From the NCBI GenBank assembly GCA_037131105.1, contig JBAXRQ010000001.1, forward strand, positions 194,039 to 258,038: DNA of 64,000 bases. Direction: 5' to 3'. Source of the stretch: a bacterium. Lineage in GTDB: Bacteria > Patescibacteriota > UBA1384 > CAILIB01. Every line of letters starts with the position of its first letter. Position 1 is the stretch's first letter. Positions 1 through 64,000 of the stretch are shown piece by piece. A program made the position numbers and the translations under genes. The notes under the pieces were generated by a model. It ran no database searches. It worked only from the letters and a program-made list of their open reading frames with translations, and had not been told where the DNA came from.

Positions 1-273
1 TTCAGGGTTAAACTGGACAACATCGCCCAGGCTACCTTGGGGCTAGGCAAGTCCGGTGACGGTCTTAAGGCGGTCAGGCTCTATGCCGAGGGAAAGATGG
101 AAGAACTGCGCTCCTACTGCCTAGATGACGTAAAGATCACCCGGGATATCTTTGATCACGGAAAACAGTACGGCAAGCTCAGATACGGTGATCTGGCCGG
201 GGTGAAAGAGGTCGAAGTGGACTTCTTTCCAGAGGTGAGCAAGGACGCTACACTGAACCTCAGCCTGTTTTAA
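1..273 (+). CDS. 3' end of a gene truncated by the window edge; possibly a DEDDy-type 3'-5' exonuclease C-terminus (Y-x3-D motif 'YCLDDVKITRDIF')
   Basis: Open frame runs from base 1 to stop at 273; motif resemblance only. Confidence 0.25.
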   Translation, partial: FRVKLDNIAQATLGLGKSGDGLKAVRLYAEGKMEELRSYCLDDVKITRDIFDHGKQYGKLRYGDLAGVKEVEVDFFPEVSKDATLNLSLF

Positions 274-332
274 CATAAAAACGCCGCCACCTAGGTGACG
301 GGCGCTTTCAATTTGTAGTGGAGAGCTTTGGG

Positions 333-791
333 TTAATGCGTCGACAGTGTGGGAGTTGCCTTGGTGCTGACCTCGGGATTTGGGGGCACCCTTACGGTGA
401 CGATAACGTAGTCTTGCCCCTGGTATTTGACGACCTGGGTGTTCTCGCTGGGCGCCGGCCTTTTCTTGGGATTTGACTCCACCAGGTGTATCTTTACCAG
501 GTTGCCGGTCCCGTTAATGGCGATGGGCAGTGTTTTGTGGGCGGCGGCAACACTGTAAGGCACGTCGACCTCCACATAGTTTCGCTCACCTTCCACTTTC
601 ACGACTGGCTGCTGGGCGGCCGAAGTGATTAGTGTGACTGGTTGTACCGGTTTGGCTTTTACGACTTGAGGGGCAGTGCCGCCACGCAACTGGCTGGCGG
701 CAAATGTCAGAATACCCAAAAAGAGGCAAAAGCCTATCTGTGTCTTCTTGCTCATGTTCCTATTCCTTTCTTTTTCTGTTTTTGGCTCCAC
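333..791 (-). CDS. hypothetical secreted protein (N-terminal signal peptide/TM)
   Basis: ORF with hydrophobic N-terminus MSKKTQIGFCLFLGILTFAASQ; Pro/Val-rich. Confidence 0.4.
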   Translation of the reverse strand: MEPKTEKERNRNMSKKTQIGFCLFLGILTFAASQLRGGTAPQVVKAKPVQPVTLITSAAQQPVVKVEGERNYVEVDVPYSVAAAHKTLPIAINGTGNLVKIHLVESNPKKRPAPSENTQVVKYQGQDYVIVTVRVPPNPEVSTKATPTLSTH

Positions 792-812
792 TACCGGCTG
801 AGAATAGCGGGA

Positions 813-1190
813 TCAATGAGAACAGTCAACCTGGTAGTGGGCCAGCCGGATCGTCTCCAGTGGCAATAGCGCACATTTGAGCCGTATCGGAGAAAGCGGG
901 ATGCCGATAAGGCCGGTGATTTCTTCAACGGGGGTGGCTTGGATTTCTTTGAGTGACTTCCCGATCCAGGTTTCAGCCAGAAGATCAGCAGATGCGGTGC
1001 AGATAGCGCAGGACCTGCCGCTATGCCTGATTTCAGCGATCTTTCCAGCGTCGAGGCGCATATCAATGTGGATCTCGTCGCCGCAGACGGGATTGGCCCC
1101 GTCTACCCTGATGTCAGCCTGTTTAAGTGTGCCGCCAAAGAGAGGCTGCTTGTAGCGTTCGAAGATCAGTTCCTGGGCGAGGTTAAGCAT
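813..1190 (-). CDS. sufU: SufU/IscU-like Fe-S cluster scaffold / sulfur acceptor (NifU N-terminal domain)
   Basis: Motifs NPVCGD, GRSCAICTASA and KCALLPL match the SufU Cys/Asp ligand pattern; adjacent to sufS. Confidence 0.7.
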   Translation of the reverse strand: MLNLAQELIFERYKQPLFGGTLKQADIRVDGANPVCGDEIHIDMRLDAGKIAEIRHSGRSCAICTASADLLAETWIGKSLKEIQATPVEEITGLIGIPLSPIRLKCALLPLETIRLAHYQVDCSH

Positions 1191-2472
1191 TCTTGATATC
1201 CTCGATTATCTCTCGTAGTGCGGCTATGAACTTTTTGCAGTCCTCAGCCGTATTGTAGATCCCCAGGCTTGCCCGTACAGTGGCGGGGATTTCCAGCTCC
1301 TTGTGCAGTGGCTCTGCACAATGCTGGCCGGCCCGCACGCAGATGTTTTTCTGGCCCAGGAGATCAGCGATGTCATGCGGGTGGATGCCGTTTACAGAGA
1401 AGCTAATCAGGCCGCTTTCAGGGTCGGGATTGCCAAGAATGGTGACTCCCTCGATGGTTTCCAGGTCAGTGCGGAGCTGAGAAGCGAGCGGTGCGATCTC
1501 CTGGGTGACATTCGCCATACCGATTTCCTGAAGGTAGGTGACCGCAGCAGCCAGCCCGATAGCTCCTTCGATATTTGGCGTCCCGGCTTCGAACTTGGAG
1601 GGGAGGGTGTTCCAGGTGGAGCCTTCCAATGTGACGGTACTGATCATGTCGCCGCCGGTCTGGTAGGGGGGTATAGCCTCGAGCAGGTCTTCCCTCCCCC
1701 AAAGCACGCCTATACCCGATGGGCCGTAAAGCTTATGCCCCGATAAGACTAGGAAGTCGCAGCCCAGCGTCTGCACGTTAAGTGAGATGTGGGGAGCTGA
1801 CTGGCTGGCGTCTACAATAAACCGAATGCCACTCCCCTGCCGGTCCAGCATTTTTCTGACCGCATGTGCATCCAGAAAGCGGCCGAGAACGTTGGAGCAA
1901 TGGCTCAGTGAAACGATACGGGTACGGGGAGAAATGAACTTTTCTAGCTCTGATAAGTCAATATATCCATCTTTTAGTCCCACGAACGTTAGCTTCAGAT
2001 TACGGTGAGAGGCAAGCTGCTGCCAGGGCACCAGGTTGGCGTGGTGCTCGAGGACCGAGAGGATAATCTCATCCCCTTCCCCAAGGTCTTCACCAAGGCT
2101 GCTGGCCAGGAGGTTCAGTCCCTCTGTTGCAGACCTGGTAAAGATTATTTCCTTGGAAGAGCCTGCTCCGATGAAGTCGGCTATAGTCTGATGGGCGGCA
2201 TCATAGGCCTGGTCGGCGGAAACTGCCAGCGGATAGAGGCCCCTGTGCACGGAGGCGTAGTCCTTCCGGTAAAAGGCATCTACAGCCTTAATAACCGCCT
2301 CAGGTTTCTGGGCGGTGGCAGCCGAATCCAGGTAAACCAGATCAGGATGGGTGGCGAAGATGGGAAAGTCAGATCGGTAGGATGACATGAGGTCAGTATA
2401 GCAGGTGCGTAAAGGTGGCTCAGGCCGGACTCGTAGGACGAGTCCGGCCTGATGCGACGTGTCATGCAGCAA
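1183..2472 (-). CDS. sufS: cysteine desulfurase SufS (class V aminotransferase)
   Basis: PLP-lysine motif SGHKLYGPSGIGVLWG; C-terminal RAGQHCA active-site Cys loop; lies in the suf operon. Confidence 0.85.
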   Translation of the reverse strand: MLHDTSHQAGLVLRVRPEPPLRTCYTDLMSSYRSDFPIFATHPDLVYLDSAATAQKPEAVIKAVDAFYRKDYASVHRGLYPLAVSADQAYDAAHQTIADFIGAGSSKEIIFTRSATEGLNLLASSLGEDLGEGDEIILSVLEHHANLVPWQQLASHRNLKLTFVGLKDGYIDLSELEKFISPRTRIVSLSHCSNVLGRFLDAHAVRKMLDRQGSGIRFIVDASQSAPHISLNVQTLGCDFLVLSGHKLYGPSGIGVLWGREDLLEAIPPYQTGGDMISTVTLEGSTWNTLPSKFEAGTPNIEGAIGLAAAVTYLQEIGMANVTQEIAPLASQLRTDLETIEGVTILGNPDPESGLISFSVNGIHPHDIADLLGQKNICVRAGQHCAEPLHKELEIPATVRASLGIYNTAEDCKKFIAALREIIEDIKNA

Positions 2473-2815
2473 TTGACCATATTCTGTTGTTCTCGGGAGG
2501 CTGGGATAGCTCTGCGAAAGACGCTACTTCCGGCTTCTGAGCGGGATGCAATAGTCTGTCGATAGCTTCCTCAATATCCTCAGGTGTACAGGCAGTGTCT
2601 AGGACGGCGCATGGATCATCGAAGTCGGCGACGAAAGCGGCTAGACGCTGAGCGACAGTGCGGTCTCCAGGTGAGGCAGACGTAATGATGATTACGGCAG
2701 TCACCTGGTTGCTTGCAAGCCATTCCATTGCTGGTAAGGTTGCGAGCGGGAAATGCGTAACCGGTTCTTGAAGGGAACCAATGTTAGCGGGCGTACTACC
2801 GATTACAGCAATCAC
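2462..2815 (-). CDS. hypothetical protein in the suf operon
   Basis: ORF in operon context only; no recognisable motif. Confidence 0.3.
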   Translation of the reverse strand: MIAVIGSTPANIGSLQEPVTHFPLATLPAMEWLASNQVTAVIIITSASPGDRTVAQRLAAFVADFDDPCAVLDTACTPEDIEEAIDRLLHPAQKPEVASFAELSQPPENNRIWSIAA

Positions 2816-2871
2816 TTGTCTCCTCCTTAATCTCTCAATACCACTTCTATATCACGGAATTGTTTCTTTGT

Positions 2872-3456
2872 CTAGTCTACCGGCTGGCTGTAGGAGTTTG
2901 CAAATGCATCGATCAGCATCTTTTCGGCAGTGGCTTCGGAAATTCCGCGGCTCCTGGGATAGAACAGGTCTTCTTCATTGAGAGTACGAACCGTGGCGGC
3001 GTGTGAGCATTTCACCTGGTCGGCCAGTATTTCCAGTGAGGGGAGGGTCCAGCTGTGGCTGCCTTCGCCTAGCAAGAGGGAGTGGTGGGAGAGGTATGAC
3101 TCGCTCCCCTGGGCTGGCTTCTCGATCCGGATCAGGCCTTCGTAATGAGGCTGGGAATTGTCGTAGGCGACAGTTCTGATATCGGTCTCAGCCTGGGTGG
3201 CGGGGGCGTGATGAATGACCTCGGTCCGGAGACGGGGTGCCCACTCCCCCACCGCATTCACAATTCCTGAGAGCAGGAGCCGGGAGTCAGGATGGCGCAG
3301 GTGAAAGACGTAGTGGCGAGAGGAATCGTCCTCAACCTGAAAAATGTAGTGGCTCTCCCCTGCCGGCACCTCGATTTCACAGGTTTCCTCATCTGGATTC
3401 CAATCCAGTTCAGTCGCGGGCAGATCTTTCGAAAATGTGAGGTGATATGTTGCCAT
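2872..3456 (-). CDS. sufD: short SufD-like Fe-S assembly protein (SufB/SufD C-terminal family)
   Basis: C-terminal LFYPRSRGISEATAEKMLIDAF resembles the SufBD family C-terminus; position between sufS and sufB; much shorter than canonical SufD. Confidence 0.45.
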   Translation of the reverse strand: MATYHLTFSKDLPATELDWNPDEETCEIEVPAGESHYIFQVEDDSSRHYVFHLRHPDSRLLLSGIVNAVGEWAPRLRTEVIHHAPATQAETDIRTVAYDNSQPHYEGLIRIEKPAQGSESYLSHHSLLLGEGSHSWTLPSLEILADQVKCSHAATVRTLNEEDLFYPRSRGISEATAEKMLIDAFANSYSQPVD

Positions 3457-3543
3457 TGTTTTTCTTAGAGCGCTGGATGGAGGCTGTCCGGTCGACTTGC
3501 AGGATGGAATCCTGCGGAGAACGGAAGTCTCTGTCCAGTGTGA

Positions 3544-4944
3544 TTACCCGACACTGCCTGACATCTGGAGTTCAATCAAGCGGTTCATCTCCACCGCGTA
3601 CTCCATGGGCAGCTCCTTCACGATGGGTTCGATGAACCCGTTGACGATAAGTCCGGCCGCTTCCGCCTCGGAAAGCCCGCGGGACCTCAGGTAGAAGAGC
3701 TGCTCCTCGCCCAGCCGTGAGACCGTGGCCTCATGCTCGATCTTTACATCCCGCTGGTTGATGTCCATGGTCGGATAGGTGTCGGAGCGGGAGGCCTCGT
3801 CCAGGATCAGGGCATCGCAGGTTACCTTAGAAAAAGCTCCAGTAGCCTTTTTATTTGTTTTTACCAGCCCCCGGTAGGAGGTGCGGCCACCCCCGTGGGA
3901 GACCGATTTTGACGTGATGACCGAGGAGGTATTCGGCGCCAGGTGGACGGCCTTGGCGCCCGCGTCCTGGTGCTGGTTGGGTCCGGCCAAGGCTAATGAC
4001 AATATCTCGGCCCGGGCGCCTTCCCCTATCATAAAGACACTCGGATACTTCATGGTGACCCGGGAACCCAGGTTGCAGTCCACCCATTCCATGGTGGCGT
4101 TTTTGTGGGCGATCGCCCGCTTGGTGACCAGGTTGTAGACATTGTCCGACCAGTTCTGGATGGTACTGTAGCGGACCCGGGCGCCCGGCATGACGATGAC
4201 CTCGACCACAGCTGAGTGCAGGGAGTCGCTAGAATAGGTCGGGGCCGAGCAGCCTTCCACATAGTGCACGTAGGAGCCTTCCTCGGCGATGATTAGGGTC
4301 CGTTCGAACTGGCCGGCGTTCCTGGCATTGATCCGGAAGTAGGCCTGCAGGGGCACGTCGATATGCACCCCCTTGGGGACGTAGACATAGCTGCCGCCGC
4401 TCCAGACCGCGGTATTTAAGGCGGCGAACTTGTTGTCATGGGCGGGGATGACGGTGCCGAAGTGGGTTTTGATGATTTCCTCGTGCTCGCGCAGGGCAGT
4501 ATCGGTGTCCAGAAATACCACACCTTGGTCCTTCCACTTCTGCTGGAGGTTGTGGTAGATGACCTCGCTCTCATACTGGGCGCCCACTCCAGCCAGGAAC
4601 TTCTTCTCAGCCTCGGGCACACCCAGCTTGTCGAAGGTGTTTTTGATGGTATCGGAGACGTCATCCCAGGTACGAGACGGACGATCCTGTGACCTCATGA
4701 AGTAGGTCATCTCGTTGAAGTCGAGTCCGAACAGATCAGCTCCCCAGGTGGGAAGCGGCTTCTCAAGGAAAATCTCGTAGGCCTCCAGGCGCTTTTCCAG
4801 CATCCACAACGGCTCTTTCTTAAAGGCCGAGATAGCCCGCACCGTCTCCTCGGAAAGGCCCTTGGGAGTACGGGTCAGGTATTCCTCCGGGTCGGAGAAG
4901 CCATATGTATAGGGGCTGGCCTTGTAGTCAGTTGGGCTAGCCAT
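3544..4944 (-). CDS. sufB: Fe-S cluster assembly protein SufB
   Basis: Strong family resemblance along the full length; C-terminal FYLRSRGLSEAEA; start trimmed to the internal ATG at 4944 (MASPTDYKASPYTYGF) because the longer ORF overlaps the upstream gene. Confidence 0.9.
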   Translation of the reverse strand: MASPTDYKASPYTYGFSDPEEYLTRTPKGLSEETVRAISAFKKEPLWMLEKRLEAYEIFLEKPLPTWGADLFGLDFNEMTYFMRSQDRPSRTWDDVSDTIKNTFDKLGVPEAEKKFLAGVGAQYESEVIYHNLQQKWKDQGVVFLDTDTALREHEEIIKTHFGTVIPAHDNKFAALNTAVWSGGSYVYVPKGVHIDVPLQAYFRINARNAGQFERTLIIAEEGSYVHYVEGCSAPTYSSDSLHSAVVEVIVMPGARVRYSTIQNWSDNVYNLVTKRAIAHKNATMEWVDCNLGSRVTMKYPSVFMIGEGARAEILSLALAGPNQHQDAGAKAVHLAPNTSSVITSKSVSHGGGRTSYRGLVKTNKKATGAFSKVTCDALILDEASRSDTYPTMDINQRDVKIEHEATVSRLGEEQLFYLRSRGLSEAEAAGLIVNGFIEPIVKELPMEYAVEMNRLIELQMSGSVG

Positions 4945-5287
4945 GCAGGCGGGTGAGTTCGAACTCATGTCCCTCAGGGTCACGTAACACCATGCCCTGG
5001 ATGTTAGGATCACGCATGCCGTCCAGTACCAAGGTGGCGCCCAGTGAGATGGCCTTGTCGGCATAATGGCCAAGCTCGATCTCGTTGTACTCAAAGACTG
5101 GCACGGCACCCGATCCTGAGTAGGAGTCGCCGTCTTCTCCCTGCATCAGGGCGATGCGGGTGTCGTCAATCTTGCATTCGAAATAGGTCTCGGTCTTTTT
5201 CTCGAAAGTGCGGCCAAACAGCTTCTGCCAAAAGGCAAGCTCAGCTTCCATGTCGTTAACCTTGAAATACATAGCGCGAATCTTCAT
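4937..5287 (-). CDS. VOC/glyoxalase-bleomycin resistance family protein inserted between sufB and sufC
   Basis: About 116 aa with a betaalphabetabetabeta-like pattern; 8-nt overlap with the sufB start. Confidence 0.5.
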   Translation of the reverse strand: MKIRAMYFKVNDMEAELAFWQKLFGRTFEKKTETYFECKIDDTRIALMQGEDGDSYSGSGAVPVFEYNEIELGHYADKAISLGATLVLDGMRDPNIQGMVLRDPEGHEFELTRLHG

Positions 5288-6021
5288 GAGGTCCTCCCGT
5301 ATCCTTCGCGCTCCAGGTCTGTGGCTAGCTCGGGTCCGCCGGTGCGGGTGATCTGGCCGTCCTGTAGCACGAGGATGTTATCTGGTTTGATGTGTTCGAG
5401 AAGCCGCTGGTAATGGGTGATGACCAGGATAGCTCGCTCCTTAGTTCTGAGTGAGTTCACCGCCGCGGCCACTACCTTAATGGCGTCAATATCCAATCCT
5501 GAGTCTATCTCGTCTAGGATGATGCATTTCGGTTGCAATACCAGCATCTGCAACATCTCCATGCGCTTTTTCTCACCGCCTGAAAACCCATCGTTCAGAC
5601 TGCGCTCGGCAAAGCTCGTTGGGATATCCAGGGTCTTCATGTGGGTCCGTAGCAGCCTGATGAAGGGCGCGACGCCGGTGATCTCCTCACCTCGGGATTT
5701 CTCCTGGGCATTGAGGGCTTGGCGAATAAAGTGTGAGACGGAGACTCCGGGAAGGCTGGCCGGATATTGGAAGGCAAGGAAGAGTCCGGCCTGCGCCCGC
5801 TCTTCGGGTTTCATTTCTAAGAGATCCTTTTTGTCTAAGCTAACGGTACCTGATGTGGCGACGTAGGCCGGGTGACCAGCTAGGAGATTGGCAAGAGTGG
5901 ATTTGCCGGAGCCGTTGGGACCCATGAGGGCCGTAACCGTCCCAGCTTTCAGCGAAAAACTCACCCCCTTGAGGATATCGGCTTCCTGGCTCTTGGCATG
6001 GAGATTGGTGACGACAAGCAT
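5284..6021 (-). CDS. sufC: Fe-S cluster assembly ATPase SufC
   Basis: Walker A GPNGSGKST; ABC signature LSGGEKKR-like FSGGEKKR; Walker B ILDEIDSGLD. Confidence 0.9.
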   Translation of the reverse strand: MLVVTNLHAKSQEADILKGVSFSLKAGTVTALMGPNGSGKSTLANLLAGHPAYVATSGTVSLDKKDLLEMKPEERAQAGLFLAFQYPASLPGVSVSHFIRQALNAQEKSRGEEITGVAPFIRLLRTHMKTLDIPTSFAERSLNDGFSGGEKKRMEMLQMLVLQPKCIILDEIDSGLDIDAIKVVAAAVNSLRTKERAILVITHYQRLLEHIKPDNILVLQDGQITRTGGPELATDLEREGYGRTS

Positions 6022-6314
6022 CAGGCGGTCTGGTAAGGAAGTGGAATGGCGGGGGCCTCGTGGGTGACCGGCTCATCATTAACTGCAATGACGTCCTCGA
6101 TCTCGTCGATCTTGATCATCAGCATCTCCTTGAGGCCGTATTCGAGGGTGTAGTTGGCGGCGGCGCAGCCAATGCAGGTGCCTTTGAAGCGCAGCTCTAC
6201 TACCCGGTCAGGAGTAATCCTGACCACCTCGATACTGCCACCGTGCAGGCCCAGCATGGGCTGGACCTCGGCAATAGTCTCCTGAATTTTCTGCTCTAAT
6301 GTGAGGGTGGGCAT
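6021..6314 (-). CDS. NifU C-terminal domain (Nfu-type) Fe-S carrier protein
   Basis: GGSIEVV...GTCIGCAAANYTLEYGLKE matches the Nfu CxxC motif; start trimmed to MPTLTLEQ. Confidence 0.5.
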   Translation of the reverse strand: MPTLTLEQKIQETIAEVQPMLGLHGGSIEVVRITPDRVVELRFKGTCIGCAAANYTLEYGLKEMLMIKIDEIEDVIAVNDEPVTHEAPAIPLPYQTA

Positions 6315-6395
6315 GTAAAGGGATACTAGCATAGTTCCCAAGATCTGGCGACCTGATAGACCACCCGCTATACTGAAAAGTGAATAATACACAGT

Positions 6396-7313
6396 ATGCT
6401 CCTGGAAGGCTTTCTTAATGCTCGTCTCCGTGAACTGTCTGGCCCCTTGGCCGGTAGTGTTAGAGCTATCGAGGCCTTGCGTCAGCTGGCTGATCTGAAA
6501 ACAGTGGTTATCAGCTCGACTGATCTACTGTATGACGGTCCGCCTCGACTGAGCCAGTACTTTGGAGTAGAGGACCAGACTCTAAGAACTAAGCAACAAG
6601 TACTACAGATCGCCGCCAGCGTGGCAGCTGGCAGTCGATTGCCCATCTTCTCATCATTCGTGCAGGCTGCCCAGGAGGCAGGCTTACCCATCCGCGAGAT
6701 TGAGACGGACGCAGTGGGGCCGGCGGGCATCACCGGTAAGCTGGACCGTACCTGGTACGTGCTGGGAGACGAGTCAGCCATGCTCGCTGAACGGATAGAG
6801 CTAGGCACCACCAGTCAGGTCATGATGAAGAAGTTGGAGCTGGAAGGGAGCCAGATGTATTTCCTGGCCCAGAAGCAGCCGAAGCGTCTGCTCGGCATTT
6901 TTGCAGTAGAGCCGCGCTTAGTCACAGCCTCGATAGAGGAAGCCCACCGACTCACCGAGATGGGACTTGAGTTGATACTGCTTACTGTCGAAAAGACTCG
7001 GGTGGCAAAGGGAATTTCCCAGCAACTGGGGATCTCACTGGTACACAGCGAGCTCTCAGCTGAAAGCAGTGCTCAGCTCATGCTGTCGCTCCAGGGTGAC
7101 AGTAGGGTGGTGGCCACTGTCATAGGTAGGGAAAAGCTGCGCTATGCGTCGCGCCTGCATCTTCCCGTCTTTCTCTCCAGCGCCAAGGGGGCAGAGGTGC
7201 CGGTGCGAATCCAGCAGTTCTCAGACCTGTCTGATCTGGTGATATACTCCCGAGAGTTACTGGAAGCGGCTCGAAAAAAGCTATTTTGGTGTAAGATAGA
7301 GCCATACGAATAG
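6396..7313 (+). CDS. hypothetical protein
   Basis: 305-aa ORF with good coding periodicity; no motif recognised. Confidence 0.35.
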   Translation: MLLEGFLNARLRELSGPLAGSVRAIEALRQLADLKTVVISSTDLLYDGPPRLSQYFGVEDQTLRTKQQVLQIAASVAAGSRLPIFSSFVQAAQEAGLPIREIETDAVGPAGITGKLDRTWYVLGDESAMLAERIELGTTSQVMMKKLELEGSQMYFLAQKQPKRLLGIFAVEPRLVTASIEEAHRLTEMGLELILLTVEKTRVAKGISQQLGISLVHSELSAESSAQLMLSLQGDSRVVATVIGREKLRYASRLHLPVFLSSAKGAEVPVRIQQFSDLSDLVIYSRELLEAARKKLFWCKIEPYE

Positions 7314-7328
7314 AAGATAATCTTCCCT

Positions 7329-8693
7329 ATGTCGCTTACTCTCTCATTTCAGGATCTCTTTGCCTCAGGTGACTTCACCGCAAACGATTTGGCTTGGCTG
7401 GTAGGCGAGTCGCAGCCTTTGTATGAGCGGATACAGGGGGAGATCCGTGAGGGGAAGGTAGGATTCGCAGCTCTCCCCTATCAGTCTGATGAGGAGATTG
7501 GTGCCATTACTGAACTGGCCTTACGGGTACGTAACCAGTTCAAGAACCTGGTAGTTATCGGCATCGGCGGATCGGACTTGGGTGCGCGAGCCGTACAGCG
7601 GGCCTTAAACCATCAGTTTTATAATCTCAAGGCCCAGCCACACCTGTTCTTTGTAGGTGATACTACTGATCCCGTAGCTCTGCAGGAGGTTCTGGACGTT
7701 ACACCTCTTAAAGATACCGCCTTCGTAGTCATCTCTAAATCTGGCAATACTGTCGAGCAGATGAGTACCTTCGTGTATGTCCGTCAGCTGCTGCTGGATG
7801 CATTGGGGGTAGAAGAGACAAAGGAGCATATCATCATATTGACTGACGAGCATACCGGTACTCTGCGGGAGATCGTCAAGCGCGAGGGCTATCGAAGCCT
7901 GGTGATACCCGCTACTGTGGGGGGCCGCTTCTCAGTGCTGACCAGCGTAGGACTCTTTCCATTGGCTGTAGCCGGAGTGGATATCCGGGGGTTACTTGAG
8001 GGCGCCAAGGCCATGGCCGAGCATGATCGGACGCAAACGGGGATGGGAAATCTTCCTCTGATCTATGCCGTTTCCCAGATGCATTCATATCGTTCTGGCC
8101 GGCCTATCTCAGTACTCATGCCCTATGCTTACTCGTTACGTGAGATGGGCTTCTGGTTCCGTCAGCTCTGGGCAGAGAGTCTCGGTAAAAAAGTCGATCT
8201 AGAAGGAACTACTATTCATGTTGGCCCAACCCCAATAGCCGCTGTGGGGCCTACCGACCAGCACTCCCAGGTCCAGTTGTATATGGAGGGACCTGCCGAC
8301 AAGATCTTTACCTTTATTACGGTAGACGAGCCGGCCGTGAACCTGACCCTGCCTGGCGCCTATCCTGATCTTGAAGGAGTAAGCTATCTCAAAGGGCATG
8401 ATTTTGCTGAGATTCTGGCTGCTGAGCAGGCTAGTACCGCCTATGCCTTAGCTCAGGCCGGACGTCCTAGCTGCGTGATCCGTCTACCAAAGCTCGACGC
8501 CCATGCCATCGGAGAGCTGCTCTACTTCTTTGAGCTGGCAGTCACCTATGCCGGAGGCATCTTAAATATCAATCCCTTTGACCAGCCTGGTGTGGAGATC
8601 GGCAAGCAGTATATGTATGGTCTGCTGGGTCGTCCTGGGTTTGAGGATAAGCGGTTTGAACGAAATGACACTTCCCATAGTATTCATTCGTAA
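7329..8693 (+). CDS. pgi: glucose-6-phosphate isomerase
   Basis: Motifs SKSGNTVE, GGRFS, GPTDQHSQ typical of PGI. Confidence 0.9.
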   Translation: MSLTLSFQDLFASGDFTANDLAWLVGESQPLYERIQGEIREGKVGFAALPYQSDEEIGAITELALRVRNQFKNLVVIGIGGSDLGARAVQRALNHQFYNLKAQPHLFFVGDTTDPVALQEVLDVTPLKDTAFVVISKSGNTVEQMSTFVYVRQLLLDALGVEETKEHIIILTDEHTGTLREIVKREGYRSLVIPATVGGRFSVLTSVGLFPLAVAGVDIRGLLEGAKAMAEHDRTQTGMGNLPLIYAVSQMHSYRSGRPISVLMPYAYSLREMGFWFRQLWAESLGKKVDLEGTTIHVGPTPIAAVGPTDQHSQVQLYMEGPADKIFTFITVDEPAVNLTLPGAYPDLEGVSYLKGHDFAEILAAEQASTAYALAQAGRPSCVIRLPKLDAHAIGELLYFFELAVTYAGGILNINPFDQPGVEIGKQYMYGLLGRPGFEDKRFERNDTSHSIHS

Positions 8694-8702
8694 TATCAGA
8701 CT

Positions 8703-9053
8703 ATGTTGCTGCTTAGCTGGCTGATCAATGCGCTCGCTCTGATTCTGGTATCAAATTTTGTGCCGGGTTTTGAGGTAAATGGTATCTTTGCTGCCTTGGT
8801 GGCTGCCTTTATCCTGGGACTGGTCAACGCCGTCATCAGGCCGATACTGATCCTACTTACTCTGCCGATAAACTTACTTACCCTGGGTCTGTTCACCTTG
8901 GTGATCAATGCCCTCATGCTTGAGCTGGTAGCGAGCATCGTCAAGGGCTTTACTATCGAGACATTCTGGGCCGCCCTCTGGGGAGCTATCGTGCTGGCTC
9001 TTATCAGCTGGGCCACTAATTATTTTCTGAAGAGCAGTAACTCCGAGCAGTAA
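8703..9053 (+). CDS. DUF360 / phage-holin-4_2 family 4-TM membrane protein (YvlD-like)
   Basis: Four hydrophobic segments; RPILILLTLPINLLTLGLFTLVINALML pattern typical of the family. Confidence 0.55.
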   Translation: MLLLSWLINALALILVSNFVPGFEVNGIFAALVAAFILGLVNAVIRPILILLTLPINLLTLGLFTLVINALMLELVASIVKGFTIETFWAALWGAIVLALISWATNYFLKSSNSEQ

Positions 9054-9194
9054 GCGCTGCATGTAGTAGTCTGGGCGGTTTCAATCGGATGAGACGGGCT
9101 GGGTATGTGATACTCAGCTTTGCTCCACCTGACGTAGCTACTCTTCCTGGTGAGTCGTGCAAATGACTACCATGTCAACAGCGATGTAACTTGA

Positions 9195-10540
<1,346 letters not shown>

Positions 10541-10541
<1 letters not shown>

Positions 10542-12046
10542 TGAAGCCCCTGGCCCTTATCGTCCTGGACGGCTGGGGATACCGGGAGGAAGCCACCCAC
10601 AATGCCGTGGCCACTGCCAGCACCCCTGTCTTTGACAGAGTCTGGAAGGAGAACCCGCACACCCTACTGGAGGCCAGCGGGGAGCAGGTGGGACTTCCTG
10701 AGGGCCAGATAGGAAATAGTGAGATAGGCCATACCACTATCGGGGCTGGGAAGGTAATGGCCACCGACCTGGTGCGCATCACCAAGGCCGGTAAGAACGG
10801 TGAGTTCACCAGTAATCCGGTCTTTACCGAGCTGTTCGACCATGTGAAGTCCTACGGCACCGTGCTGCACGTGCTGGGACAGGTGAGTGCCGGAGGCGTG
10901 CATAGCCACCAGGATCACCTGTTCTATTTCCTGCGCGCTGCCAAGGAAGCGGGTGTCCAGAAGATAGCCATCCATGCCTATACTGACGGCCGCGACGTGC
11001 CGCCAAAGAGCGGGGCCGGCTACATGAAGGAGCTGGAGGCGCTGCTTGCTGAGCTGGGTATCGGCCATATTGCCACGGTCACCGGTCGCTACTATGCTAT
11101 GGACCGGGACAATAACTGGCACCGGCTGGCTAAGGCAGAGGCGGCTATGTTTGAGCACGCTGCTCCCACTTACTTGCAAAAGCCTTCGGCCGCTATGGAA
11201 GATGCCTATGGCCGCGGCAAGGTGGATGAGCACCTGGAGCCCATGGTGTTTGCCGACGAGAAGGGTAACTATTATCCTATCGCCAAGGATGACGCCGTCT
11301 TTGTCTTTAATTACCGTTCCGACCGGGTGCGTATGCTTACCCGTCGGCTTCTCGAGCGAGGTGCCGACCTCGGCCTGCTGATCGCCACCATGACCGAGTA
11401 TCATCCTGACTTCCAGGTGAAAGTCGCCTTCCCTCCGACTACCATCGAGACTACCCTGGGCGCCGAGGTGGCCAGAGCCGGGCTTACCCAGGCCCATATT
11501 GCCGAGACCGAGAAGTTTCCCCACGCTACCTACTTTTTAAATGGTGGCAAGCAGGAGCCCCATGAGGGCGAGGAGCATGTCATGCTGGACAGCCGCAAGG
11601 ACGTGGCTACCCATGACGAGGCGCCGGAGATGCGGGCCGAGGCCATCGCCGATGCTGCCGTAGACAGGCTGCAGAAGGGGGCCGACTTCATCTTTATTAA
11701 CTTTGCCAATCCTGACATGGTGGGCCATACCGCCAACGTCCCGGCCATCGTTACTGCTCTTGAAACGGTGGACCGTGAGCTTGCCAAGGTTCTGGCCGAG
11801 ATCAAGAACCAGGGTGGCGTAGCCCTGGTGACCGCTGATCATGGCAATGCCGAAATCAACATAGATCCGATGACCGGAGAGCGACATACCGCTCATACCC
11901 TGAGCCTGGTGCCGTTCATCGTAGTGGGCGCCGAGGTCAAACTGCGGGAGCTGGGTGGCCTTTCAGATATCGCCCCTACTGCCCTTGAGCTGCTGGGTAT
12001 CCAGAAGCCATCTTCAATGACCGGGGAGAGCCTTATTGTGAAATAG
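10541..12046 (+). CDS. gpmI: 2,3-bisphosphoglycerate-independent phosphoglycerate mutase
   Basis: N-terminal LIVLDGWG, metal-binding ADHGN; about 500 aa iPGM architecture. Confidence 0.9.
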
Positions 12047-12091
12047 GTCACAGGGGGATTGATTTTTTTCGCATTTCTGGTATGGTAAGTT

Positions 12092-12123
12092 CTTGATTCT
12101 GAAAGGAATCAAGTGTGTTTTTA
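12092..12123 (+). terminator. Rho-independent terminator after gpmI
   Basis: Stem cttgattc / gaatcaag with loop tgaaag, followed by tgtgttttt. Confidence 0.5.
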
Positions 12124-12134
12124 GTTTTTAAGGG

Positions 12135-12827
12135 GTGAGGGAATTGGTTGTCGAGACACAAGACGTAGTGGGTAGCGCAGGAAAAAAGGGCGGGTCAAAG
12201 GTTTGTCTTCGCGATACGTTGGGTCCGTTTAAACCGCCTACAGAAACGCCGATATTCTTTGTGACGGGTCCCTCGACGGCGGGCAAAGGGGAAACCCTTA
12301 AGGGGGTCATTGCCGACTGCCTGGCACGAGGAATCGTGGTTCGTAAGTTGAGGTCGATCACCGAACGTGACCGAAGAGACGATGACACGAACTATGATTT
12401 CATTACGCCCGCCGAGATGGATGAACTTATTGCGAGCGGCGATGTAATGACCAAGGCGACGATCAATGGTAAGCGTTACGTGTATACCTGGTCCAGCCTT
12501 TTTGAAGCCTGCTACCTTGAAGACGGGACAGTGGACACCAGGCCCATAATCCTGGAGTTTGATCTCCAGGACTGCATGCACTATATGCGCGAGCATATTC
12601 CTGGATGTCCGCACGTCCACATTCATGCGGATCGTGAGACGCGGTATCGCAGAATGGAATCCAGCCGCGCCTGTCTGCCGGAAGCACTCAAGAGTGAGCG
12701 GCTTGACCGTGGTTGTCAGGACTTCTCCATTGCGCACGCTCTCGGAGACCCATTCATCGTACATAACGATGACGGCTGTCTGGACGAGACGGTCGAAAGT
12801 GTGAGTGTTTACCTGAGACTGAGCTAA
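12135..12827 (+). CDS. guanylate-kinase-like P-loop protein (divergent)
   Basis: P-loop GPSTAGKGE; Gmk-like segment SITERDRRDDDTNYDFITPAEMDELIASGDV...NGKRYVY; canonical TTRxxRxGE residues are altered. Confidence 0.45.
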   Translation: MRELVVETQDVVGSAGKKGGSKVCLRDTLGPFKPPTETPIFFVTGPSTAGKGETLKGVIADCLARGIVVRKLRSITERDRRDDDTNYDFITPAEMDELIASGDVMTKATINGKRYVYTWSSLFEACYLEDGTVDTRPIILEFDLQDCMHYMREHIPGCPHVHIHADRETRYRRMESSRACLPEALKSERLDRGCQDFSIAHALGDPFIVHNDDGCLDETVESVSVYLRLS

Positions 12828-12852
12828 GAGTTAACTCGGATTCAGAATCTTT

Positions 12853-12882
12853 AAAAAGACGGCCCGGAGGTGCCGTCTTTTT
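12853..12882. terminator. bidirectional hairpin terminator between convergent genes
   Basis: aaaaagacggc-ccggaggt-gccgtcttttt, perfect stem with A and T runs. Confidence 0.6.
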
Positions 12883-12897
12883 CAATTCCCAGAAAAG

Positions 12898-12920
12898 AGA
12901 AAACCGCCCGGGGGCGGTTT
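12898..12920. terminator. second hairpin (aaaccgccc ggg ggcggttt)
   Basis: Perfect 9-bp GC stem flanked by A/T runs. Confidence 0.45.
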
Positions 12921-13082
12921 CAGAAAGGGCAGGCCAAGTGGCATGCTGGGAAAAAGGGGGAGAAGGGTTCGGAAAGGCCTGGTGGCCGGCGAGGGTTGGT
13001 GAGGGCACTGGCGTCTTCCTAACCCTTCTCTTAGATCATTACAACACTCTCTGAGTAGGGAGTCAATGTTTTTCAGCTATAG

Positions 13083-14114
13083 CTACTTGTATCCGTTCGT
13101 AGCCTCTTGGTAGGTAGTCTTGGAGATCTCCTGGATGGCCTTCTCAGCATTGGCCAGACTGCCGGTGCTTCGGGTCATGACACAGAGCAGGTAGCGCTTG
13201 TTTGGCGCATAGACGATACCGCAGTCTTGCAGCTCGCGTGCAGTCACCTTGCCGCCCTCGGTTTTGGTGTCGATACCGAACTTGTGAGCGACCTGGGTAC
13301 CGGCCGGCAGTCCCTTAGCCAGTCCGTCTGTAAAATCAACCTCGCCAAGTAGCTCCATGGCCTTCTCGGAGAGATCCCTGTCGATGTATGTTGCATTTAC
13401 AAGGACGCGTAGGAAATAGGAAAAGTCCTTAGCAGTCATATAGTCCTCAGGTTGACTGGAGTCCTCGCGTAGAGGCACCTTCAGATCCCTGAAGGCTTGC
13501 TGGAAGAGGGTGGGATCGACGTAGCTGGCCAGGGCGTAGAAGGCGTTATTGTCCGAGTACTTGATCATCTTCTCGATGGCCTCCTCCACCGTGTAGGTCT
13601 GGCCGACCTGGAGGCGTACTTTGGGCTGGATCTCAATACCGGCGTTGGTATCGCTGGAGCTATTCACGGTAATTTGGTGCTGGAGGACCGAAGGATCCTT
13701 CTCGGCCATCTTGTAGGCGGCGATCATGGTAGGGATCTTGTTCAAGCTTGCCGGGTAGTACTTCTGGTCGGGGTTGATGTTCGTGGTGGCGTTGACGCTG
13801 AAGTCGCGGAAGTAGATTGATGCTGAGTCAATGTCATGGCTGGCTACTTTGCTCGCTATGAGGTTGTTGAGCTTATTTTGGAGGGGCGCCAGGATAGGAG
13901 AGGCGTCCACGGTATTGTTGTCACAGAGAAGCAGCGGGTTTATATAGGTATAACCGCCAAGGCGGAGACACTGGTAGCCGATGATCTGGGGTGGGGCGGG
14001 CGCAGCCAGGGCGCCGTGCAGCCACCAGCCGCCGCCTAAGGCGAGCAGGATAAGAACTAGGGAAAGCAGAGAGGCTGTAAGGCTGCGAAAGATGCGTTTG
14101 GAAAAGGATTTCAT
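13083..14114 (-). CDS. class-A beta-lactamase-like serine hydrolase, secreted/membrane-anchored
   Basis: N-terminal TM; SxxK-type motif PASLNKIPT; length and layout consistent with PenP-like fold. Confidence 0.45.
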   Translation of the reverse strand: MKSFSKRIFRSLTASLLSLVLILLALGGGWWLHGALAAPAPPQIIGYQCLRLGGYTYINPLLLCDNNTVDASPILAPLQNKLNNLIASKVASHDIDSASIYFRDFSVNATTNINPDQKYYPASLNKIPTMIAAYKMAEKDPSVLQHQITVNSSSDTNAGIEIQPKVRLQVGQTYTVEEAIEKMIKYSDNNAFYALASYVDPTLFQQAFRDLKVPLREDSSQPEDYMTAKDFSYFLRVLVNATYIDRDLSEKAMELLGEVDFTDGLAKGLPAGTQVAHKFGIDTKTEGGKVTARELQDCGIVYAPNKRYLLCVMTRSTGSLANAEKAIQEISKTTYQEATNGYK

Positions 14115-14262
14115 GGCTCTAGTATAGAGGAATTAAGGGACAACAACTATGTTTAGGAGTGACCGGGAGTTCCGCTCCCATATATCTTTGGAGTCGCTAC
14201 ACGGCTTTCCGGACTTCGCCGGAAGCGCCAGCGAACCGCGGTTTCGAACCCGCACGATCCAA

Positions 14263-14303
14263 CCAGAGAAAAAGACCCATACAAGATGGGTCTTTTTCTC
14301 TGG
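14263..14303. terminator. 18-bp perfect hairpin (ccagagaaaaagacccat acaag atgggtctttttctctgg)
   Basis: Perfect inverted repeat with internal A/T runs; sits between divergent genes next to a 12-nt copy of the tRNA-Asp 3' end. Confidence 0.5.
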
Positions 14304-14391
14304 CGGGAGCGATGGGTCGATTTCCGAACTTCGTGTAATGTTGTTTCATACTTTGCTGATGGAGATATATACTTAGCTCATAATTAATATT

Positions 14392-15468
14392 ATGACTATG
14401 TTTTGCACTGAATGTGGTTGTGAACTCCGACATAAGGGGAAGTTTTGTCCAGAATGTGGTCACTTGGTTACTAAGGGGGGCGAAGGCCTATCGGCCTGTC
14501 ACATTAATCCGGAGACTAATCCCTTGAAACGTCAAATGAAGAGCAAATATCGCCAACCATGGCTTATTGCAGGTTGCTGTCTTATATCGATCGGGATAAT
14601 TTCAGGAGTAGTGTACATCTTCTATCAGAAAGGTTTTGGAAGTCGGAATAATGAGGCCAATATAACGAATCGGGCACGTTTAGATAGCCTGGAGGCAATG
14701 CTCCAGGACGGCGACAGTCTCGTTTCTATTTGGAACGATACTGCAGATAGGGCAAACGAAGACCGACTTCATGAGCAATCCATAATTGCTGATTTTAAAT
14801 CAAAGTCGCAAGATCAAGTCGAACCTGTGAAGTCGTTGTCGGCAAATTGGCTTTTCGAAGCCGCAGAAATACAGAATACTGCACCATGTGATTGTTTTGG
14901 TCCGTCTGTTACGGCGAGCAAAAGCGAGATTCAAGACGGACACAAAGCATTGAACAGAATTAAAGTAATCGATTCTCAACTTGCTATCCAGCATTCGCTC
15001 CTAAAAGGAGGAGCAGTTCCTTCTAATGAGCAGGTAACATCCGATCTTAAGTCTGATGCTAAGAATATTCAAACGAACTTCATAATTGAAGCCGTCATAT
15101 CAGATGCCTGGCAGCATAACAAGAATCACTCTTTTATTGGGGAGTGGGTTTCGTTAGCTCCGGCTGGGAAGGATCAAGTTGACTGGGCATCGATGGGACT
15201 GAATGCTAATGGGACAGATGTTGTTGGCAACTCTGGTGCGGATCTGGGGGCGTCGTTAAACGCCTCACAGTCTTACGAGAAATCTATTCTCGATCTCGGG
15301 AGGCTTACACAGGTTGCGGGTGGCTCTGTTCGGGATCTGACGAATAAAGTACTTGAGCAGTCCCTGATATTGTGGGATCACTCAGTTACTAATACGCTCT
15401 ACGGAGACGTTCTTGGCGTTTTCTCTAAACTTCAAGAGTTAGTCCTTGAGATTTCTGCCTTGAGCTAA
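14392..15468 (+). CDS. zinc-ribbon (CxxC...CxxC) single-pass membrane protein with extracytoplasmic domain
   Basis: N-terminal MTMFCTECGCELRHKGKFCPECGH, then a TM segment (WLIAGCCLISIGIISGVVYIF); AT-richer than its neighbours. Confidence 0.5.
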   Translation: MTMFCTECGCELRHKGKFCPECGHLVTKGGEGLSACHINPETNPLKRQMKSKYRQPWLIAGCCLISIGIISGVVYIFYQKGFGSRNNEANITNRARLDSLEAMLQDGDSLVSIWNDTADRANEDRLHEQSIIADFKSKSQDQVEPVKSLSANWLFEAAEIQNTAPCDCFGPSVTASKSEIQDGHKALNRIKVIDSQLAIQHSLLKGGAVPSNEQVTSDLKSDAKNIQTNFIIEAVISDAWQHNKNHSFIGEWVSLAPAGKDQVDWASMGLNANGTDVVGNSGADLGASLNASQSYEKSILDLGRLTQVAGGSVRDLTNKVLEQSLILWDHSVTNTLYGDVLGVFSKLQELVLEISALS

Positions 15469-15505
15469 AGTCTTTAGTGCCTTTTGGTGCGAAGGGTACG
15501 GGAAG

Positions 15506-16426
15506 TCAATGTACGGGACTAATTAAGGCAGCAGTATTATTGCGAGGATTCCCCACCTGTTCCGACACTGGATATGACTCCATGCTCTTCGCCTCATAGG
15601 GTATGAGCAATGATTGGAGGTGGGCTAGCGGCGCTTCAGGGTCCAGCCACACTGCCTCGTCCTTCCGATGAAGGATGACCGGCATCCGGTCGTGCACCTC
15701 AGCGGCCAGAGGGTTCGGCGCCGTCGTGATAATGGTATACGTCTGCAGCTCCTTACCTTCCTTGTTATGCCATTCCGCCGTGAGCCCCGCCAGGGCGAAG
15801 TACTCCTCTTCTCGCAGCCTGAAGTAATACGGCTGCTTGCCTGAGCCAACCTTCTTCCACTCGTAGTAGCCCGTGATGGGTACCAGGCACCGGCGCTTCT
15901 CGAACGACTTTTTGAAGGAGTTCTTCTCGTGCACCGTCTCAGCCCGGGCGTTTATCATCTTGTAGCCTATCTTCTCGTCTGACGCCCACACGGGGACGAG
16001 CCCCCACTTCATGAGCTCGAGGCGGTTGGGGCTGTTCTCCTCCATCGTCCTCACCTTCAGTATGGGTGTGCCGGTGAAGTCGATGACCGCCTCGTCGATG
16101 CTCTTGGGGGTCACGTCGGGGCTGTAGTCTCGGTAGATGCGGCAGAAGCGCTTGTGCACCTCACGGTAGAGGTTTGGATCGGGCGGGATGATGGCGATGT
16201 CGGGGGCGAGCATGCGGGCCTCGCGCACGTTGACGGCGGTCTTTATCCCCGCCTGCTTGGCCTCGTAGCTGGGGCTCACCACGCAGCCCCCGGGCCCCGT
16301 GTAGGCCGCAACGCCCACCGGCTTCCCCCTCAGAAGCGGCCAGGCCTGCTGCTCGGCACGCGCGAATGAGGCGTTCATGTCGATGTGCATGATCGTTGCG
16401 GGGTTGCGGTTAATCGGCAAGTCCAT
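15506..16426 (-). CDS. in-frame chimera: Y-family DNA polymerase N-terminal palm fragment fused to an SRAP (YedK/HMCES) C-terminal domain
   Basis: Residues ~1-125 carry IMHIDMNASFARAEQ and SIDEAVIDFTG, matching the DinB/UmuC catalytic motifs; residues ~135-306 (KWGLVPVWASD...INARAETV...RRCLVPITGYYEWKK...IHDRMPVIL...VSEQVGNPRNNTAALISPV) match SRAP; the SRAP N-terminal Cys2 nucleophile region and the polymerase fingers/thumb/little-finger are absent. Confidence 0.6.
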   Translation of the reverse strand: MDLPINRNPATIMHIDMNASFARAEQQAWPLLRGKPVGVAAYTGPGGCVVSPSYEAKQAGIKTAVNVREARMLAPDIAIIPPDPNLYREVHKRFCRIYRDYSPDVTPKSIDEAVIDFTGTPILKVRTMEENSPNRLELMKWGLVPVWASDEKIGYKMINARAETVHEKNSFKKSFEKRRCLVPITGYYEWKKVGSGKQPYYFRLREEEYFALAGLTAEWHNKEGKELQTYTIITTAPNPLAAEVHDRMPVILHRKDEAVWLDPEAPLAHLQSLLIPYEAKSMESYPVSEQVGNPRNNTAALISPVH

Positions 16427-16679
16427 CGGAGGCCTCGATTAGCGTTGCGTGCAGGGTGTCGCCGTCCACGTGGATGCGCATGTCCAGGGCGCCGACGTTG
16501 ACGCAGAAGACGTGCACCTGCTTGCGGCCGTCCCGCACGGTGTAGGCCATGCCGGTCTCCCGCACCAGGTAGTCCCGGCCCTGCCAGCGCACGCACAGCA
16601 GGGACGCGCGCTGAGCGACGGAGTCGATGTCGACGCGCACCTTCACCGCCTCGTTGATGGGTGTCCTCATGCTAGGCAC
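16410..16679 (-). CDS. small hypothetical protein upstream of the polymerase/SRAP chimera (possible UmuD/YolD-type accessory)
   Basis: 89-aa ORF overlapping the downstream start by 17 nt; GC-rich patch; function speculative. Confidence 0.25.
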   Translation of the reverse strand: MPSMRTPINEAVKVRVDIDSVAQRASLLCVRWQGRDYLVRETGMAYTVRDGRKQVHVFCVNVGALDMRIHVDGDTLHATLIEASDGLAD

Positions 16680-16769
16680 TATACACCAAACATATACCGA
16701 ACAGTCAAGGCAACAACCGACAGTCTAGAGGTCTCAGGTTCTAATTGAAACAAATTGGGAGGTCGATCG

Positions 16770-17093
16770 TCACGGTGTTTGGAGGGCGTCAGGATTGTAA
16801 GCGCACATTGTGTTTGCTATTGGAGCTGCGTTCCCCGTCCCTCTAGTATAGTCGTTGACGCGTCTGGGTACGCCATCAGAATACCTCCAGACTAGTGTTA
16901 CGAAGGCGGCCTCTCCTCTTAAGGCTCTCTCTAGCACCATGCTAACTAGAAGTTCCTTGTTGGTCTTCTCTTGTCCGGCAGGAATCTTTTCCAAGCATTG
17001 CCTCATGAGGTCTGCCATGGATTGGCCTTTTCTGGGTCTGCCGTTTGGGTTCCGTGTTTCCCCCTTGAGCATCGTTGTGGAGTTGCGGGGCAT
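16770..17093 (-). CDS. phage/plasmid-associated small protein (RNPNGRPRKG motif, DUF5681-like)
   Basis: N-terminal GETRNPNGRPRKG motif common in phage small proteins. Confidence 0.35.
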   Translation of the reverse strand: MPRNSTTMLKGETRNPNGRPRKGQSMADLMRQCLEKIPAGQEKTNKELLVSMVLERALRGEAAFVTLVWRYSDGVPRRVNDYTRGTGNAAPIANTMCAYNPDALQTP

Positions 17094-17189
17094 AGGCCTG
17101 TTAATTGCCTGTTTTTATAATCGCAATATACCCCTAAGTGGCCTCTGCATCCATCGGAGGACCTGGAGTTGGCAGCTTGTGAAGCAGAA

Positions 17190-18245
17190 TCACTTAGGAT
17201 TATTTGGATAAGCCACGCTCCTGATATAGTTCGAGCTCAGGGCATACCCGGTTCCTTCAGCGGGCACGTATGCGCTGCTCCACACCAGCTTCTCGGTATT
17301 CATGCCGACGACTCCACAAGCACTGACCAGCGGGCCACCTGAGTTCCCGGGGTTGATAGTTGCATCTGTCTGTAGCAGTTCACGACCGCTGTCTGTTACC
17401 CTTCGCGATAAGATCCCCTTGGTAATTGTAGCTTCGCCAGATGGGGAGTTAGGCCAACCTACGGTATAGACAGTCTCAGCATCCTTCAGCATATCTGAAT
17501 TGGAGAGCGACATGGTGAAATGGAATGAGTAGTCTACCTTGAGTATGGCTATGTCCTGGTCGGGGTAGGCTGCATAGACGGAAGCGTCCATATCCTTATT
17601 CCCGTCATAACCTATCCATACCCTAATAGTCTTAACTCCCTGGATCACATGGTAATTTGTTAGGACTAGGCCAGGGGTTGAGTCGGTCAGTGCCATACCC
17701 GATCCTGAGCCAATCAAGTTACCCCGGCTATCATAGTCTCTGACAAGATGGGCCGCCGCCTTAGCAGCATGGAGAGTGGCTTGCTCGTCGCACCCTGTTG
17801 GCATTGAGGATGCAACAACTGGAGAGGACGTGTAGCCGCCTATACTATTATTATAATTAGCTGTGGCAATAGCTTTCATGACTGACAAAACCAATACGAT
17901 AGCGAATATCCATATTGCTTTCCGTACTCGAGGGCTCATTCTTCTGATTCTCTTGTGGCAGTATCTGCAAACACGGGCATCCGCTTTTATCTTCTCGGCA
18001 CAGTGTGGGCAGATCTTGTGGCCAGGCTTGGGAGATAGGCTCCTCTCTCTGCCCTCTTTCTCAAGACGCTCGTATGCAGTGAAGAAATCCTCTTCTACCG
18101 GATGGTCTTGTTGCTTCGGTGGTATTCCTTCGTTTGTTTTCATCGTGTGAGATGTTTCCGTCAGGGGTAAGCCGAGGTTGTTCCATTTCTTCGTTATTGG
18201 GTAGCGGGTGGAAATACCCTCAAGAATACAATAAAGGCCAAGCAC
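17190..18245 (-). CDS. membrane-anchored trypsin-like (S1/HtrA-type) serine protease with N-terminal zinc ribbon
   Basis: CPHCAEK...CRYCHK zinc ribbon; TM; TNYHVIQG (His), D, and GNSGGPL (Ser) catalytic triad motifs. Confidence 0.6.
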   Translation of the reverse strand: MLGLYCILEGISTRYPITKKWNNLGLPLTETSHTMKTNEGIPPKQQDHPVEEDFFTAYERLEKEGRERSLSPKPGHKICPHCAEKIKADARVCRYCHKRIRRMSPRVRKAIWIFAIVLVLSVMKAIATANYNNSIGGYTSSPVVASSMPTGCDEQATLHAAKAAAHLVRDYDSRGNLIGSGSGMALTDSTPGLVLTNYHVIQGVKTIRVWIGYDGNKDMDASVYAAYPDQDIAILKVDYSFHFTMSLSNSDMLKDAETVYTVGWPNSPSGEATITKGILSRRVTDSGRELLQTDATINPGNSGGPLVSACGVVGMNTEKLVWSSAYVPAEGTGYALSSNYIRSVAYPNNPK

Positions 18246-18437
18246 CTAGGTTGCTTGGACCAACAGATGGCTTGCGCCTACTGCTTTTGGTGCTTGACCT
18301 GTTACCAGGCGCAAGCACCCCTTTGAAGGGAAGCTGTGATGTAAGCCAAACTGTTGATCCAAGCCACTAAATCATAGCCCGTTTAACCTTGAAATACAAC
18401 AAAAGCACCGGACGGCTGACGGAGTTCTAACTCGGTT

Positions 18438-18809
18438 CTATTTGATCCAGCCGAGGGCTTTGAAGGTAAGCTCTAGGTATTTAAGTCGTACCCGCTGGTC
18501 GGGTACTACTTCTACTGCGTACTTGCCGCGCACTTTCTCCCAGCCGTGGTCTGTCTTTCGGAAGATGGGTCTTATCTCTAGCTTGGTCGCCTCGAGGCCA
18601 TTACCTAGGCCCCAAACTTGGGACCGCGGCCCTAGGGCCTTGTGGAGCAAGTAGCTTACTCCAGGTTGGGCATGGATGGCACGACCTGGATTCCTGGCAG
18701 TGCTTGGGCTGTACCCTGCAAGACGGGCGGCGAGGCCCTTAGAATATCCTTCCGCAAGGAGCTGCGCATATCTATAAGCACGTGGGCTGGGTCTCTTGAG
18801 TATGGGCAT
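18438..18809 (-). CDS. small HTH protein, phage terminase-small-subunit-like
   Basis: N-terminal AQLLAEGYSKGLAARLAGYSPSTARNPGR HTH-like segment. Confidence 0.3.
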   Translation of the reverse strand: MPILKRPSPRAYRYAQLLAEGYSKGLAARLAGYSPSTARNPGRAIHAQPGVSYLLHKALGPRSQVWGLGNGLEATKLEIRPIFRKTDHGWEKVRGKYAVEVVPDQRVRLKYLELTFKALGWIK

Positions 18810-18935
18810 AACGGCAGTATTATAGCAGACCTAGGAAGTAACCTATCAGTAGTTTGCTCAGATAAGAATTTGAGAACAACACGTGGCGCTTGCTTTGGGA
18901 TCCTGCTATCCTCCAATCATAAGACTGACACGACT

Positions 18936-20102
18936 ATGACAATGAATGATAATGAACTTCTAGGTCATTTCCTTGAGAATGCCTTGGTGGCGAAGAAAGA
19001 CAGCCATTTATTTTTGGCTGTATCTGATTATGTGAACTACGTAGATTCCTCTGAGAGGTGGTCGGCAATAATGGTTGAGAAAGTGCTCTCTGAGCGAAGG
19101 GATCTTGAAAGTCGCCTCAGCGAGCTCGGTGCAGAAGTGATAGCGGAATCTGAACGATGCTTTGATGCAGTATCTGCAAAGCTGATTTCGCATGGCATAA
19201 AGGTGGACGGGGAGCTGACGTCAAGACTGGATGCATATCGCAACATTCTTTCAGGCTCATACCAGAGTTCAGAACCATATCCGAAATCTGTTTACGGTTC
19301 CGTCGGCCGTCTTCTTAGCGAGCTAAAGGATAGGGGACATGGAGATTTATTTGCCGACAGTATTTCGACAGATGACAAGACTACAAATTATGTCTGGACA
19401 TTCTCCAAGAAGTACAGAGAATACGAGGAGCTGCTTCAAGTCTTTGAACGAAGGCGACGTGACAGCGCATGGGGGTCTTGGGAGACCCTTGGCCATGTAT
19501 TCCACACAATTGCCCTTCGGGATCAGATTACTAAGAAACTCAGTCAACACGGCTATGAGTGGACGTTCATGAACTACTTATATATGGCCAGCGCGATGGA
19601 CAAGATTCTGGATTCGGGATCAGCTCTTGGGCAAACCGTATTCGATAGAGAAAGCACAGAATGGTCCCTTAGAAGGATCCACGCTCGGTTACTCTTGGCT
19701 GACGGTGGGGGCGTTACGGAATCTCAAAGCTCTCAAGTCGGTACTGATAATTCTGAATCTATAGGCCTAATGCCTAGTTATCAGGTGGGACCGTTAATTC
19801 TTGATCTGGAAAAGGGTCAACTAGTGGTACGGGGTCAGAAACCCTTAGACGTATCTACCAAGAGCCGCCCGATGATCATGTTGCGCTTGTTAATGCAGAA
19901 ACCGGGCGTCGTTGTTTCGCATTCCGAAATAGTTGACGCTTCCTCAAAAGAGGGCTCAGCCGCGAACAATGACGATATAGACGCAAACAAGCTTAGAGTA
20001 CAAATTGATTATCTCCTCATACGTGCTGGAATGGACAAACAGAAAGCAAAAGAGCTGATTAGGTCGGAGCGGGGAAAGGGGTATAAGATTTACCCCAACT
20101 AG
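18936..20102 (+). CDS. hypothetical protein with C-terminal OmpR/PhoB-type winged-helix DNA-binding domain
   Basis: C-terminal KSRPMIMLRLLMQKPGVVVSHSEIV...KLRVQIDYLLIR...RGKGYKIYPN matches the trans_reg_C pattern; start set to the ATG at 18936 to avoid overlap; AT-rich. Confidence 0.45.
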   Translation: MTMNDNELLGHFLENALVAKKDSHLFLAVSDYVNYVDSSERWSAIMVEKVLSERRDLESRLSELGAEVIAESERCFDAVSAKLISHGIKVDGELTSRLDAYRNILSGSYQSSEPYPKSVYGSVGRLLSELKDRGHGDLFADSISTDDKTTNYVWTFSKKYREYEELLQVFERRRRDSAWGSWETLGHVFHTIALRDQITKKLSQHGYEWTFMNYLYMASAMDKILDSGSALGQTVFDRESTEWSLRRIHARLLLADGGGVTESQSSQVGTDNSESIGLMPSYQVGPLILDLEKGQLVVRGQKPLDVSTKSRPMIMLRLLMQKPGVVVSHSEIVDASSKEGSAANNDDIDANKLRVQIDYLLIRAGMDKQKAKELIRSERGKGYKIYPN

Positions 20103-20220
20103 TCCGTCTTTAAAGGCAGGCTGTATTCTTCCATGATATTTCCGGAACTTTTCCGGATCTTTTTTTGAATGGTTTTGAGGCTCCCAGTGTAGTTATATTG
20201 AGGCAACAAAGCCTGACCTA

Positions 20221-20466
20221 ATGACTATTACCATGGATCCTTTTAGAACGAGCAACCTGCCTCTAGCTACCTGCCTTAGCCTTTATTACCCAGTAAGCAC
20301 AATAGACAGATCTGAACCTCGCGCCGTCTTCTACTTTGAGCGTGGAGAAGGCATGGATGACCTTGTCCAGATGTTTCACGCGCGGACTATGGCTGTTGAG
20401 CCGCAGGCCTATGCCGACGCGATGAGATCGCTTAAAGCCCGCCTGTATGCAAGGGAGGACCCTTGA
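20221..20466 (+). CDS. hypothetical small protein
   Basis: ORF only. Confidence 0.25.
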   Translation: MTITMDPFRTSNLPLATCLSLYYPVSTIDRSEPRAVFYFERGEGMDDLVQMFHARTMAVEPQAYADAMRSLKARLYAREDP

Positions 20467-20626
20467 TCTCCAAAGATGCGGCCTTACAGCTCAAGGTAAT
20501 TCTTGAGGAGGACTTTGATATAGCAGTGACATTGGAAGAGGCAACTTCTCTGGCAACTCTGTGGATCGGATATTTCGACCTTCTTAAGAGTAGCGGGGAA
20601 TCTACCGGTTCGTAACAGCATAAGGT

Positions 20627-20938
20627 ATGAATATGACCATAAATCGCAGCAAGAAGGGCGGAGGTACTAGGACGGATAAGCAAGGGCGGAAAGCTGGAAA
20701 GTTCAGAATCCTTATCAGTTGGGTCGGGGAAAGTGGCGTTCCTGAGCGCAGGCAGACCGACAATATTTCCAAAGCCCAGAATTGTCTAAGGGGCATAAGG
20801 AGAGGGCCAATAAAGGTGGCGTGCTCTTTCGTGAGTGCAGATAATACTGGGGTGTTTCCGACCAGGGAGTCTGCGCGTCATTTCCTTCAGAACAACTGGC
20901 AGGATTATCAGATATGGAGGAAGGATGGTGATGATTGA
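20627..20938 (+). CDS. hypothetical small basic protein
   Basis: ORF only. Confidence 0.25.
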   Translation: MNMTINRSKKGGGTRTDKQGRKAGKFRILISWVGESGVPERRQTDNISKAQNCLRGIRRGPIKVACSFVSADNTGVFPTRESARHFLQNNWQDYQIWRKDGDD

Positions 20939-21254
20939 TCCTGCAAAGTGCGAGATCGAGCTACGTCCAAAGGATGGGCAGGGCGCTCTTTTGGCCCTGG
21001 TATCCTTTACCCAGGACGGAACAAAGCTACGGGGATTCAGACTCAAGGACGGACCTTACGGCCTTTGGTTGGAAGAGCCAAAGATTAGGACCGGCAAGGG
21101 CTGGATCTCCATATACTTTGATGAGGACAAGGCCCGGTTCAAGGCCCTCCAAGATGCTGTTGTCGCACAGTACCAGAGGCAGAATATCGGCAGAGAAGGA
21201 ATGACGCTCAGTGAACTTGAGGAGGTGGAGAAGATCATGGAACAGCCATTCTAA
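20925..21254 (+). CDS. hypothetical protein
   Basis: ATG at 20925 preceded by GGAGGAAGG RBS. Confidence 0.4.
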   Translation: MVMIDPAKCEIELRPKDGQGALLALVSFTQDGTKLRGFRLKDGPYGLWLEEPKIRTGKGWISIYFDEDKARFKALQDAVVAQYQRQNIGREGMTLSELEEVEKIMEQPF

Positions 21255-21267
21255 GTGCCAGATCACA

Positions 21268-21313
21268 CCATATAGTAACTGTTACTATATGGTAACCGTA
21301 AATATATGGTTAC
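21268..21313. repeat. two adjacent perfect palindromes (ccatatagtaac-t-gttactatatgg; gtaacc-N10-ggttac) upstream of the recombinase gene
   Basis: Direct reading; 12-bp arms. Confidence 0.7.
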
Positions 21314-21410
21314 AGTGACCCTTCCTTTTAACAAGTGACTATGGGTGGTAAAGTTAGGGTGCTACCCAATCCGACAATACCAAGAGCTATTTGTTTGCTT
21401 GCTGCCTGAG

Positions 21411-21465
21411 AGGGCGGTTCAGCCAGAAAGCTATGCTCTTGCGTAGTCGGACTGGGTAGCCTGAA
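21411..21465. repeat. 12-bp inverted repeat agggcggttcag / ctgaaccgccct flanking a ~28-nt spacer, followed by TTTT (terminator or recombination site)
   Basis: Direct reading; 25 nt upstream of the recombinase start. Confidence 0.55.
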
Positions 21466-21489
21466 CCGCCCTTTTAGTAACCCTAAACT

Positions 21490-23061
21490 ATGAAAGCAGT
21501 GCTATTGTGTCGTGTCTCAAGCAGAGATCAGGAACTAAGCGGATACTCTCTTCCCGCTCAGGAGAAGCTCCTTTCTCAGTATGCAGAGAACAAGGGACTA
21601 AAGGTGGACAAGGTGTATGCAATATCGGAGTCGGCAAGTGGTAGCAGCACTAGAAAGACGTTCAATGAGATGATGTCCTATATCCAGAAGGAAAAGGTGG
21701 GGTGTATCATTGCCGAGAAAGTCGACCGACTGACCCGTGAACTTAAGACGGCGGTCGCAATGAATGAGTGGTTAGAGGGAGACGACGGGCGTCAGCTCCA
21801 TCTGGTTAAGGATTCCCTGATCCTCCACAAGAACTCCCGAAGCCAGGAGAAGTTAAACTGGGGACTTCGGGTTATTCTTGCTAAGAACTACACGGACAAC
21901 CTTTCGGAGGAAGTCAGAAAGGGCTGGCAGGAGAAGATATCGCAGGGCTGGTATCCGGGTCATGCAAAGTTCGGGTATCGGTCTGTGGATGAGGGCCGAC
22001 GCAAGGTTATCGAGGTGGACCCGGTAACGGCACAGTGGGTGGTTAAGATGTTCGAAGCATATGGAAGCGGAGAGTACTCGCTTAAGTCCCTTGAGCAGAA
22101 GCTGTTTGCAGAGGGCCTCAGAACGATGCGTGGCAAGAAGGTCTCTGACACCAATATCAGGACCTATCTATCTGACAAATTCTACATCGGGAAGTTTGAC
22201 TGGTGTGGAGTCACGTACGAAGGCAAGCACCGTCCGATCATCAGTAGGAGTACGTTTGAGTTTGTCCAGGCCCGACTTGCGGGAAAGAAGCCGCCGAAGC
22301 ACTCCAAGCACGAGCACCTGTTTGGCGGGACATTCATGTGCGGATATTGCCAGGGCACCATAAGCTGGGAGGCACACAAAGGATTCAAATACGGTCACTG
22401 CAACCATCACAGGGAGTGCCCCTCAAAGAAGTGGGCTCGTGAGGACGAGGTGGACGAGGTTGTTGCTACTATATTTGGCAGGCTAGTTGTTTCAAGCCCT
22501 AGGCTCCAAGCCTGGCTAAGCAGGTCCTTAAAGGAGGTGCATAGGGAGGACGAGGATACACGTACCTCAGATCTAGTAATTCTCAACAAGCGACACGACC
22601 AAGTCTGCGCCATGATCGACAGGCTTTATGACGACAAGTTAGAAGGGCTTATTGACCGTGATATGTATGATAGAAAGTTCAAGCAGCTTGCAGAAGAGAA
22701 AGAAGGGCTGGCAAGCTCGATTCACGAGAAGTCCACGATGGGAACAGAGGCCACTGCACGAGCCGCAGAAGTATTCGATATCTTCCAGCAGGGTGAGCTG
22801 ATATATCGCAAGTCAAACGTGGCTACGAAACGAAAGATGGTACGTACTGTGTTTGAGGTCCTGGAGATCAGGGATAAGCAGGTCTCAGTAAGGTTTCGTC
22901 CTGAGTTTGAGGTACTTGCTAAGGCCGTGCTGCACACCAATGGTTCGAAGGTGGAGGATTTAGAGCCGTGTAGGGATAATATTTTCGAACTTGATAAAGT
23001 AGGCTCCTATAAAAAAGAAATAGGCACACTAGTGCCTACTTACTCTTCTTGGCGGGAGTGA
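21490..23061 (+). CDS. large serine recombinase (resolvase N-domain + recombinase domain + zinc-ribbon + coiled coil)
   Basis: N-terminal ...CRVSSRDQ catalytic Ser region; central recombinase domain; C4 zinc ribbon FMCGYCQGT...YGHCNHH; stop overlaps the tRNA-Asp 3' end. Confidence 0.85.
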   Translation: MKAVLLCRVSSRDQELSGYSLPAQEKLLSQYAENKGLKVDKVYAISESASGSSTRKTFNEMMSYIQKEKVGCIIAEKVDRLTRELKTAVAMNEWLEGDDGRQLHLVKDSLILHKNSRSQEKLNWGLRVILAKNYTDNLSEEVRKGWQEKISQGWYPGHAKFGYRSVDEGRRKVIEVDPVTAQWVVKMFEAYGSGEYSLKSLEQKLFAEGLRTMRGKKVSDTNIRTYLSDKFYIGKFDWCGVTYEGKHRPIISRSTFEFVQARLAGKKPPKHSKHEHLFGGTFMCGYCQGTISWEAHKGFKYGHCNHHRECPSKKWAREDEVDEVVATIFGRLVVSSPRLQAWLSRSLKEVHREDEDTRTSDLVILNKRHDQVCAMIDRLYDDKLEGLIDRDMYDRKFKQLAEEKEGLASSIHEKSTMGTEATARAAEVFDIFQQGELIYRKSNVATKRKMVRTVFEVLEIRDKQVSVRFRPEFEVLAKAVLHTNGSKVEDLEPCRDNIFELDKVGSYKKEIGTLVPTYSSWRE

Positions 23062-23126
23062 CCGGGTTCGAACCGGCGACCTCCACAGTGACAGTGTGGC
23101 GCTCTAACCAGCTGAGCTACACCCCC
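23050..23126 (-). tRNA. tRNA-Asp (anticodon GTC)
   Basis: Hand-folded cloverleaf: acceptor GGGGGTG/CACTCCC, D-arm GCTCAGCTGGTTAGAGC, anticodon loop CTGTCAC, T-arm GCCGGTTCGAACCCGGT, encoded CCA. Confidence 0.8.
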
Positions 23127-23195
23127 GCGCTTCAACCACTATAGCCGAAAGCTGGCCCCAGGTCTAGATCCTCCGTCCGATGTGCCCGTAGCTTG

Positions 23196-24113
23196 CTACG
23201 ACCCCACATAGGTTCGGATGTGGCCGTCCTTGTGCAGCTTGGCTAGGTAGTCGTCTAGACTAAGATCTACGCTTCCCGTCCGCTTGGTGATCAGGAGTAG
23301 GTGCCAGCCCAGCTTGCTGCGCACCGGGTCGGACACCTGTCCCACCGGTAGGCTAAAGATTGCTTTCTCAAAGTCGGCTGAGAATGTCGTGCTGACATCC
23401 CCGCGGGTAGTGGTGCCTAGGTTACCACCCTTGTCTCGTGAGGCGGTATCCTCTGAGTGCTGCTTGACTGCGTCTCCAAAGCTGGCGGCATCGCTTATCT
23501 TTGAGCGTACGTCGCTGGCACGGGCTTTGGCGGCATTGACGTCAGCTTCAGAAGCTCCAGCTGGAACTGCAATGAGCAGGTGCTTTACATCTGCCTGTAC
23601 CAGGAGCTGCTTCTCGACGGCAGATTCGGCCAGGTATTCGCGTGTCAGTAGGCGGAAGTCGGCTAGATCCATCTGGTCGCCATACTGGTCAGTAAGAAAC
23701 TTTTCAAGATTAGCCTGTCCGCCGATCTGTTTGTACACGTTGTTAAGAGAAGTGTCGACATCAGAATCGGTGATGACGATGGTATGTGAAGTCAGGGCCT
23801 GTTGGTAAAGCTGGCCGTTGACCAGGCGCTCCATGACGCTTTTCTGGATAGCGGCATCAGTGGTATTCAGTTTGTTCTTTGCGACCAGATTCTTGCGGGC
23901 TGCCACTTCCTTGCGGTAACGCGACAGCGGGATCATGGTGCCGTTCACGTAGCCAGCTGGGTACGGAAAGATCCGCTCTATTGTAGTAGTCCACCGGTTG
24001 GTGGCATGGTAATGGCATATAGCCACGGCGGTACCTCCTATGGTTAGGAAGTAGAGGCAGCTCAAGGCGACGGCGATGATCCCTCCTTGGACCAGGATCC
24101 GGCGGGCGTACAT
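23196..24113 (-). CDS. parvulin-type peptidyl-prolyl isomerase (PrsA/SurA-like foldase), membrane-anchored
   Basis: N-terminal TM; PpiC domain motifs VKHLLIAV...GGNLG...GWHLL. Confidence 0.6.
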   Translation of the reverse strand: MYARRILVQGGIIAVALSCLYFLTIGGTAVAICHYHATNRWTTTIERIFPYPAGYVNGTMIPLSRYRKEVAARKNLVAKNKLNTTDAAIQKSVMERLVNGQLYQQALTSHTIVITDSDVDTSLNNVYKQIGGQANLEKFLTDQYGDQMDLADFRLLTREYLAESAVEKQLLVQADVKHLLIAVPAGASEADVNAAKARASDVRSKISDAASFGDAVKQHSEDTASRDKGGNLGTTTRGDVSTTFSADFEKAIFSLPVGQVSDPVRSKLGWHLLLITKRTGSVDLSLDDYLAKLHKDGHIRTYVGS

Positions 24114-24122
24114 GTGTGGGGG

Positions 24123-25544
24123 TTAGCTCTTGGAGCTGGCTACGTAGAGAACTTCGAAATTACTACCTGAAGAGAGAGGGGAGCCACTCTGTGAGGTGGT
24201 ATTGAAGAAGTTGGAAAGGTAATTGTGAGAAAACGGCTTGTTTCCGTTGGTATCGTAGAGGGCAGTCTGCCGGATGCTACCGCGGTATGGGGTGGTAGAA
24301 AGGCTGGCCTTGTATCCGTAGGTGCTTAGGGTGGTTACCAAGGCTTGGGCCTGCTTGACGGTAGTGCTTCCAGCTGGTGTCACGCTGATGGTCGCAGCTT
24401 CTTTGGCGATAAAGGGATCCGGGTTATTCTTCTGGAACCAGGTATGGATGGCGGAGTAGTTGCTCAGCCCCAAGACCGGATAGGAGATGTAACCGGCAGC
24501 GGTACCGGAACCGCTAGTGAGCAGACCTAGGGAGTCGGTGGTATCCAGGACACTGGTAGTGGTCTGGCTGGCGGGGATGTCTTTGTAGATACCCATGGCC
24601 TTCTGGATGTCCCCAGCCTGCATGTCGGTCCTGATGTGCTTGCCGAGGGTGGTAATGATGTTGGTCAGTTTGACTGGATTGGAAAGGGTGCCAAGCGAGA
24701 GGCCCTTCTGCTTGAGGGCGGCGATGACCAGTTGCTGCCGAGCAGAGCGGTCAAAGTCGCTGGTCGTCTCACGGGAGCGTGCATAGCGCAATGCGGTGGT
24801 ACCGTTCATGTGCTGCAGGCCGGCTGAAATATGGAAGGGACTGTAGCCGACGGTATTGTCATCAGGGAAGAACGGGTCAGTAATGGCCTTGGGTACGTTG
24901 ACGTCGATCCCACCCAGGGTATCTACCAGCTCCTTGGCTCCTGAGAAGTCAAGCAAGATGAAGTTTGAGACGTTGACGCCGAGTACGTTGCCTACAACCT
25001 GTCTTAGCAGATAGCCACCGTTTCCAGCCTTGGTCTGCTCGCCATCTCCGTATGCCTCGTTGATCTTGTGGGAGCCGAAACCGGGAATATTGACGTACAA
25101 GTCTCGGGGTATGGAGGTAATGCCCACCTTCTTGTTGATGGTGTCGATGGAAAGGACCTGGATAGAGTCGGTAAGTAGGGCGCCGGGATGGCCATCTCCG
25201 CCGATGCCTACCATTACCACATTGAAACGTCCGTCACCTGCCTGCTTGAACTGGCTGGCGCTAAGAGAAGAAAGTGACTGGCTGGGGTCGTAGGAAAGGA
25301 TGGAAGAACTGTCGCCCTGATGCTCGATGATGATCTCGCTTCTTACCCCGTTAAAGTAGGCATAGGCGTAGGTACCGCCTCCTGCAAGAAGTAGGAGAAG
25401 CGAGAGAGCAAACATGCGCCGCCAGGTAATGCGTGTGCGTTTTTTCTTGATAGGAGGCATGGCCATGACTCGCGGCAGAGGCCTGCGAACCTGATTGGCA
25501 CTATAAGGAGAGCTCTTGGAGTTGACGGGGGTCGGGTTGATCAT
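24123..25544 (-). CDS. LytR-CpsA-Psr (LCP) family cell-envelope phosphotransferase
   Basis: N-terminal TM and LCP core pattern (VMVGIGGDGH...TDSIQVLSID...SIPRDLYV...GFGSHKINEAY). Confidence 0.75.
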   Translation of the reverse strand: MINPTPVNSKSSPYSANQVRRPLPRVMAMPPIKKKRTRITWRRMFALSLLLLLAGGGTYAYAYFNGVRSEIIIEHQGDSSSILSYDPSQSLSSLSASQFKQAGDGRFNVVMVGIGGDGHPGALLTDSIQVLSIDTINKKVGITSIPRDLYVNIPGFGSHKINEAYGDGEQTKAGNGGYLLRQVVGNVLGVNVSNFILLDFSGAKELVDTLGGIDVNVPKAITDPFFPDDNTVGYSPFHISAGLQHMNGTTALRYARSRETTSDFDRSARQQLVIAALKQKGLSLGTLSNPVKLTNIITTLGKHIRTDMQAGDIQKAMGIYKDIPASQTTTSVLDTTDSLGLLTSGSGTAAGYISYPVLGLSNYSAIHTWFQKNNPDPFIAKEAATISVTPAGSTTVKQAQALVTTLSTYGYKASLSTTPYRGSIRQTALYDTNGNKPFSHNYLSNFFNTTSQSGSPLSSGSNFEVLYVASSKS

Positions 25545-25621
25545 GCCCCCTCACTATATCGGGAAACGGCCATTTATTCAATCCAATTAGGTCTGGGTTC
25601 TCCGGCAGTGGTTGGGAATAG

Positions 25622-25744
25622 TTTTGAGACGTATCCCGAATTAATCCTATAGGGGGTGAAATACTTTTGAGACGTATCCCGGAGGGATACAGGTATATGG
25701 AGATTTCCTTGAGTCGATCAGTATTTCACCCCCTATAGGATTAA
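25622..25744. repeat. structured intergenic repeat element, copy 1 (core flanked by a 24-bp inverted repeat) plus a truncated copy of the core 5' end
   Basis: Core ttttgagacgtatcccggagggatac...ttgagtcgatcag also at 36259-36312; flanking IR ttaatcctatagggggtgaaatac / gtatttcaccccctataggattaa; truncated copy ttttgagacgtatcccg at 25622-25638. Confidence 0.75.
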
Positions 25745-26821
25745 TAGTGCATCGCCGAACGAGAAGAACCGGTAGCGTTCTTTGATAGCCTCAGCGTAGA
25801 TGGTATGGAGCTGGGCAAGCATTGCCGACTCTGAGTCGACCACTCCCTTTCCTGGCCTGTTACCTAGGAACGCAGCTACCAGAAGTAGGAGTGAAGACTT
25901 GGGAAGGTGGAAGTTGGTGAGCAAAGCGTCTACTGCCTGAAAGCGATAGCCGGGATAGATGAACATATCAGTCTGGCTCCAGCCGGTCGTAATGTGATTC
26001 CCGGTTTCTATACGAGACTCGAGAGTACGGGTAGAAGTGGTCCCAACGGCCAACAGGGGGCGTCCCAAGCTGCGAGCAGCTTCAATCTCGGCGCCAGTAC
26101 CGGGACTGATATAGGTGGCTTCGTTGTGGAGTATATTTTCTTCGACTACTTCCTTGCGAAGCGGAAGGAAGGTGCCGATACCTACGTTCAGGGTTACTTC
26201 CGACCAGCTATGGCCTGCCTTTTCCAGTCTGGAAATGAGGCCAGGGGTGAAGTGCAGACCGGCAGTGGGGGCGGCTGCCGAACCTATCTCACCGGCAAAA
26301 ACCGTCTGGTACTGGTCAGAACGGGCCTGGGAGGTGGTTATGTAGGGAGGCAGGGGTACCTCTCCGAAGCGGGCAAAGACCTCCTCGAATGGCAGTTCTG
26401 ACGTAAGGCGGAGTAGAAAAGTGGTCATGGCCTCCTGCTCATCTCGTCCGACGATCTCAGCTTCCAACGGTATTTCAGTCGTTTCTTCCTTTCCTACCTG
26501 GAATCTCAGAAGATCTCTCCTCTGTAGGCCTTTGCCACGTAGGAGACAGCGGTAGGTGTCGGGACCTTCGGCGTTCAGGAAGAGTACCTCTACAGTCTTG
26601 CTCTGGTGAGAGGCGTAGAGTCGGCAGTGCCGTACCCGGGTATTGTTTGCCACTATCAAGGTCTGCGGCGCGAGCAGCGAAGGTAGGTTAGCTACTGTGG
26701 CATGCGAGATGCTGGAATCCTCGCGACGAAATACCAACAGACGGGCCTGGTCACGAGGCTCGACAGGATTCTGGGCGATGAGCTCAGCAGGAAGCGAGAA
26801 GTCTATGTCAGACAGGCGCAT
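25733..26821 (-). CDS. queA: S-adenosylmethionine:tRNA ribosyltransferase-isomerase
   Basis: QueA family signature motifs incl. GEVPLPPYI, TVFAGEIGSAAAPTAGLHFT. Confidence 0.85.
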   Translation of the reverse strand: MRLSDIDFSLPAELIAQNPVEPRDQARLLVFRREDSSISHATVANLPSLLAPQTLIVANNTRVRHCRLYASHQSKTVEVLFLNAEGPDTYRCLLRGKGLQRRDLLRFQVGKEETTEIPLEAEIVGRDEQEAMTTFLLRLTSELPFEEVFARFGEVPLPPYITTSQARSDQYQTVFAGEIGSAAAPTAGLHFTPGLISRLEKAGHSWSEVTLNVGIGTFLPLRKEVVEENILHNEATYISPGTGAEIEAARSLGRPLLAVGTTSTRTLESRIETGNHITTGWSQTDMFIYPGYRFQAVDALLTNFHLPKSSLLLLVAAFLGNRPGKGVVDSESAMLAQLHTIYAEAIKERYRFFSFGDALLIL

Positions 26822-27545
26822 TGGTCGGTGGGGTCTCTTCTGGCTGTACCGGAATGGCAGGTTGAATCGGCTGGACAGGCTGCGCTGGCTGCTCTCTGCG
26901 GGCGGCCTCAGTATGGAGAAGTGCCCCGATCTCTTCTAGTCCGTCAGCGGTCTTGATCGGATGGTTGTTGATGACTCCGACTACGGGAGCCAAGGGGAAT
27001 CGCTTGTTAACCTCCAGGTTGTCCTCCACCTGCTGCTTGAGGTCAAGTACGATGGCGGCAACTTCGCGAGGAAGGTAGATGTTCTCAATCATGAAGTTGT
27101 CCTTGGCGCCGGCAGTCTGCACCTCGACCTGGCCGTAATTGAATACGGTCTGGAATAGTCCGACTTCTTCAGAAGAGACATCCTCAACGTTTTCTAGGTC
27201 AAGCTCGGATATGCGACGGAAGAAAAGCATCTCTTGGCTGATTTCGACCAGGCGGCGGTCGGTGACTATTAAGATGTCCAGATAGAAGTCGAAAACGGCA
27301 ATAAAGAACACTAGTAGGGTCGCGAGCTGGAAGAGTCCAAGAAAGATAATACCAGCGTTCATAGAGAAGGGCGAAAGAGGCGTCAGCAGCTGGTTCTTTA
27401 CCACGTACTCTCCGAAGAAGGAGAAGGCCAGAATGGCAATGAAGATGGCGGCGGTAGGAACAAAAGCCAACGGATAGGGACGAGCAAAGACAAAGACCGG
27501 CTCGTTAGGCTGCTGATCGGGAAAGGAATGGCGGAGGTCATTCAT
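26808..27545 (-). CDS. bacterial PH-domain (YdbS/YdbT-like) membrane protein
   Basis: Two TM segments followed by a bPH_2-like segment (DRRLVEISQ...); start trimmed to MNDLRHSF. Confidence 0.4.
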   Translation of the reverse strand: MNDLRHSFPDQQPNEPVFVFARPYPLAFVPTAAIFIAILAFSFFGEYVVKNQLLTPLSPFSMNAGIIFLGLFQLATLLVFFIAVFDFYLDILIVTDRRLVEISQEMLFFRRISELDLENVEDVSSEEVGLFQTVFNYGQVEVQTAGAKDNFMIENIYLPREVAAIVLDLKQQVEDNLEVNKRFPLAPVVGVINNHPIKTADGLEEIGALLHTEAARREQPAQPVQPIQPAIPVQPEETPPTNAPV

Positions 27546-27546
27546 A

Positions 27547-27789
27547 TCAGAAGCTTTCGGGGACGACCTGGACGCTGTTTGCTGACAGGGCGCTGGTGTC
27601 CAGCAGGCCAATGGTATAAAAAACCGTCAGGAAGAACAGGATGACGAACAGGGTGAGGAGGATTACAGTGTGGTCGCCCTTGAACCGGTAGCGCAGGAAA
27701 CTGAGGATCATAACCAGTCCCAGCATAGCCAGGAGCACCACTACGGCAAAGTAGATGACCATGATACTCATGCGATCATGATAGCCCAT
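27547..27789 (-). CDS. small 2-TM membrane protein
   Basis: 80-aa hydrophobic ORF. Confidence 0.3.
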   Translation of the reverse strand: MGYHDRMSIMVIYFAVVVLLAMLGLVMILSFLRYRFKGDHTVILLTLFVILFFLTVFYTIGLLDTSALSANSVQVVPESF

Positions 27790-28786
27790 CCACTGCGAGG
27801 TGCCTAGTGGCGGCCTCAGTGAGAATTCTGCCTCTGGGGGTCCGGTCTAGTAGCCCTAGGCGGAGCAGGAACGGCTCGATGACATCCTCAATGGTGGCAG
27901 CCTCTTCGCCAGTAGCTGCGGCGAGGGTGTCCAGGCCTACTGGACCGCCCGAAAACTGGGTATGCATGATGGTGAGTAACTGCCGGTCGGTCTTGTCGAG
28001 GCCCAAGTGGTCTATCTGCAGCTGCCGGAGGGCTAGTTCGACTTCCTCAATACCGATATGGTCGTGGTTTTTTACCAGGGCAAAGTCGCGCAGCCTGCGA
28101 AGAAGACGGTTGGCCACCCGGGGTGTACGGCGGGCGCGTCCAGCCAGGTGCAGGAGGGCCGGCTGGGTTATGTCCATATTAAGAAGCCTGCTGCTACGAT
28201 CCAGGATGGCGGCAAGGTCTTCTTCCTCATAGTAGTCTAGTCGGTGTAGTAGGCCGAACCTCTCACGTAACGGCTGGGAAAGGGCGCCTGCACGGGTAGT
28301 AGCTCCTACTAGCGTAAAGGCCGGCAGATCCAGGCGAAGACTTCTGGCGCTGGGACCTTTGCCGAGCATGATATCTAGGCAGCCGTCTTCCATTGCCGGG
28401 TAGAGGATCTCCTCAATACTTCGCTGCATGCGGTGGATCTCGTCAATGAACAGGATGTCGCCTTCTTGTAAGTTGGTAAGGATGGCGGCTAGGTCGCCGG
28501 CCTTTGAGATGACCGGTCCTGAGGTAGTGCGAAGGTTGCCACCCATTTCCTTGGCGATAAGGTGGGCGAGGGAGGTCTTGCCTAGACCGGGCGGTCCGTA
28601 CAGGAGGACATGATCAACGGTAGTGTGGCGTTTTTTGGCTGACTCGATGGCAATGCGCAGGCTCTCTTTTACGCTGGACTGGCCGACGTAATCAGAGAAG
28701 GAGTCAGGGCGCAAGGACCTCTCAAGAGGCTCCTCTTCGCTGCCCGTAATTGGTGATAGGAGGGAATCTTCGGGATTCATATGCAC
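27776..28786 (-). CDS. ruvB: Holliday junction branch migration helicase RuvB
   Basis: Walker A GPPGLGKTS, Walker B DEIHR, RuvB-specific sensor motifs. Confidence 0.9.
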   Translation of the reverse strand: MHMNPEDSLLSPITGSEEEPLERSLRPDSFSDYVGQSSVKESLRIAIESAKKRHTTVDHVLLYGPPGLGKTSLAHLIAKEMGGNLRTTSGPVISKAGDLAAILTNLQEGDILFIDEIHRMQRSIEEILYPAMEDGCLDIMLGKGPSARSLRLDLPAFTLVGATTRAGALSQPLRERFGLLHRLDYYEEEDLAAILDRSSRLLNMDITQPALLHLAGRARRTPRVANRLLRRLRDFALVKNHDHIGIEEVELALRQLQIDHLGLDKTDRQLLTIMHTQFSGGPVGLDTLAAATGEEAATIEDVIEPFLLRLGLLDRTPRGRILTEAATRHLAVDGLS

Positions 28787-29159
28787 ATAGTATCACAAAA
28801 CCTTCTTAGGCGTTCGTATGAAATAGTATGAAGTTTGGGTACAAACTGGAAAAGTTGTTTATGATAGTTGACATCGACTCGGACGGTTCCCTATGCTGAA
28901 TACGTTGACCCGCATTTTCCGTTTTATCTTGACAGGACTTATCTGCCTGGATGTATTTCAAGGAAGGGCCGAGTATCTGCCTGAGGCGTACTTAAGGGTA
29001 CGTTGAGGAAGGAACGGAGGACCTGACGAAGAAAGGCGACAAGCAGGAGAGTCCTGAATGACGTATGCACCTATGCTATGGCTAGCCTGACCAGCATGGG
29101 GAGTCACCAGGCACCAGCCCAAAGAGGGGGTACACCAAATAATCCGTTAACAGCACGTT

Positions 29160-31325
29160 ATGCATGCGATTTCTCGTATGCGGACGGCGCTGAGTACTGC
29201 TACCGCCTTGCTCCTAGCCTTGCCTATGGTGAGCCTGGGTCTGCCGGCTGCTGCTCACGCTTCCGCGTCATCTCTCGTTATAAATGAGGTTAACTGGGCC
29301 GGCTCGTCCGTCTCAGCCAATGACCAGTGGGTCGAGCTCTATAACCCGGGCCCAGCTGTCGATTTCAGTCTGCATCCTTATACTATCTCAGTTGATGGCA
29401 CTGACCTGGTGACCCTTACCAGTGGCGCCGTCCTCAGTCATGGTGAATATATAGTAAGTCGCCTCGGCGCTGCCCAGTCTACCCAGCTTCTTGTTATCGG
29501 CAAGGTTGACTCAGCCCTGGTGTTGCCACATGTTGACCTCCAACTTCAGTTGAAGGACGAAAATGGTGACGTAGTGGACACTGCCGGTGACGGTACCGGA
29601 TCTCCTTTGGCCGGTTCTGACGGCATGACCGGTGTTAAAGTTGTTTCCAGCATGTCTCGTGTGGCAGGTACTACTGATGGTACCAAGGCCTCCAGCTGGT
29701 ATACCCCTGCCACGGTAGGTAAGTATATTGACAACGGAGTCATCCAGTATGGCACTCCCGGAACTGACAACCTTGAGGTTGCCGCTCCTGGTCAGCTAGC
29801 TCTTGACCCACATCCCGCCGCTAACCAGCCTACTATTACTGGTACCATCATCCCGGCTGTCGGACAGGCTATGCCTGGCTTGGTCCAGGTGCGGTTCACC
29901 CGTGTCTCTGATGGTACGGTTACCGGTGTGAATGGCTTTGTAAATGCCACTACCGGAAATTTCAGTGTCATCTACCCAGGAGTTATGGGTCCTGCCTTGT
30001 ATCGGATTACCGTTACCAGCCTAGATATCACTCCAAATGCCGGTCGCTCGGCTACCGTCGAGGTACCAATCGCTGGTTCCCCTCAGAATCTGTATCTGGT
30101 GAATCCAGCTTCTGTCACCGTTTCAGTTCCAACTTTGGACGCGTATCCGACCCTTACCAACCAGACCACTGTCACTCTGACTGGTACGGTTGATGCGGGC
30201 ACCGCTCTGGTTATCTCGGTAAATGGTACCGAATATGGTACTACGCCTATCGCTGCCGGACAGACAACCTTTTCCCGCACCGTTACTCTGCTGACCGACC
30301 AGGTCAACCAGATCGAGGTTCGGGCCCAGGATTCCGCTTTTAATGTAAGTGCTCCTGCCATCGCTACTATTACCCAGGACAGTATGGCTCCTAAGGCCGT
30401 TGTAGCTGGGCTAGTGAAGGTCAGCACCAATGCTCCCGGTACCCAGGACAGCGTCCAGGGAATGGCTGGAGCCGCCGAGGCAAATGCCTTTGTGGATGTG
30501 TATGCTGACGCATCGCTTACCACCAAGATCGCTACCGGCAGTGTGGCCGCCAACGGCTCATTCGGTCCTATCCTGGTCGGTGACAATACCAATACGACGC
30601 TGTACCTGGTGGTACGTGACGCCGCTGGTAATGTTAGCCCCGCTACCTTGTTTGAGAATCCGGTAGCCTTCGCTACCCAGACGATTACGATGAGTATCAC
30701 TGTTGGAAGTATCACCGGTACCCAGGCTACCGTCAGCTGGACCCCAATCAGCGGAGCTGCTGCCTACCGGATCAAGTACAAGCCTGAGGGTGGCTCGTTT
30801 AGCAGTCCAATGACCGTATGCGCCGGTGTTGCCACCTGCCAGAGTACGACCATCAACGGACTTTCCCCACTTACTTCGTACGTTGTCGCCGTTGCGGCAG
30901 TGGACGCAGCAGGCAATGAGAGTAATTATACTGAGAAGACCTTTGTCACCGGACCTCCTGCAAATGTGGGCGGAGGCAGCGGACCGCTTCCTGGCCTTAC
31001 CGTCGCTACCAAGAGCAGCGGAACCTCGGTTAAGACCCCGGTTACTGTAGTTACTCCTAGCCCAGCTCCTACGGTCAGTCCTACTGAGCAGGGTGAAGTG
31101 AAGAGTGAGAATACCACTTCCTCGACGAACTGGACGCCATGGATCATCCTGGCCATCCTGATTGCCCTGGCAGTACTTGCCACCGCCGGTTACTTCTACT
31201 GGTTCGGGGGTGAGGATGAGGATGCTGATGAGGCTGGCACAACTGGTTCTGGCAAGAACGAGCCTACTCCAGCTACTGATCAGAAGAATACCGCTAAGAA
31301 GGCGGATAAGGAAAAACGTTGGTAA
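29160..31325 (+). CDS. large cell-surface protein: signal peptide, Lamin-tail domain, Ig/Fn3-like repeats, C-terminal TM anchor with charged tail
   Basis: LTD motif LVINEVNWAGS...DQWVELYN; Fn3-like WTPISGAAAYRIKYKP...; C-terminal WIILAILIALAVLATAGYFYWF. Confidence 0.6.
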   Translation: MHAISRMRTALSTATALLLALPMVSLGLPAAAHASASSLVINEVNWAGSSVSANDQWVELYNPGPAVDFSLHPYTISVDGTDLVTLTSGAVLSHGEYIVSRLGAAQSTQLLVIGKVDSALVLPHVDLQLQLKDENGDVVDTAGDGTGSPLAGSDGMTGVKVVSSMSRVAGTTDGTKASSWYTPATVGKYIDNGVIQYGTPGTDNLEVAAPGQLALDPHPAANQPTITGTIIPAVGQAMPGLVQVRFTRVSDGTVTGVNGFVNATTGNFSVIYPGVMGPALYRITVTSLDITPNAGRSATVEVPIAGSPQNLYLVNPASVTVSVPTLDAYPTLTNQTTVTLTGTVDAGTALVISVNGTEYGTTPIAAGQTTFSRTVTLLTDQVNQIEVRAQDSAFNVSAPAIATITQDSMAPKAVVAGLVKVSTNAPGTQDSVQGMAGAAEANAFVDVYADASLTTKIATGSVAANGSFGPILVGDNTNTTLYLVVRDAAGNVSPATLFENPVAFATQTITMSITVGSITGTQATVSWTPISGAAAYRIKYKPEGGSFSSPMTVCAGVATCQSTTINGLSPLTSYVVAVAAVDAAGNESNYTEKTFVTGPPANVGGGSGPLPGLTVATKSSGTSVKTPVTVVTPSPAPTVSPTEQGEVKSENTTSSTNWTPWIILAILIALAVLATAGYFYWFGGEDEDADEAGTTGSGKNEPTPATDQKNTAKKADKEKRW

Positions 31326-31348
31326 GAAAGAGTTTCTAGGGAAATGAG

Positions 31349-31379
31349 AGAAGACCCCCGAAAGGGGGTCTTTCTTTTT
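31349..31379 (+). terminator. Rho-independent terminator of the surface-protein gene
   Basis: agaagaccccc gaaa gggggtctttct + T run. Confidence 0.6.
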
Positions 31380-31385
31380 GTTTCA

Positions 31386-31690
31386 TACGCGGAAGCTGGG
31401 GGAGTCGAACATCGTCCGCTTCCCGCTTCGGGTTGGAAACCCGCTTCGCCGCTTTCTCGTCTGCAGCGCTCCGCTTGCTTACGCGAGAAGCGCGAACGCT
31501 GGCGGACTCTCAGGAAACCCTCGGTTTCCTTGACGTTTGCTGCGCAAGCTACCTTCCGCCGCGGAGAAACTCCTGTTTCGGAAGACCTTCGCTGGTGCGG
31601 GACACGCACGGTGGAGCCACTCAGGTCCTAGCCGGTCCTTCCGGACCGCCGTCGCCTTCCGACGTTCAAATCCGCCCAGCGGCTCCAAAG
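31386..31690 (-). ncRNA. GC-rich structured non-coding RNA candidate (tmRNA or RNase P RNA; identity unresolved)
   Basis: About 300-nt gap between terminators with no credible ORF and many nested inverted repeats. The minus-strand frame ends ...PAFALLA-TAA, which is tag-peptide-like. Segments resemble the RNase P CR-I/CR-IV motifs (GGAAGGACCGGCU; GUGCG...CGCACCAGCG). Adjacent to tRNA-Thr. Confidence 0.3.
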
Positions 31691-31740
31691 AAAAGAACCC
31701 ACTAAAGTGGGTTCTTTTCTTTGGAGCCGCTGGGCGGAGT
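31664..31740. repeat. 33-bp perfect inverted repeat tccgcccagcggctccaaagaaaagaacccact / agtgggttcttttctttggagccgctgggcgga
   Basis: Right arm includes the 3' 17 nt of tRNA-Thr; left arm is an inverted copy of that tRNA 3' end preceded by a T-loop-like GTTCAAATCC. Confidence 0.8.
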
Positions 31741-31796
31741 CGGACCGCCGACCTCTACTTTACGAAAGTATTGCTCTACCAGCTGAGCTACAGCGG
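31721..31796 (-). tRNA. tRNA-Thr (anticodon CGT)
   Basis: Hand-folded: acceptor GCCGCTG/CAGCGGC, D-arm GCTCAGCTGGTAGAGC, anticodon loop TTCGTAA, T-arm GGCGGTCCGACTCCGCC, CCA encoded. Confidence 0.8.
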
Positions 31797-31845
31797 CTGG
31801 TTAACACCTTTGTACTGTAGCAGATGGCAGCGGCCCTCGCTACCT

Positions 31846-32121
31846 TTAGCCCTTATTACCGAAGACGTTAAACGCCTTGAGAATGGCGATAAGCACTACA
31901 GCCCCGGCAATGCCCCAGAACAGGCCTACAAGGCTGAATGAGCCGGCGTCGGCGGCGCCTCCGATGCCAAGCCAGGTACCGAAGATATAGCTTCCCAGGA
32001 ACGAGCCCACGATACCTATGATGATATTTGCTAATGCCCCCTGGCTCTGGTCAGTGTTCATGATCATACTGGCGACCCAGCCGATCAGCCCACCTACGAT
32101 GATTGCAATGATTATTCCCAT
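31846..32121 (-). CDS. GlsB/YeaQ/YmgE-family small membrane protein
   Basis: Gly-rich 3-TM pattern [16 protein letters not shown]...; start trimmed to MGIIIAII. Confidence 0.5.
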
Positions 32122-32190
32122 ACAACGGACAATTACAGATAAGTTACTTCTTATCCTACCACCCAAGCCTTAGCTCATCCGTGGGTTGGC

Positions 32191-34053
32191 TTACAGCTTA
32201 CCTAGCTTTTTGGCCAGCACCTCGGTCTCATCGAGAAGATGCTCGATCTCGCCAAGTCCCTTTGTCCAGAATGCCTCGTCGGTGATATTTATACCCAGTT
32301 TTTGGAAGATGGCCTGGGGACTGTCAGATAGGCCTGTGGAGAGGAAGGTCTCCACCTTCTTAATGAAGCTGGGGTCGGCCTTGACCTGTGACTGCAAGGA
32401 CTTTGAGATAAGTAGCCCGCTGGCGTACGAATAGACGTAGAAGTAATTGCGGATGTGCGACCAGTAGACCCACCAGTTCTGCGCCCCTTCTGATTGCTCG
32501 ACGCCGTCTCCCATATAGGCTGCCATATTCTTCTGGAAGATCTCACCTATCTCCTCCTTAGTGAGGTGGCTCTTGGCCCGGAAGGCCTCATGGAGTGCTT
32601 GTTCGAACCTGTAGCAGGCCACCTGTCTAAAGATGCTACTCACATCGTCGTTCAGCTTCATCATCAGTATGGCTAGGCGAAGCTCGTCATCGGCTTCCTT
32701 GAGAATCTCTTCGAGGACAAAGTCCTCCATGAAAGTGCTGGCCACTTCTGCTGTCGCCATCGGGGTGCCGAAATGGAGGGCGTTTTGCTTCTCCTTGATC
32801 AGCTCGTTATTGATGCCGTGACCCATTTCGTGGGCAAGGGTCAGCACGTCGTTCAGGATGTCGGTGTGGTTCAGGAGGATGTAGGTAGGCTGACCTGGGA
32901 GATCATGGGCGCAGAAGGCGCCGCTCTGCTTGTTCGGGCGCGGGTAGACGTCGATCTGGCCGTTTTCCAGATATTCGGAAAGTATCTCAGCGAAGCGGGG
33001 GTTCAGCTTCTGGAAGGTGCGGTGAACCAGCTCTACGGCATCCTCGTAGGGATACTTCTTAGTAATACTGCCGTACTGGACGTTTCTCTCGTGGTAGGCC
33101 AGCTTGTCCATGCCCATAAGTTTGGCCTTGAGGGCGTAATAGCGTTTTGAGAGGTCAAAGCGGCTTTCAACAGTCTTTAATAGCGTGTCCACAGCCTCAC
33201 TGTCTATGTCGTCGCTCAGATGCCGGGCTAGATCGGGACGGGGAAGACCGCGCAGCTCGTCGTTGGTCTTCTTGTCAGCCAGAATTGAGTTCAGCTCTGC
33301 CTCGGCCAACTCGACGTTGTCTACCAGAATGGAGTTCAGTGCCTTGGCTGATTCGTCACGAACCGGCTTCTGCTGGCTCTGCAGCAGAGACATGATCTCG
33401 GAAAGTCCCTTCTTGGCTTGCTTCCCGTCCTCCAGCAGAATGTTACGCTCTGCCTTGGCCAGCGCCCCCGAGGTGAGCTGCACCCAGTTGTGGTGGGAAG
33501 TCAGCGACTTGAGGTTAAGGATTCTCTCCTCGGGCTCAGTCAGTAGGTAGGGTGCCTCAGCTTGTAGACGTTCCAGGAAATGCCGGTAGGCTTCAATGTC
33601 CGGCTCGGCCTTGATCATTTCTTCCAGTTTTTCTGGGGTGACCTTGGCGAGTTTCAGGGCATAGAACTGGACCTGGTTATAGATCTTGGTGGCCCGGTCA
33701 TGGGAGGAACGGTAGCCTGCCTTTATGGTAGCGTCGTTCTCATCCTGGGAGCTGCGCAGCTGGAAGTAGTAGCCAATGCTTCCGCTGGTGCCCTGGGTAC
33801 GCTCCAGCAGCTCGTAGTCGTCCAGGGACTCCTTCAGGGCTGAGGGGTCAGTCAGGTAGTCCTCGCGAGCCTGCCACTTGGTGACAAAGGCGGCATTGGC
33901 CTTCTCCACCTCTTGCCAGAGCTTTTCGATGTTTGGGTCCGTGTCGGAAGTTAGTAAGGGGGAGAGATTCCAGACGGTGTGCGAGAGGTCGAGGGGCATA
34001 TAAAAAATTAGGGGAGTCACCCCTACGGTACTTGGTTTCCGATAAGGGGACAA
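32191..34053 (-). CDS. pepF: oligoendopeptidase F (M3 family metallopeptidase)
   Basis: HEMGHGI zinc motif; about 600-aa M3B architecture. Confidence 0.85.
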   Translation of the reverse strand: MSPYRKPSTVGVTPLIFYMPLDLSHTVWNLSPLLTSDTDPNIEKLWQEVEKANAAFVTKWQAREDYLTDPSALKESLDDYELLERTQGTSGSIGYYFQLRSSQDENDATIKAGYRSSHDRATKIYNQVQFYALKLAKVTPEKLEEMIKAEPDIEAYRHFLERLQAEAPYLLTEPEERILNLKSLTSHHNWVQLTSGALAKAERNILLEDGKQAKKGLSEIMSLLQSQQKPVRDESAKALNSILVDNVELAEAELNSILADKKTNDELRGLPRPDLARHLSDDIDSEAVDTLLKTVESRFDLSKRYYALKAKLMGMDKLAYHERNVQYGSITKKYPYEDAVELVHRTFQKLNPRFAEILSEYLENGQIDVYPRPNKQSGAFCAHDLPGQPTYILLNHTDILNDVLTLAHEMGHGINNELIKEKQNALHFGTPMATAEVASTFMEDFVLEEILKEADDELRLAILMMKLNDDVSSIFRQVACYRFEQALHEAFRAKSHLTKEEIGEIFQKNMAAYMGDGVEQSEGAQNWWVYWSHIRNYFYVYSYASGLLISKSLQSQVKADPSFIKKVETFLSTGLSDSPQAIFQKLGINITDEAFWTKGLGEIEHLLDETEVLAKKLGKL

Positions 34054-34060
34054 CCTGGTA

Positions 34061-34324
34061 TTAGACAGCTAGAAGGGCGGCTTTTTCCTCTTCGATAATG
34101 GCTCCCCACATAGCCTCGTTCTGGGTGGCCAGGGCGCGGACCTTGCGCAGGCTTAAGGTAAGGACGGTGTGGCCGGCCTTGGGATCTTCAGCAAGCAGAC
34201 GGGCCAGCTCGATGAGCTGTTCGTCGGTGGAGACGGATAGGAGTTCCTTGGCCCGCCAGATGTCGTTCTGGGGGATCATGGCATTTTCTACCAGGGACTC
34301 GATCAGGGCGCGACGCTCATCCAT
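34061..34324 (-). CDS. hypothetical protein
   Basis: ORF; first of three co-oriented overlapping hypotheticals. Confidence 0.3.
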   Translation of the reverse strand: MDERRALIESLVENAMIPQNDIWRAKELLSVSTDEQLIELARLLAEDPKAGHTVLTLSLRKVRALATQNEAMWGAIIEEEKAALLAV

Positions 34325-34772
34325 GGGGGTCTTCTAAATCCTCATTGAAACCCATCGCGACTTTTCCTGCCAAAACACCTCCAATATCGAAGGCCTGGCG
34401 CATATTCTGCCGGTCGACGCCTCCTTCAGGTACTTCTGCAAGTGTCCGCTCGGCCTTTTTAAAGAAACGAACTACGGCACCTGGATGGGTTGATGCCGGT
34501 GTCTCCACCTGAGACGATATGACCGGTTCTGATTCTGGACCGTCTATGGCAAGACGGCGTCCAGCAGTGGGCTGGTATGGTAGTTCGGAGAATTGTGGGC
34601 CGAATAGTGGCATGGAGAATATTACTACTGTTCCATTGTACGAAAAGAGGGGGTCAATTTGCAATGTATAATCTGGAAATTGGTAAGAGAAAGACAAAGA
34701 AAAAGGGCCGGGGAGATCCCCGACCCGTTGACGTGCCGCAGCTAGTACGGGCTTAGACGATTTCCCATTCAT
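34317..34772 (-). CDS. hypothetical protein
   Basis: ORF in operon. Confidence 0.3.
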   Translation of the reverse strand: MNGKSSKPVLAAARQRVGDLPGPFSLSFSYQFPDYTLQIDPLFSYNGTVVIFSMPLFGPQFSELPYQPTAGRRLAIDGPESEPVISSQVETPASTHPGAVVRFFKKAERTLAEVPEGGVDRQNMRQAFDIGGVLAGKVAMGFNEDLEDPHG

Positions 34773-35181
34773 ACTTCTGAGCCAGCGCGCACAGGGCGGC
34801 GTAGGCTACCGTACGCTCCTCTGAGAACCGTTCGCGACTCTCGCCGTCCGGAAGCTTTTCAACGACTCTCTGCGGGTTGACTGAAGCGGAAACCAGTCTT
34901 CCGTTGACTACTAGCCTCAAGGTGCGCGTGGAGCGGTCGAAGCCTTCCTTCCGGATGAGCTGGGAGCCCAGTCCTAGCATCATGCAGAGGAGTCCGATCT
35001 CACCGCAGTATGCCGGTGAGGCGGGGCAGGAACTGGCGACCACAGTGCCATTGACGGCGATTTGCAGTTCGAATACCGGCGCAGTCTCGGGCTTCGTGTC
35101 CCACGAAGGCGATTTTCTGGCTACGTTCAGACTGATCCTGCTGCCCGGGCTGGGCGGCTTGGAAAGATAGGTGCAGCTCAT
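34753..35181 (-). CDS. hypothetical protein
   Basis: ORF; start trimmed to MSCTYLSK. Confidence 0.3.
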   Translation of the reverse strand: MSCTYLSKPPSPGSRISLNVARKSPSWDTKPETAPVFELQIAVNGTVVASSCPASPAYCGEIGLLCMMLGLGSQLIRKEGFDRSTRTLRLVVNGRLVSASVNPQRVVEKLPDGESRERFSEERTVAYAALCALAQKYEWEIV

Positions 35182-35404
35182 GGCAAACTCCTCGTTGTGC
35201 AAGGTTCCTTTTCGGTACCTTAGAAAGCTCAGGTGGGATTTGAGCCTTCCCTTGGGACTGAAAATAAAAAATCCGCTCTCAGGGAGCGGATGACAGGCAG
35301 ACAACTAAATGCTACTCAATCAAAAGCCGCTCCCAGAGGGGGAGTGATAGTTGAAAAAGCGCTTGGAAGACTGCTGTGATTGCATGGATGTACTATAGCG
35401 GAAA

Positions 35405-36097
35405 CTATTCTTTCTTGGCAACTATCACTGCATAGTTCATGTACTCCCACGATGCCTGTACTTTGGTAAATCCTGCTTGCTGAAGCCAGGAGATTTGTCT
35501 GGTCACCGAACTGGGAAGGTCTTCTTCCAGATGATTTTCAAACCAGTACTTGCCTTGTTCTTCCCCCAGGTTTTTCATCAAGTGCTGCTTCCACTCCTCA
35601 AGCCTGAGGGCGGCAATTCCAGGATTATCGAAGGTGACAATGTCACCGATGACCAAAATCCCTCCGGGCATAAGGCAGTCGGACAAGATTTTGAAAAGGA
35701 CTTGCTTCTGGGGTTCGTTAAGATGATGTACTGAGAGAACGGCCACGCAGACATCATAATGATCACTGACAGTAAGGCTAGCGATATCCTGTTCTTCAAG
35801 TGTTACCCTGCTCCTTACTTTTTCAAGTCGGCTTTCTGCCTGCGAGAGCATATGGCTGGAGATGTCGACACCATGGAGGGTGGCCTGGGGAAACTTGGTA
35901 AGAAGTGCCAGGCCGGTCTGGCCGGTTCCCACCCCAAGGTCGAGGATAGTTAAGGGGATATTGGTTGGATAATCTATTTGTCTCACTACCTCCTCATGTA
36001 GCTCTTCATAGCGGGGGATGAGCCGACGAATAAGCTGGTCGTAGTCAGCATATTTAATGTCGAAGTGCTCTTTGACTAGGGTGGTATGAGAATCCAT
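35405..36097 (-). CDS. class I SAM-dependent methyltransferase
   Basis: Motif I ILDLGVGTGQTG; motif post-I LHGVDIS. Confidence 0.65.
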   Translation of the reverse strand: MDSHTTLVKEHFDIKYADYDQLIRRLIPRYEELHEEVVRQIDYPTNIPLTILDLGVGTGQTGLALLTKFPQATLHGVDISSHMLSQAESRLEKVRSRVTLEEQDIASLTVSDHYDVCVAVLSVHHLNEPQKQVLFKILSDCLMPGGILVIGDIVTFDNPGIAALRLEEWKQHLMKNLGEEQGKYWFENHLEEDLPSSVTRQISWLQQAGFTKVQASWEYMNYAVIVAKKE

Positions 36098-36233
36098 GGA
36101 GATACTTCTATTGCTTATTTATACGCTAACACAATGAAAGGTAACGGGGAATTTTCGCTTCGCTCAACGCTTTCTGCCCGAGCGAAGAAGCACGATCGAA
36201 CCCCCTTCGGGGTCCATTCCATGTATCTACATT

Positions 36234-36336
36234 AAAAGCATGCAGGGGCCAAGAAAACTTTTGAGACGTATCCCGGAGGGATACTGTAGATAGACTCCAT
36301 TGAGTCGATCAGTTTTCTTGGCCGCTGCATGCTTTT
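36234..36336. repeat. structured intergenic repeat element, copy 2 (same core as 25665-25721, different flanking 25-bp inverted repeat), abutting the tRNA-Gly 3' end
   Basis: Core ttttgagacgtatcccggagggatac...ttgagtcgatcag; IR aaaagcatgcaggggccaagaaaac / gttttcttggccgctgcatgctttt. Confidence 0.75.
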
Positions 36337-36409
36337 GGTGCGGGTAAGGGGAATCGGACCCCTTTCTCATCCTTGGGAAGGACGCGTTCTACCAGTGAAC
36401 TATACCCGC
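36336..36409 (-). tRNA. tRNA-Gly (anticodon CCC)
   Basis: Hand-folded: acceptor GCGGGTA/TACCCGC, D-arm GTTCACTGGTAGAAC, anticodon loop TTCCCAA, T-arm GGGGTCCGATTCCCC, CCA encoded. Confidence 0.8.
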
Positions 36410-36462
36410 CGGGCACCGGTTCGACAGCACTTACTCTACCAAAAACCCATCAGACTAGAAAG

Positions 36463-38151
36463 CTACTTGAAATCTCCCGGCTGTACCCGGTAGAAGAATG
36501 TGTTGTTCTGGATGGTTGCCACGGGAGTTTTGTCCCGCAGGCCTTGGTACAGGGTGCCGGAGAGGTCGGTAGCGGTGACGGCGACCAGGCTTCCTACAGG
36601 GGCACCTTCCTCGCTGACTTTCTGCACAGGTACCTGGTAGTACCCGAGTGTGTACGGGTTCCACCGATAAGTGATATGGAGCGTCTCGCCAGGGAACTGC
36701 TCGTGCATGACGTCGGCGATGTCCTTGGCCTGCTGGCCCCAGTCGATGTTGCTGTCACTGAAGTAGTAGTAGCTGTCAGAAGAAGGATGGATGAGAGTAT
36801 TGCCGTAGCCTAGGTAGTTGGGAAACGTGAGAAGGGCGGGGGCGATGTAAAGTGCGAGTGCTCCAGGAGCTACCCACGCCTTTTTAAAGCGTGTTACCAG
36901 CCAGTCCAACGACAGGGCCATGACCAGTGAGGCTAGCCCCATTAGCGGTAGTACGTGGCGGACGCCGATGTTGATCTTATTCTCCAGTGAGAAAAACAGG
37001 TAGATGCCGGCGGCTATGAGCAGCAGGATAGTGAGTGGCTTCTTGTGCCAGCCCTTTGCGTTGCGAATTCCTATCACTAGCCCAAGCACCAGGAGGGCAA
37101 GACCGGCCAGCTGGGTCTTAAGGGCGTAGATGACCGGGAAGTAGGCCCAGACGTGTGTACCGGTAGGGTACAGATGGCCGAGCAGGTAGGTGGGGCGCCC
37201 GGCTACGGAGCCGCCGACGATAAGCAGTACCCCCTTTATGTAATCCACCGGTAGGAAATAGCGGATATACAGGAATCGGTGGAAGATGACCGGGTTGACC
37301 GGGATGAAGGGTGGCAGGTCTCTGCCGCCTTTCAGTTGGAAGATGGTGCCGTTGATGAGGTTAAGAGGGCCCAGGTAAGCCAGCCAGATAAGTATCCAGG
37401 TCACCAGGAGCACTAGGAGGAAGTCGGTACCTACCCGCTTCCAGTCCTTTCGGGTGATGGCCAGATAGACCATCCATACCAGTAGGATGGGGGCAAGGGT
37501 AAGCAATGAGAACTTGGTGAGCTCAGCCGCTGCAAATACCAGCCCTAGAAGTGCTGCCCGGTGCAGGCCAGGTCGCTCACCGTAGTACCAGAGGGCCCAG
37601 ACGGTGCCCAGAAAGGCCAGGGCAGCGGCCACGTCGTTGCCGGTCAGGTGGCCGTGGGCGATGACGGTGGGATTGAAGACCGTAAACACCAGGGCAAAGA
37701 GCCCTACCCGCGGCGAGAACCAGAGTCGTCCTAGGTAGTACGCCAGCCAGCAGAAGGCAAGGGTAATCAGTACCGAGGGGATGCGGGAGAGGAAGACCAT
37801 CAGGTCGGCGTTATTGCCGCTCTGGTAGTACCATTCATCAGCCCATTCCCGGGCCATGGGCCACGAGTCGTCGACGGTGCGATAGGCGCCGTCCCAGAGC
37901 TCCTGGTCACGAGGAGGCATGTTCAGATGAACGGCAAGGAGGGGCAGGGCGGTAAGCACCTTGTAGAGATAGGGATGCTCAGGGTCGAACCTAAACTCAT
38001 GACGGGTTAGTACCAGATACGCCGAGGCTACATGGATGCCCTCGTCGGTGGTCATGCTGTCCCGGTAAGACAGGTAGAGTCCTAGTGAGAGGGAGAACAG
38101 GAAGAGTAGGGCGACCACTACCTTGTGGGCGCGTGAAACAGTAGTCTTCAT
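36463..38151 (-). CDS. polytopic membrane glycosyltransferase (GT39/PMT/ArnT-like, lipid-carrier dependent)
   Basis: About 11 TM helices; N-terminal loop with DE-like motif; start trimmed to MKTTVSRAHK. Confidence 0.55.
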   Translation of the reverse strand: MKTTVSRAHKVVVALLFLFSLSLGLYLSYRDSMTTDEGIHVASAYLVLTRHEFRFDPEHPYLYKVLTALPLLAVHLNMPPRDQELWDGAYRTVDDSWPMAREWADEWYYQSGNNADLMVFLSRIPSVLITLAFCWLAYYLGRLWFSPRVGLFALVFTVFNPTVIAHGHLTGNDVAAALAFLGTVWALWYYGERPGLHRAALLGLVFAAAELTKFSLLTLAPILLVWMVYLAITRKDWKRVGTDFLLVLLVTWILIWLAYLGPLNLINGTIFQLKGGRDLPPFIPVNPVIFHRFLYIRYFLPVDYIKGVLLIVGGSVAGRPTYLLGHLYPTGTHVWAYFPVIYALKTQLAGLALLVLGLVIGIRNAKGWHKKPLTILLLIAAGIYLFFSLENKINIGVRHVLPLMGLASLVMALSLDWLVTRFKKAWVAPGALALYIAPALLTFPNYLGYGNTLIHPSSDSYYYFSDSNIDWGQQAKDIADVMHEQFPGETLHITYRWNPYTLGYYQVPVQKVSEEGAPVGSLVAVTATDLSGTLYQGLRDKTPVATIQNNTFFYRVQPGDFK

Positions 38152-38153
38152 GG

Positions 38154-39719
38154 CTAGTGGCGAGTCTTTTCGGTCACGCGAAAGCCGATGTATTTGCCGA
38201 GCATCAGGCGTGTCTGGGCATCGAGTCCCGGGATGGAGCCGAAAAAGATGCCAAACATCGGCACCAGTATCCATTGGAGGGCCATGGTTGAGACGGTCAG
38301 GGGCTTCTTCTTGTAGGGGACGATTGAAAGCACACGCAGAGTAAGGATGCTGGAGATGATCAGACCGATCCAGGTAAGGCTGAGGAGCTCCTTGGTGACG
38401 AAGATGAAGTTGCTGACCACCACTTGGTCTCTGAAACTGTCATTGACCAAGATTGGGATCCAGCCGACGAAGGTGATGAAGAAGGACGAGGTGGCCCAGG
38501 AGAAGGAGCCAACGAAGGCGCGCCATACCAGCATGAACCGGTCTAAGAAGGGGATCTCCCGGTGGTAGAAGCATTCAAGGACGATGTAGGGGAAATGCTC
38601 TACGCCGTAGGCCCAGCGCTGCTGCTGGAAGTACAGGTTCTTAAGAGTGCTCCACAGGTTGTACGAGTGCACGGCGTCCATGTAGATAGGCATAAAGAGC
38701 GGTACCACCCGGAACTTGCCCTCATAATGGAAAAAGGCGCGGAAGTACTGGCGCGAGTCCTCATTGACGATGGAGGTGCACCAGTAGTCGATGTCCACCA
38801 GAGTTTTCAAAGATACGGCATGGGTGGCAAAGGTGATGAGGCGGTAGTCGCGTACTGACTCAATTAGCTGCCAGAAGGTGGTACCGAAGGCTAGTACCCG
38901 GGACATCATCGGGGCTTCCCAGATGTTATTGAAGTAGGTAGCCACCGGCTGGAAGCCGCAGCGGGTGCGGTCAGGAAGCACGGCGTAGGCATAGGTTAGA
39001 CAGAGGAAGTATTTCTCATCGAAACGGGAGTCGGCGTCCGCGCAGGAGACGATCACCTTGTCCATGGCGATGTGGGCCTCTTTCATCTGGCGGACCAGCT
39101 CTTTGGCCGCCCAGGTCGCGTTGGCACCCTTTGCCTTCACCTCTCCTACGATGTCGTCGGGATGCTCGGTGACGATAAACCTGAAGAAGCGCTTGCCATA
39201 CTTCTTCTCAAGACTCTTGGCGATAGGGCGGGCATTTTCAGCGTCACGGCCCTCGGTGGCCAGTACAAAGATAAGGTGGTCCTCCGGGAAGTGTGCGTTC
39301 AGCACCGACTGGATCGAGGCCTCAAGGATGGGCTCCTCTTCCTTGTAGGTAGGCATGATGATGGCGTGGTAGAGCTCGCGCCAGTCCAAGATGTCGCGCT
39401 CTTCGCGCTCGGCAGGGGAGAGGGCGGTGATATCGTCCAACCGTGCCTGCCAGTTCAGTCCCAAGTGGTATTTCAGGCGGCGGTACCCCCGGATGAGCAT
39501 GAAGCTGTAGTTGAAGGTCTGTACCAGCCAGTACACATCGAAGACCAGAATGAAGAGAGTGACGGTAAGGGGATAGTAAAAGGAAAGGAAGAAAGGAGCT
39601 AGCAGAAAAGCCCAGACTACGGCGCCAGGCAGAATCTCCAAGGCCCGGAACCAGAAGGGCGAGTAGCGTCTTGGTGAAACGTTGGGGTTGGCGACTATCT
39701 CGAAGGAGTCGGTATGCAT
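38154..39719 (-). CDS. processive family-2 glycosyltransferase (cellulose/chitin-synthase-like) membrane protein
   Basis: N-terminal TMs, DAD/D.D motifs, QQQRW (QxxRW) motif. Confidence 0.7.
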   Translation of the reverse strand: MHTDSFEIVANPNVSPRRYSPFWFRALEILPGAVVWAFLLAPFFLSFYYPLTVTLFILVFDVYWLVQTFNYSFMLIRGYRRLKYHLGLNWQARLDDITALSPAEREERDILDWRELYHAIIMPTYKEEEPILEASIQSVLNAHFPEDHLIFVLATEGRDAENARPIAKSLEKKYGKRFFRFIVTEHPDDIVGEVKAKGANATWAAKELVRQMKEAHIAMDKVIVSCADADSRFDEKYFLCLTYAYAVLPDRTRCGFQPVATYFNNIWEAPMMSRVLAFGTTFWQLIESVRDYRLITFATHAVSLKTLVDIDYWCTSIVNEDSRQYFRAFFHYEGKFRVVPLFMPIYMDAVHSYNLWSTLKNLYFQQQRWAYGVEHFPYIVLECFYHREIPFLDRFMLVWRAFVGSFSWATSSFFITFVGWIPILVNDSFRDQVVVSNFIFVTKELLSLTWIGLIISSILTLRVLSIVPYKKKPLTVSTMALQWILVPMFGIFFGSIPGLDAQTRLMLGKYIGFRVTEKTRH

Positions 39720-40861
39720 TAGTTGGGGTTGAAAGCGCGGTTGGCAGATAGATAGGCATCGACGGGCTGGCCGTTGACGGTCTTGATCGAGGAACGGATA
39801 GCATCAAGAACTACTCCGCTATCTGGTAGGATACCCTTTTGTACCTTCGGATAATAGGCCGCATTTATATTTTTGAAGACAGTAGGATCGTTCTCATAGA
39901 GCTGCCACCAAGCCATACCGATGAGCTGGTAGATCTCGGATACCTGGGGACTTTCGTAGAGCGCCTGGTTGTCCTTGGGCACGTGGAGCGTGGCATTCCA
40001 GTTCTTGTACTGGTCAGCCGTACCGGCCAGGTAGAGATGACTGAAGTGAGGGAGCTTGCCGTCCTGGGTCATCTGCTCCATCACTGCATCGGTGGTGGCC
40101 ACCGTCATGCCCTCTTCAAGGGCTGAGCTTTGAAAAACGGCTACTCCGTGGAACCCGTGCACCATCTCGTGGATAAGGGTGTTGGTATCTTCGAAGTTTG
40201 TCTTGTCGAAGTCCTTGAGGTGGATGTTCACCTTGATGCCGGTGCTGCTGTTCTCGATGATGATCTCACCTGAAGACCCAGGAATACTGAACTCGTCGAC
40301 GAAGGTGATGACGATACTGTTCAGCAGGTAGGGCTGCCCGTACGTCTTCTGGATATAATCGTAGGCGTCGGAGACCACCTGCTTGACCTCGGCCTCCTTG
40401 GCGCTGACATTGCTGATATGCGAGGTGTTCTGGAAGCTGAAGAGCGGGGGTCGGGCGCGCAGCTGGGTGAGTTCGTCAGCATTCTTGCTCAGCTGGTCCT
40501 GTTGTGACTTGAGCTGGGCCTGTGAGGTGCTAAGCTGCGCTGACTTGGCATCCTGCTGCTTCTGGATGTCGGTAAGCTGCTTGGTGACCTGGTCTACCTT
40601 GGTAGTCTGCAGGCTCAGCTGGGACTTGTCCTGACGCAGGTCGGACTGCAGCTTTTCAATCTGGTCACGCATAGCCTGCTCCTGCTGGTCCACCGTGGCA
40701 TAACTGGCAAGCTTGATCTGGTCCACCTGCCAGGCGTACAGGAGAATGGAGCAGTTGATCGCCAGGATCAACGAGAATATGGGATAGAGCCGGGAGACCC
40801 GGTTTGGCAGGGAGGGAAGCCGCATGGATATAGTATAGCCTAGGCGGTAGGCGGGCGCCAC
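39719..40861 (-). CDS. membrane-anchored coiled-coil protein with HExxH zinc-peptidase-like motif
   Basis: N-terminal TM; Q-rich coiled coil; HEMVHGFH. Confidence 0.4.
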   Translation of the reverse strand: MAPAYRLGYTISMRLPSLPNRVSRLYPIFSLILAINCSILLYAWQVDQIKLASYATVDQQEQAMRDQIEKLQSDLRQDKSQLSLQTTKVDQVTKQLTDIQKQQDAKSAQLSTSQAQLKSQQDQLSKNADELTQLRARPPLFSFQNTSHISNVSAKEAEVKQVVSDAYDYIQKTYGQPYLLNSIVITFVDEFSIPGSSGEIIIENSSTGIKVNIHLKDFDKTNFEDTNTLIHEMVHGFHGVAVFQSSALEEGMTVATTDAVMEQMTQDGKLPHFSHLYLAGTADQYKNWNATLHVPKDNQALYESPQVSEIYQLIGMAWWQLYENDPTVFKNINAAYYPKVQKGILPDSGVVLDAIRSSIKTVNGQPVDAYLSANRAFNPN

Positions 40862-40936
40862 AGGAGGGTTCCGGTAGGGCTGCCAGAACTGCTAGAATGG
40901 AAAAGAAATAGGAATATTACCCACGCAGACCCTTGC

Positions 40937-41329
40937 ATGACTCGCGATGCCCTTAAGTTCGGACTGGTCGGAGGCATCAGTACCGCCATCGACTTCCTGT
41001 TCCTGAACTTCTTTACCTTTCTCGGGCTGAATATCTTTTGGGCCATCTTTTTCTCCTACCTGCTAGGCTCGGTGAACGGCTATCTCCTGAACAACAAGTG
41101 GACCTACGGACACCTTGAGATGCCCAGTACTGTCAGCGGCTTCCTGCAGTACGCTACGGTAAGCTTTATCGGTCTGGGTCTGACCGAGCTTATCGTCTAC
41201 GCGTTCTATAGTGAGCTGCACCTGGGAGTCAACGCTTCCAAGCTGCTGGCGGTAGCAATAGTATTCTTCTGGAACTTCCTAGCTAACCGGATGTTCACTT
41301 TCAAGGTGAAGCCGCCGCTGGTAGTCTGA
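40937..41329 (+). CDS. GtrA-family membrane protein (glycan translocation accessory)
   Basis: 4 TM segments; FGLVGGISTAIDFLFLN...NNKWTY pattern. Confidence 0.6.
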   Translation: MTRDALKFGLVGGISTAIDFLFLNFFTFLGLNIFWAIFFSYLLGSVNGYLLNNKWTYGHLEMPSTVSGFLQYATVSFIGLGLTELIVYAFYSELHLGVNASKLLAVAIVFFWNFLANRMFTFKVKPPLVV

Positions 41330-41334
41330 GCGAT

Positions 41335-42549
41335 TTAGTACGAAATTGTGCTATTAGACTCGACAAGCTGTATCCAGGTGTTGCCGCGGACAAACTTCAC
41401 TTCGGCGCCGGCAGCGTCGTAGAAATGAGTGCGCTGGTCTGAGGCGGCTTTCTTCCAGGTGCCTTTTACTGCCTGTCCGTTCTGTATGATCACGGCGGCA
41501 CCGGTCCCGGTAAGGGCGTAGCGGCTGATCGGCTTGACTATGCTGCCATAGCGCTCGGTGTCATTGGTGCGCACAGCGGTCTGGAGGATGACGTTCTTGG
41601 CGGTGATCTGTGCCCCGGTGCCGGCATCAGTGTGGGCTACTCCGGCCATGACCCGCTTATATGAGTTGGTGGTGGGGTCGTAGGTCCACTGCACGGCGAA
41701 TGAAGCGCTGGTCACGCTGACTTTGACGGGGGCCTCGGAGGCGGGACGTGAGGCGACGGCGATATCGTCCTGAAAGAGCCAGGGGGCGAAGTCGGCGGTC
41801 TTGGGCCAGCCCTTGGTACCGGTGGCGTACTGCCAGAGCTGGTCGGTGGAGGAGTAAAGGGTATGCTCGCTGCTTACCTTGCGGGTGGTGTCGCGGTGGA
41901 AAAGAGACCCTAATACCAGTCCGTCTAGATCGTAGGCGCCGGTCTTCTTGATCTCGGACAGGCCGTCCTGGCTGCCGCCGGCGTGGGCGAAGAAGGCCTT
42001 CACTTCATTGGATAGGTCTACATAGTAGGGGCGGGCGCTCCTGACCGGCTCTACCCGGACTGCCTTGGTGGGATCGGCGAAGATTGCATAGAAGCGGGTG
42101 ATACCTCCCTCGGCGATAGCTTCATATACAAGGTCGGCTTGGCCGAGGCCGTACTGGGGGCGGGCGTCGGGTGTATTTTCGATCATAACGCCAAGGGGAT
42201 GCAGGTTTTCGGTGCCAGCTGGGACCATGAGGCCGGTAAGGAGGGAGGTAGCCAGGGCCGGCGTGGGGGTGGGAGCTGGTGTGGCTGGGGCAGAAGGTGC
42301 TGAGGTGGCTCCTGGCGTAGCAATGATGACAACGGGGACGTCCTTTTGCTTGGAATGCCAGTAAGCAAAGCCAAGAGCGGGCACTAGTATGACCAGGCCG
42401 GCTAGTGCGAGGAAAAGGGCGATTCTTTTCTTGGGCTTGAGAGGGATCTGGGGATTCTCGGGAGAGTTCTCCTGATTTGTATCCGAGCTGATCTTCTTGA
42501 AGAATGATGACATGTGCCCATTGTAATGGAAGAAGGGGGGCGGTGCCAA
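41335..42549 (-). CDS. DUF3048 (YerB-like) secreted/lipoprotein
   Basis: N-terminal TM; Ala/Pro-rich linker; IENTPDARPQYGLGQADLVYEAIAEGGITRF pattern. Confidence 0.5.
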   Translation of the reverse strand: MAPPPFFHYNGHMSSFFKKISSDTNQENSPENPQIPLKPKKRIALFLALAGLVILVPALGFAYWHSKQKDVPVVIIATPGATSAPSAPATPAPTPTPALATSLLTGLMVPAGTENLHPLGVMIENTPDARPQYGLGQADLVYEAIAEGGITRFYAIFADPTKAVRVEPVRSARPYYVDLSNEVKAFFAHAGGSQDGLSEIKKTGAYDLDGLVLGSLFHRDTTRKVSSEHTLYSSTDQLWQYATGTKGWPKTADFAPWLFQDDIAVASRPASEAPVKVSVTSASFAVQWTYDPTTNSYKRVMAGVAHTDAGTGAQITAKNVILQTAVRTNDTERYGSIVKPISRYALTGTGAAVIIQNGQAVKGTWKKAASDQRTHFYDAAGAEVKFVRGNTWIQLVESNSTISY

Positions 42550-42621
42550 GCCGAAGGGCTGAATGTTGCCTGCGAATGTGCGATTATGGGATCACAACTA
42601 CCAGGACCTAATTGTAAGAAC

Positions 42622-42915
42622 ATGCAGACAGCTGAAGAACGTCTGGACGCACTGGAGAACCGCAACAAGCGGGTGGAGGCTGACAAGCAGTGGGAGGGAA
42701 GCCTGGAAAGAAGGGCGTCCATTATGCTTATGACCTATGTCATCATCGGCATCTTCCTGACCCTTATCGGCACCGCCCATGCCTGGATCAATGCCGTTGT
42801 TCCTAGTATCGGCTTTCTTTTGTCTACACTTACCTTGGGTTTTCTGAAGCGAGCCTGGGTGGACAGGCGCCTGGGTGAAGTAGAAATAAAAAAAGACCCT
42901 GCTGAGGTCGAGTGA
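42622..42915 (+). CDS. small membrane protein
   Basis: ORF with 2 TM; start trimmed to MQTAEERL. Confidence 0.3.
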   Translation: MQTAEERLDALENRNKRVEADKQWEGSLERRASIMLMTYVIIGIFLTLIGTAHAWINAVVPSIGFLLSTLTLGFLKRAWVDRRLGEVEIKKDPAEVE

Positions 42916-43498
42916 TAAAAAGCAGAAGGGACGGAGAACGTGGTGTACGTCTCCGCCCCCTTTGGTACGGTGGCGCCTTGTTAGGGCAAGATTTCGGGTG
43001 GCAGATGGGATCTACCGGTTTCCCTAAGGCGTTACGGAGGCCTCTAGATTCTCCGCCCGGTTTATATGGCCTCGGGAGGCCATCTGGGTTGGCATAGACG
43101 ACTGAATTCAAAACGGGGCATCCAAAGCCCGGGCGTTTCTAGGTCGTTTGAGGCGGGCTCGTAGATACGAGGTGCCTCATCGAACCAGTCAATAACTATG
43201 TCAGCAGACCACAACTCGGGAGCTTGCAGGATCGCTTCTAGCTGTTCCTGCGCGCGGCGAGCCCAGTACTTACTGATCGCCAGATGCTCCCAGCTCAGCC
43301 AGCTATGGCTGAACAGACTGATGTGTGTGTGCAAACGGTTACCTCCTTCATCTCTCTAGTACGTTGCATAGGTGAGAGATAGATCTTTATATCACTTGGA
43401 ACTCTGTTTGTCAAGACAATTAGCTCTGGTAATTGAATATTTGGTACTTATCTGGTACAAAGAACGAGCTTAGAATCTGGATTGAAAGGGGAGGGAGC

Positions 43499-44542
43499 AT
43501 GAATAGCTTGATAACCGTACTGGGTTTGCCGGTGCTGGGGAATTGGAGTGCTGAGTGCCGGCTTTTCGTACCACTTGGCCATGAGGCCTTCTGCCGTGAG
43601 ATTCTTCACGAGGATGAAGACGATAGTTCCAATGCTCCGTTAGGACAGCTCGAGGAGCTGCTTGGACTCATTGATACGTTGCATCGCGCCAGACAGAAGC
43701 CCTTTCTGCTGCTGACCCACATGAATCGGTTCCCCGGAGTTGTATTCAAGGAGCTGTATGACAGCGGCGTGCGGCAGTTTCCTATTCGTAAGCTTGATAG
43801 GAGGGCGCTGCTCAGCGGCTTTCCTCGGGACTTGGCCGTGGCGGTACCCGAGACCATGACATTGCTGGTTAGTACCAGGTATCGGGGGAGGGTTAAGCCC
43901 CGGTACGATGGCTGGAGGGTCATAAGGTCGAACTGGGGTGAAGGCGGACGCATACATGTCTCAGGGACGACGGCAGTAGTGGCAGAGCGGGAAGGACCGA
44001 TCTTTGGCCGCCAAGACCATCGGGCACTGAGAGAGGCTGGCATAGAGAAGATAGTGACACTGCCCCAGGGCGGGGCGTTGGTTGAGGAGCATGACGGGAG
44101 TAAAGTCTATGCCCGTATCGGCCATGTCGATGTCTTCGCCGGCCTCTGCACTGCCAATGACGGGAGCCTGCATCTTTTCCTGGATCCGCAGTACCCTTCC
44201 TTTGATAAGGATGTTCGTACAGCGATTCGGGAGTATGCCTTGCGGATGTGCGAGAAGGCAGATATCACTCTCCATGTCCCCGAGACCGACCTGCTGGTTC
44301 CCTATTCGCCCGGCTTTGTGCAGCTGCACGGCGGGAGGGTGATACTGACCGGGGGTGAGCCTTGGCTGAAGGATGAGCTGGTCAAGCTGCTCGGCCCTAT
44401 GAAGGTGTTCTGCATGAAGCAGCCGTTTAAGAGGATTCCCTGTTATCTTCGGGCCGGCATCCACTGTCTGGTCAATGAGTTGCCAGGGAACTTCCTGATA
44501 GATCTATTGGAGGAAACATATCGGAAAAACGCCACGGGCTAG
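43499..44542 (+). CDS. guanidino-group-modifying enzyme superfamily protein (agmatine deiminase/PAD/amidinotransferase-like)
   Basis: C-terminal RAGIHCLVNELP resembles the GGxIHCxTQQxP catalytic-Cys motif; ATG at 43499 preceded by GGGGAGGGAG RBS. Confidence 0.4.
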   Translation: MNSLITVLGLPVLGNWSAECRLFVPLGHEAFCREILHEDEDDSSNAPLGQLEELLGLIDTLHRARQKPFLLLTHMNRFPGVVFKELYDSGVRQFPIRKLDRRALLSGFPRDLAVAVPETMTLLVSTRYRGRVKPRYDGWRVIRSNWGEGGRIHVSGTTAVVAEREGPIFGRQDHRALREAGIEKIVTLPQGGALVEEHDGSKVYARIGHVDVFAGLCTANDGSLHLFLDPQYPSFDKDVRTAIREYALRMCEKADITLHVPETDLLVPYSPGFVQLHGGRVILTGGEPWLKDELVKLLGPMKVFCMKQPFKRIPCYLRAGIHCLVNELPGNFLIDLLEETYRKNATG

Positions 44543-44619
44543 CTGCCCGTGGCGTTTTGCTTTATGTACGGCTTATTTCCAGACGTGTGATCTGACAATA
44601 AGGTAGTTGCGTTGATAGG

Positions 44620-45306
44620 TCATCTCATTCCGACCTCGCCTACAAAGGGTCGCATCGCCGCCTGGCAGGCGGTCAGCTTCTGGCTACTGAAGGGTGCGAG
44701 ATCAGTGCCGTCGATACTCTTCGTGTCCTGGTAATTCTGCAGAAAGTATCGTTTCGCTCCTGTGATCATCCGTCCCATTACATGAAAATCCGAAATATCT
44801 AGCAGTGGATCGGCTACGGTGGTTCGAAACTCGTAGTCAATGCCGCTTTCCATAATGAGCCTAATGCTCTCGCTGATGTGCTTGGTCATGCTAGCGGGGA
44901 ATCCACAGATCAGGGGGTATTTTTCCAGAGGCCCCTTGATGTCCATGGCGACATAGTCCACCGTACCTTCGGCAAGGATGGCTCCCAGCTGCTTGGGACG
45001 GGATCCGTTACTGTCCAGCTTCACCAGAAAGCCTAGGTCCTTAATGCGACGGATGAATCCGCTGAGGTCCGGCTGTACGGTTGGCTCGCCACCGGTAATG
45101 CAGACCGCCTCCAGCTTTCCCACCCGCGTCGCCAGGAAGTCGAAGAACTCCTCGACGTCTAGTACCGGTTCAAATCGCTCCGGCAGTACCAGCTCAGGGT
45201 TATGACAGTAGGGGCAGCGGAAGGTGCAGCCCTGGGTGAAGACCGTGGCGGCGACCTTGCCAGGGTAGTCGACGAGAGTGATTTTCTGTAGGCCGCCTAT
45301 CCTCAT
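44620..45306 (-). CDS. nrdG: anaerobic ribonucleoside-triphosphate reductase activating protein (radical SAM)
   Basis: CTFRCPYCHN radical-SAM cluster motif; 4-nt overlap with nrdD. Confidence 0.85.
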   Translation of the reverse strand: MRIGGLQKITLVDYPGKVAATVFTQGCTFRCPYCHNPELVLPERFEPVLDVEEFFDFLATRVGKLEAVCITGGEPTVQPDLSGFIRRIKDLGFLVKLDSNGSRPKQLGAILAEGTVDYVAMDIKGPLEKYPLICGFPASMTKHISESIRLIMESGIDYEFRTTVADPLLDISDFHVMGRMITGAKRYFLQNYQDTKSIDGTDLAPFSSQKLTACQAAMRPFVGEVGMR

Positions 45307-47447
45307 GCGCCCACTTTCTCCCGGGTCTGTTTCGAAGGCCTGCTTGCGGGTACTGTGCCGGGCATGCGGTAGGTGGAACGGGCGGAAAACTCAGCCTTCT
45401 TTCCAGGATTCCACTGCTTGACCGGGCGCAGGTAGCCGACGATGCGCGAGTATACGTTGTTCTCGGCTCCGCACGTCTCGCATACCGGTACCTTCCCAGC
45501 CACATAGCCGTGCTCGGGACAGACCGAGAAGGTCGGGGTAAGGGTGAAGTAGGGCAGATGGTACTTGGTGCAGATGGTCCTGACCAGTGCCTTTACCGCC
45601 GAGGTGTCGGAAATCTCCTCTCCGATGAAGAGGTGGACGACAGTCCCCCCGGTGTACTTGGTCTGTAGGTCGTCCTGAAGGTCGAGCAGCTCGAACATGT
45701 CGTCGGTGAAATTGACGGGCAGGTGGGAGGAGTTGGTGTAGAAGGGTGGCTGTCCTAGTAGGTGCTCTGCCTCGTTGGCCACAGCAATGTCAGGGTAGAG
45801 CTCCTTGTCCTTGCTGGCGAAGCGGAAGGCGGTCGCCTCGGCCGGGGTAGCCTCCAGGTTGTAATAGTTGTCGGTCTCTTTCTGGTAGTTCTGGATCCGG
45901 TTGCGCATGAAGTCCAGTACCTTGGTGGCGAACTTCCTGCCTTTCACGGAGCCTACATCCTCTCGCAATAAGTTCAAGCAGGCCTCGTTCATACCGACCA
46001 GGCCGATGGTGGAGAAGTGGTTGGTCCAATAGGTGCCGTTATGGGCCTTGATATCGCGAAGGTAGAACTTGCTGTAGGGGTAGAGGCCGGCGTCAGTCAG
46101 CTTTTCCAGGAGTTTTCGCTTTATCTCCAGACTTTCCTTAGCTACGTCCATCAGGTCTCCCAGGCGGTTCAGGAACTCCTTTTGGCTTTTGGCCAGGTAG
46201 CCGATGCGGGGAAGGTTGATGGTGACTACTCCAATGGAACCGGTCAGGGGGTTGGCGCCAAAGAGTCCGCCGCCGCGCTTCCTTAGTTCTCGGTTGTCCA
46301 GGCGAAGACGGCAGCACATGCTGCGCGCGTCCTCAGGGTCCATGTCCGAGTTTACGAAGTTCGAGAAGTAGGGGATGCCGTACTTGGCAGTCATCTTCCA
46401 GAGTCCTTCCAGCTTGGGGTTATCCCAGTCGAAGTCCTTGGAGATGTTGTAGGTAGGGATAGGAAAAGTGAAGACCCGTCCCTTGGCGTCACCCTCGGCG
46501 ATAACCTTAGTAAAGGCGGCGTTGAACATGTCCATTTCCTTTTGAAACTCTCCGTAGGTCTCCTTCATGGGTTCGCCACCAATCAGCACGGCCTCGCGAG
46601 TCAAGGTGCTGGGGGCAATGAGGTCGAGGGTGACGTTGGTGAAGGGAGTCTGGAACCCGACCCTGGTAGGTACGTTCATATTGAAGACGAACTCCTGAAG
46701 TGCCTGCTCCACTTCCTCCTGGGTGAGCTTGTCATAGCGTATAAAGGGTGCGAGCAGGGTGTCGAAGCTGGAAAAAGCCTGGGCGCCGGCCGACTCACCT
46801 TGGAGAGTATAGAAAAAGTTGACGATCTGTCCGAGCACCACTTTGAAGTGCTTGGCTGGCTTGGACTCGATCTTGTCCTGGGTGCCCTTGAACCCCACCC
46901 GGAGCAAGTCCTGAAGGTCCCATCCTACGCAGTAGGTGGAAAGGGTGTTCAGATCATGGATGTGGAGATCACCGTTCTCAGCCGGCTGACAGACCTCGGG
47001 AGGGTATACCTTGTGCAGCCAGTAGGTCTTGGATATTTCTGAGGAGACGTAGTTGTTAAGGCCTTGCAGGGAGTAGGCCATGTTCGAGTTCTCTGATACC
47101 TGCCAGTCAAGGTTCTGAAGGTACTGGTCCATCAACTCTACCCGATGGGTCTGGGAGAGGGTGCGGAGCTGGGCATGCTGCTCACGGTAGAGGATATAGG
47201 CCTTGGCAGTCTTTTGGTAAGGGGAGGCCAGGAGCACCTGCTCCACTACGTTCTGCACCTCCTCCACGTTTGGGACCTTATAGCGGATAGCTTTAGGGAG
47301 TAGTTTTACTACCTGGCGGGTAAGTAGCTTGGAAACGCCTTCCCCAAATTCATCGGTAGCGGTACCAGCTTTCTCGAGGGCGGCGGCGATTTTAGACGAA
47401 TCAAACCTAGCGAGTCTTCCGTCTCGCTTGCGGATCGTGGTGTACAT
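45303..47447 (-). CDS. nrdD: anaerobic ribonucleoside-triphosphate reductase (class III) with ATP-cone
   Basis: N-terminal ATP-cone; C-terminal zinc ribbon CPEHGY...CETCG and glycine-radical motif RIVGYLRP. Confidence 0.9.
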   Translation of the reverse strand: MYTTIRKRDGRLARFDSSKIAAALEKAGTATDEFGEGVSKLLTRQVVKLLPKAIRYKVPNVEEVQNVVEQVLLASPYQKTAKAYILYREQHAQLRTLSQTHRVELMDQYLQNLDWQVSENSNMAYSLQGLNNYVSSEISKTYWLHKVYPPEVCQPAENGDLHIHDLNTLSTYCVGWDLQDLLRVGFKGTQDKIESKPAKHFKVVLGQIVNFFYTLQGESAGAQAFSSFDTLLAPFIRYDKLTQEEVEQALQEFVFNMNVPTRVGFQTPFTNVTLDLIAPSTLTREAVLIGGEPMKETYGEFQKEMDMFNAAFTKVIAEGDAKGRVFTFPIPTYNISKDFDWDNPKLEGLWKMTAKYGIPYFSNFVNSDMDPEDARSMCCRLRLDNRELRKRGGGLFGANPLTGSIGVVTINLPRIGYLAKSQKEFLNRLGDLMDVAKESLEIKRKLLEKLTDAGLYPYSKFYLRDIKAHNGTYWTNHFSTIGLVGMNEACLNLLREDVGSVKGRKFATKVLDFMRNRIQNYQKETDNYYNLEATPAEATAFRFASKDKELYPDIAVANEAEHLLGQPPFYTNSSHLPVNFTDDMFELLDLQDDLQTKYTGGTVVHLFIGEEISDTSAVKALVRTICTKYHLPYFTLTPTFSVCPEHGYVAGKVPVCETCGAENNVYSRIVGYLRPVKQWNPGKKAEFSARSTYRMPGTVPASRPSKQTREKVGA

Positions 47448-47779
47448 GGGGCCTCCCGGCGATTAGTGGGTCAGATGCTGATAGTGAGCGGATGCATGTA
47501 GTTAAGTAGTTTCGATATAATGAAACCATGTCACTGTGTGTGCGTCTATGTCTCTGACCTAGAAATAGCAAAAAAATAACACGAATATAAAAATAAAAGG
47601 CTGTGGTAATTGGTTATTTTATACTTTTCTAAATTATCGGATCATTCTTCACGGTAATGGCTTATGGTAGCTACTATATTTTGTAATGGCTTGTATTGCG
47701 GCTATGGTGGGCCAGACCTTTTTCTTTGTGAAGAGGAAGCGTATGGTGATCCTGACATCGAACCCTGACAAACAAGGAG

Positions 47780-49210
47780 TTGAGGATAATGACTAATGAT
47801 AAGGAGGGCCTCCCCCGCCTGATTCAGGCGGGAATGGGGGTACATGTTTCAAGTGCTAGGTTGGCGAATGCAACTTCCAGACTGGGAGCCCTCGGAATGG
47901 TCTCTGGCGCTGGACTGCGACACGTAGTAGTGGAGGAAGTTCGTAGCGGGAATCCTGCGGTAATCGCTGTTGCCAATACTTTTCCAGTGCAACGACATGT
48001 CGACGAGTTGCTCGCTTATGCACCGGGAGGCGCTAAGCATGGTCACGCAGTGCCCATTGATGTGCCGGATCCGTTTCGCAGCGGGCTGCCGCGTCGCTTG
48101 AGTATCATTGCCGCCTACGTCGAAGTGAAGCGGGCAATGATGGGACATAAGGGCAAAGTAGGTATTAACGTCATGTGGAAGTGCGCGCTTACGGCGCTAC
48201 CCTCCATCTATGGCGCGATGCTTGCCGGCGTTGATGCTCTGCTCTGCGGTGCTGGCGTTCCTATGGAGCTGCCCAGCATCGTAAGCCAGATCCGAAACGG
48301 AAAAGACCTTGCCTATTTGCCCCTTACCGGTACTGGAACCCATGCCAGGCTGGATATTTCCGGAGACGGTACGGCTGCCTTCCTGCAGACACTGCCGCTG
48401 CCGCACATGCTGCCGATCATCTCAAACTATGCATTCTGCAGGCGACTGCTTGACGTATGGCAAAAGGAGTATGACGGTGCACGGCCTTTTGGCTTCGTGC
48501 TGGAGAACCATGCTGCTGGCGGCCATAATGCGCCGCCGCGCAACAAGACGGAATTTACCGAGACTGACGATATCGAGGCGTATTTCGATAAAGTGTTGGC
48601 ACTCGGTCTGCCGATCTATGTGGCGGGCGCCTTCCCCGAAGGGGGAAGCCGTAACGACTACCTCTATTGGCTTGGACGGGGTGCCTATGGTATCCAGGTC
48701 GGTTCCCGGTTTGCCCTCAGTGAGGAGTCGGGCATGCGACGTGACCTGCAGGAGCGGATCATTGCCAGTACCCGAGAAGGACGTGGAGTAGAGACCAGTA
48801 TGATAATGTCGCCGACTGGCTACCCAATCAAGGTTATGCCAGTGCCCGGCAGCGTAGCTGATCCTGCTATTTACGAGGGTCGTGTGCGTATCTGTAACCG
48901 GCTCTATCTGGCCCAGTCCCATTTCGAGACGTTGCCTGACGGCAGTGTGCGAGAGACGTACATCTGTCCGGCTATGCCGGAGAAGCAGTTTGCGCGGCTA
49001 GGAGGGGATCCTGCCGAGACAGAGGGCCGTGTCTGCCTGTGTAATGGGCTCTTGTCGACAGCAGGGTTCTACAACGACATCGAGCCGCCCATTCTGACGG
49101 CGGGACTCAGTGTTGAGCGGGTAGAATCTATCGTGCCTGCTCGAGAGATTGTTGAAGAGATATTGACTCCTGAGTGGGTCGAGGGGCGAGAAAAGGAGCT
49201 TGCCCTATGA
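47780..49210 (+). CDS. nitronate monooxygenase (NMO/2-nitropropane dioxygenase) family FMN oxidoreductase
   Basis: N-terminal LIQAGMGVHVSSARLANATSRLGALGMVSGAGL pattern. Confidence 0.55.
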   Translation: MRIMTNDKEGLPRLIQAGMGVHVSSARLANATSRLGALGMVSGAGLRHVVVEEVRSGNPAVIAVANTFPVQRHVDELLAYAPGGAKHGHAVPIDVPDPFRSGLPRRLSIIAAYVEVKRAMMGHKGKVGINVMWKCALTALPSIYGAMLAGVDALLCGAGVPMELPSIVSQIRNGKDLAYLPLTGTGTHARLDISGDGTAAFLQTLPLPHMLPIISNYAFCRRLLDVWQKEYDGARPFGFVLENHAAGGHNAPPRNKTEFTETDDIEAYFDKVLALGLPIYVAGAFPEGGSRNDYLYWLGRGAYGIQVGSRFALSEESGMRRDLQERIIASTREGRGVETSMIMSPTGYPIKVMPVPGSVADPAIYEGRVRICNRLYLAQSHFETLPDGSVRETYICPAMPEKQFARLGGDPAETEGRVCLCNGLLSTAGFYNDIEPPILTAGLSVERVESIVPAREIVEEILTPEWVEGREKELAL

Positions 49211-49313
49211 TTACTGTTGGATGTTTCAGAGCTCGTTCCCCGAAAGGGGGGCGGGCTCTTTGCATGCCCAGCGAGGGGGAGTATACTCTAAAAAGACCAG
49301 TAAATTCGAAACT

Positions 49314-49652
49314 ATGAAATCACCCTTCCCCAAGGCGGTCTACAATCGAAACGCTGAGATCTATAAGATTCTTTCCAATCCGATCCGCTTGGAGATCCTT
49401 AATACTATCAAGTATCAGGAGGCCTCGGTGGAGCAGTTGGTTGGTATTCTGGGCCTGCGAAAAGCAAATGTTTCCCAGCATCTAGCCATGCTCCGCCACG
49501 CTCGTCTAGTCACTACTAGGCGCGAGGGACTAAATATCTATTATCAGATTGTCGATCCTCGTATCATTGAGCCTTGTCGCATCCTTAAGGAGGTCTGGGA
49601 GGATACCCCGGCGCTTCCTCCTCATATCTCCTTAAAGAAAGAATATGTATAA
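49314..49652 (+). CDS. ArsR/SmtB-family transcriptional regulator
   Basis: wHTH pattern ILSNPIRLEILNTIKYQEASVEQLVGILGLRKANVSQHLAMLRHARLV; overlaps the gpmA start by 8 nt. Confidence 0.6.
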   Translation: MKSPFPKAVYNRNAEIYKILSNPIRLEILNTIKYQEASVEQLVGILGLRKANVSQHLAMLRHARLVTTRREGLNIYYQIVDPRIIEPCRILKEVWEDTPALPPHISLKKEYV

Positions 49653-50412
49653 GGTCGTTCTACTTCGTCACGGGGAGAGTGAGTGGAACCGGGAGAACCT
49701 TTTCACCGGTTGGACGGACGTAGATCTTGATGACTACGGTCGTGAACAGGCTAAAAAGGCCGGCCGGCTGATCAAGAAGGCGGGAATTGAAGTAGACCTG
49801 GCTTTTACTTCGTTTCTTAAGAGGGCCATTCACACTCTCTGGCTTTCTCTTGATGAGATGGATCTGGCCTGGATACCCGAATACAAGAGCTGGCGTCTGA
49901 ATGAACGGCACTATGGTGCTCTGCAGGGTCTTAATAAGTCCGATACGGCGGCTGAATTTGGAGAGGAACAGGTCAAGTTGTGGCGTCGCTGCTATGACGT
50001 AGAACCACCCGCTCTCACCATGGAAGACCATAGAGATCCTTCTCATGACCCCCGCTATGAAGGCATAGACCCTTCTGTCCTGCCGCACACCGAATCTTTG
50101 GAAGATACTATAGCTCGGGTGATGCCCTACTGGGCCGACCAGATCGTACCCCAGATTAAGTCTGGAAAGGTAGTGTTCATCGTCGCTCATGGCAATACCC
50201 TGAGGGCGTTGGCAAAGCACCTGGACGGCCTGACCAATGAACAGGTAATGGAGCTGAACATTCCCATTGGTGAACCGTTGGTCTATGAACTTGACGATGA
50301 GCTGCGTCCCACTAACCATTACTATCTGAATTCGCCAGAAGAAATCGAAAAGGGCATTCAGTTTCAGATCCAGATGGGCAAGGCACCGGCCCAAGAGAAC
50401 CCTATCGGCTAA
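49645..50412 (+). CDS. gpmA: 2,3-bisphosphoglycerate-dependent phosphoglycerate mutase
   Basis: LLRHGESEWN phosphohistidine motif; about 250 aa. Confidence 0.85.
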   Translation: MYKVVLLRHGESEWNRENLFTGWTDVDLDDYGREQAKKAGRLIKKAGIEVDLAFTSFLKRAIHTLWLSLDEMDLAWIPEYKSWRLNERHYGALQGLNKSDTAAEFGEEQVKLWRRCYDVEPPALTMEDHRDPSHDPRYEGIDPSVLPHTESLEDTIARVMPYWADQIVPQIKSGKVVFIVAHGNTLRALAKHLDGLTNEQVMELNIPIGEPLVYELDDELRPTNHYYLNSPEEIEKGIQFQIQMGKAPAQENPIG

Positions 50413-50421
50413 GCAGTACGC

Positions 50422-51543
50422 ATGGACGCCTACGTCAAGCTGCGCAACGGGGTCATCCATGCCGCGTACGGAGGTGTGCTTAAGCCGATCTTCTTCAAAC
50501 AGGATCCGGAGGCAGTACATAATCAGGTTGGCTTGGCAGGTGCCCGTCTAGGGAACATGCGAATTACTCGAGCTCTTACCTCACTTCTGTTCAACTACAC
50601 TAATCCGGTGCTGCGCCAGCGCATCCACGGCATCGACTTTAACAACCCCATAGGACTGGCGGCTGGCTTCGACAAGAACGCCCGCCTGACCTCAATCCTT
50701 CCCCATGTCGGATTCGGCTGGATGGAAGTGGGCTCCATCACCGCCCGTCCCTGCAAGGGGAATCCCGGCAAGCGGCTGCACCGTCTGCCTGAATCCAAGT
50801 CGCTTCTGGTGAACTACGGCCTGATGAACGACGGCAGCGACCGGATCTATGAGCGCCTGCATGGCCGTCACTTTTCACTGCCGGTAGGGACCAGTCTCGC
50901 ACCTACCAACGACGAGTCAACCATGGACTACCGTGACGCCATCAAGGACTATGTCTACTCCTGCACGAAGCTGGCTGAAGTTGGTAGTTATACTACCCTC
51001 AATCTCAGTTGTCCCAACACTTGTAATGACCAGCCCTTTACTGACCCACGCAAGCTGGATGAACTGCTTTCCGCCATAGAGAAGGTGAAGACCCGTAAAC
51101 CGATCTTTCTGAAGCTGTCACCCGACCTGTCGATGGATAAGTTGGACTCCCTGCTGACTGTAGCCAAGAAGCACGGAGTGGCCGGCGTCATTTGCGCCAA
51201 TCTGACTAAAAACCATAGCCATCCTTTGGTAAAAGAGCAGAACCTGCCGGAGAAGGGGGGCTTTAGCGGTAAGGTGGTGAAACAGCAGTCTGACGAGATG
51301 ATCGCCCACGTCTTCCGTCGTTGGGGGACCACCTTTACCATTGTCGGCTGCGGCGGGGTATTTACCGCTCAGGATGCTTACCGTAAGATCAGGCTAGGCG
51401 CCTCGCTCATCCAGCTGATCACCGGTATGATTTATGAGGGACCTCAGGTCATCAGTAGTATTAATCAAGGACTGGCTGAGCTATTGAAGACTGACAGGTT
51501 CAGCTCGATCAGCGAGGCGGTAGGAAAAGACATAGGTCAGTAA
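50422..51543 (+). CDS. pyrD: dihydroorotate dehydrogenase (quinone-type, class 2)
   Basis: Family motifs NPIGLAAGFDKN, LNLSCPNT, GVFTAQDAYRKIRLGASLIQL. Confidence 0.8.
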   Translation: MDAYVKLRNGVIHAAYGGVLKPIFFKQDPEAVHNQVGLAGARLGNMRITRALTSLLFNYTNPVLRQRIHGIDFNNPIGLAAGFDKNARLTSILPHVGFGWMEVGSITARPCKGNPGKRLHRLPESKSLLVNYGLMNDGSDRIYERLHGRHFSLPVGTSLAPTNDESTMDYRDAIKDYVYSCTKLAEVGSYTTLNLSCPNTCNDQPFTDPRKLDELLSAIEKVKTRKPIFLKLSPDLSMDKLDSLLTVAKKHGVAGVICANLTKNHSHPLVKEQNLPEKGGFSGKVVKQQSDEMIAHVFRRWGTTFTIVGCGGVFTAQDAYRKIRLGASLIQLITGMIYEGPQVISSINQGLAELLKTDRFSSISEAVGKDIGQ

Positions 51544-51558
51544 TCAAAGGAGGGGCAC

Positions 51559-52596
51559 ATGGGTGAAGTATTGCGTACCAAGGTCATCGCCAGTCTGGGA
51601 CCGGCTAGCTATCCGTCTGAGGTGATGGAAGAGTTGATGAAGGCTGGCGTGTATATGTTCCGGAACAACTTTTCCCACATGCCCTATGACGAGTACCGGC
51701 GGCAGCGGGAGCTGGTGAGAGGACTGAATGAGAAGCTAGGCACTTCGGTACTGATGCAGGCCGATCTCCAAGGGCCGCATATCCGCATCGGGAAGATCGC
51801 CGATGAAGGCATTCTGCTGCAGGAGCGGCAGACCTACTGGTTCAGTACCACGGCTGGCCAGCCGGAGGAGTTCGACATCCCCATCAATGACGCCACCATC
51901 CATCAGTTCGTACAGGTGGGCCAGCCCATCTCCTTTTTGAACGGGTTTATCGAGGGTGAAGTGACCGAGGTGCAGGGCCATCGCATCGCTGTGCGTATGA
52001 CCAACAGCGGCACCCTGAAGTCAAACAAGGCCATCAACTTGCCCGAGACCCAGCTGGACTCCTGCCTTACCGAGAAGGACCTGGCTGATCTGCAGTTCCT
52101 GGTGGAGGAGGGGGTGGACTGGATCGCCCTGTCCTTCGTCTCTCGCAAAGAGGAGGTGGAGAAGGTGCGGGAGATCATCGGCGACCGGCCGATCAAGATC
52201 ATGAGCAAGATCGAGCGGCAGAGTGCCCTGGGTAACGCTGAGGAGATCATCGCTGCCAGTGACGCCATTATGGTAGCTCGCGGTGACCTGGGGATCGAGA
52301 TTCCCATGGAAGAAGTGCCCTTCGTGCAGAAGGACCTGATCGACCTTTCTCACTACGTAAAGAAGCCCGCCGTCGTGGCCACCCAGATGCTCTATTCGCT
52401 GGTGCACTCGCAGCGCCCGACCCGGGCCGAGGTGTCGGATGTGTCGGGAGCAGTGTTGGAACGTGCGGACGCGTTGCTGCTATCGGATGAGACCACGGAA
52501 GGGGTGGATCCGGTCAATGCAGTGAAGACGATGATGACTATCATTGAGCGGGCCGAGCAGCACATGTATGGAGAAAAGGATTATTTTTCAGTCTGA
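51559..52596 (+). CDS. pyk: pyruvate kinase, short form lacking the C-terminal regulatory domain
   Basis: N-terminal TKVIASLGPAS; MVARGDLGIEIP; only 345 aa. Confidence 0.8.
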   Translation: MGEVLRTKVIASLGPASYPSEVMEELMKAGVYMFRNNFSHMPYDEYRRQRELVRGLNEKLGTSVLMQADLQGPHIRIGKIADEGILLQERQTYWFSTTAGQPEEFDIPINDATIHQFVQVGQPISFLNGFIEGEVTEVQGHRIAVRMTNSGTLKSNKAINLPETQLDSCLTEKDLADLQFLVEEGVDWIALSFVSRKEEVEKVREIIGDRPIKIMSKIERQSALGNAEEIIAASDAIMVARGDLGIEIPMEEVPFVQKDLIDLSHYVKKPAVVATQMLYSLVHSQRPTRAEVSDVSGAVLERADALLLSDETTEGVDPVNAVKTMMTIIERAEQHMYGEKDYFSV

Positions 52597-52627
52597 ACTG
52601 CCAGACCTACACGGCTAGAGCTATAGT

Positions 52628-52936
52628 ATGGCGATTCTAGAAGAATTTCAGGCTATCTTAATGAATATAAATAGGCTTCCAGAGCCTAAGGATATTGATG
52701 ATCTCACGGAGCAGATGGCACTAGTCTCTCAGGCTATAGAGAAATGTGAGAAGCTGTTGCTGTATCTGATTACGAGTCAGGAAGGGCGTGACGAAATGGT
52801 TACGCACTTCTTTGAATATAAGCAGTTGCTGCGCCTTGAGCAGACTTTACATAAGCTGAAGCAGCCACTCCTACTCGAGCGATACCATCAGGAGCAAAAG
52901 GCGGTTGCAAAGAACAAGCGTTGGTGGCAGTGGTAG
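52628..52936 (+). CDS. hypothetical protein
   Basis: ORF only. Confidence 0.3.
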   Translation: MAILEEFQAILMNINRLPEPKDIDDLTEQMALVSQAIEKCEKLLLYLITSQEGRDEMVTHFFEYKQLLRLEQTLHKLKQPLLLERYHQEQKAVAKNKRWWQW

Positions 52937-52978
52937 TCACGGTAATGACTTATTTCTCTACCTTGGTAGTATAGTGAT

Positions 52979-53311
52979 ATGCCCACTACAACTCTCAAAC
53001 AAATAGAAGAGCGTCTCTCTGAGCTTGAGGAGCGAGAGACTAAGATTGAGCAGGATGAAGCTGAAATTCTCAGCGTCGACCAGTATATTCTTGAAGAGGT
53101 GGAGAAGACTCAGAAGGACTCGGGTCTGGCCCGCTCGATTTACCGGTTTAGGTTTTTGATATCAATATTACTTACGGTGGGAGTTGCCTTGGTTTGGCAA
53201 GGAGTCGGCCAAATATCTGCTACTCTGCCCCTTGTTTCTAGTGCGGCCGGGGCGTTGGCGGTGGGGCTACTAATATTGGTTGTTATCAGTTGGATTACTA
53301 AGGCGAAATAA
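52979..53311 (+). CDS. hypothetical coiled-coil / C-terminal TM protein
   Basis: ORF only. Confidence 0.3.
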   Translation: MPTTTLKQIEERLSELEERETKIEQDEAEILSVDQYILEEVEKTQKDSGLARSIYRFRFLISILLTVGVALVWQGVGQISATLPLVSSAAGALAVGLLILVVISWITKAK

Positions 53312-54121
53312 CTAGGATTTTTCTAGTTCCTCTGCCAGCTCTTTCACGATCCGCTTATCCGTCTCCGCCTTATCCCAGTCAACGGTTCCTGAAGTGTTTT
53401 GGTTGAATTGGATACCGTTCTCACAGCTCCAGGAGATCCTATTTAGTAGGGCGTATACCGTCACTATTTTTCTTTGCTCTGGACTGAGAACTTCGGCGTC
53501 CATAACGGCGTTGGTGTAGGCCTCTCCGTGACGGGTGCCATACCAACTGGCCTTGATGCGTCCGATGGTCTCCAACGGGTCGCCTTGGGCCAGAGCATCG
53601 AGGTCCACTAGTCCGCTGAACTCTCCCTCATGGACCATTACGTTTTTGCTGGACATGTCGTCGAAGTAGGTGGTTGCCTCCACATGGTTGAAGTAGTCGC
53701 GGTAGCGGTCGAAGACTTCATTAAGAAGCGATTCGAGATCGCCGTCCATTACTCCTGTCTGAAGGCCTCGCTCCTTGGCATTGTTGACCAGTTCCTCCAT
53801 GCAATCTGTCCAAGACTCGAGTAGCTTGCTGTCGTCTCCTAGCTTGTCGCCGAACCTCCCGTTGTTGGGTATCTCTCGGAGCTGTTTGAATATATGGGAG
53901 ATCTCACGGGCGATGGCTGTCAGCTCATCGTCACTAAGCGTATCAATGACGTTGGTGATGTCGGTGCCGGGAAGTTTGGAAAGCACCTGGTAGGCATAGG
54001 GAACGAGCTGGCGGGAGTAGTCCTCGCTCAGGATGCCGTCATCGCTGCAAGTTACTGAATGGCGGCTACCTGCCTCGAAGTCATTGCCGCCCGGGGAATA
54101 CCGTTGGAAAGTGAATGTCAT
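53312..54121 (-). CDS. phosphotransferase (APH/choline-kinase-like) family protein, catalytic motif degenerate
   Basis: Segment NVMVHEGEFSGLVDLDALAQGDPLETIG resembles the APH Brenner/DFG region but lacks the canonical HGD. Confidence 0.35.
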   Translation of the reverse strand: MTFTFQRYSPGGNDFEAGSRHSVTCSDDGILSEDYSRQLVPYAYQVLSKLPGTDITNVIDTLSDDELTAIAREISHIFKQLREIPNNGRFGDKLGDDSKLLESWTDCMEELVNNAKERGLQTGVMDGDLESLLNEVFDRYRDYFNHVEATTYFDDMSSKNVMVHEGEFSGLVDLDALAQGDPLETIGRIKASWYGTRHGEAYTNAVMDAEVLSPEQRKIVTVYALLNRISWSCENGIQFNQNTSGTVDWDKAETDKRIVKELAEELEKS

Positions 54122-54881
54122 AGGCCGTGGGGAGAGTGCTTGGACCGGCGCGTATTTCCGTGTCGCGCAGCCTACGGAGGCCAGAGAAGCAGCTGAAGCT
54201 GAGCGACGCTTCGCGGGCGACGATGAAGCTTTAGTTGCGGTCTACCTCAAGCATGGGCTACTCATAGATACCTATCCGGCGCTCAAGCGCCTCTACGAGC
54301 GGACCGACGATCCCCAGCGCAAACAGCGACTTCAGTATTACCTGCAGGCCGCCGGCCTTCTGAATTGCGCGACCTGCGGATTCCGAGTGACCGCCGAAAA
54401 GTCGAAGGGCCATATCTACTACCATTGCAACAATCGCACTGGAACCTGTACCAAGCGGGGCATCCGTGAGGAAGTTCTGGAGGGGCGGATCGACGCTTTG
54501 TTGGAGGACATTACCGTGTATCCCGAATATGAGCGGCTCGCTTTGGAGATTCTCGATGACATGCGACAGGAGGCATTGAGTAGCCGCCAGGCCATCTTTG
54601 AGTCGCGGCAGCAGGCTTTGGCCGATCTGAAGCGTCAGAAGGACGCCTTGCTGGGTATTTTCCTACAGGGTCACATTACTGACGACGAGTTCGCTGCCAA
54701 GAAGACTGAACTTGTGAAGCTGGACGGAGCAGTCAACCTCAAGGGCGAAGATTCGGAGGAAGAACTGAACGGGGTCTGGCAGACCGCCGCCAGCGCCGTG
54801 AGCTTCATGGCGCAGACAAGGATCCAGTTCCACACGGGGGGATGTGGCCAGCAAGCGCTATGTGGCGGCACACTTGGGTGA
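54120..54881 (+). pseudogene. 5'-truncated remnant of a large serine recombinase (zinc-ribbon + coiled-coil C-terminal part only)
   Basis: CATCGFRVTAEKSKGHIYYHCNNRTGTCTKRG zinc ribbon and downstream coiled coil are paralogous to the C-terminus of the 21490-23061 recombinase; the catalytic resolvase domain is absent. Confidence 0.5.
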
Positions 54882-55069
54882 ATACGTGCTGAATAACGGC
54901 GAACTCACCATCGAACTGAACCCGTTGTTCCAGCAGGTTCGATCTCAGTTCAAAAACCTCGCGGTGGAATCTTGAAAGATCGAACCGCTGGAAATAGGCT
55001 CTGGCAAACTGAAGTCCCGTCGCTTTGGTTTAAGAAATGAAGTTTGGTAGAGCAGCACGGTCTGGCGTA

Positions 55070-55192
55070 AAGTGAGACACTTTGGCACCTCCATAAAGAG
55101 TGTCTCATTCCACATGCACTCCGGTCATAGTTCGAACCTGATAGTGAGACAAATGAGACACTATAAAAAGGAAAAGACGAATTGTCTCATTT
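55070..55192. promoter_or_regulatory. cluster of five TGAGACA / TGTCTCA motifs (operator-like array) upstream of the DGR target gene
   Basis: gtgagacac (55072), gtgtctcat (55100), gtgagaca (55144), tgagacac (55154), ttgtctcat (55182); the first pair forms a 12-bp inverted repeat. Confidence 0.4.
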
Positions 55193-55340
55193 AATGAAAA
55201 ATAGATAATCTGTTCGGTACATTGTCGGCTGCTAGATTGACAAAGAGGCTAAAATATGGTACCCTTGGCGCGATCTATTGAGATCCTTACACCTGATTGG
55301 CGCTTGGCGTCAAAATCAAACAGGTGTCTGCAAGGAAAAC

Positions 55341-56315
55341 ATGAACGAACTGATGACACAAGGCCAGCTCGATGAAGTCGGCCGCCTCTTCGCCCAACCG
55401 TTTGTCGATCACGGCATCACCGTGGACGACTACCAAATCGTCCGCCAGGACCCCGCCTTCAAGGCGCTCCTGCAAGGACCGGGCGAATACGTCCGGAAAT
55501 TCATCGTCCGCCGTGATTCGGTATCTTCCTATCTCTTCGTCGATGCCCTCCCAGAGAGCGGCTACACGAAGGCGAACACTACGCTCACCTACGACTGGTC
55601 GAAGCGTGGCAGTGAGGACGACCGGCTCGGCAATATCGCCAAGGCAGTGAAAGCTGCATTCGGCATCAACGATGTTGTCCTTACCAATTCGGTGGTTGCA
55701 ATGCCGGCCTGGCAGACCTGCCTCGTGGTTTCTCCGGTTGATCTTCTGCTCCAGATGGGTCTTGACCCTGCGAGCGTGAAGAATACGGACTACTGCAAGC
55801 TGGTCGCCAGCCTGATGAACCAGTTGGCTGGCGTCAAGCCTACCGACTACGTCAATACGTGCCTGGCAACCGAAGCCGCCCGCCTCGAAGCGGAAACGCT
55901 CAAAGCATGGCTTGCCGTTCCGACTACCCAGGAGAAAGGGCAGCCGCTCATCGTCCGCCGCATGGCCGTTAATCCGGCAATCTGGCTTGACCATGAAGGC
56001 ACCGCCTATTCTTTCGCCCCCTTGCACACTCCAGCCCTGTTCGCCAACCTTCCGGTTTCGAACAAGGTGAAGAAAGTGCTCCCGGGTGACATGGTCGTCG
56101 CAGCGAGCCTCCTCATCGGAGAGCCTCACTTGGTTGACCAGATCAAGGCTGGAGCCTGCCCACGTATCGATGTTCCGGGAACGGAATTGCGCGACGACGG
56201 GTCGTGGTCTGGCCGCCCGTGCGTGGACAGGGACGGCTCAGAGGCGTGGATCGACTTCTACTTTGCCGTCGCTGCCGTTGACTTCTTCGGTTCGCTCGGC
56301 TGCGCCTGGGAGTAA
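55341..56315 (+). CDS. DGR target protein with C-terminal C-type-lectin/FGE-like variable domain
   Basis: C-terminal LRDDGSWSGRPCVDR...FGSLGCAWE follows the RGGSWNN...GFRCA CLec-VR pattern; contains the VR; ATG at 55341 has an AAGGA RBS (the longer ORF from 55278 lacks an RBS). Confidence 0.75.
   Translation: MNELMTQGQLDEVGRLFAQPFVDHGITVDDYQIVRQDPAFKALLQGPGEYVRKFIVRRDSVSSYLFVDALPESGYTKANTTLTYDWSKRGSEDDRLGNIAKAVKAAFGINDVVLTNSVVAMPAWQTCLVVSPVDLLLQMGLDPASVKNTDYCKLVASLMNQLAGVKPTDYVNTCLATEAARLEAETLKAWLAVPTTQEKGQPLIVRRMAVNPAIWLDHEGTAYSFAPLHTPALFANLPVSNKVKKVLPGDMVVAASLLIGEPHLVDQIKAGACPRIDVPGTELRDDGSWSGRPCVDRDGSEAWIDFYFAVAAVDFFGSLGCAWE
56187..56311 (+). repeat. DGR variable repeat (VR)
   Basis: 125 bp colinear with TR; 17 mismatches, all at TR adenines. 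Confidence 0.85.
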
Positions 56316-56368
56316 CTGGGCATTTGAATTTCGGCACTTTGGTCTTCTTGACCATTTGCCATTTGACT

Positions 56369-56403
56369 CACGGTATCTGCTTGCAGATACCGTGTTTTAT
56401 TTT
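56369..56403 (+). terminator. hairpin + T-run downstream of VR (target-gene terminator and/or DGR homing-associated hairpin)
   Basis: cacggtatctgc tt gcagataccgtg followed by ttttatttt. Confidence 0.55.
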
Positions 56404-56538
56404 CGTCAGAAAATAAATAACTGGTTTGCTGCTGCGAGGGGGAGTGTGGTATCTTCTGAGTTGAAATGGGGAATGGGAATGCTCGAGCCCTATTTTTAAA
56501 TTTCCAAAACTGGCTAGAATAAGGAGGAAATTAGGTTC

Positions 56539-56772
56539 ATGAACGGCCGTTCACGGATTGCCGTCACCGAAATCACGCTTCTGCCACCGGTAGAGTTGGG
56601 AGCATCTACGGATCTCCCAAGCGTCCAGGCAGCAAGGGTACTCCGTGCCTTGTCCAAGATGGGGAAGACCCGCATGAAATACAGGGATTGTTATTTTCTA
56701 ACACCCGGTGACTTGGATAGGATGAGGCACTTTTGCGCAACGACGGGTCGTGGTCTAACCGCCCGAACGTGA
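56539..56772 (+). CDS. small DGR-associated ORF with strong Shine-Dalgarno, 3' end overlapping the TR
   Basis: AAGGAGG 10 nt upstream of the ATG; 77 aa; function unknown. Confidence 0.35.
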   Translation: MNGRSRIAVTEITLLPPVELGASTDLPSVQAARVLRALSKMGKTRMKYRDCYFLTPGDLDRMRHFCATTGRGLTART

Positions 56773-56857
56773 ACAGGGACGACTCAGAGGCGTGGATCGA
56801 CAACAACTTTGCCGACAATGCCAATGACAACTTCGGTTCGCTCGGCTGCGCCTGGGA
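56733..56857 (+). repeat. DGR template repeat (TR)
   Basis: Nine AAY codons in the VR reading frame; the identical 3' ~40 bp is shared with VR (IMH-like region). Confidence 0.85.
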
Positions 56858-56862
56858 CTGCC

Positions 56863-57183
56863 CTAGCTGAGACTACGTATCCACCCTCCTAGCATCTTTC
56901 CAATTTCTTGGAGGAAGCTCTGGAGGGTGAGGTACTTTTTATCGTCTACGCACTTGGTCTCAAGGGCGAGTCGCACCAACATTTTTAACACATCGAGCTT
57001 GGCGCTGAGCGCCACGAGGGCATTCCTCTTCAGGCTGTTCGGTAGCTGGTTTGCGTGGAGCAACCCTTCAAGCAGTTCCAGCGCCGCATCCTCAAGCCGA
57101 GCTCCTAGCGAAAATCGCTCAACCTTCGGAAATAAATGGATCCATACATGCAGCTGGCAGTAGAAATTAAAAGTTTTCCCCAC
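56863..57183 (-). CDS. avd: Avd-like accessory variability determinant (four-helix-bundle protein)
   Basis: About 106 aa; ERFSLGARLEDAALELLEGL...IGKMLGGWIRS resembles the Bordetella-phage Avd / 23S-rRNA-IVS four-helix family; annotated start is GTG. Confidence 0.65.
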   Translation of the reverse strand: MGKTFNFYCQLHVWIHLFPKVERFSLGARLEDAALELLEGLLHANQLPNSLKRNALVALSAKLDVLKMLVRLALETKCVDDKKYLTLQSFLQEIGKMLGGWIRSLS

Positions 57184-57184
57184 G

Positions 57185-58237
57185 ATGGGGAGGGAACTGG
57201 GCGATTCTCGGGGGGGGAGTTATGGGCATAGTTATCCACAGATAAAGTTTGGCGACATCGTTTCGCTGGAAAACCTGGTAAAGGCCTGGTACGAGTTCCG
57301 CAACGGCAAGCGGTCTAAGCGGGACGTCCAGGAGTTTGAGTTCACCCTTGAGGATAGCATATTTGAACTCGCTGAGGAACTAAAAAACGGCTCCTACAAG
57401 CCACAAAGGTATCACCAGTTCCGCATCAACGACCCCAAGCCGCGCCTCATCAGCAAGGCTGCCGTCCGGGATAGGCTAGTGCACCACGCCATCTATCGCA
57501 TCTTGTACCCCCACTTTGATACCAGCTTCATCTTCGACTCGTACTCATGCCGGGTGAACAAGGGTACCCACAAGGCCTTTGACCGTCTGCAGGATATGAT
57601 TGGGGTGGTAAGCCGGAATTACACGAAGCCCTGCTTCGCCCTGAAGATGGACATCCGCCGCTTCTTCGACAGCATCGACCACGGCATCCTGCTAGAACTA
57701 CTCAAGTACCGCATAGAAGATGAAAAAGTTATTAACTTGCTCCACGAAATCATCGAGAGCTTTGAGGTGAAGCCGGGCAAGGGCATGCCGATAGGCAACC
57801 TCACCTCTCAGCTCTTCGCCAACGTCTATATGGACCCGCTGGACAAGTTCGTGAAGCACAAGCTTAAGGCGAGGTACTACCTGCGCTATGCCGATGACTT
57901 CCTTATCCTGGCCAGTTCCGAGTCGGAGCTGATGGGATGCTTCGTTGAAATAAACGTGTTTCTTAAAGAAACATTAAAACTTGAGCTGCACCCGAACAAG
58001 ATCTCGTTACGGAAATTAAGCTGGGGAATCGACTTCGTCGGCTACGTCGCCCGCCCGCACTATTCCGTTCCCAGGAACGGCACCGCCAAGCGGATGCTGC
58101 GGAATATTGGCAAAGTCGCCGATCCGGAGAAGGTACCGGCCACGCTTGATTCCTATCTGGGATACTTAAGCCATGTCAGCGCCAGGAAAATCGAGGACGA
58201 GCTGCGGCAGAAGGCGGCAGATATTTTGGGGCACTAA
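57185..58237 (+). CDS. DGR reverse transcriptase
   Basis: RT motifs 1-7, including DIRRFFDSIDH, RYADDF, and the DGR-diagnostic IGNLTSQLFANVYM (SQ instead of the group-II SP); 350 aa. Confidence 0.85.
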   Translation: MGRELGDSRGGSYGHSYPQIKFGDIVSLENLVKAWYEFRNGKRSKRDVQEFEFTLEDSIFELAEELKNGSYKPQRYHQFRINDPKPRLISKAAVRDRLVHHAIYRILYPHFDTSFIFDSYSCRVNKGTHKAFDRLQDMIGVVSRNYTKPCFALKMDIRRFFDSIDHGILLELLKYRIEDEKVINLLHEIIESFEVKPGKGMPIGNLTSQLFANVYMDPLDKFVKHKLKARYYLRYADDFLILASSESELMGCFVEINVFLKETLKLELHPNKISLRKLSWGIDFVGYVARPHYSVPRNGTAKRMLRNIGKVADPEKVPATLDSYLGYLSHVSARKIEDELRQKAADILGH

Positions 58238-58477
58238 AGCAGTATCTCGTCTCCGTTCTCATTGAACACCTTCTCTGGGGCAGGCTCCCTGTGCATGGAA
58301 ACGGGAATCGGGGGAAACCTTTTGGGCGGCTACCCCGTCAGGTTAGGAGGCGAATTGAAGCACCACGGTCAGATGCAACCTATGGGACAAAATGGGGCTT
58401 TCAGGACTCCGGTCTGCAACCTTTCCACGCCCCCATTTTTGGCACGGAAATGAGGTATTTATCAGAGTAAAACAAAA

Positions 58478-58505
58478 AATCAGCCGAAGCTGATTCCTTG
58501 TCCTG
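58478..58505 (+). terminator. possible terminator after the RT gene
   Basis: aatcagc cgaa gctgatt followed by ccttgtcctgttttt. Confidence 0.35.
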
Positions 58506-58548
58506 TTTTTGGTGATAGCACCACGGTCAGGGTCCTAGATTCGAGTTT

Positions 58549-58625
58549 TGGTAGCGCCAGCGGGATTCGAACCCGCGATTTCCGGGATGAAAACCCGGCG
58601 TCCTAGGCCTCTAGACGATGGCGCC
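58549..58625 (-). tRNA. tRNA-Glu (anticodon TTC)
   Basis: Hand-folded: acceptor GGCGCCA/TGGCGCT, D-arm GTCTAGAGGCCTAGGAC, anticodon loop TTTTCAT, T-arm GCGGGTTCGAATCCCGC, CCA encoded. Confidence 0.8.
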
Positions 58626-58876
58626 CTACGACTCGCCCTACAATACAGAAAATAGACTGATCTGTACAGCGTCCGGGGGAGTCTCACGTCGCTCCGCTCC
58701 TCGGAACCCCACGGGTTCCGACGCTCACTTCGCTCGTTGCCTCCTTCCACGGGGAAACTCCCGTTTCTCACTGTCCGCCTTCGGCGGACAAGCAGGTATG
58801 CACATGGTAGAAGCAGTATCCCCCGGATACTGCTTATCCCTCCCCCTTCACTGTTCGATTCCCACCACTCTTCAGG

Positions 58877-58915
58877 CCAGAAAAATAGACACCCAGTGGG
58901 TGTCTATTTTTCTGG
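58877..58915. terminator. 18-bp perfect hairpin ccagaaaaatagacaccc agt gggtgtctatttttctgg abutting the tRNA-Lys 3' end
   Basis: Direct reading; right arm ends in the encoded CCA of tRNA-Lys. Confidence 0.6.
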
Positions 58916-58987
58916 TGGGTCCGGTGGGAATCGAACCCACAACCAATGGCTTAAGAGGCCACTGCTCTACCGTTGAGCTACAGACCC
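58913..58987 (-). tRNA. tRNA-Lys (anticodon CTT)
   Basis: Hand-folded: acceptor GGGTCTG/CGGACCC, D-arm GCTCAACGGTAGAGC, anticodon loop CTCTTAA, T-arm GTGGGTTCGATTCCCAC, CCA encoded. Confidence 0.8.
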
Positions 58988-59135
58988 TCGAGTGAGGAGA
59001 ATGGAAACGTGCTTGCACGGGGACATTCGACGAACGACACGGTCAGGACGAAGTACAGACCCTCGAGTGAGGCAAGCGCAGACCTGCTTGCAGGGATGCA
59101 TTTGCCGAGCGACTGGGTCAGCACGAGCAGCGTAG
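58977..59135. repeat. degenerate ~80-bp tandem duplication starting inside the tRNA-Lys 5' end
   Basis: tacagaccctcgagtgagg occurs at 58978 and 59057; the following ~55 nt are ~65% similar (tgcttgcaNggga core). Confidence 0.5.
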
Positions 59136-59338
59136 CTGCGAGTACGACCCATGAGAGAGTGGCAGAACGCATAATCTGCATCTCCATCACGCTTCTAACG
59201 GATTGAATATAGCAGATCTGGACGAGATGGTAAACCTTTTGTGGGTAGAAACGTGAACCCTCGGGTGCAAGCATTGCTTAATGACGGTACCATTTCAAAA
59301 GAGTATTCTAAGTTTTGTAATTACTAACCCCAGCCCCT

Positions 59339-59713
59339 ATGTTGAATGCATTCCCTGCCAGTGCCATTTTGGTCGCCCAAGATCTGGACCGCGCTATACA
59401 GTTTTACCAGGAATCCCTAGGACTTACTCTGTTCCCTGGACCGCAAGGCATTGCAATGTTTGAGGCTGGAGATGGCACTATGATTGTAATGTATGAGAAG
59501 GAAGGCGGCAGCAAGGCCACTCATACCGTGTTGGGATTTCGTGTGAAGGATCTAGATGGCCTACTTGCCGAACTGAAGGCAAAAGGTGTAACCCAAGACA
59601 TGCGGGATCTTCCAGAAGGGGCTGATGTGAACGGCATCGTCAGCTATGGCCCGGTGCGTAGTGCCTGGATTAACGACTCAGAAGGAAATATCATCGCATT
59701 GAACGAAATGTAA
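59339..59713 (+). CDS. VOC/glyoxalase family protein
   Basis: 124 aa; glyoxalase-like betaalphabetabetabeta modules. Confidence 0.55.
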   Translation: MLNAFPASAILVAQDLDRAIQFYQESLGLTLFPGPQGIAMFEAGDGTMIVMYEKEGGSKATHTVLGFRVKDLDGLLAELKAKGVTQDMRDLPEGADVNGIVSYGPVRSAWINDSEGNIIALNEM

Positions 59714-60117
59714 TGGGATTTGAGGAATATCAGCGCGAGGCTGAGCCACTATACGAGTATGAGGATGTAGTCGTCTTGTTAAAGCCGGGTGCGACTGAGC
59801 TACGATCCTGGCTCCAAGAGGTTTTGGCAGACCATCAGTTGGAGGTAGTGGATACCAAGGAAATTAGCTTTGACAAGGAGGCTATTCGCGCTTTTTATCC
59901 TCATGCCGAGCCACAGTACCTGCCAGGAATGGTTGAACATTTCTCCCGTGAGCCGGTAGTTGCCGTGCATGTGCGTGGTTTGGACGCTTTACGTGCCTGC
60001 AGTGAGATCAAGCAGGAAGTCAGGGCAATACTTGAGGTGAAGCCTCCTGCAGACGCCATACATGCATCAGATAGCATTGAAGAGGCTAAACGGGAGCTTG
60101 AAGTCACAGGGTTTTGA
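59713..60117 (+). CDS. nucleoside-diphosphate-kinase-like protein (divergent)
   Basis: VVLLKPG...PVVAVHVRG...IHASDSIEEAKRELE aligns with the NDK VMIKPDG...PVVAMVWEG...IHGSDSVESAEKEI pattern, including the catalytic His. Confidence 0.45.
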   Translation: MGFEEYQREAEPLYEYEDVVVLLKPGATELRSWLQEVLADHQLEVVDTKEISFDKEAIRAFYPHAEPQYLPGMVEHFSREPVVAVHVRGLDALRACSEIKQEVRAILEVKPPADAIHASDSIEEAKRELEVTGF

Positions 60118-60173
60118 CAATAAATACAGGATGGCCGGCGGTGGCCATCCTGTTAGTCAAAGCGCCGGAGCCG

Positions 60174-60806
60174 TTAGGCCTGCGCGGAAAGAGGGTTGTC
60201 GATTCCCAGTAGTTCACTTCGTGCTATAGTATTGGACTGCCTCCTGCAGCACTCCTGAATCAAGGGCCAGAAGGTCGTTCCTTCCATGCCGCTGTCCAGT
60301 GACTCACGGAGATACTCCAAGGCGAGGTGGTAGATCGGCTGCAGGCTGTCGCCTCCCGGGCAGTCCCACATAAAGTTGGTAATGGCCTCAAGCTGGTTGC
60401 CTAGTAGAAGCCTTCTCACGAACTGTGCCCCTGTAATGTCGTCTTCGTCCACCATCTCATTGACTAGAACTCCGGGTATGCCCCCTTTGAGGGCGGCCCC
60501 GTAGGCGAGCAGGCCGAGTGGCGGCACTGGCTGGAAATCAGTGGGAAGTCCCAGGGACTGGCCTTCTCGATTCAGGTAGCGCTGCATCTTTTGAAAGCGC
60601 CAGCCACCATCCCCGGAGGCGTTTTCGCTAAGGTACGAGGTGCCGACCATCAGCCAGTCTACTACGTCACTTTCAATGCGTCGGAGAGTGCTCTCCAGGC
60701 ATTCTGACGTCTGGACCTCGTGGCCGAGTTGCCGAAGCGTCTCCTCCGCCCACTGTACTCCCATGGAGTTACCTGAGCTCGTCCCATATGCAAGAAGTAT
60801 CCTCAT
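60174..60806 (-). CDS. hypothetical protein with flavodoxin-like N-terminus
   Basis: MRILLAYGTSSGNS... ; start trimmed. Confidence 0.3.
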   Translation of the reverse strand: MRILLAYGTSSGNSMGVQWAEETLRQLGHEVQTSECLESTLRRIESDVVDWLMVGTSYLSENASGDGGWRFQKMQRYLNREGQSLGLPTDFQPVPPLGLLAYGAALKGGIPGVLVNEMVDEDDITGAQFVRRLLLGNQLEAITNFMWDCPGGDSLQPIYHLALEYLRESLDSGMEGTTFWPLIQECCRRQSNTIARSELLGIDNPLSAQA

Positions 60807-60961
60807 CTGAGCCTCCTCTAAATCTCGTATTCTGTAAGACAGAATAATACGCTCCAGTACCATACATCTTTTTTCAGGCCATGAAAAGAGTGGGCATACT
60901 AAAACAAGGTAGAGGCCTTACCGGCTTCTACCTTGCTTTGATGTCCTACTAATCTACTTAC

Positions 60962-61267
60962 TCAGCCTTGTCCCCATTCCTTCAAAGCATTCCAGGGACG
61001 AGAGGCCATGATCCATAGGGGTGTTACCACCTGGGAGAACGCGGCGATCGCCTTTACGTAAAGCCAGGCCTTTTCTATTTCCCTTTCCTGCATGTTAACG
61101 GGACCTCCGTATATGGACAGCTTGTTCGCTACCAGCATGCAGACGCAGTAGGCCAATAGAACCAGGCCTGACATGATCCATATGGCGAATACCAGCTTAC
61201 ACGTCCCAAATATAAAACCTCTCACTATGCACTCTCTTTCCCCTTTCGGGAGTCGTAACTGATCCAT
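60962..61267 (-). CDS. small membrane protein
   Basis: ORF with 2 TM. Confidence 0.3.
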   Translation of the reverse strand: MDQLRLPKGERECIVRGFIFGTCKLVFAIWIMSGLVLLAYCVCMLVANKLSIYGGPVNMQEREIEKAWLYVKAIAAFSQVVTPLWIMASRPWNALKEWGQG

Positions 61268-61425
61268 GGTTATACCATGAATTGATCAAAAAGTCAAGGA
61301 TCTTGATCTGGTAGGGGAGGGTAATATGCCAGAAGGCCCGGATCGGATGATCCAGGCCTTCTGTGGTTGGCTAGACGTGAATATACTCATCACGCTTCGC
61401 GAGGAACTCGGATGAAGCAGTTCTC

Positions 61426-62358
61426 TCAGTTAAGCCAGTCCAGTCCACGTGGACCGAGAATGGCGCGCTCCAGATGCGAGAGCGACTCGTGGACGACGTC
61501 ACCCGAAATGGGGACTGCCATGCCGTTGGGGTCGAAGCCACCCTCCCGCTTACAGGGGAACATCAGGGGACTGCATCCTCTGCGTTCGAACATGGCGACG
61601 AACGGCCGGTTCAGGGCCCTGTCTCCACTCAGCTCGCCGTCGCGCAGCATCCAATTTCCGACAGGGGTTAAATCCAGGGCTGCGAACGAAAGCAGGGCAA
61701 GATCGCCGACCGGCCCGCAGGAGATGACCCCGGACCTGCCGTCGAGGGTGTCCCTGCCGATGTCGTGTAAGGCTATGTCGACTTCATATTTCTGAGGAAA
61801 GTCCGGGCGGACAATGCTCCAGATGTGATGAAGCTCCTCGTCAACTCGCTGCTGGTGATGGGCCAGCTTGTCCGGAAGCCGAACCCGCGCCCAGCCGTCA
61901 TCCTGGAAGACGAGGCATTCGCCGATTCCTTCCATGAGCTGCTCGAGTTCGAACTCCGTGGATGTGGCCATACCGCCGAACGGGGCTGCCACAAACTGCT
62001 CGGCGGGAGCGCCTGCATTGCGGATGGCAGCGACATGGACTATTCGGGTGTTGGGCTCTCCCACCCGGCCCAAAAGGCGCTGGTCCCACTTTTCACTGCC
62101 GAACATACGTAGCGCCGCCAGGGGAACCATCATGGAGATGGCGCCACCGATGTGGGTGTTGGTTTTGTAAACACCCGACGTCCTCTGGCTGATGCCGTTG
62201 AAATCGTAGTCGGTTACCCGTGATTCGACTGAACTGCTGGGCTTCGGACTGAACTGGGGCACATGGTCGAACGAGTTCAGGTGAATCGTTCCATCGTCTT
62301 CGACCGTGCCAGTCACCGTTGAAAGCACCCAGCCTGCAGGCTGTTTCGTATCGCTCAT
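61426..62358 (-). CDS. hypothetical protein (GC-rich)
   Basis: 310-aa ORF with clear third-position GC bias; no motif recognised. Confidence 0.35.
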   Translation of the reverse strand: MSDTKQPAGWVLSTVTGTVEDDGTIHLNSFDHVPQFSPKPSSSVESRVTDYDFNGISQRTSGVYKTNTHIGGAISMMVPLAALRMFGSEKWDQRLLGRVGEPNTRIVHVAAIRNAGAPAEQFVAAPFGGMATSTEFELEQLMEGIGECLVFQDDGWARVRLPDKLAHHQQRVDEELHHIWSIVRPDFPQKYEVDIALHDIGRDTLDGRSGVISCGPVGDLALLSFAALDLTPVGNWMLRDGELSGDRALNRPFVAMFERRGCSPLMFPCKREGGFDPNGMAVPISGDVVHESLSHLERAILGPRGLDWLN

Positions 62359-62528
62359 CGTCTCTACCTTCTTTCAATTGGGAATGTCCGTCCTTGGGCC
62401 GTATGGCTCAAGATCAGGCTTGCGACTGATCCAGCACGATACCATTACCAGGGTAAAGTGTCAAGGCTAGACAGGTGTGATGATGGAGGATCTCGATTCT
62501 TTTCTAATAAAGGTGCTACGATTATTAC

Positions 62529-63926
62529 ATGAGAAAGCTAGAGGAGAAATGCGCGGTATTTGGCGCTTACGGAGTGGATTTTGAGGCAGCCCGGCTGGCC
62601 TTTTTCGGTCTGTATACCTTGCAGCACCGGGGGCAGGAGGGATCCGGTATTGTGACGTCCGACGGCCACAGACTGCATGCCCACCGCCAGGCCGGTCTGG
62701 TAAACCAGGTCTACACTGAAGAGATCATCCACGGACTTCCCGGGCATATCGGTATCGGTCATAATCGTTACTCCACATCGAAGGGTAGCGACAGTGAGCA
62801 TCTGCAGCCGGTGATCGGCCGCGATAGATCTGTCGCCCTCGCCCATAATGGCAATCTACCTTCTACGGTGGCGCTGGAGAAATTCTTAAAGAAACATGGC
62901 ATTGCCACTCAGAACTGCAACGACTCAGAGCTGATGACCGAGGCCATCAAATATTACCTCACTCATGGAAAGAGCCTTCCCAATGCCGTTGCCGCGGCAT
63001 TTCCGCTGTTTACGGGGGCATTCTCACTAGTCATCATGACGACTGACACCCTGGTAGCGGTACGTGACAGCAAGGGGATCCGGCCGCTGTGTTTGGGTAA
63101 GCTGAACGGGGGATATATAGTGGCCTCAGAGACCTGCGCGTTGGATACGGTACATGCCACCTTCATCCGAGAGATCCTTCCCGGGGAAATGATCATTATC
63201 AACGAAAAGGGCCTGAAGAGCCGCACCTTGGCTGAGCCCGATCAGAAGCTCGACATCTTCGAGTTCATCTATTTCTCTCGTCCGGACAGCCATCTGCTTG
63301 GCAAGAGTGTGGACGCCGTACGCCGGGAAATGGGGGCGCAGCTGGCCCGGGAGACGAGCATCAAGGCTGACCTGGTGGTGCCGGTGCCTGACTCGGGAGT
63401 CTCGGCTGCCCAGGGCTTTTCCGAGACTTCAGGGATCCCGTATTACACCGCCATCGTCAAGAACCGCTACATCGGCAGGAGCTTTATCGCGCCGGAACAG
63501 CATATGCGGGATTGGATGGTGCGTATGAAGCTAAACCCGATCCGTGAGGCAGTTGAGGGCAAGCGGGTCATACTTATCGACGACTCCATCGTGAGGGGCA
63601 CCACCTCTCCGTCCATCGTTGGGCTGCTAAAGGAGGCGGGGGCTAAGGAGGTACATTTCCTGTCCAGCTCGCCGCCGTACCGATACCCCGATTTTTATGG
63701 GATGGATGTGCCGCACCAGGACAAGCTGATTGCCTTCGACAAGAGCAATGAGGAGATCAGGAGTTTTCTGGGAGCCGACTCGCTACATTATCTGACCTAT
63801 AAAGGGCTAATCAAGGCCACCTGCTTGCCTGAGAGTATGTTCTGTACCTCATGCTTTAGCGGGGTGTATCCTATCGACATTCTGGAGCGGGCCAAAGATG
63901 TGCGGGTGCCGAAGAAGTGGAAGTAA
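62529..63926 (+). CDS. purF: amidophosphoribosyltransferase
   Basis: N-terminal Ntn Cys (EKCAVFGAYG); PRTase motif VILIDDSIVRGTT; C-terminal Cys-rich segment. Confidence 0.85.
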   Translation: MRKLEEKCAVFGAYGVDFEAARLAFFGLYTLQHRGQEGSGIVTSDGHRLHAHRQAGLVNQVYTEEIIHGLPGHIGIGHNRYSTSKGSDSEHLQPVIGRDRSVALAHNGNLPSTVALEKFLKKHGIATQNCNDSELMTEAIKYYLTHGKSLPNAVAAAFPLFTGAFSLVIMTTDTLVAVRDSKGIRPLCLGKLNGGYIVASETCALDTVHATFIREILPGEMIIINEKGLKSRTLAEPDQKLDIFEFIYFSRPDSHLLGKSVDAVRREMGAQLARETSIKADLVVPVPDSGVSAAQGFSETSGIPYYTAIVKNRYIGRSFIAPEQHMRDWMVRMKLNPIREAVEGKRVILIDDSIVRGTTSPSIVGLLKEAGAKEVHFLSSSPPYRYPDFYGMDVPHQDKLIAFDKSNEEIRSFLGADSLHYLTYKGLIKATCLPESMFCTSCFSGVYPIDILERAKDVRVPKKWK

Positions 63927-64000
63927 TACGGTTGTAACTGAGATTACGGTGCGGAAGGGCGGAACAGGATACTATATGGATGAGTTCCATCATGAGGTAT

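Follow-up and report, generated by a model that had tools for sequence, protein, structure and literature searches.

A probable complete DGR of the CPR type in a Patescibacteriota chromosome, with a covarying leader upstream of its TR

A contig from a bacterium of the Patescibacteriota (JBAXRQ010000001.1, assembly GCA_037131105.1) harbors, within the 64,000-nt stretch analysed here (hereafter the window), two 125-nt repeats that lie close to a reverse transcriptase (RT) gene and differ from each other at adenines of one copy. This raises the question of whether the locus is a complete diversity-generating retroelement (DGR), a reverse-transcriptase system by which the tip of one protein is rewritten at template adenines, and which elements around the two repeats may take part in the transfer of sequence from the donor repeat (TR) to the recipient repeat (VR). 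The genes follow each other in the order target-VR (forward), TR (forward), avd (reverse) and RT (forward); the succession of TR, reverse-strand avd and RT corresponds to the definition of Architecture B3 and is shared by 27 of 27 relatives for which upstream DNA is available. The best explanation is a complete, chromosomal CPR-type DGR with a mechanism proposed by analogy with that of the Bordetella phage BPP-1, to which we assign a probability of roughly 0.9. Beyond the genes and repeats, the locus presents a structured leader immediately upstream of the TR and an A-poor tract immediately downstream of the VR.

The repeat pair and its target

The VR (56187-56311) and the TR (56733-56857), both on the forward strand, align over 125 nt without any gap and with 17 mismatches (86% identity by pairwise alignment), and the edges of homology are sharp on the left (56187/56733) as well as on the right (56311/56857). 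As the first-pass annotation had claimed, every mismatch falls on one of the 29 TR adenines and none on any other TR base, a distribution whose hypergeometric probability is 1.3e-13. The VR base opposite the altered adenine is G in eight cases, T in eight and C in one, while 12 TR adenines are unaltered in the VR. The VR starts in frame with the target gene, and in this frame the changed adenines occupy first (9) and second (8) codon positions exclusively. The TR contains nine AAY codons, and the 11 diversified codons of the VR encode D, G, C, D, G, F, Y, V, A, V and F, both in exact agreement with what had been noted. No A-containing codon of the TR can be turned into a stop codon by mutation at A, and the theoretical repertoire of the TR amounts to ~10^15.9 peptides. 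The proposed signature of adenine-specific mutagenic retrohoming is further supported by the presence of an RT and of Avd, by the C-terminal location of the VR, and by ~17 relatives in which the layout recurs with A-biased VR/TR pairs of their own.

Both repeats end with the same GC-rich 3' tail (56285-56311, and 56831-56857 for the TR copy, forward strand), which is free of A save for its final base. The identical end had been estimated at about 40 bp; it extends 27 nt past the last mismatch, and the string that had been quoted for it is 23 nt long. Since the tail lacks A except at its last base, its identity is uninformative on whether mutagenesis ends there. We keep its description as an IMH-like 3' boundary, suggested by the GC-rich, A-free composition, as tentative: VR and TR do not diverge before homology stops, which makes IMH and IMH* indistinguishable inside the repeat, and the GC hairpin is found 58 nt further downstream rather than adjacent. 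Identical IMH and IMH* have been reported in other cases, and an inverted repeat rich in GC occurs in only 34% of DGRs (Wu et al. 2018, PMC5758913). A search of the 64-kb window with the 23-nt tail, allowing up to three mismatches, returned the VR and TR copies only (none elsewhere, with none expected by chance); this search, limited to the tail, revealed no second VR.

The target gene (55341-56315, forward strand, from an ATG at 55341 to a stop codon at 56313-56315) codes for a protein of 324 amino acids, of which the VR encodes the last 42 codons, i.e. the extreme C-terminus. An alternative TTG start is present at 55278, and the gene is annotated as "hypothetical" in the MAG. The protein belongs to a small orphan family (16 clusters) for which profile searches gave no match in Pfam, NCBIfam or PDB, and a second profile search with the family gained no further sequences; the targets of CPR DGRs are typically devoid of known domains (Roux et al. 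2021, PMC8144416). In the alignment of homologues, the variability of the family is focused at the VR positions. The C-terminal part that carries the VR is modelled as C-type-lectin-like, and this domain is probably of that type, for which the solved DGR variable proteins of C-type lectin fold TvpA (2y3c), Mtd (1yu0) and TaqVP (5vf4) offer a comparison.

Whether the element still operates is a separate matter. The earlier statement that it has been active holds for the past only, and present-day activity is not borne out, the VR being identical across public assemblies. Exact-protein look-ups retrieved three further assemblies, four in all, in which the locus is base-for-base identical, including the VR. 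A search of the JGI metagenome collection with a degenerate VR pattern (the TR with every A replaced by N) gave no matches, and neither did a protein-pattern scan for VR variants with the target family. The sameness of the locus and of the VR in the four assemblies would suit an element that diversified its VR in the past and is now silent or fixed, the A-pattern being a fossil, and decay is indeed seen in relatives: in one of them (L002) avd and the RT have been lost, and what is left is the target with its tract, the leader's 5' half and the remnant of a TR that shows mismatches at non-A positions, while in another (L001) a target homologue stands without any DGR in its vicinity. We nevertheless consider such a relic unlikely, although deserving of attention, since the pair has not accumulated a single non-A mismatch in 125 nt, the avd and RT open reading frames are intact with their catalytic motifs kept, and the leader scores among the top matches of its covariance model. 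Moreover, the identical assemblies may derive from related samples, and minor variants would be hidden by consensus sequences.

The leader upstream of the TR and the elements downstream of each repeat

The region between the target and the TR contains a structured non-coding leader of ~200 nt (56531-56732, forward strand). Its covariance model, R1, matches 23 loci, with a single match in each, always on the RT strand and always abutting the TR, and the leader of the window, at 156 bits, is one of the best matches. The model places five helices on the forward strand: H0 (56534-36/56566-68), H1 (56543-51/56556-64), H3 (56596-606/56611-20), H5 (56680-87/56703-10) and the 11-bp H6 (56645-55/56720-30), which encloses the 3' domain and stops 2 nt short of the TR. 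The leader helices covary across 22 loci, with compensatory changes, in which both sides are altered, in 31 of the 39 pairs; 91.8% of the pair cells are paired, versus 62% in shuffles and ~40% when the partners are slid. Recovery of this structure required a curated subset and the covariance model, as RNAalifold on the raw MAFFT alignment of 17 sequences gave one hairpin only. No Rfam 15 family matches the leader at gathering score in the window and 18 related loci, and hits with E up to 10 are at chance level only. A -10-like hexamer, TAGAAT (56515-56520, forward strand), recognised as a consensus match only, lies 11 nt upstream of the leader and may be the promoter of the template RNA; 13 of 22 loci carry a TAnnnT hexamer at -13 to -17 relative to the first position of the model.

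The same region contains an open frame of 77 codons (56539-56772, forward strand) that overlaps the leader and the start of the TR and could be taken for a small accessory protein rather than a structured RNA. In the window, its ATG follows a good Shine-Dalgarno sequence, AAGGAGG, at a distance of 10 nt, and its peptide is partly shared by L002. However, the AAGGAGG is confined to the window, a stop-free frame of any kind exists in just 2 of 22 leaders, the compensatory changes described above affect most helix pairs, and the peptide has no family match. Coding by this region is thus very improbable, and the open reading frame is probably not a gene.

With regard to the wider meaning of the structured leader, a broader proposal can be advanced tentatively, as a possibility that we rate somewhat below even. 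The leader may represent an undescribed class of structured RNA, integral to all B3-type DGRs, both those of CPR and those of relatives in Chlamydiae, Verrucomicrobia and Bacteroidota. It would replace the functions of the downstream spacer and of the avd 3' end of BPP-1, dock the RT-Avd complex and set the cDNA stop through H6, while the tract that follows the VR, and has no counterpart after the TR, would mark the recipient. No prior description of the leader or of the post-VR tract was found in the DGR literature searched, which did not include Paul et al. 2017. The leader, H6 beside the TR and the tract provide testable candidates for the assembly of B3 ribonucleoproteins and for the cDNA stop, as well as for the discrimination of recipient (VR) and donor (TR) in spite of their identity up to the end of homology. 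In addition, searching fragmentary CPR assemblies with the leader's covariance model could be a sensitive way to locate TRs.

The A-poor tract (56316-56368, forward strand) directly follows the VR and the stop codon and consists of about six units of 7-9 nt (TTTGR / TTCGG / CTTGA). A CCTTGG-like A-poor tract after the VR is present clade-wide: in a leave-one-out comparison over 17 loci, the motif 5-mers number 4.7 versus 0.53 in 104 control 3' regions (P 2.5e-12), and the A content is 11% versus 27%. The copy of the window stands at the weak end of the tract scores, and its motif score within the window is at the 99.9th percentile without being unique. Together with the terminator hairpin that follows (56316-56404), the tract is 79% identical to the corresponding region of L002, versus 64% for the CDS. 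It is missing after the TR, and may serve to mark the recipient site. Two other interpretations of the tract were set aside. Tandem Repeats Finder reports no tandem repeat there, the support for the tract being its positional conservation across loci, and RNA-guided targeting through complementarity to, or repetition in, the flanks of the template RNA gave a mean z of ~0 over 17 loci.

Each repeat is followed by a hairpin. The one that follows the VR at a distance of 58 nt (56369-56404, forward strand; 11 bp at 56369-56394, then a T-run) is terminator-like and would end the target transcript; equivalents are present in 13 of 17 loci, roughly 10-70 nt after the VR and mostly at 40-70 nt. Downstream of the TR, single-sequence folds predict a long hairpin (56877-56935, -31 kcal/mol) with a UUUC tetraloop on its inner stem, followed by TTTTTAT (the whole at 56877-56942, forward strand). 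This hairpin is antisense to the avd codons ...YLTLQSFLQEIGKMLGGWI and may form the 3' element of the template RNA as well as its terminator. An equivalent is present in L019, L007 and L008; in 11 other relatives, the interval from the TR to the avd stop contains a GC hairpin and T-run instead.

Avd, the reverse transcriptase and the CPR layout

The gene for the accessory variability determinant, avd (56863-57183, reverse strand, 106 aa), matches the Pfam family bAvd (PF22296, E 3e-17) and passes the cutoff of the DGR-Avd equivalog model DivGenRetAVD (NCBIfam NF033474, 80.8 bits for a cutoff of 80). A gap of 5 nt separates its stop codon from the end of the TR, and a gap of 1 nt separates its start codon from that of the RT, the two being back to back; its strand and position are unchanged in all 27 relatives with upstream DNA. 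The DGR reverse transcriptase (57185-58237, forward strand, 350 aa; RVT_1, E 6e-24) carries PIGNLTSQLFANVY, in agreement with the DGR motif-4 signature [ILV]GxxxSQ, in addition to a YxDD box. Among PDB entries, the best relative of the RT is 8ub7 (E 9e-45, residues 24-327 aligned), which we take to be the bRT of the Bordetella phage, consistent with the motifs common to the two proteins, PIG(N/S)LTSQLFANVY and the YADD/YMDD box (YADD in the RT of the window). An ordinary diverged duplication or gene-conversion tract beside an unrelated RT (group II intron, retron or defence RT), for which the top NCBIfam model (group_II_RT_mat, 148 bits) and weak Drt and retron matches could be invoked, is effectively refuted, because these and the other RT family models score far under their cutoffs (for example 148 versus 300), chance would hardly produce the A-only pattern, Avd is present, Rfam detects no intron or retron RNA, and the TR/VR-avd-RT module is repeated in ~17 relatives.

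The closest relatives of the RT (55-75% identity) are exclusively found in MAGs of Patescibacteria, including Saccharibacteria, Berkelbacteria and Nealsonbacteria, and remoter ones in Chlamydiae, Verrucomicrobia and Bacteroidota; a search for viral relatives was negative. Architecture B3, "TR-(avd)-RT", accounts for 90% of CPR DGRs (Wu et al. 2018, PMC5758913). CPR-restricted, cellular DGRs form the "clade 2" described by Roux et al. 2021 (PMC8144416), to which the RT of the window may belong. The element of the window shares with these the gene order, the reversed avd, the C-terminal VR, the chromosomal, non-phage context and the domainless target, with no essential difference. As a DGR it is therefore ordinary, a further member of a layout already known to typify the ultra-small CPR bacteria. 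It provides one more intact example of the dominant CPR architecture with a rare orphan target, which is helpful for annotation and unsurprising. The inverted avd was likewise considered as a possible novelty and rejected, this layout being already part of the definition of Architecture B3 (Wu et al. 2018, PMC5758913).

Proposed mechanism and comparison with BPP-1

By analogy with BPP-1, a scheme can be proposed; where the transcript starts and stops, where copying is primed and what H6 and the tract do are inferences in it. A discrete non-coding RNA of ~415 nt would be transcribed from its own promoter near 56528 and would comprise the leader, the TR, and the 3' hairpin with its U-run, ending near 56942. 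The structured flanks of this RNA would be bound by the RT-Avd complex, reverse transcription would be primed at the TR's 3' end, and the copy would be faithful except at adenines, where any base may go in. Synthesis would halt at H6, in a position analogous to that of the "cPRT Stop" duplex of BPP-1. The cDNA would then replace the VR. As the two repeats show no difference before the point where homology stops, the 3' limit of replacement is assigned to the GC-rich A-free tail plus the sequence downstream of the VR, possibly the A-poor tract. In this way, the ligand-binding face of a domain that is probably C-type-lectin-like could take as many as ~10^16 forms.

Several features are common to this locus and to BPP-1 (mtd-avd-TR-brt), namely the adenine-specific transfer from TR to VR, the presence of Avd, the RT motifs, the C-terminal location of the VR in a domain with a lectin-like fold, which is probable for the locus of the window, and the GC-rich end of the repeats. 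The two differ in the RNA that surrounds the TR, for which structures of the BPP-1 bRT-Avd-RNA complex are available (Handa et al., bioRxiv 10.1101/2023.10.23.563531). Directly 5' of the TR, the RNA consists of a structured leader of 200 nt here and of the last 20 nt of avd in BPP-1, and the duplex at the 5' end of the TR is formed here by H6 from upstream sequence only, whereas the "cPRT Stop" of BPP-1 pairs with downstream sequence. The flanking-RNA arrangement of BPP-1 is not usable by B3-type DGRs, given that their avd is inverted and lies right beside the TR. Conserved structured RNAs beside the DGR template and RT have been described as motifs RT-1 to RT-19, among which RT-10 is located between the TR and brt of BPP-1 (Weinberg et al. 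2017, PMC5737381), and the leader resembles these motifs in being conserved, structured and adjacent to template and RT, yet it matches none of the Rfam models, among which these motifs are included. The distance between the VR and the GC hairpin also differs, being about 4 nt in BPP-1 compared with 58 nt here. Finally, the host context is phage for BPP-1 and cellular for the locus of the window, whose neighbours are housekeeping genes and tRNAs.

Repeat pair and genes of the retroelement

The variable repeat (VR, 56187-56311) and the template repeat (TR, 56733-56857) align without gaps over 125 nt with 86% identity. All 17 mismatches fall on a TR adenine, read in the VR as G (8), T (8) or C (1); with 29 adenines in the 125 nt of the TR, the hypergeometric probability of this distribution is 1.3e-13. 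This confirms the first-pass annotation, which had reported a gapless pair differing solely by G, T or C at template adenines, and which had named a mismatch at a non-adenine TR position as evidence to the contrary: none occurs in the aligned 125 nt. The target ORF runs from an ATG at 55341 to a stop codon at 56313-56315 and enters the VR in frame. The TR contains nine AAY codons in this frame and the 11 altered VR codons read D,G,C,D,G,F,Y,V,A,V,F, both as annotated earlier. The changed adenines are found exclusively at codon positions 1 (9) or 2 (8), no stop codon can be reached from any A-containing TR codon, and the theoretical repertoire of the TR is around 10^15.9 peptides. The identical 3' tail, previously put at ~40 bp, measures 27 nt (56285-56311). 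Its sole A is the last base, so that its identity is uninformative on how far mutagenesis extends. When the 64-kb window was searched with a 23-nt stretch of this tail, these two copies alone were returned, with no sign of a second VR. The contig of locus L038 (ENA ERZ27299960) stops exactly at the TR end (window 56857-56858), its last bases switching to VR-flank sequence, an assembly break due to the VR/TR repeat.

The avd gene (56863-57183, minus strand, 106 aa) lies 5 nt past the TR end, and its product matches Pfam bAvd (E 3e-17) and exceeds the NCBI DGR-Avd equivalog cutoff (80.8 vs 80 bits). The reverse transcriptase (RT) gene (57185-58237, plus strand, 350 aa; RVT_1 E 6e-24) begins 1 nt beyond the avd start codon. 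The closest solved relative of the RT is 8ub7 (E 9e-45, residues 24-327), with which it has in common the motif-4 signature of diversity-generating retroelements (DGRs; PIGNLTSQLFANVY vs PIGSLTSQLFANVY) and the YADD/YMDD box. We take 8ub7-8ube to be the Bordetella phage bRT-Avd-RNA structures, the molecule name in the database being just "Reverse transcriptase". Models of group II intron, retron and defence RTs all scored far under their cutoffs against this protein. The two start codons stand back to back, 1 nt apart (57181-57187), and nearly so clade-wide, so the promoter and ribosome-binding site of each gene must sit within the other. A run of eight G is present at 57210-57217, within the first 21 RT codons, which are not conserved, and the Logan contig L037 breaks precisely there with one extra G; this could be a slippage-prone site or a mere sequencing or assembly problem.

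Thirty-three relatives of the RT were found among GTDB species genomes, the closest (55-75% identity) in MAGs of Saccharibacteria, Berkelbacteria, Nealsonbacteria and other Patescibacteria, the remoter ones (40-49%) in Chlamydiae, Verrucomicrobia and Bacteroidota; no close relative was found on viral contigs. In every one of the 27 loci for which DNA upstream of the RT was available, avd directly precedes the RT and is encoded on the other strand. Around 17 loci possess an A-biased VR/TR pair of their own, arranged as VR(+), 250-420 nt, TR(+), avd(-), RT(+). The layout is therefore a clade trait. It corresponds to architecture B3, TR-(avd)-RT, which was defined by Wu et al. 2018 and represents 90% of their CPR set (PMC5758913), and Roux et al. 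2021 described a cellular DGR clade confined to CPR, in which targets typically have no recognisable domains (PMC8144416). These data support the first-pass interpretation: the element is a CPR-type, B3-architecture DGR of an already known kind. The loci L024-L029 and L033 (Chlamydiae, Verrucomicrobia, Bacteroidota) harbor the same core of leader, TR, reversed avd and RT as CPR, with AAY-rich TRs directly after the leader here too. Their VR candidates, matching at 81-94% of non-A positions, lie on the opposite strand, so the core module travels independently of target orientation.

The neighbouring genes are cellular (pyruvate kinase, phosphotransferase, glyoxalase, nucleoside diphosphate kinase, tRNA-Glu and tRNA-Lys). 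Close to the DGR on its upstream side, an ORF (54033-54881) encodes only the zinc ribbon and coiled coil of a large serine recombinase, without the catalytic domain, and may be a mobile-element remnant. A tandem 73-nt direct repeat (58979-59051 and 59054-59126, 77% identity) starts inside the 5' end of tRNA-Lys (58913-58987, minus strand). Minus-strand tRNA genes are also present downstream of the RT in the related locus L007.

Leader and putative 3' end of the template RNA

Two features go beyond the accessible published descriptions, a covarying leader of the TR and a conserved tract after the VR. The ~200 nt that precede the TR are conserved clade-wide, with visibly covarying flanks. Between the window and the decayed relative L002 (1-2410, ENA ERZ27280294), the upstream non-coding DNA is 81% identical, whereas the target coding sequence is just 64% identical. 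In the window the leader (56531-56732, plus strand) abuts the TR and contains five covarying helices, of which H6 (11 bp, 56645-55 with 56720-30) closes the 3' domain, leaving 2 nt between itself and the TR. A covariance model (R1; 218 positions, 39 pairs), built from a 12-sequence MAFFT alignment and a five-helix RNAalifold structure, was searched over both strands of 303 kb. It gave one full-length match per locus in 23 loci, all on the RT strand and all ending at the TR. The leader occupies the equivalent position in L004-L029 and L033. The window scored 156 bits (56531-56737); matches beyond the seed include the related loci L020 (105 bits) and L008 (59) as well as L002 (55), and loci of Bacteroidota, Verrucomicrobia and Chlamydiae outside the seed scored 29-52 bits. 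Standard pairs occupy 91.8% of pair cells; the proportion drops to 62% when columns are shuffled and to 38-47% when pairing partners are shifted by 1-3 columns. The same controls lower the covariation score from 0.56 to 0.17 and about 0.09-0.10, respectively. Both-sided changes occur at 31 of the 39 pairs in the model-guided alignment, which favours structure by construction; the structure-blind MAFFT alignment already had most pairs. The leader is well supported as an RNA structure with an inferred function.

The Rfam scan of the window returned five tRNAs and nothing else, and neither the window's leader nor those of 18 related loci match an Rfam 15 family. A 77-aa ORF overlapping the leader is not conserved: a stop-free frame of any kind exists in only 2 of 22 leaders, and the Shine-Dalgarno sequence of the ORF was found in the window alone. 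In 13 of 22 loci, a TAnnnT hexamer resembling a -10 box precedes the R1 model start by 13-17 nt (TAGAAT at 56515-56520, plus strand, in the window).

On the other side of the TR, a long hairpin with an inner tetraloop stem (56877-56935, plus strand, -31 kcal/mol) is followed by TTTTTAT. Hairpin and U-run (56877-56942) are antisense to the C-terminal codons of avd, as in the closest relatives; in 11 other relatives, a GC hairpin with a T-run instead occupies the interval separating the TR from the avd stop. Either arrangement points to a discrete template RNA that terminates shortly past the TR, and in the window a single DNA stretch (56877-56942) may serve both Avd coding and the RNA 3' end. 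The BPP-1 phage DGR requires 20 nt before and 140 nt after its TR, its "cPRT Stop" is a duplex between the two TR flanks, and its downstream stem-loop binds Avd; for other DGRs, the same study surveyed just the 40 nt preceding and the 100 nt following the TR (Handa et al., bioRxiv 10.1101/2023.10.23.563531). H6 could be the positional analogue of this stop duplex, which joins both TR flanks in BPP-1, whereas both strands of H6 are upstream of the TR.

The tract following the variable repeat

Since VR and TR are identical to the end of their homology, something downstream must tell recipient from donor. Between the target stop codon and a terminator-like hairpin (56369-56394) with T-run lies an A-poor tract of about six 7-9-nt TTTGR/TTCGG/CTTGA units (56316-56368). 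Over 17 loci, CCCTT, CCTTG and CTTGG are enriched 12-21-fold in the 60 nt that follow the target stop codon. In a leave-one-out comparison, these regions have 4.7 motif 5-mers, whereas 104 control 3' regions drawn from the same loci have 0.53 (Mann-Whitney P 2.5e-12); their A content is 11% vs 27% in controls. Conservation after the VR is supported statistically at the clade level, the window's own copy being at the weak end of scores and not unique within the window. A CCTTGG/TTTGR-like tract is absent after the TR, and no complementarity of the tract to the flanks of the template RNA was found. The tract is a candidate discriminator between recipient and donor.

Past activity and the target family

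The lack of non-A mismatches and the intact avd, RT and motifs all argue for a functional element. The locus is base-for-base identical, VR included, in three further public assemblies (ENA ERZ27300165, ENA ERZ27299960 and Logan SRR7053528), and a degenerate VR pattern search and a protein-level scan found no further VR variants. The adenine-specific mutagenic retrohoming proposed in the first-pass annotation is consequently borne out as past activity only.

At NCBI the exact target protein, encoded on a MAG contig of 949 kb, carries the name "hypothetical protein [bacterium]". It has no match by sequence or profile in Pfam, NCBIfam or PDB, no significant Foldseek match, and none for its N-terminal ~190 residues. 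The family is small: a word-indexed search gave 7 proteins, and an exhaustive HMMER search of 1.84 billion cluster representatives gave 16. Its variability gathers at AAY positions in the C-terminal 40 residues, past a conserved GTCPRxDxPGT motif. A divergent lectin-like VR domain is supported but not proven.

L002 retains a homologue of the target, 51% identical at the amino-acid level, along with the post-VR tract, the terminator and the 5' half of the leader, which a deletion has joined to a TR remnant with non-A mismatches; avd and RT are missing, and a thermonuclease-like gene comes next. In L001 (985-1815, Logan SRR22388049), a target homologue is flanked by genes for an amino-acid kinase and arginyl-tRNA synthetase. 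The 3.7-kb contig contains neither TR nor avd nor RT, so the target family can exist without an adjacent DGR. Both loci illustrate DGR decay in relatives.

Follow-up and report, generated by a model that had tools for sequence, protein, structure and literature searches.

A candidate-phyla diversity-generating retroelement with abutting avd and reverse transcriptase start codons and a simple repeat at their junction

How can two genes be expressed when their start codons stand head to head with a single base between them? The question is raised by a diversity-generating retroelement (DGR) lying within the 64-kb stretch of DNA analysed here (the window), in which the genes for the accessory protein Avd and for the reverse transcriptase (RT) diverge from adjoining starts. 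DGRs are, to our knowledge, unmatched in power among targeted protein diversifiers, and candidate-phyla bacteria are especially rich in them. We know of almost nothing on how their activity is controlled, and all mechanistic work known to us was done on a single phage element whose genes are laid out differently.

The locus is a complete DGR of the CPR type. A direct-repeat search and alignment identified a template repeat (TR, 56733–56858, plus strand) and a variable repeat (VR, 56187–56311, plus strand) that share a 125-nt direct repeat with 86% identity, and all 17 of the 17 differences fall at TR adenines. VR occupies the 3′ end of the target gene, the position expected in a DGR, with the stop codon right after it. 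The target gene (55341–56315, plus strand) is given here from ATG 55341, to which the source gene call (657–1631 in L128, an identical locus from an independent assembly) corresponds; the longest ORF in the ORF list begins at TTG 55278 and ends at 56315. DGR variable repeats are expected within a C-type lectin or Ig fold; scans of Pfam and NCBIfam returned no match for the product of this gene. Downstream of VR, a scan for terminator-like sites located a GC-rich 11-bp hairpin followed by a T run (56369–56404, plus strand), possibly a terminator, possibly the hairpin that DGRs have after the IMH.

TR and avd (56863–57183, minus strand, 106 amino acids from GTG 57183) are arranged tail to tail, with 4 nt from the 3′ end of TR to the avd stop codon. 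The product of avd matched the Pfam family bAvd (PF22296; 3e-17, 63.4 bits against a cutoff of 40) and the NCBIfam model DivGenRetAVD (NF033474; 80.8 bits against a curated cutoff of 80, residues 3–103 aligning with profile positions 6–104); the closest Avd is P0121, at 94% identity. The RT gene (57185–58237, plus strand, 350 amino acids from ATG 57185) matched RVT_1 (6e-24) and scored below cutoff for the group II intron, retron and Drt models. Its product is a 100% match to MEI6477617.1, has its closest relatives in Patescibacteria, Kazan and Berkelbacteria MAGs, and contains the motif IGNLTSQ, the SQ of which we take to be a mark of DGR reverse transcriptases.

The plus strand from 57181 to 57187 reads CAC G ATG, CAC being the reverse complement of the avd GTG, and the gap between the two start codons is therefore exactly one base, G 57184. 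An earlier sequence-only reading had placed the two starts head to head, and it was correct in this, in its identification of the two ORFs as avd and RT and in the position of the GTG, which it called annotated; the window is unannotated, however, and the GTG is the first canonical start of the ORF. It had also raised the idea that the true starts lie inside both ORFs, for which we obtained no support. Close Avd homologues begin at the same residue in alignment, (V/M)GKTF, and the Avd family profiles are covered from position 6–10 onward. The RT frame has no canonical start codon where its distant relatives start, 21–22 codons before a conserved AW, and in both genes the next in-frame canonical start downstream would cost conserved N-terminal residues. 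On the 5′ side, the RT frame is closed by TAG 57161; the avd frame is open as far as a stop at about 57220, just past a G tract described below, and contains no ATG, GTG or TTG from the GTG up to that stop. Just 5′ of the GTG the Avd frame encodes residues (LPIV, PIPIV in relatives) that look like the beginnings of distant Avd proteins, and the GTG may therefore not be the sole start used.

The same junction recurs in related elements. Both genes are called with the 1-nt gap in L128, which is 100% identical to the window, and CAC-G-ATG is found unchanged in L116, the RT of which is 63% identical and where the gene calls are independent, and in L118, which keeps the same RT ATG without the RT body. 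The gap is 1 nt in these two elements and in L120, 7 nt in L081 and 13 nt in L119. In the window and five sub-clade relatives an in-frame RT start lies no farther than 13 nt from the codon that opens avd, or from the Val/Ile at that place, and the exact position of the RT start turns over among these six ‘S-state’ elements, the only ones in which it was measured. The homologue alignment thus favours the abutting starts in this element, and an ordinary intergenic gap, which the sequence-only reading had thought alignment might reveal, appeared only in more distant relatives (about 30–50 nt in many of those with assignable starts).

That avd is inverted relative to TR and RT is borne out by the coordinates. 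The sequence-only reading had set the inversion against canonical DGRs; it is, however, not confined to this element: TR (56733–56858, plus), avd (56863–57183, minus) and RT (57185–58237, plus) are arranged as in B3, ‘TR-(avd)-RT’, the usual architecture among CPR DGRs, and avd was divergent from and adjacent to RT in 98 of the 99 loci with an avd hit (window counted). According to Wu et al. (2018, Nucleic Acids Res 46:11, PMC5758913), B3 accounts for 90% of their CPR DGR set, and the CPR/DPANN elements of this type share the order and orientation seen here, with the target gene and VR upstream. In the parts of its text consulted we found nothing on avd/RT start spacing, a junction repeat or an RNA leader; what the present element adds to them is the abutment of the starts, a conserved repeat at the junction and a structured leader before TR. 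The near-zero gap is a trait of the sub-clade, whereas the inverted avd was already known.

The feature most likely to govern expression here, which the sequence-only reading had overlooked, is a G8 homopolymer (57210–57217, plus strand; C8 on the avd strand), a candidate slipped-strand switch that occupies RT codons 9–11 (Arg-Gly-Gly), 25 nt into the RT ORF and 26 nt from the avd start. It is the sole G/C run of at least 7 in the 64-kb window, where GGG is the rarest Gly codon. Poly-G of at least 7 was present at the junction in 62 of 98 divergent loci (window included), compared with 5 of 5051 background windows, and (GT)n, (GA)n or (CT)n of at least 6 units in 13 of the 98, compared with 3 of 5051. 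A homologous junction repeat is found in 75 of the 98 loci (window included), and so is kept in about three quarters of the related elements. In relatives the repeat either falls inside the ORF or comes immediately before a –10-like box that is followed by a leaderless-style RT ATG. Its length ranges from G7 to G13 with no preferred value, or from 6 to 16 dinucleotide units. All of the junction repeats contain G (G, GT, GA and, in one locus, (CT)n, which is AG on the avd strand), and poly-A/T was never found at the junction, AT-rich relatives included, which suggests that composition may matter besides slippage.

Repeat length also varies in some sets of sequences that are otherwise the same. 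Three pairs of identical or near-identical contigs from relatives differ at the repeat: (GA)13 against (GA)9 with one SNP in 3.9 kb, (GT)13 against (GT)14, and G11 against G10 with no mismatches in 2408 nt, the last changing the avd gene call from 89 to 127 amino acids. A sequencing or assembly error at the homopolymer could also account for the G10/G11 difference, which is one between assemblies. Poly-G length was constant among five further near-identical contigs at G11, in another such pair at G9, and between the window and L128, both of which have G8. Among the assembled relatives, copies occur both in and out of frame. Twenty-one loci lack an RT start 3′ of the repeat; ten of these 21 have no in-frame canonical start at the observed length, and all ten gain an ATG by a change of one repeat unit; that half of these window-type relatives lack an in-frame canonical RT start could equally reflect an unrecognized mode of RT initiation. 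Our searches found no literature tying DGRs to poly-G, homopolymers, simple repeats or phase variation; an earlier mention in Paul et al. (2017) is possible.

With one base between the genes there is, as the sequence-only reading had stated, no intergenic promoter space, and its suggestions that promoters may be embedded in the partner gene or avd transcribed separately were in our judgement right: the lack of room implies that avd would have its own transcript and that promoters and leaders would lie inside the partner gene. A sigma-70-like promoter scan of both strands from 56860 to 57400 returned no full match, the scan demanding both hexamers and perhaps not suiting this organism. Nor does the window have a TAnnnT hexamer ending 6–8 nt upstream of ATG 57185 or GTG 57183; this leaderless geometry was found for RT in at least 8 relatives and at neither start of the window. 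A weak candidate for the avd –10 box is GAGAAT (57204–57209, minus strand), which abuts the C tract and would give a leader of about 13 nt. GAGAAT, GAGATT, ACAATT or AACGAT, with A at position 2 and T at position 6, is in register in seven of eight sub-clade loci; the same bases of the window encode RT residues Asp-Ser-Arg. Among 61 poly-G relatives, 14 have a TAnnnT directly adjoining the tract, where 2.1 would be expected (P = 2e-8), and in 8 of those 14 an in-frame ATG follows the hexamer by exactly 7 nt.

No Shine–Dalgarno site precedes the avd or the RT start. SD-like motifs were found ahead of 8 of 45 long ORFs, the same frequency as in the background (19%), and since the genome shows no SD enrichment their absence at these two starts is uninformative. 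Poly-G as the SD sequence of a downstream RT start was considered and rejected: the spacing from tract to ATG in relatives is 13–22 nt, and the window has no start after the tract. The TR–RT stretch antisense to avd was also considered as a spacer-like structured RNA, an idea that gained no support. RNAalifold, run on eight sequences, detected covariation on neither strand, with equal z-scores, and at the four-fold sites of avd third-position entropy was 1.7–2.0 bits throughout, the very conserved C-terminus included.

The TR RNA is best read as having a conserved promoter and a structured leader of its own, separate from the avd/RT junction, which the sequence-only reading had likewise overlooked. 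A candidate –10 box, TAGAAT (56515–56520, plus strand), occupies an alignment column at which all seven of seven sub-clade sequences have TAnnnT despite diverged flanks (TAGAAT, TAAAAT, TACCTT, TATAGT, TAAGAT, TACAAT and TAAGAT), and from it the RNA is predicted to start at about 56527–56529. Immediately upstream of TR is a conserved non-coding leader (56534–56730, plus strand) with about 80% nucleotide identity in seven relatives, invariant blocks and no codon periodicity, for which RNAalifold predicted 53 pairs, 21 of them with compensatory double changes. Rfam gave only chance-level matches between 56350 and 57350, none of them for the leader, and tRNAs alone exceeded the gathering threshold in the whole window. 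A 77-aa ORF at 56539–56772, with a strong-looking AAGGAGG and ATG, was examined as a possible DGR accessory protein and is spurious: it has no family matches, its conservation is at the nucleotide level without codon periodicity, its covariation points to RNA structure, and in relatives the frame is broken and the ATG missing, the ATG in four of seven.

Comparison with the reference DGR, that of Bordetella phage BPP-1 (mtd-avd-TR-brt), helps to place these parts. The two systems have in common adenine-specific transfer from TR to VR, the pairing of Avd with RT, a GC-rich 3′ end shared by the two repeats, and a hairpin downstream of VR. The avd gene of BPP-1 lies upstream of TR and points the same way, whereas here it is inverted and lies between TR and RT. 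The functional BPP-1 RNA reportedly includes part of avd and a 140-nt TR–brt spacer. In contrast, the upstream flank in the present element is a dedicated non-coding structured leader, and the TR–RT stretch is antisense to avd, with no conserved structure found. A need for flanking RNA segments in cDNA synthesis from the BPP-1 template RNA is described by Handa et al. (2018, PMC6182149) and in a later preprint (bioRxiv 10.1101/2023.10.23.563531).

We think it reasonably probable that the locus combines a compact divergent avd/RT pair, its promoters embedded in the genes, with a structured TR RNA that has a promoter of its own and with a probable slipped-strand switch. The element is ordered from the target gene with its VR, through the structured leader and TR, to avd on the opposite strand and then RT. 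The avd (GTG 57183) and RT (ATG 57185) coding regions would abut with no intergenic promoter region, and the promoter and any leader of each gene would lie inside the first codons of its partner, an arrangement that short or absent leaders would fit given the little use this genome makes of Shine–Dalgarno sites. Production of the TR RNA would be independent of the junction, being directed by the –10 box at 56515–56520 with the covariation-supported leader (about 56534–56730), and transcription from that promoter may continue across avd antisense into RT. The G8 in RT codons 9–11 is one member of a family-wide simple repeat held at the exact junction, and slippage by one unit would shift the RT and long-Avd frames into or out of register with their start codons. 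As length changes occur between otherwise identical contigs and a single unit shifts these frames, slipped-strand on/off or volume control of the DGR enzymes appears the most likely role of the repeat. How expression would switch, where transcription would begin and which start codons would actually be used we infer from sequence comparison.

This account depends on where the two genes start, and two other placements have to be weighed against it. The abutment might be only apparent, RT beginning at a non-canonical start past the G tract, such as ATA 57242, with about 58 nt between the genes and with the tract and the box after it being promoter DNA and not coding sequence. RT does start after the tract in 41 of 61 poly-G relatives, typically 21–22 codons before the AW motif; the –10-like box abuts the tract in the 14 poly-G relatives mentioned above, 10 of the 21 window-type relatives have no in-frame canonical start upstream of the repeat, and ATA 57242 would yield MKFGDIVSLENL, which is like P0032 (MFDQIISLENL). 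We nevertheless consider it unlikely, since no ATG, GTG or TTG occurs from 57218 to the conserved SLENL, ATA is a very poor initiator, leaderless messages normally require AUG, and the hexamers past the tract of the window are weak (AGTTAT, CATAGT). Moreover, in the window and five sub-clade relatives the RT frame is in register with a nearby upstream ATG or GTG across tract lengths of 8, 11, 11, 8, 12 and (GA)9, and a register held despite varying tract length suggests that the RT frame is under selection. An even less probable placement is that the functional state is G7, with G8 being an off-phase or minor allele or an assembly error. RT would then run from ATG 57148 (57148–57150, plus strand, antisense to the avd His12 codon in the frame table), giving a longer form MQLAVEIKSFPHDGEGTGRFSGG..., and avd from ATG 57229 (57227–57229, minus strand, antisense to the RT His15 codon as read from the sequence), giving MPITPPRESPSSLPIVGKTF..., so that about 27 first codons of the two would overlap antisense over 82 nt. 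The two long forms enter frame together, which is a geometric necessity, and they are in frame as assembled in relatives, long RT in L084, L085 and L086 and long Avd in L085, L086 and L131 (127 aa at G10 against 89 aa at G11 in the last). The window shares with L081, L117 and L131 a similar start of the long Avd, MP(I/L)TPP, and PIPIV upstream of the GTG is conserved with third-position changes and matches distant Avd N-termini. Synonymous changes in PIPIV might seem to prove Avd translation upstream of the GTG, an argument that was abandoned because RT and Avd third codon positions coincide in the register of the window and synonymous-looking changes cannot tell which frame is read. Against the G7 state, the window and its five relatives are all in the short-form register, two assemblies of the genome agree on G8, and the long-form ATGs arise incidentally, as the complements of conserved CAT (His) codons of the opposite gene.

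A different objection to the switch is that the repeat is a fixed structural element, the length differences being neutral slippage. It might be a G-rich promoter spacer, an extended –10 context, an RNA element, or non-B DNA (triplex or Z-DNA from polypurine or (GT)n) that absorbs negative supercoiling between divergent promoters. The restriction to G-containing motifs even in AT-rich relatives, the stable poly-G length in five, two and two near-identical contigs, and the position of the tract directly upstream of a –10-like box in 14 relatives would all be in keeping with such a role. Three different repeat motifs at one site argue against any single specific structure or sequence; lengths spread over 7–13 with no preferred value, the repeat is nearly the sole difference in the three identical or near-identical pairs, and the repeat of the window falls within an ORF, every change of its length being a frameshift. 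On balance we regard a purely structural role as rather doubtful. We hold in similarly low regard the proposal that RT has no promoter of its own and is expressed from a long transcript that begins at the TR promoter (about 56527) and passes through TR and avd antisense, TR RNA and RT being co-expressed as in the Bordetella phage with avd transcription opposing; this would, however, be compatible with the account we prefer. TR and RT are on the same strand, no plus-strand terminator-like site occurs between 56859 and 57185, and the A/U-rich sequence at 57164–57177 before the RT ATG suits SD-independent initiation in an SD-poor genome. On the other hand, many relatives have an RT-proximal –10-like box at leaderless spacing, which indicates that elsewhere in the family RT is served by a separate promoter, transcription running against avd would hinder the expression of that gene, and the antisense-avd segment shows neither conserved RNA structure nor extra synonymous-site constraint.

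Returning to a slipped-strand switch at a compact divergent pair, a further step, which we put forward tentatively and as somewhat short of probable, is that one hypermutable repeat common to two divergent 5′ ends would act as a two-way phase-variation switch of the DGR machinery. In the sub-clade of the window the gain or loss of one unit would bring RT and the long Avd into frame or take them out of it, and in other relatives slippage would alter promoter spacing. Comparable repeats are known from phase-variable loci: (TA)n between the overlapping divergent promoters of Haemophilus influenzae hifA/hifB, promoter-spacer poly-G and poly-C at Neisseria porA and opc, poly-C at Bordetella pertussis fim, and poly-G in 5′ coding regions of Campylobacter jejuni. 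Like these loci, the DGR junctions have a slippage-prone repeat of 7–13 units, placed between a –10 box and the upstream promoter DNA of divergent genes or else within the opening codons of an ORF, with different motifs at the homologous site across lineages and different lengths in otherwise identical sequences. Those loci switch surface structures, whereas here the enzymes of targeted hypermutation would be switched, and, unlike in those systems, one repeat would putatively serve both divergent genes. If this is true, a lineage would stochastically toggle targeted hypermutation, by a contingency switch superimposed on a diversity generator and widespread in candidate-phyla bacteria.

The start-to-start packing of avd and RT, the predicted TR promoter with its leader, and the junction repeat together provide a testable hypothesis for on/off control of mutagenesis, and the RNA and promoter pieces for reconstituting a CPR DGR are now defined. 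There is also a consequence for annotation: owing to the repeat and the overlapping frames, RT and avd in these elements are often mis-started, truncated or missed.

The locus is a complete diversity-generating retroelement (DGR), and at sequence level the element passes the tests for a DGR and for the B3 layout. A 125-nt direct repeat occurs at 56187-56311, at the 3' end of an ORF that begins at 55278 or 55341 and ends at 56315, and again at 56733-56858. Because all of the differences between the copies (17/17) fall at adenines of the second, this copy is identified as the template repeat (TR). A GC-rich hairpin (11 bp) with a T run lies 3' of the DGR target gene. The minus-strand ORF at 56863-57183 (106 aa, GTG start) is an Avd, matching Pfam bAvd at 3e-17 and NCBIfam DivGenRetAVD at 80.8 bits (curated cutoff 80), with residues 3-103 on profile positions 6-104. 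The reverse transcriptase (RT) gene occupies 57185-58237 on the plus strand (350 aa, RVT_1 match 6e-24). The TR stops 4 nt short of the avd stop codon, so that TR and avd lie tail-to-tail and avd and RT head-to-head.

The sequence-only reading had placed the avd and RT starts head-to-head and 1-2 bp apart, and exactly one base does separate the two start codons: positions 57181-57187 of the plus strand are CAC G ATG, where CAC is the complement of the avd GTG. One explanation offered was that the true starts are internal. This is not supported in the window, as close Avd homologues (68-94% identity) have their N-terminus at the same VGKTF/MGKTF, and the RT has no canonical start from ATG 57185 to the conserved SLENL...AW motif. 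The window Avd also covers the Avd family profiles almost from their first position, and the next in-frame canonical avd start lies far inside the protein. Upstream of the GTG the avd frame is open to a stop just past a G tract, with no ATG, GTG or TTG within it, and the RT frame upstream of its ATG ends at TAG 57161. In more distant relatives the RT starts 21-22 codons ahead of the AW motif, a position at which the window has GGG/TAT. Both genes were called alike in L128, a second, 100% identical assembly of the window sequence. The Avd-frame residues directly 5' of the GTG (LPIV in the window, PIPIV in relatives) are similar to distant Avd N-termini (DVPIIQK), and the GTG is therefore unproven as the sole avd start. 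Avd gene calls among these elements vary from 64 to 165 aa because of the repeat and overlapping frames described below. A protein search with the window Avd returned no 100% match, although L128 has an identical 106-aa gene call.

The inversion of avd relative to canonical DGRs is real but is not a peculiarity of this element, as a TR-(avd)-RT layout with avd on the opposite strand was defined as architecture B3 by Wu et al. (2018; PMC5758913), and the head-to-head orientation is already known. Of 114 related loci fetched, 98 had an Avd match, giving 99 with the window; avd was on the opposite strand and directly upstream of RT in 98/99, the exception (L110) being only 35% identical. From the Pro codon of the Avd PK motif to the Trp codon of the RT AW motif, most relatives have a distance of 140-185 nt and the window one of 158 nt. 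Alignment of homologues gave a divided answer on the starts: close relatives keep them abutting or nearly so, while in more distant ones, where starts could be assigned, the gap is commonly ~30-50 nt. From these spacings and gaps, close head-to-head packing is the rule in this family; its extreme, a gap of 1 nt, is seen in the window's sub-clade.

Within this sub-clade, CAC-G-ATG recurs in L116 (RT 63% identical), with both genes called independently, and the gap is also 1 nt in L118 and L120. It is 7 nt in L081/L083, in agreement with JGI gene calls at 887 and 895, and 13 nt in L119, where RT starts with GTG; in L117 the Avd codon at the start position is ATT, and the RT ATG overlaps it. Counted on the alignment, the avd start codon lies 43, 46, 43, 46 and 46 nt from a conserved RT His codon in the window, L081, L116, L117 and L119, with tract lengths of 8, 11, 11, 8 and 12 respectively. 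All five distances equal 1 modulo 3 despite the varied tracts, and an in-frame RT start is always retained nearby although its exact place shifts between loci; we read this as selection on the short RT start.

The tract in the window is G8 (57210-57217, plus strand), 25 bases into the RT ORF. It is the sole G/C homopolymer of at least 7 within the 64-kb window, and GGG is the rarest Gly codon in the genome. At the homologous junction site, poly-G of 7-13 is present on the RT strand in 62 of the 98 divergent loci (window counted), and a (GT)n, (GA)n or (CT)n repeat of 6-16 units in 13 further loci. By comparison, among 5051 control windows of the same size from the same loci, 5 had a G/C run of at least 7 and 3 such a dinucleotide repeat. 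RT starts after the tract in 41 of the 61 non-redundant poly-G loci, and 11 of these loci have stops in the RT frame between tract and start, which makes the tract intergenic. The avd start codon in these after-tract loci is often TTG, 4-15 nt from the tract on its opposite side. In 14/61 loci (2.1 expected, P = 2e-8) a TAnnnT hexamer lies immediately next to the tract, and in 8 of the 14 an in-frame ATG comes exactly 7 nt after it (for example L012, G13-TAGAAT-aaataat-ATG). This arrangement has the geometry of a leaderless promoter, in which the tract would act as a spacer. The remaining 20 loci, the window among them, have no start after the tract, which stays open in the frames of both genes, as Gly (GGG) for RT and Pro (CCC) for Avd.

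In three pairs of contigs that come from different assemblies and are otherwise identical or nearly so, the repeat differed in length. L084 (GA)13 and L120 (GA)9 differ by this indel and one SNP across 3.9 kb; L002 (GT)13 and L090 (GT)14 have one other difference in their first 1.8 kb; and L129/L130 (G11) and L131 (G10) show zero mismatches in 2408 nt, the avd call changing from 89 to 127 aa. No length change was seen among five contigs of one Kazan element (all G11) or between two of another element (both G9). The short RT start is in frame in L120 (product P0013), and the long forms in L084. Of the 21 loci in which no RT start follows the repeat, 10 lack a canonical start in the RT frame at the assembled length, and a one-unit change provides an ATG in all 10. 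With the window's G8, ATG 57185 is in frame for RT. At G7, RT would be in frame with ATG 57148 and, necessarily together, a longer Avd with ATG 57229; at G9, RT would have no start. The long Avd ORF of L131 (127 aa at G10, around position 673 of the 2408-nt locus) has its ATG 6 nt from the RT ATG across the tract, and near-abutting divergent starts therefore occur in a second configuration within the family. In repeat length, placement, motif turnover and length polymorphism the junction repeat resembles classical simple-repeat phase-variable loci, but it cannot be assigned to that class, the poly-G evidence being thin.

With 1 nt between the starts, the promoters and leaders of avd and RT must sit inside the partner's coding sequence, which agrees with the embedded promoters proposed from the sequence. 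A promoter scan of 56860-57400 detected no full sigma-70-like promoter, and neither start has a Shine-Dalgarno sequence. Such sequences precede 8 of 45 long ORFs in the window, no enrichment over the 19% background, and many window genes have a TAnnnT hexamer 6-9 nt upstream of the ATG; this suggests that messages with short leaders or none are widespread. A candidate avd -10 box, GAGAAT (57204-57209, minus strand), abuts the C tract and is in register in 7/8 sub-clade loci; it would give a leader of ~13 nt. RT could be expressed from weak hexamers inside avd codons 3-8 or by transcription continuing from the TR promoter. Within the RT 5' region, the minus strand has a hairpin and T run resembling a terminator (57387-57404); it would halt antisense transcription ahead of avd, or may be there by chance (4 sites against 3.9 expected).

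The TR RNA appears to have its own expression signals. A conserved TAnnnT box, TAGAAT (56515-56520, plus strand) in the window, keeps its register in 7/7 sub-clade sequences, and the ~200 nt between it and the TR show ~80% identity among relatives with RT protein identities of 60-75%. The stretch contains invariant blocks and lacks codon periodicity, and of the 53 base pairs predicted in it 21 are backed by compensatory changes; on these grounds the 77-aa ORF in the source gene calls (56539-56772) was rejected as spurious. Directly upstream of the TR, 56515-56730 (plus strand) is a structured non-coding RNA of ~200 nt with a conserved candidate -10 box of its own. It matched no Rfam family, and no conserved structure was found between TR and RT. 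Compared with the Bordetella phage element, avd here differs in strand and position, and a dedicated structured leader precedes the TR. The literature searched, which did not extend to Paul et al. (2017), made no mention of abutting avd/RT starts, a conserved length-variable junction repeat, leaderless-type RT promoter geometry or a structured TR leader.

Just 5' of the target gene, a 282-aa ORF (54033-54881, plus strand) has a match to the recombinase zinc beta-ribbon domain (PF13408, 2e-9) and resembles the C-terminal region of large serine recombinases, a hint that the DGR is within or adjacent to a mobile element or the remnant of a prophage. Directly 3' of RT are tRNA-Glu(ttc) (58549-58625) and tRNA-Lys(ctt) (58913-58987), both on the minus strand. 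The short Logan contig L118 (1-330) holds the leader, TR, avd and a junction with CAC-G-ATG and G10; past the tract, unrelated sequence with a hairpin and, by appearance, a putative tRNA gene replaces the RT body. Either this contig is a remnant lacking RT or its assembly is chimeric; its putative tRNA gene adjoins the junction, much as tRNA genes lie 3' of RT in the window.
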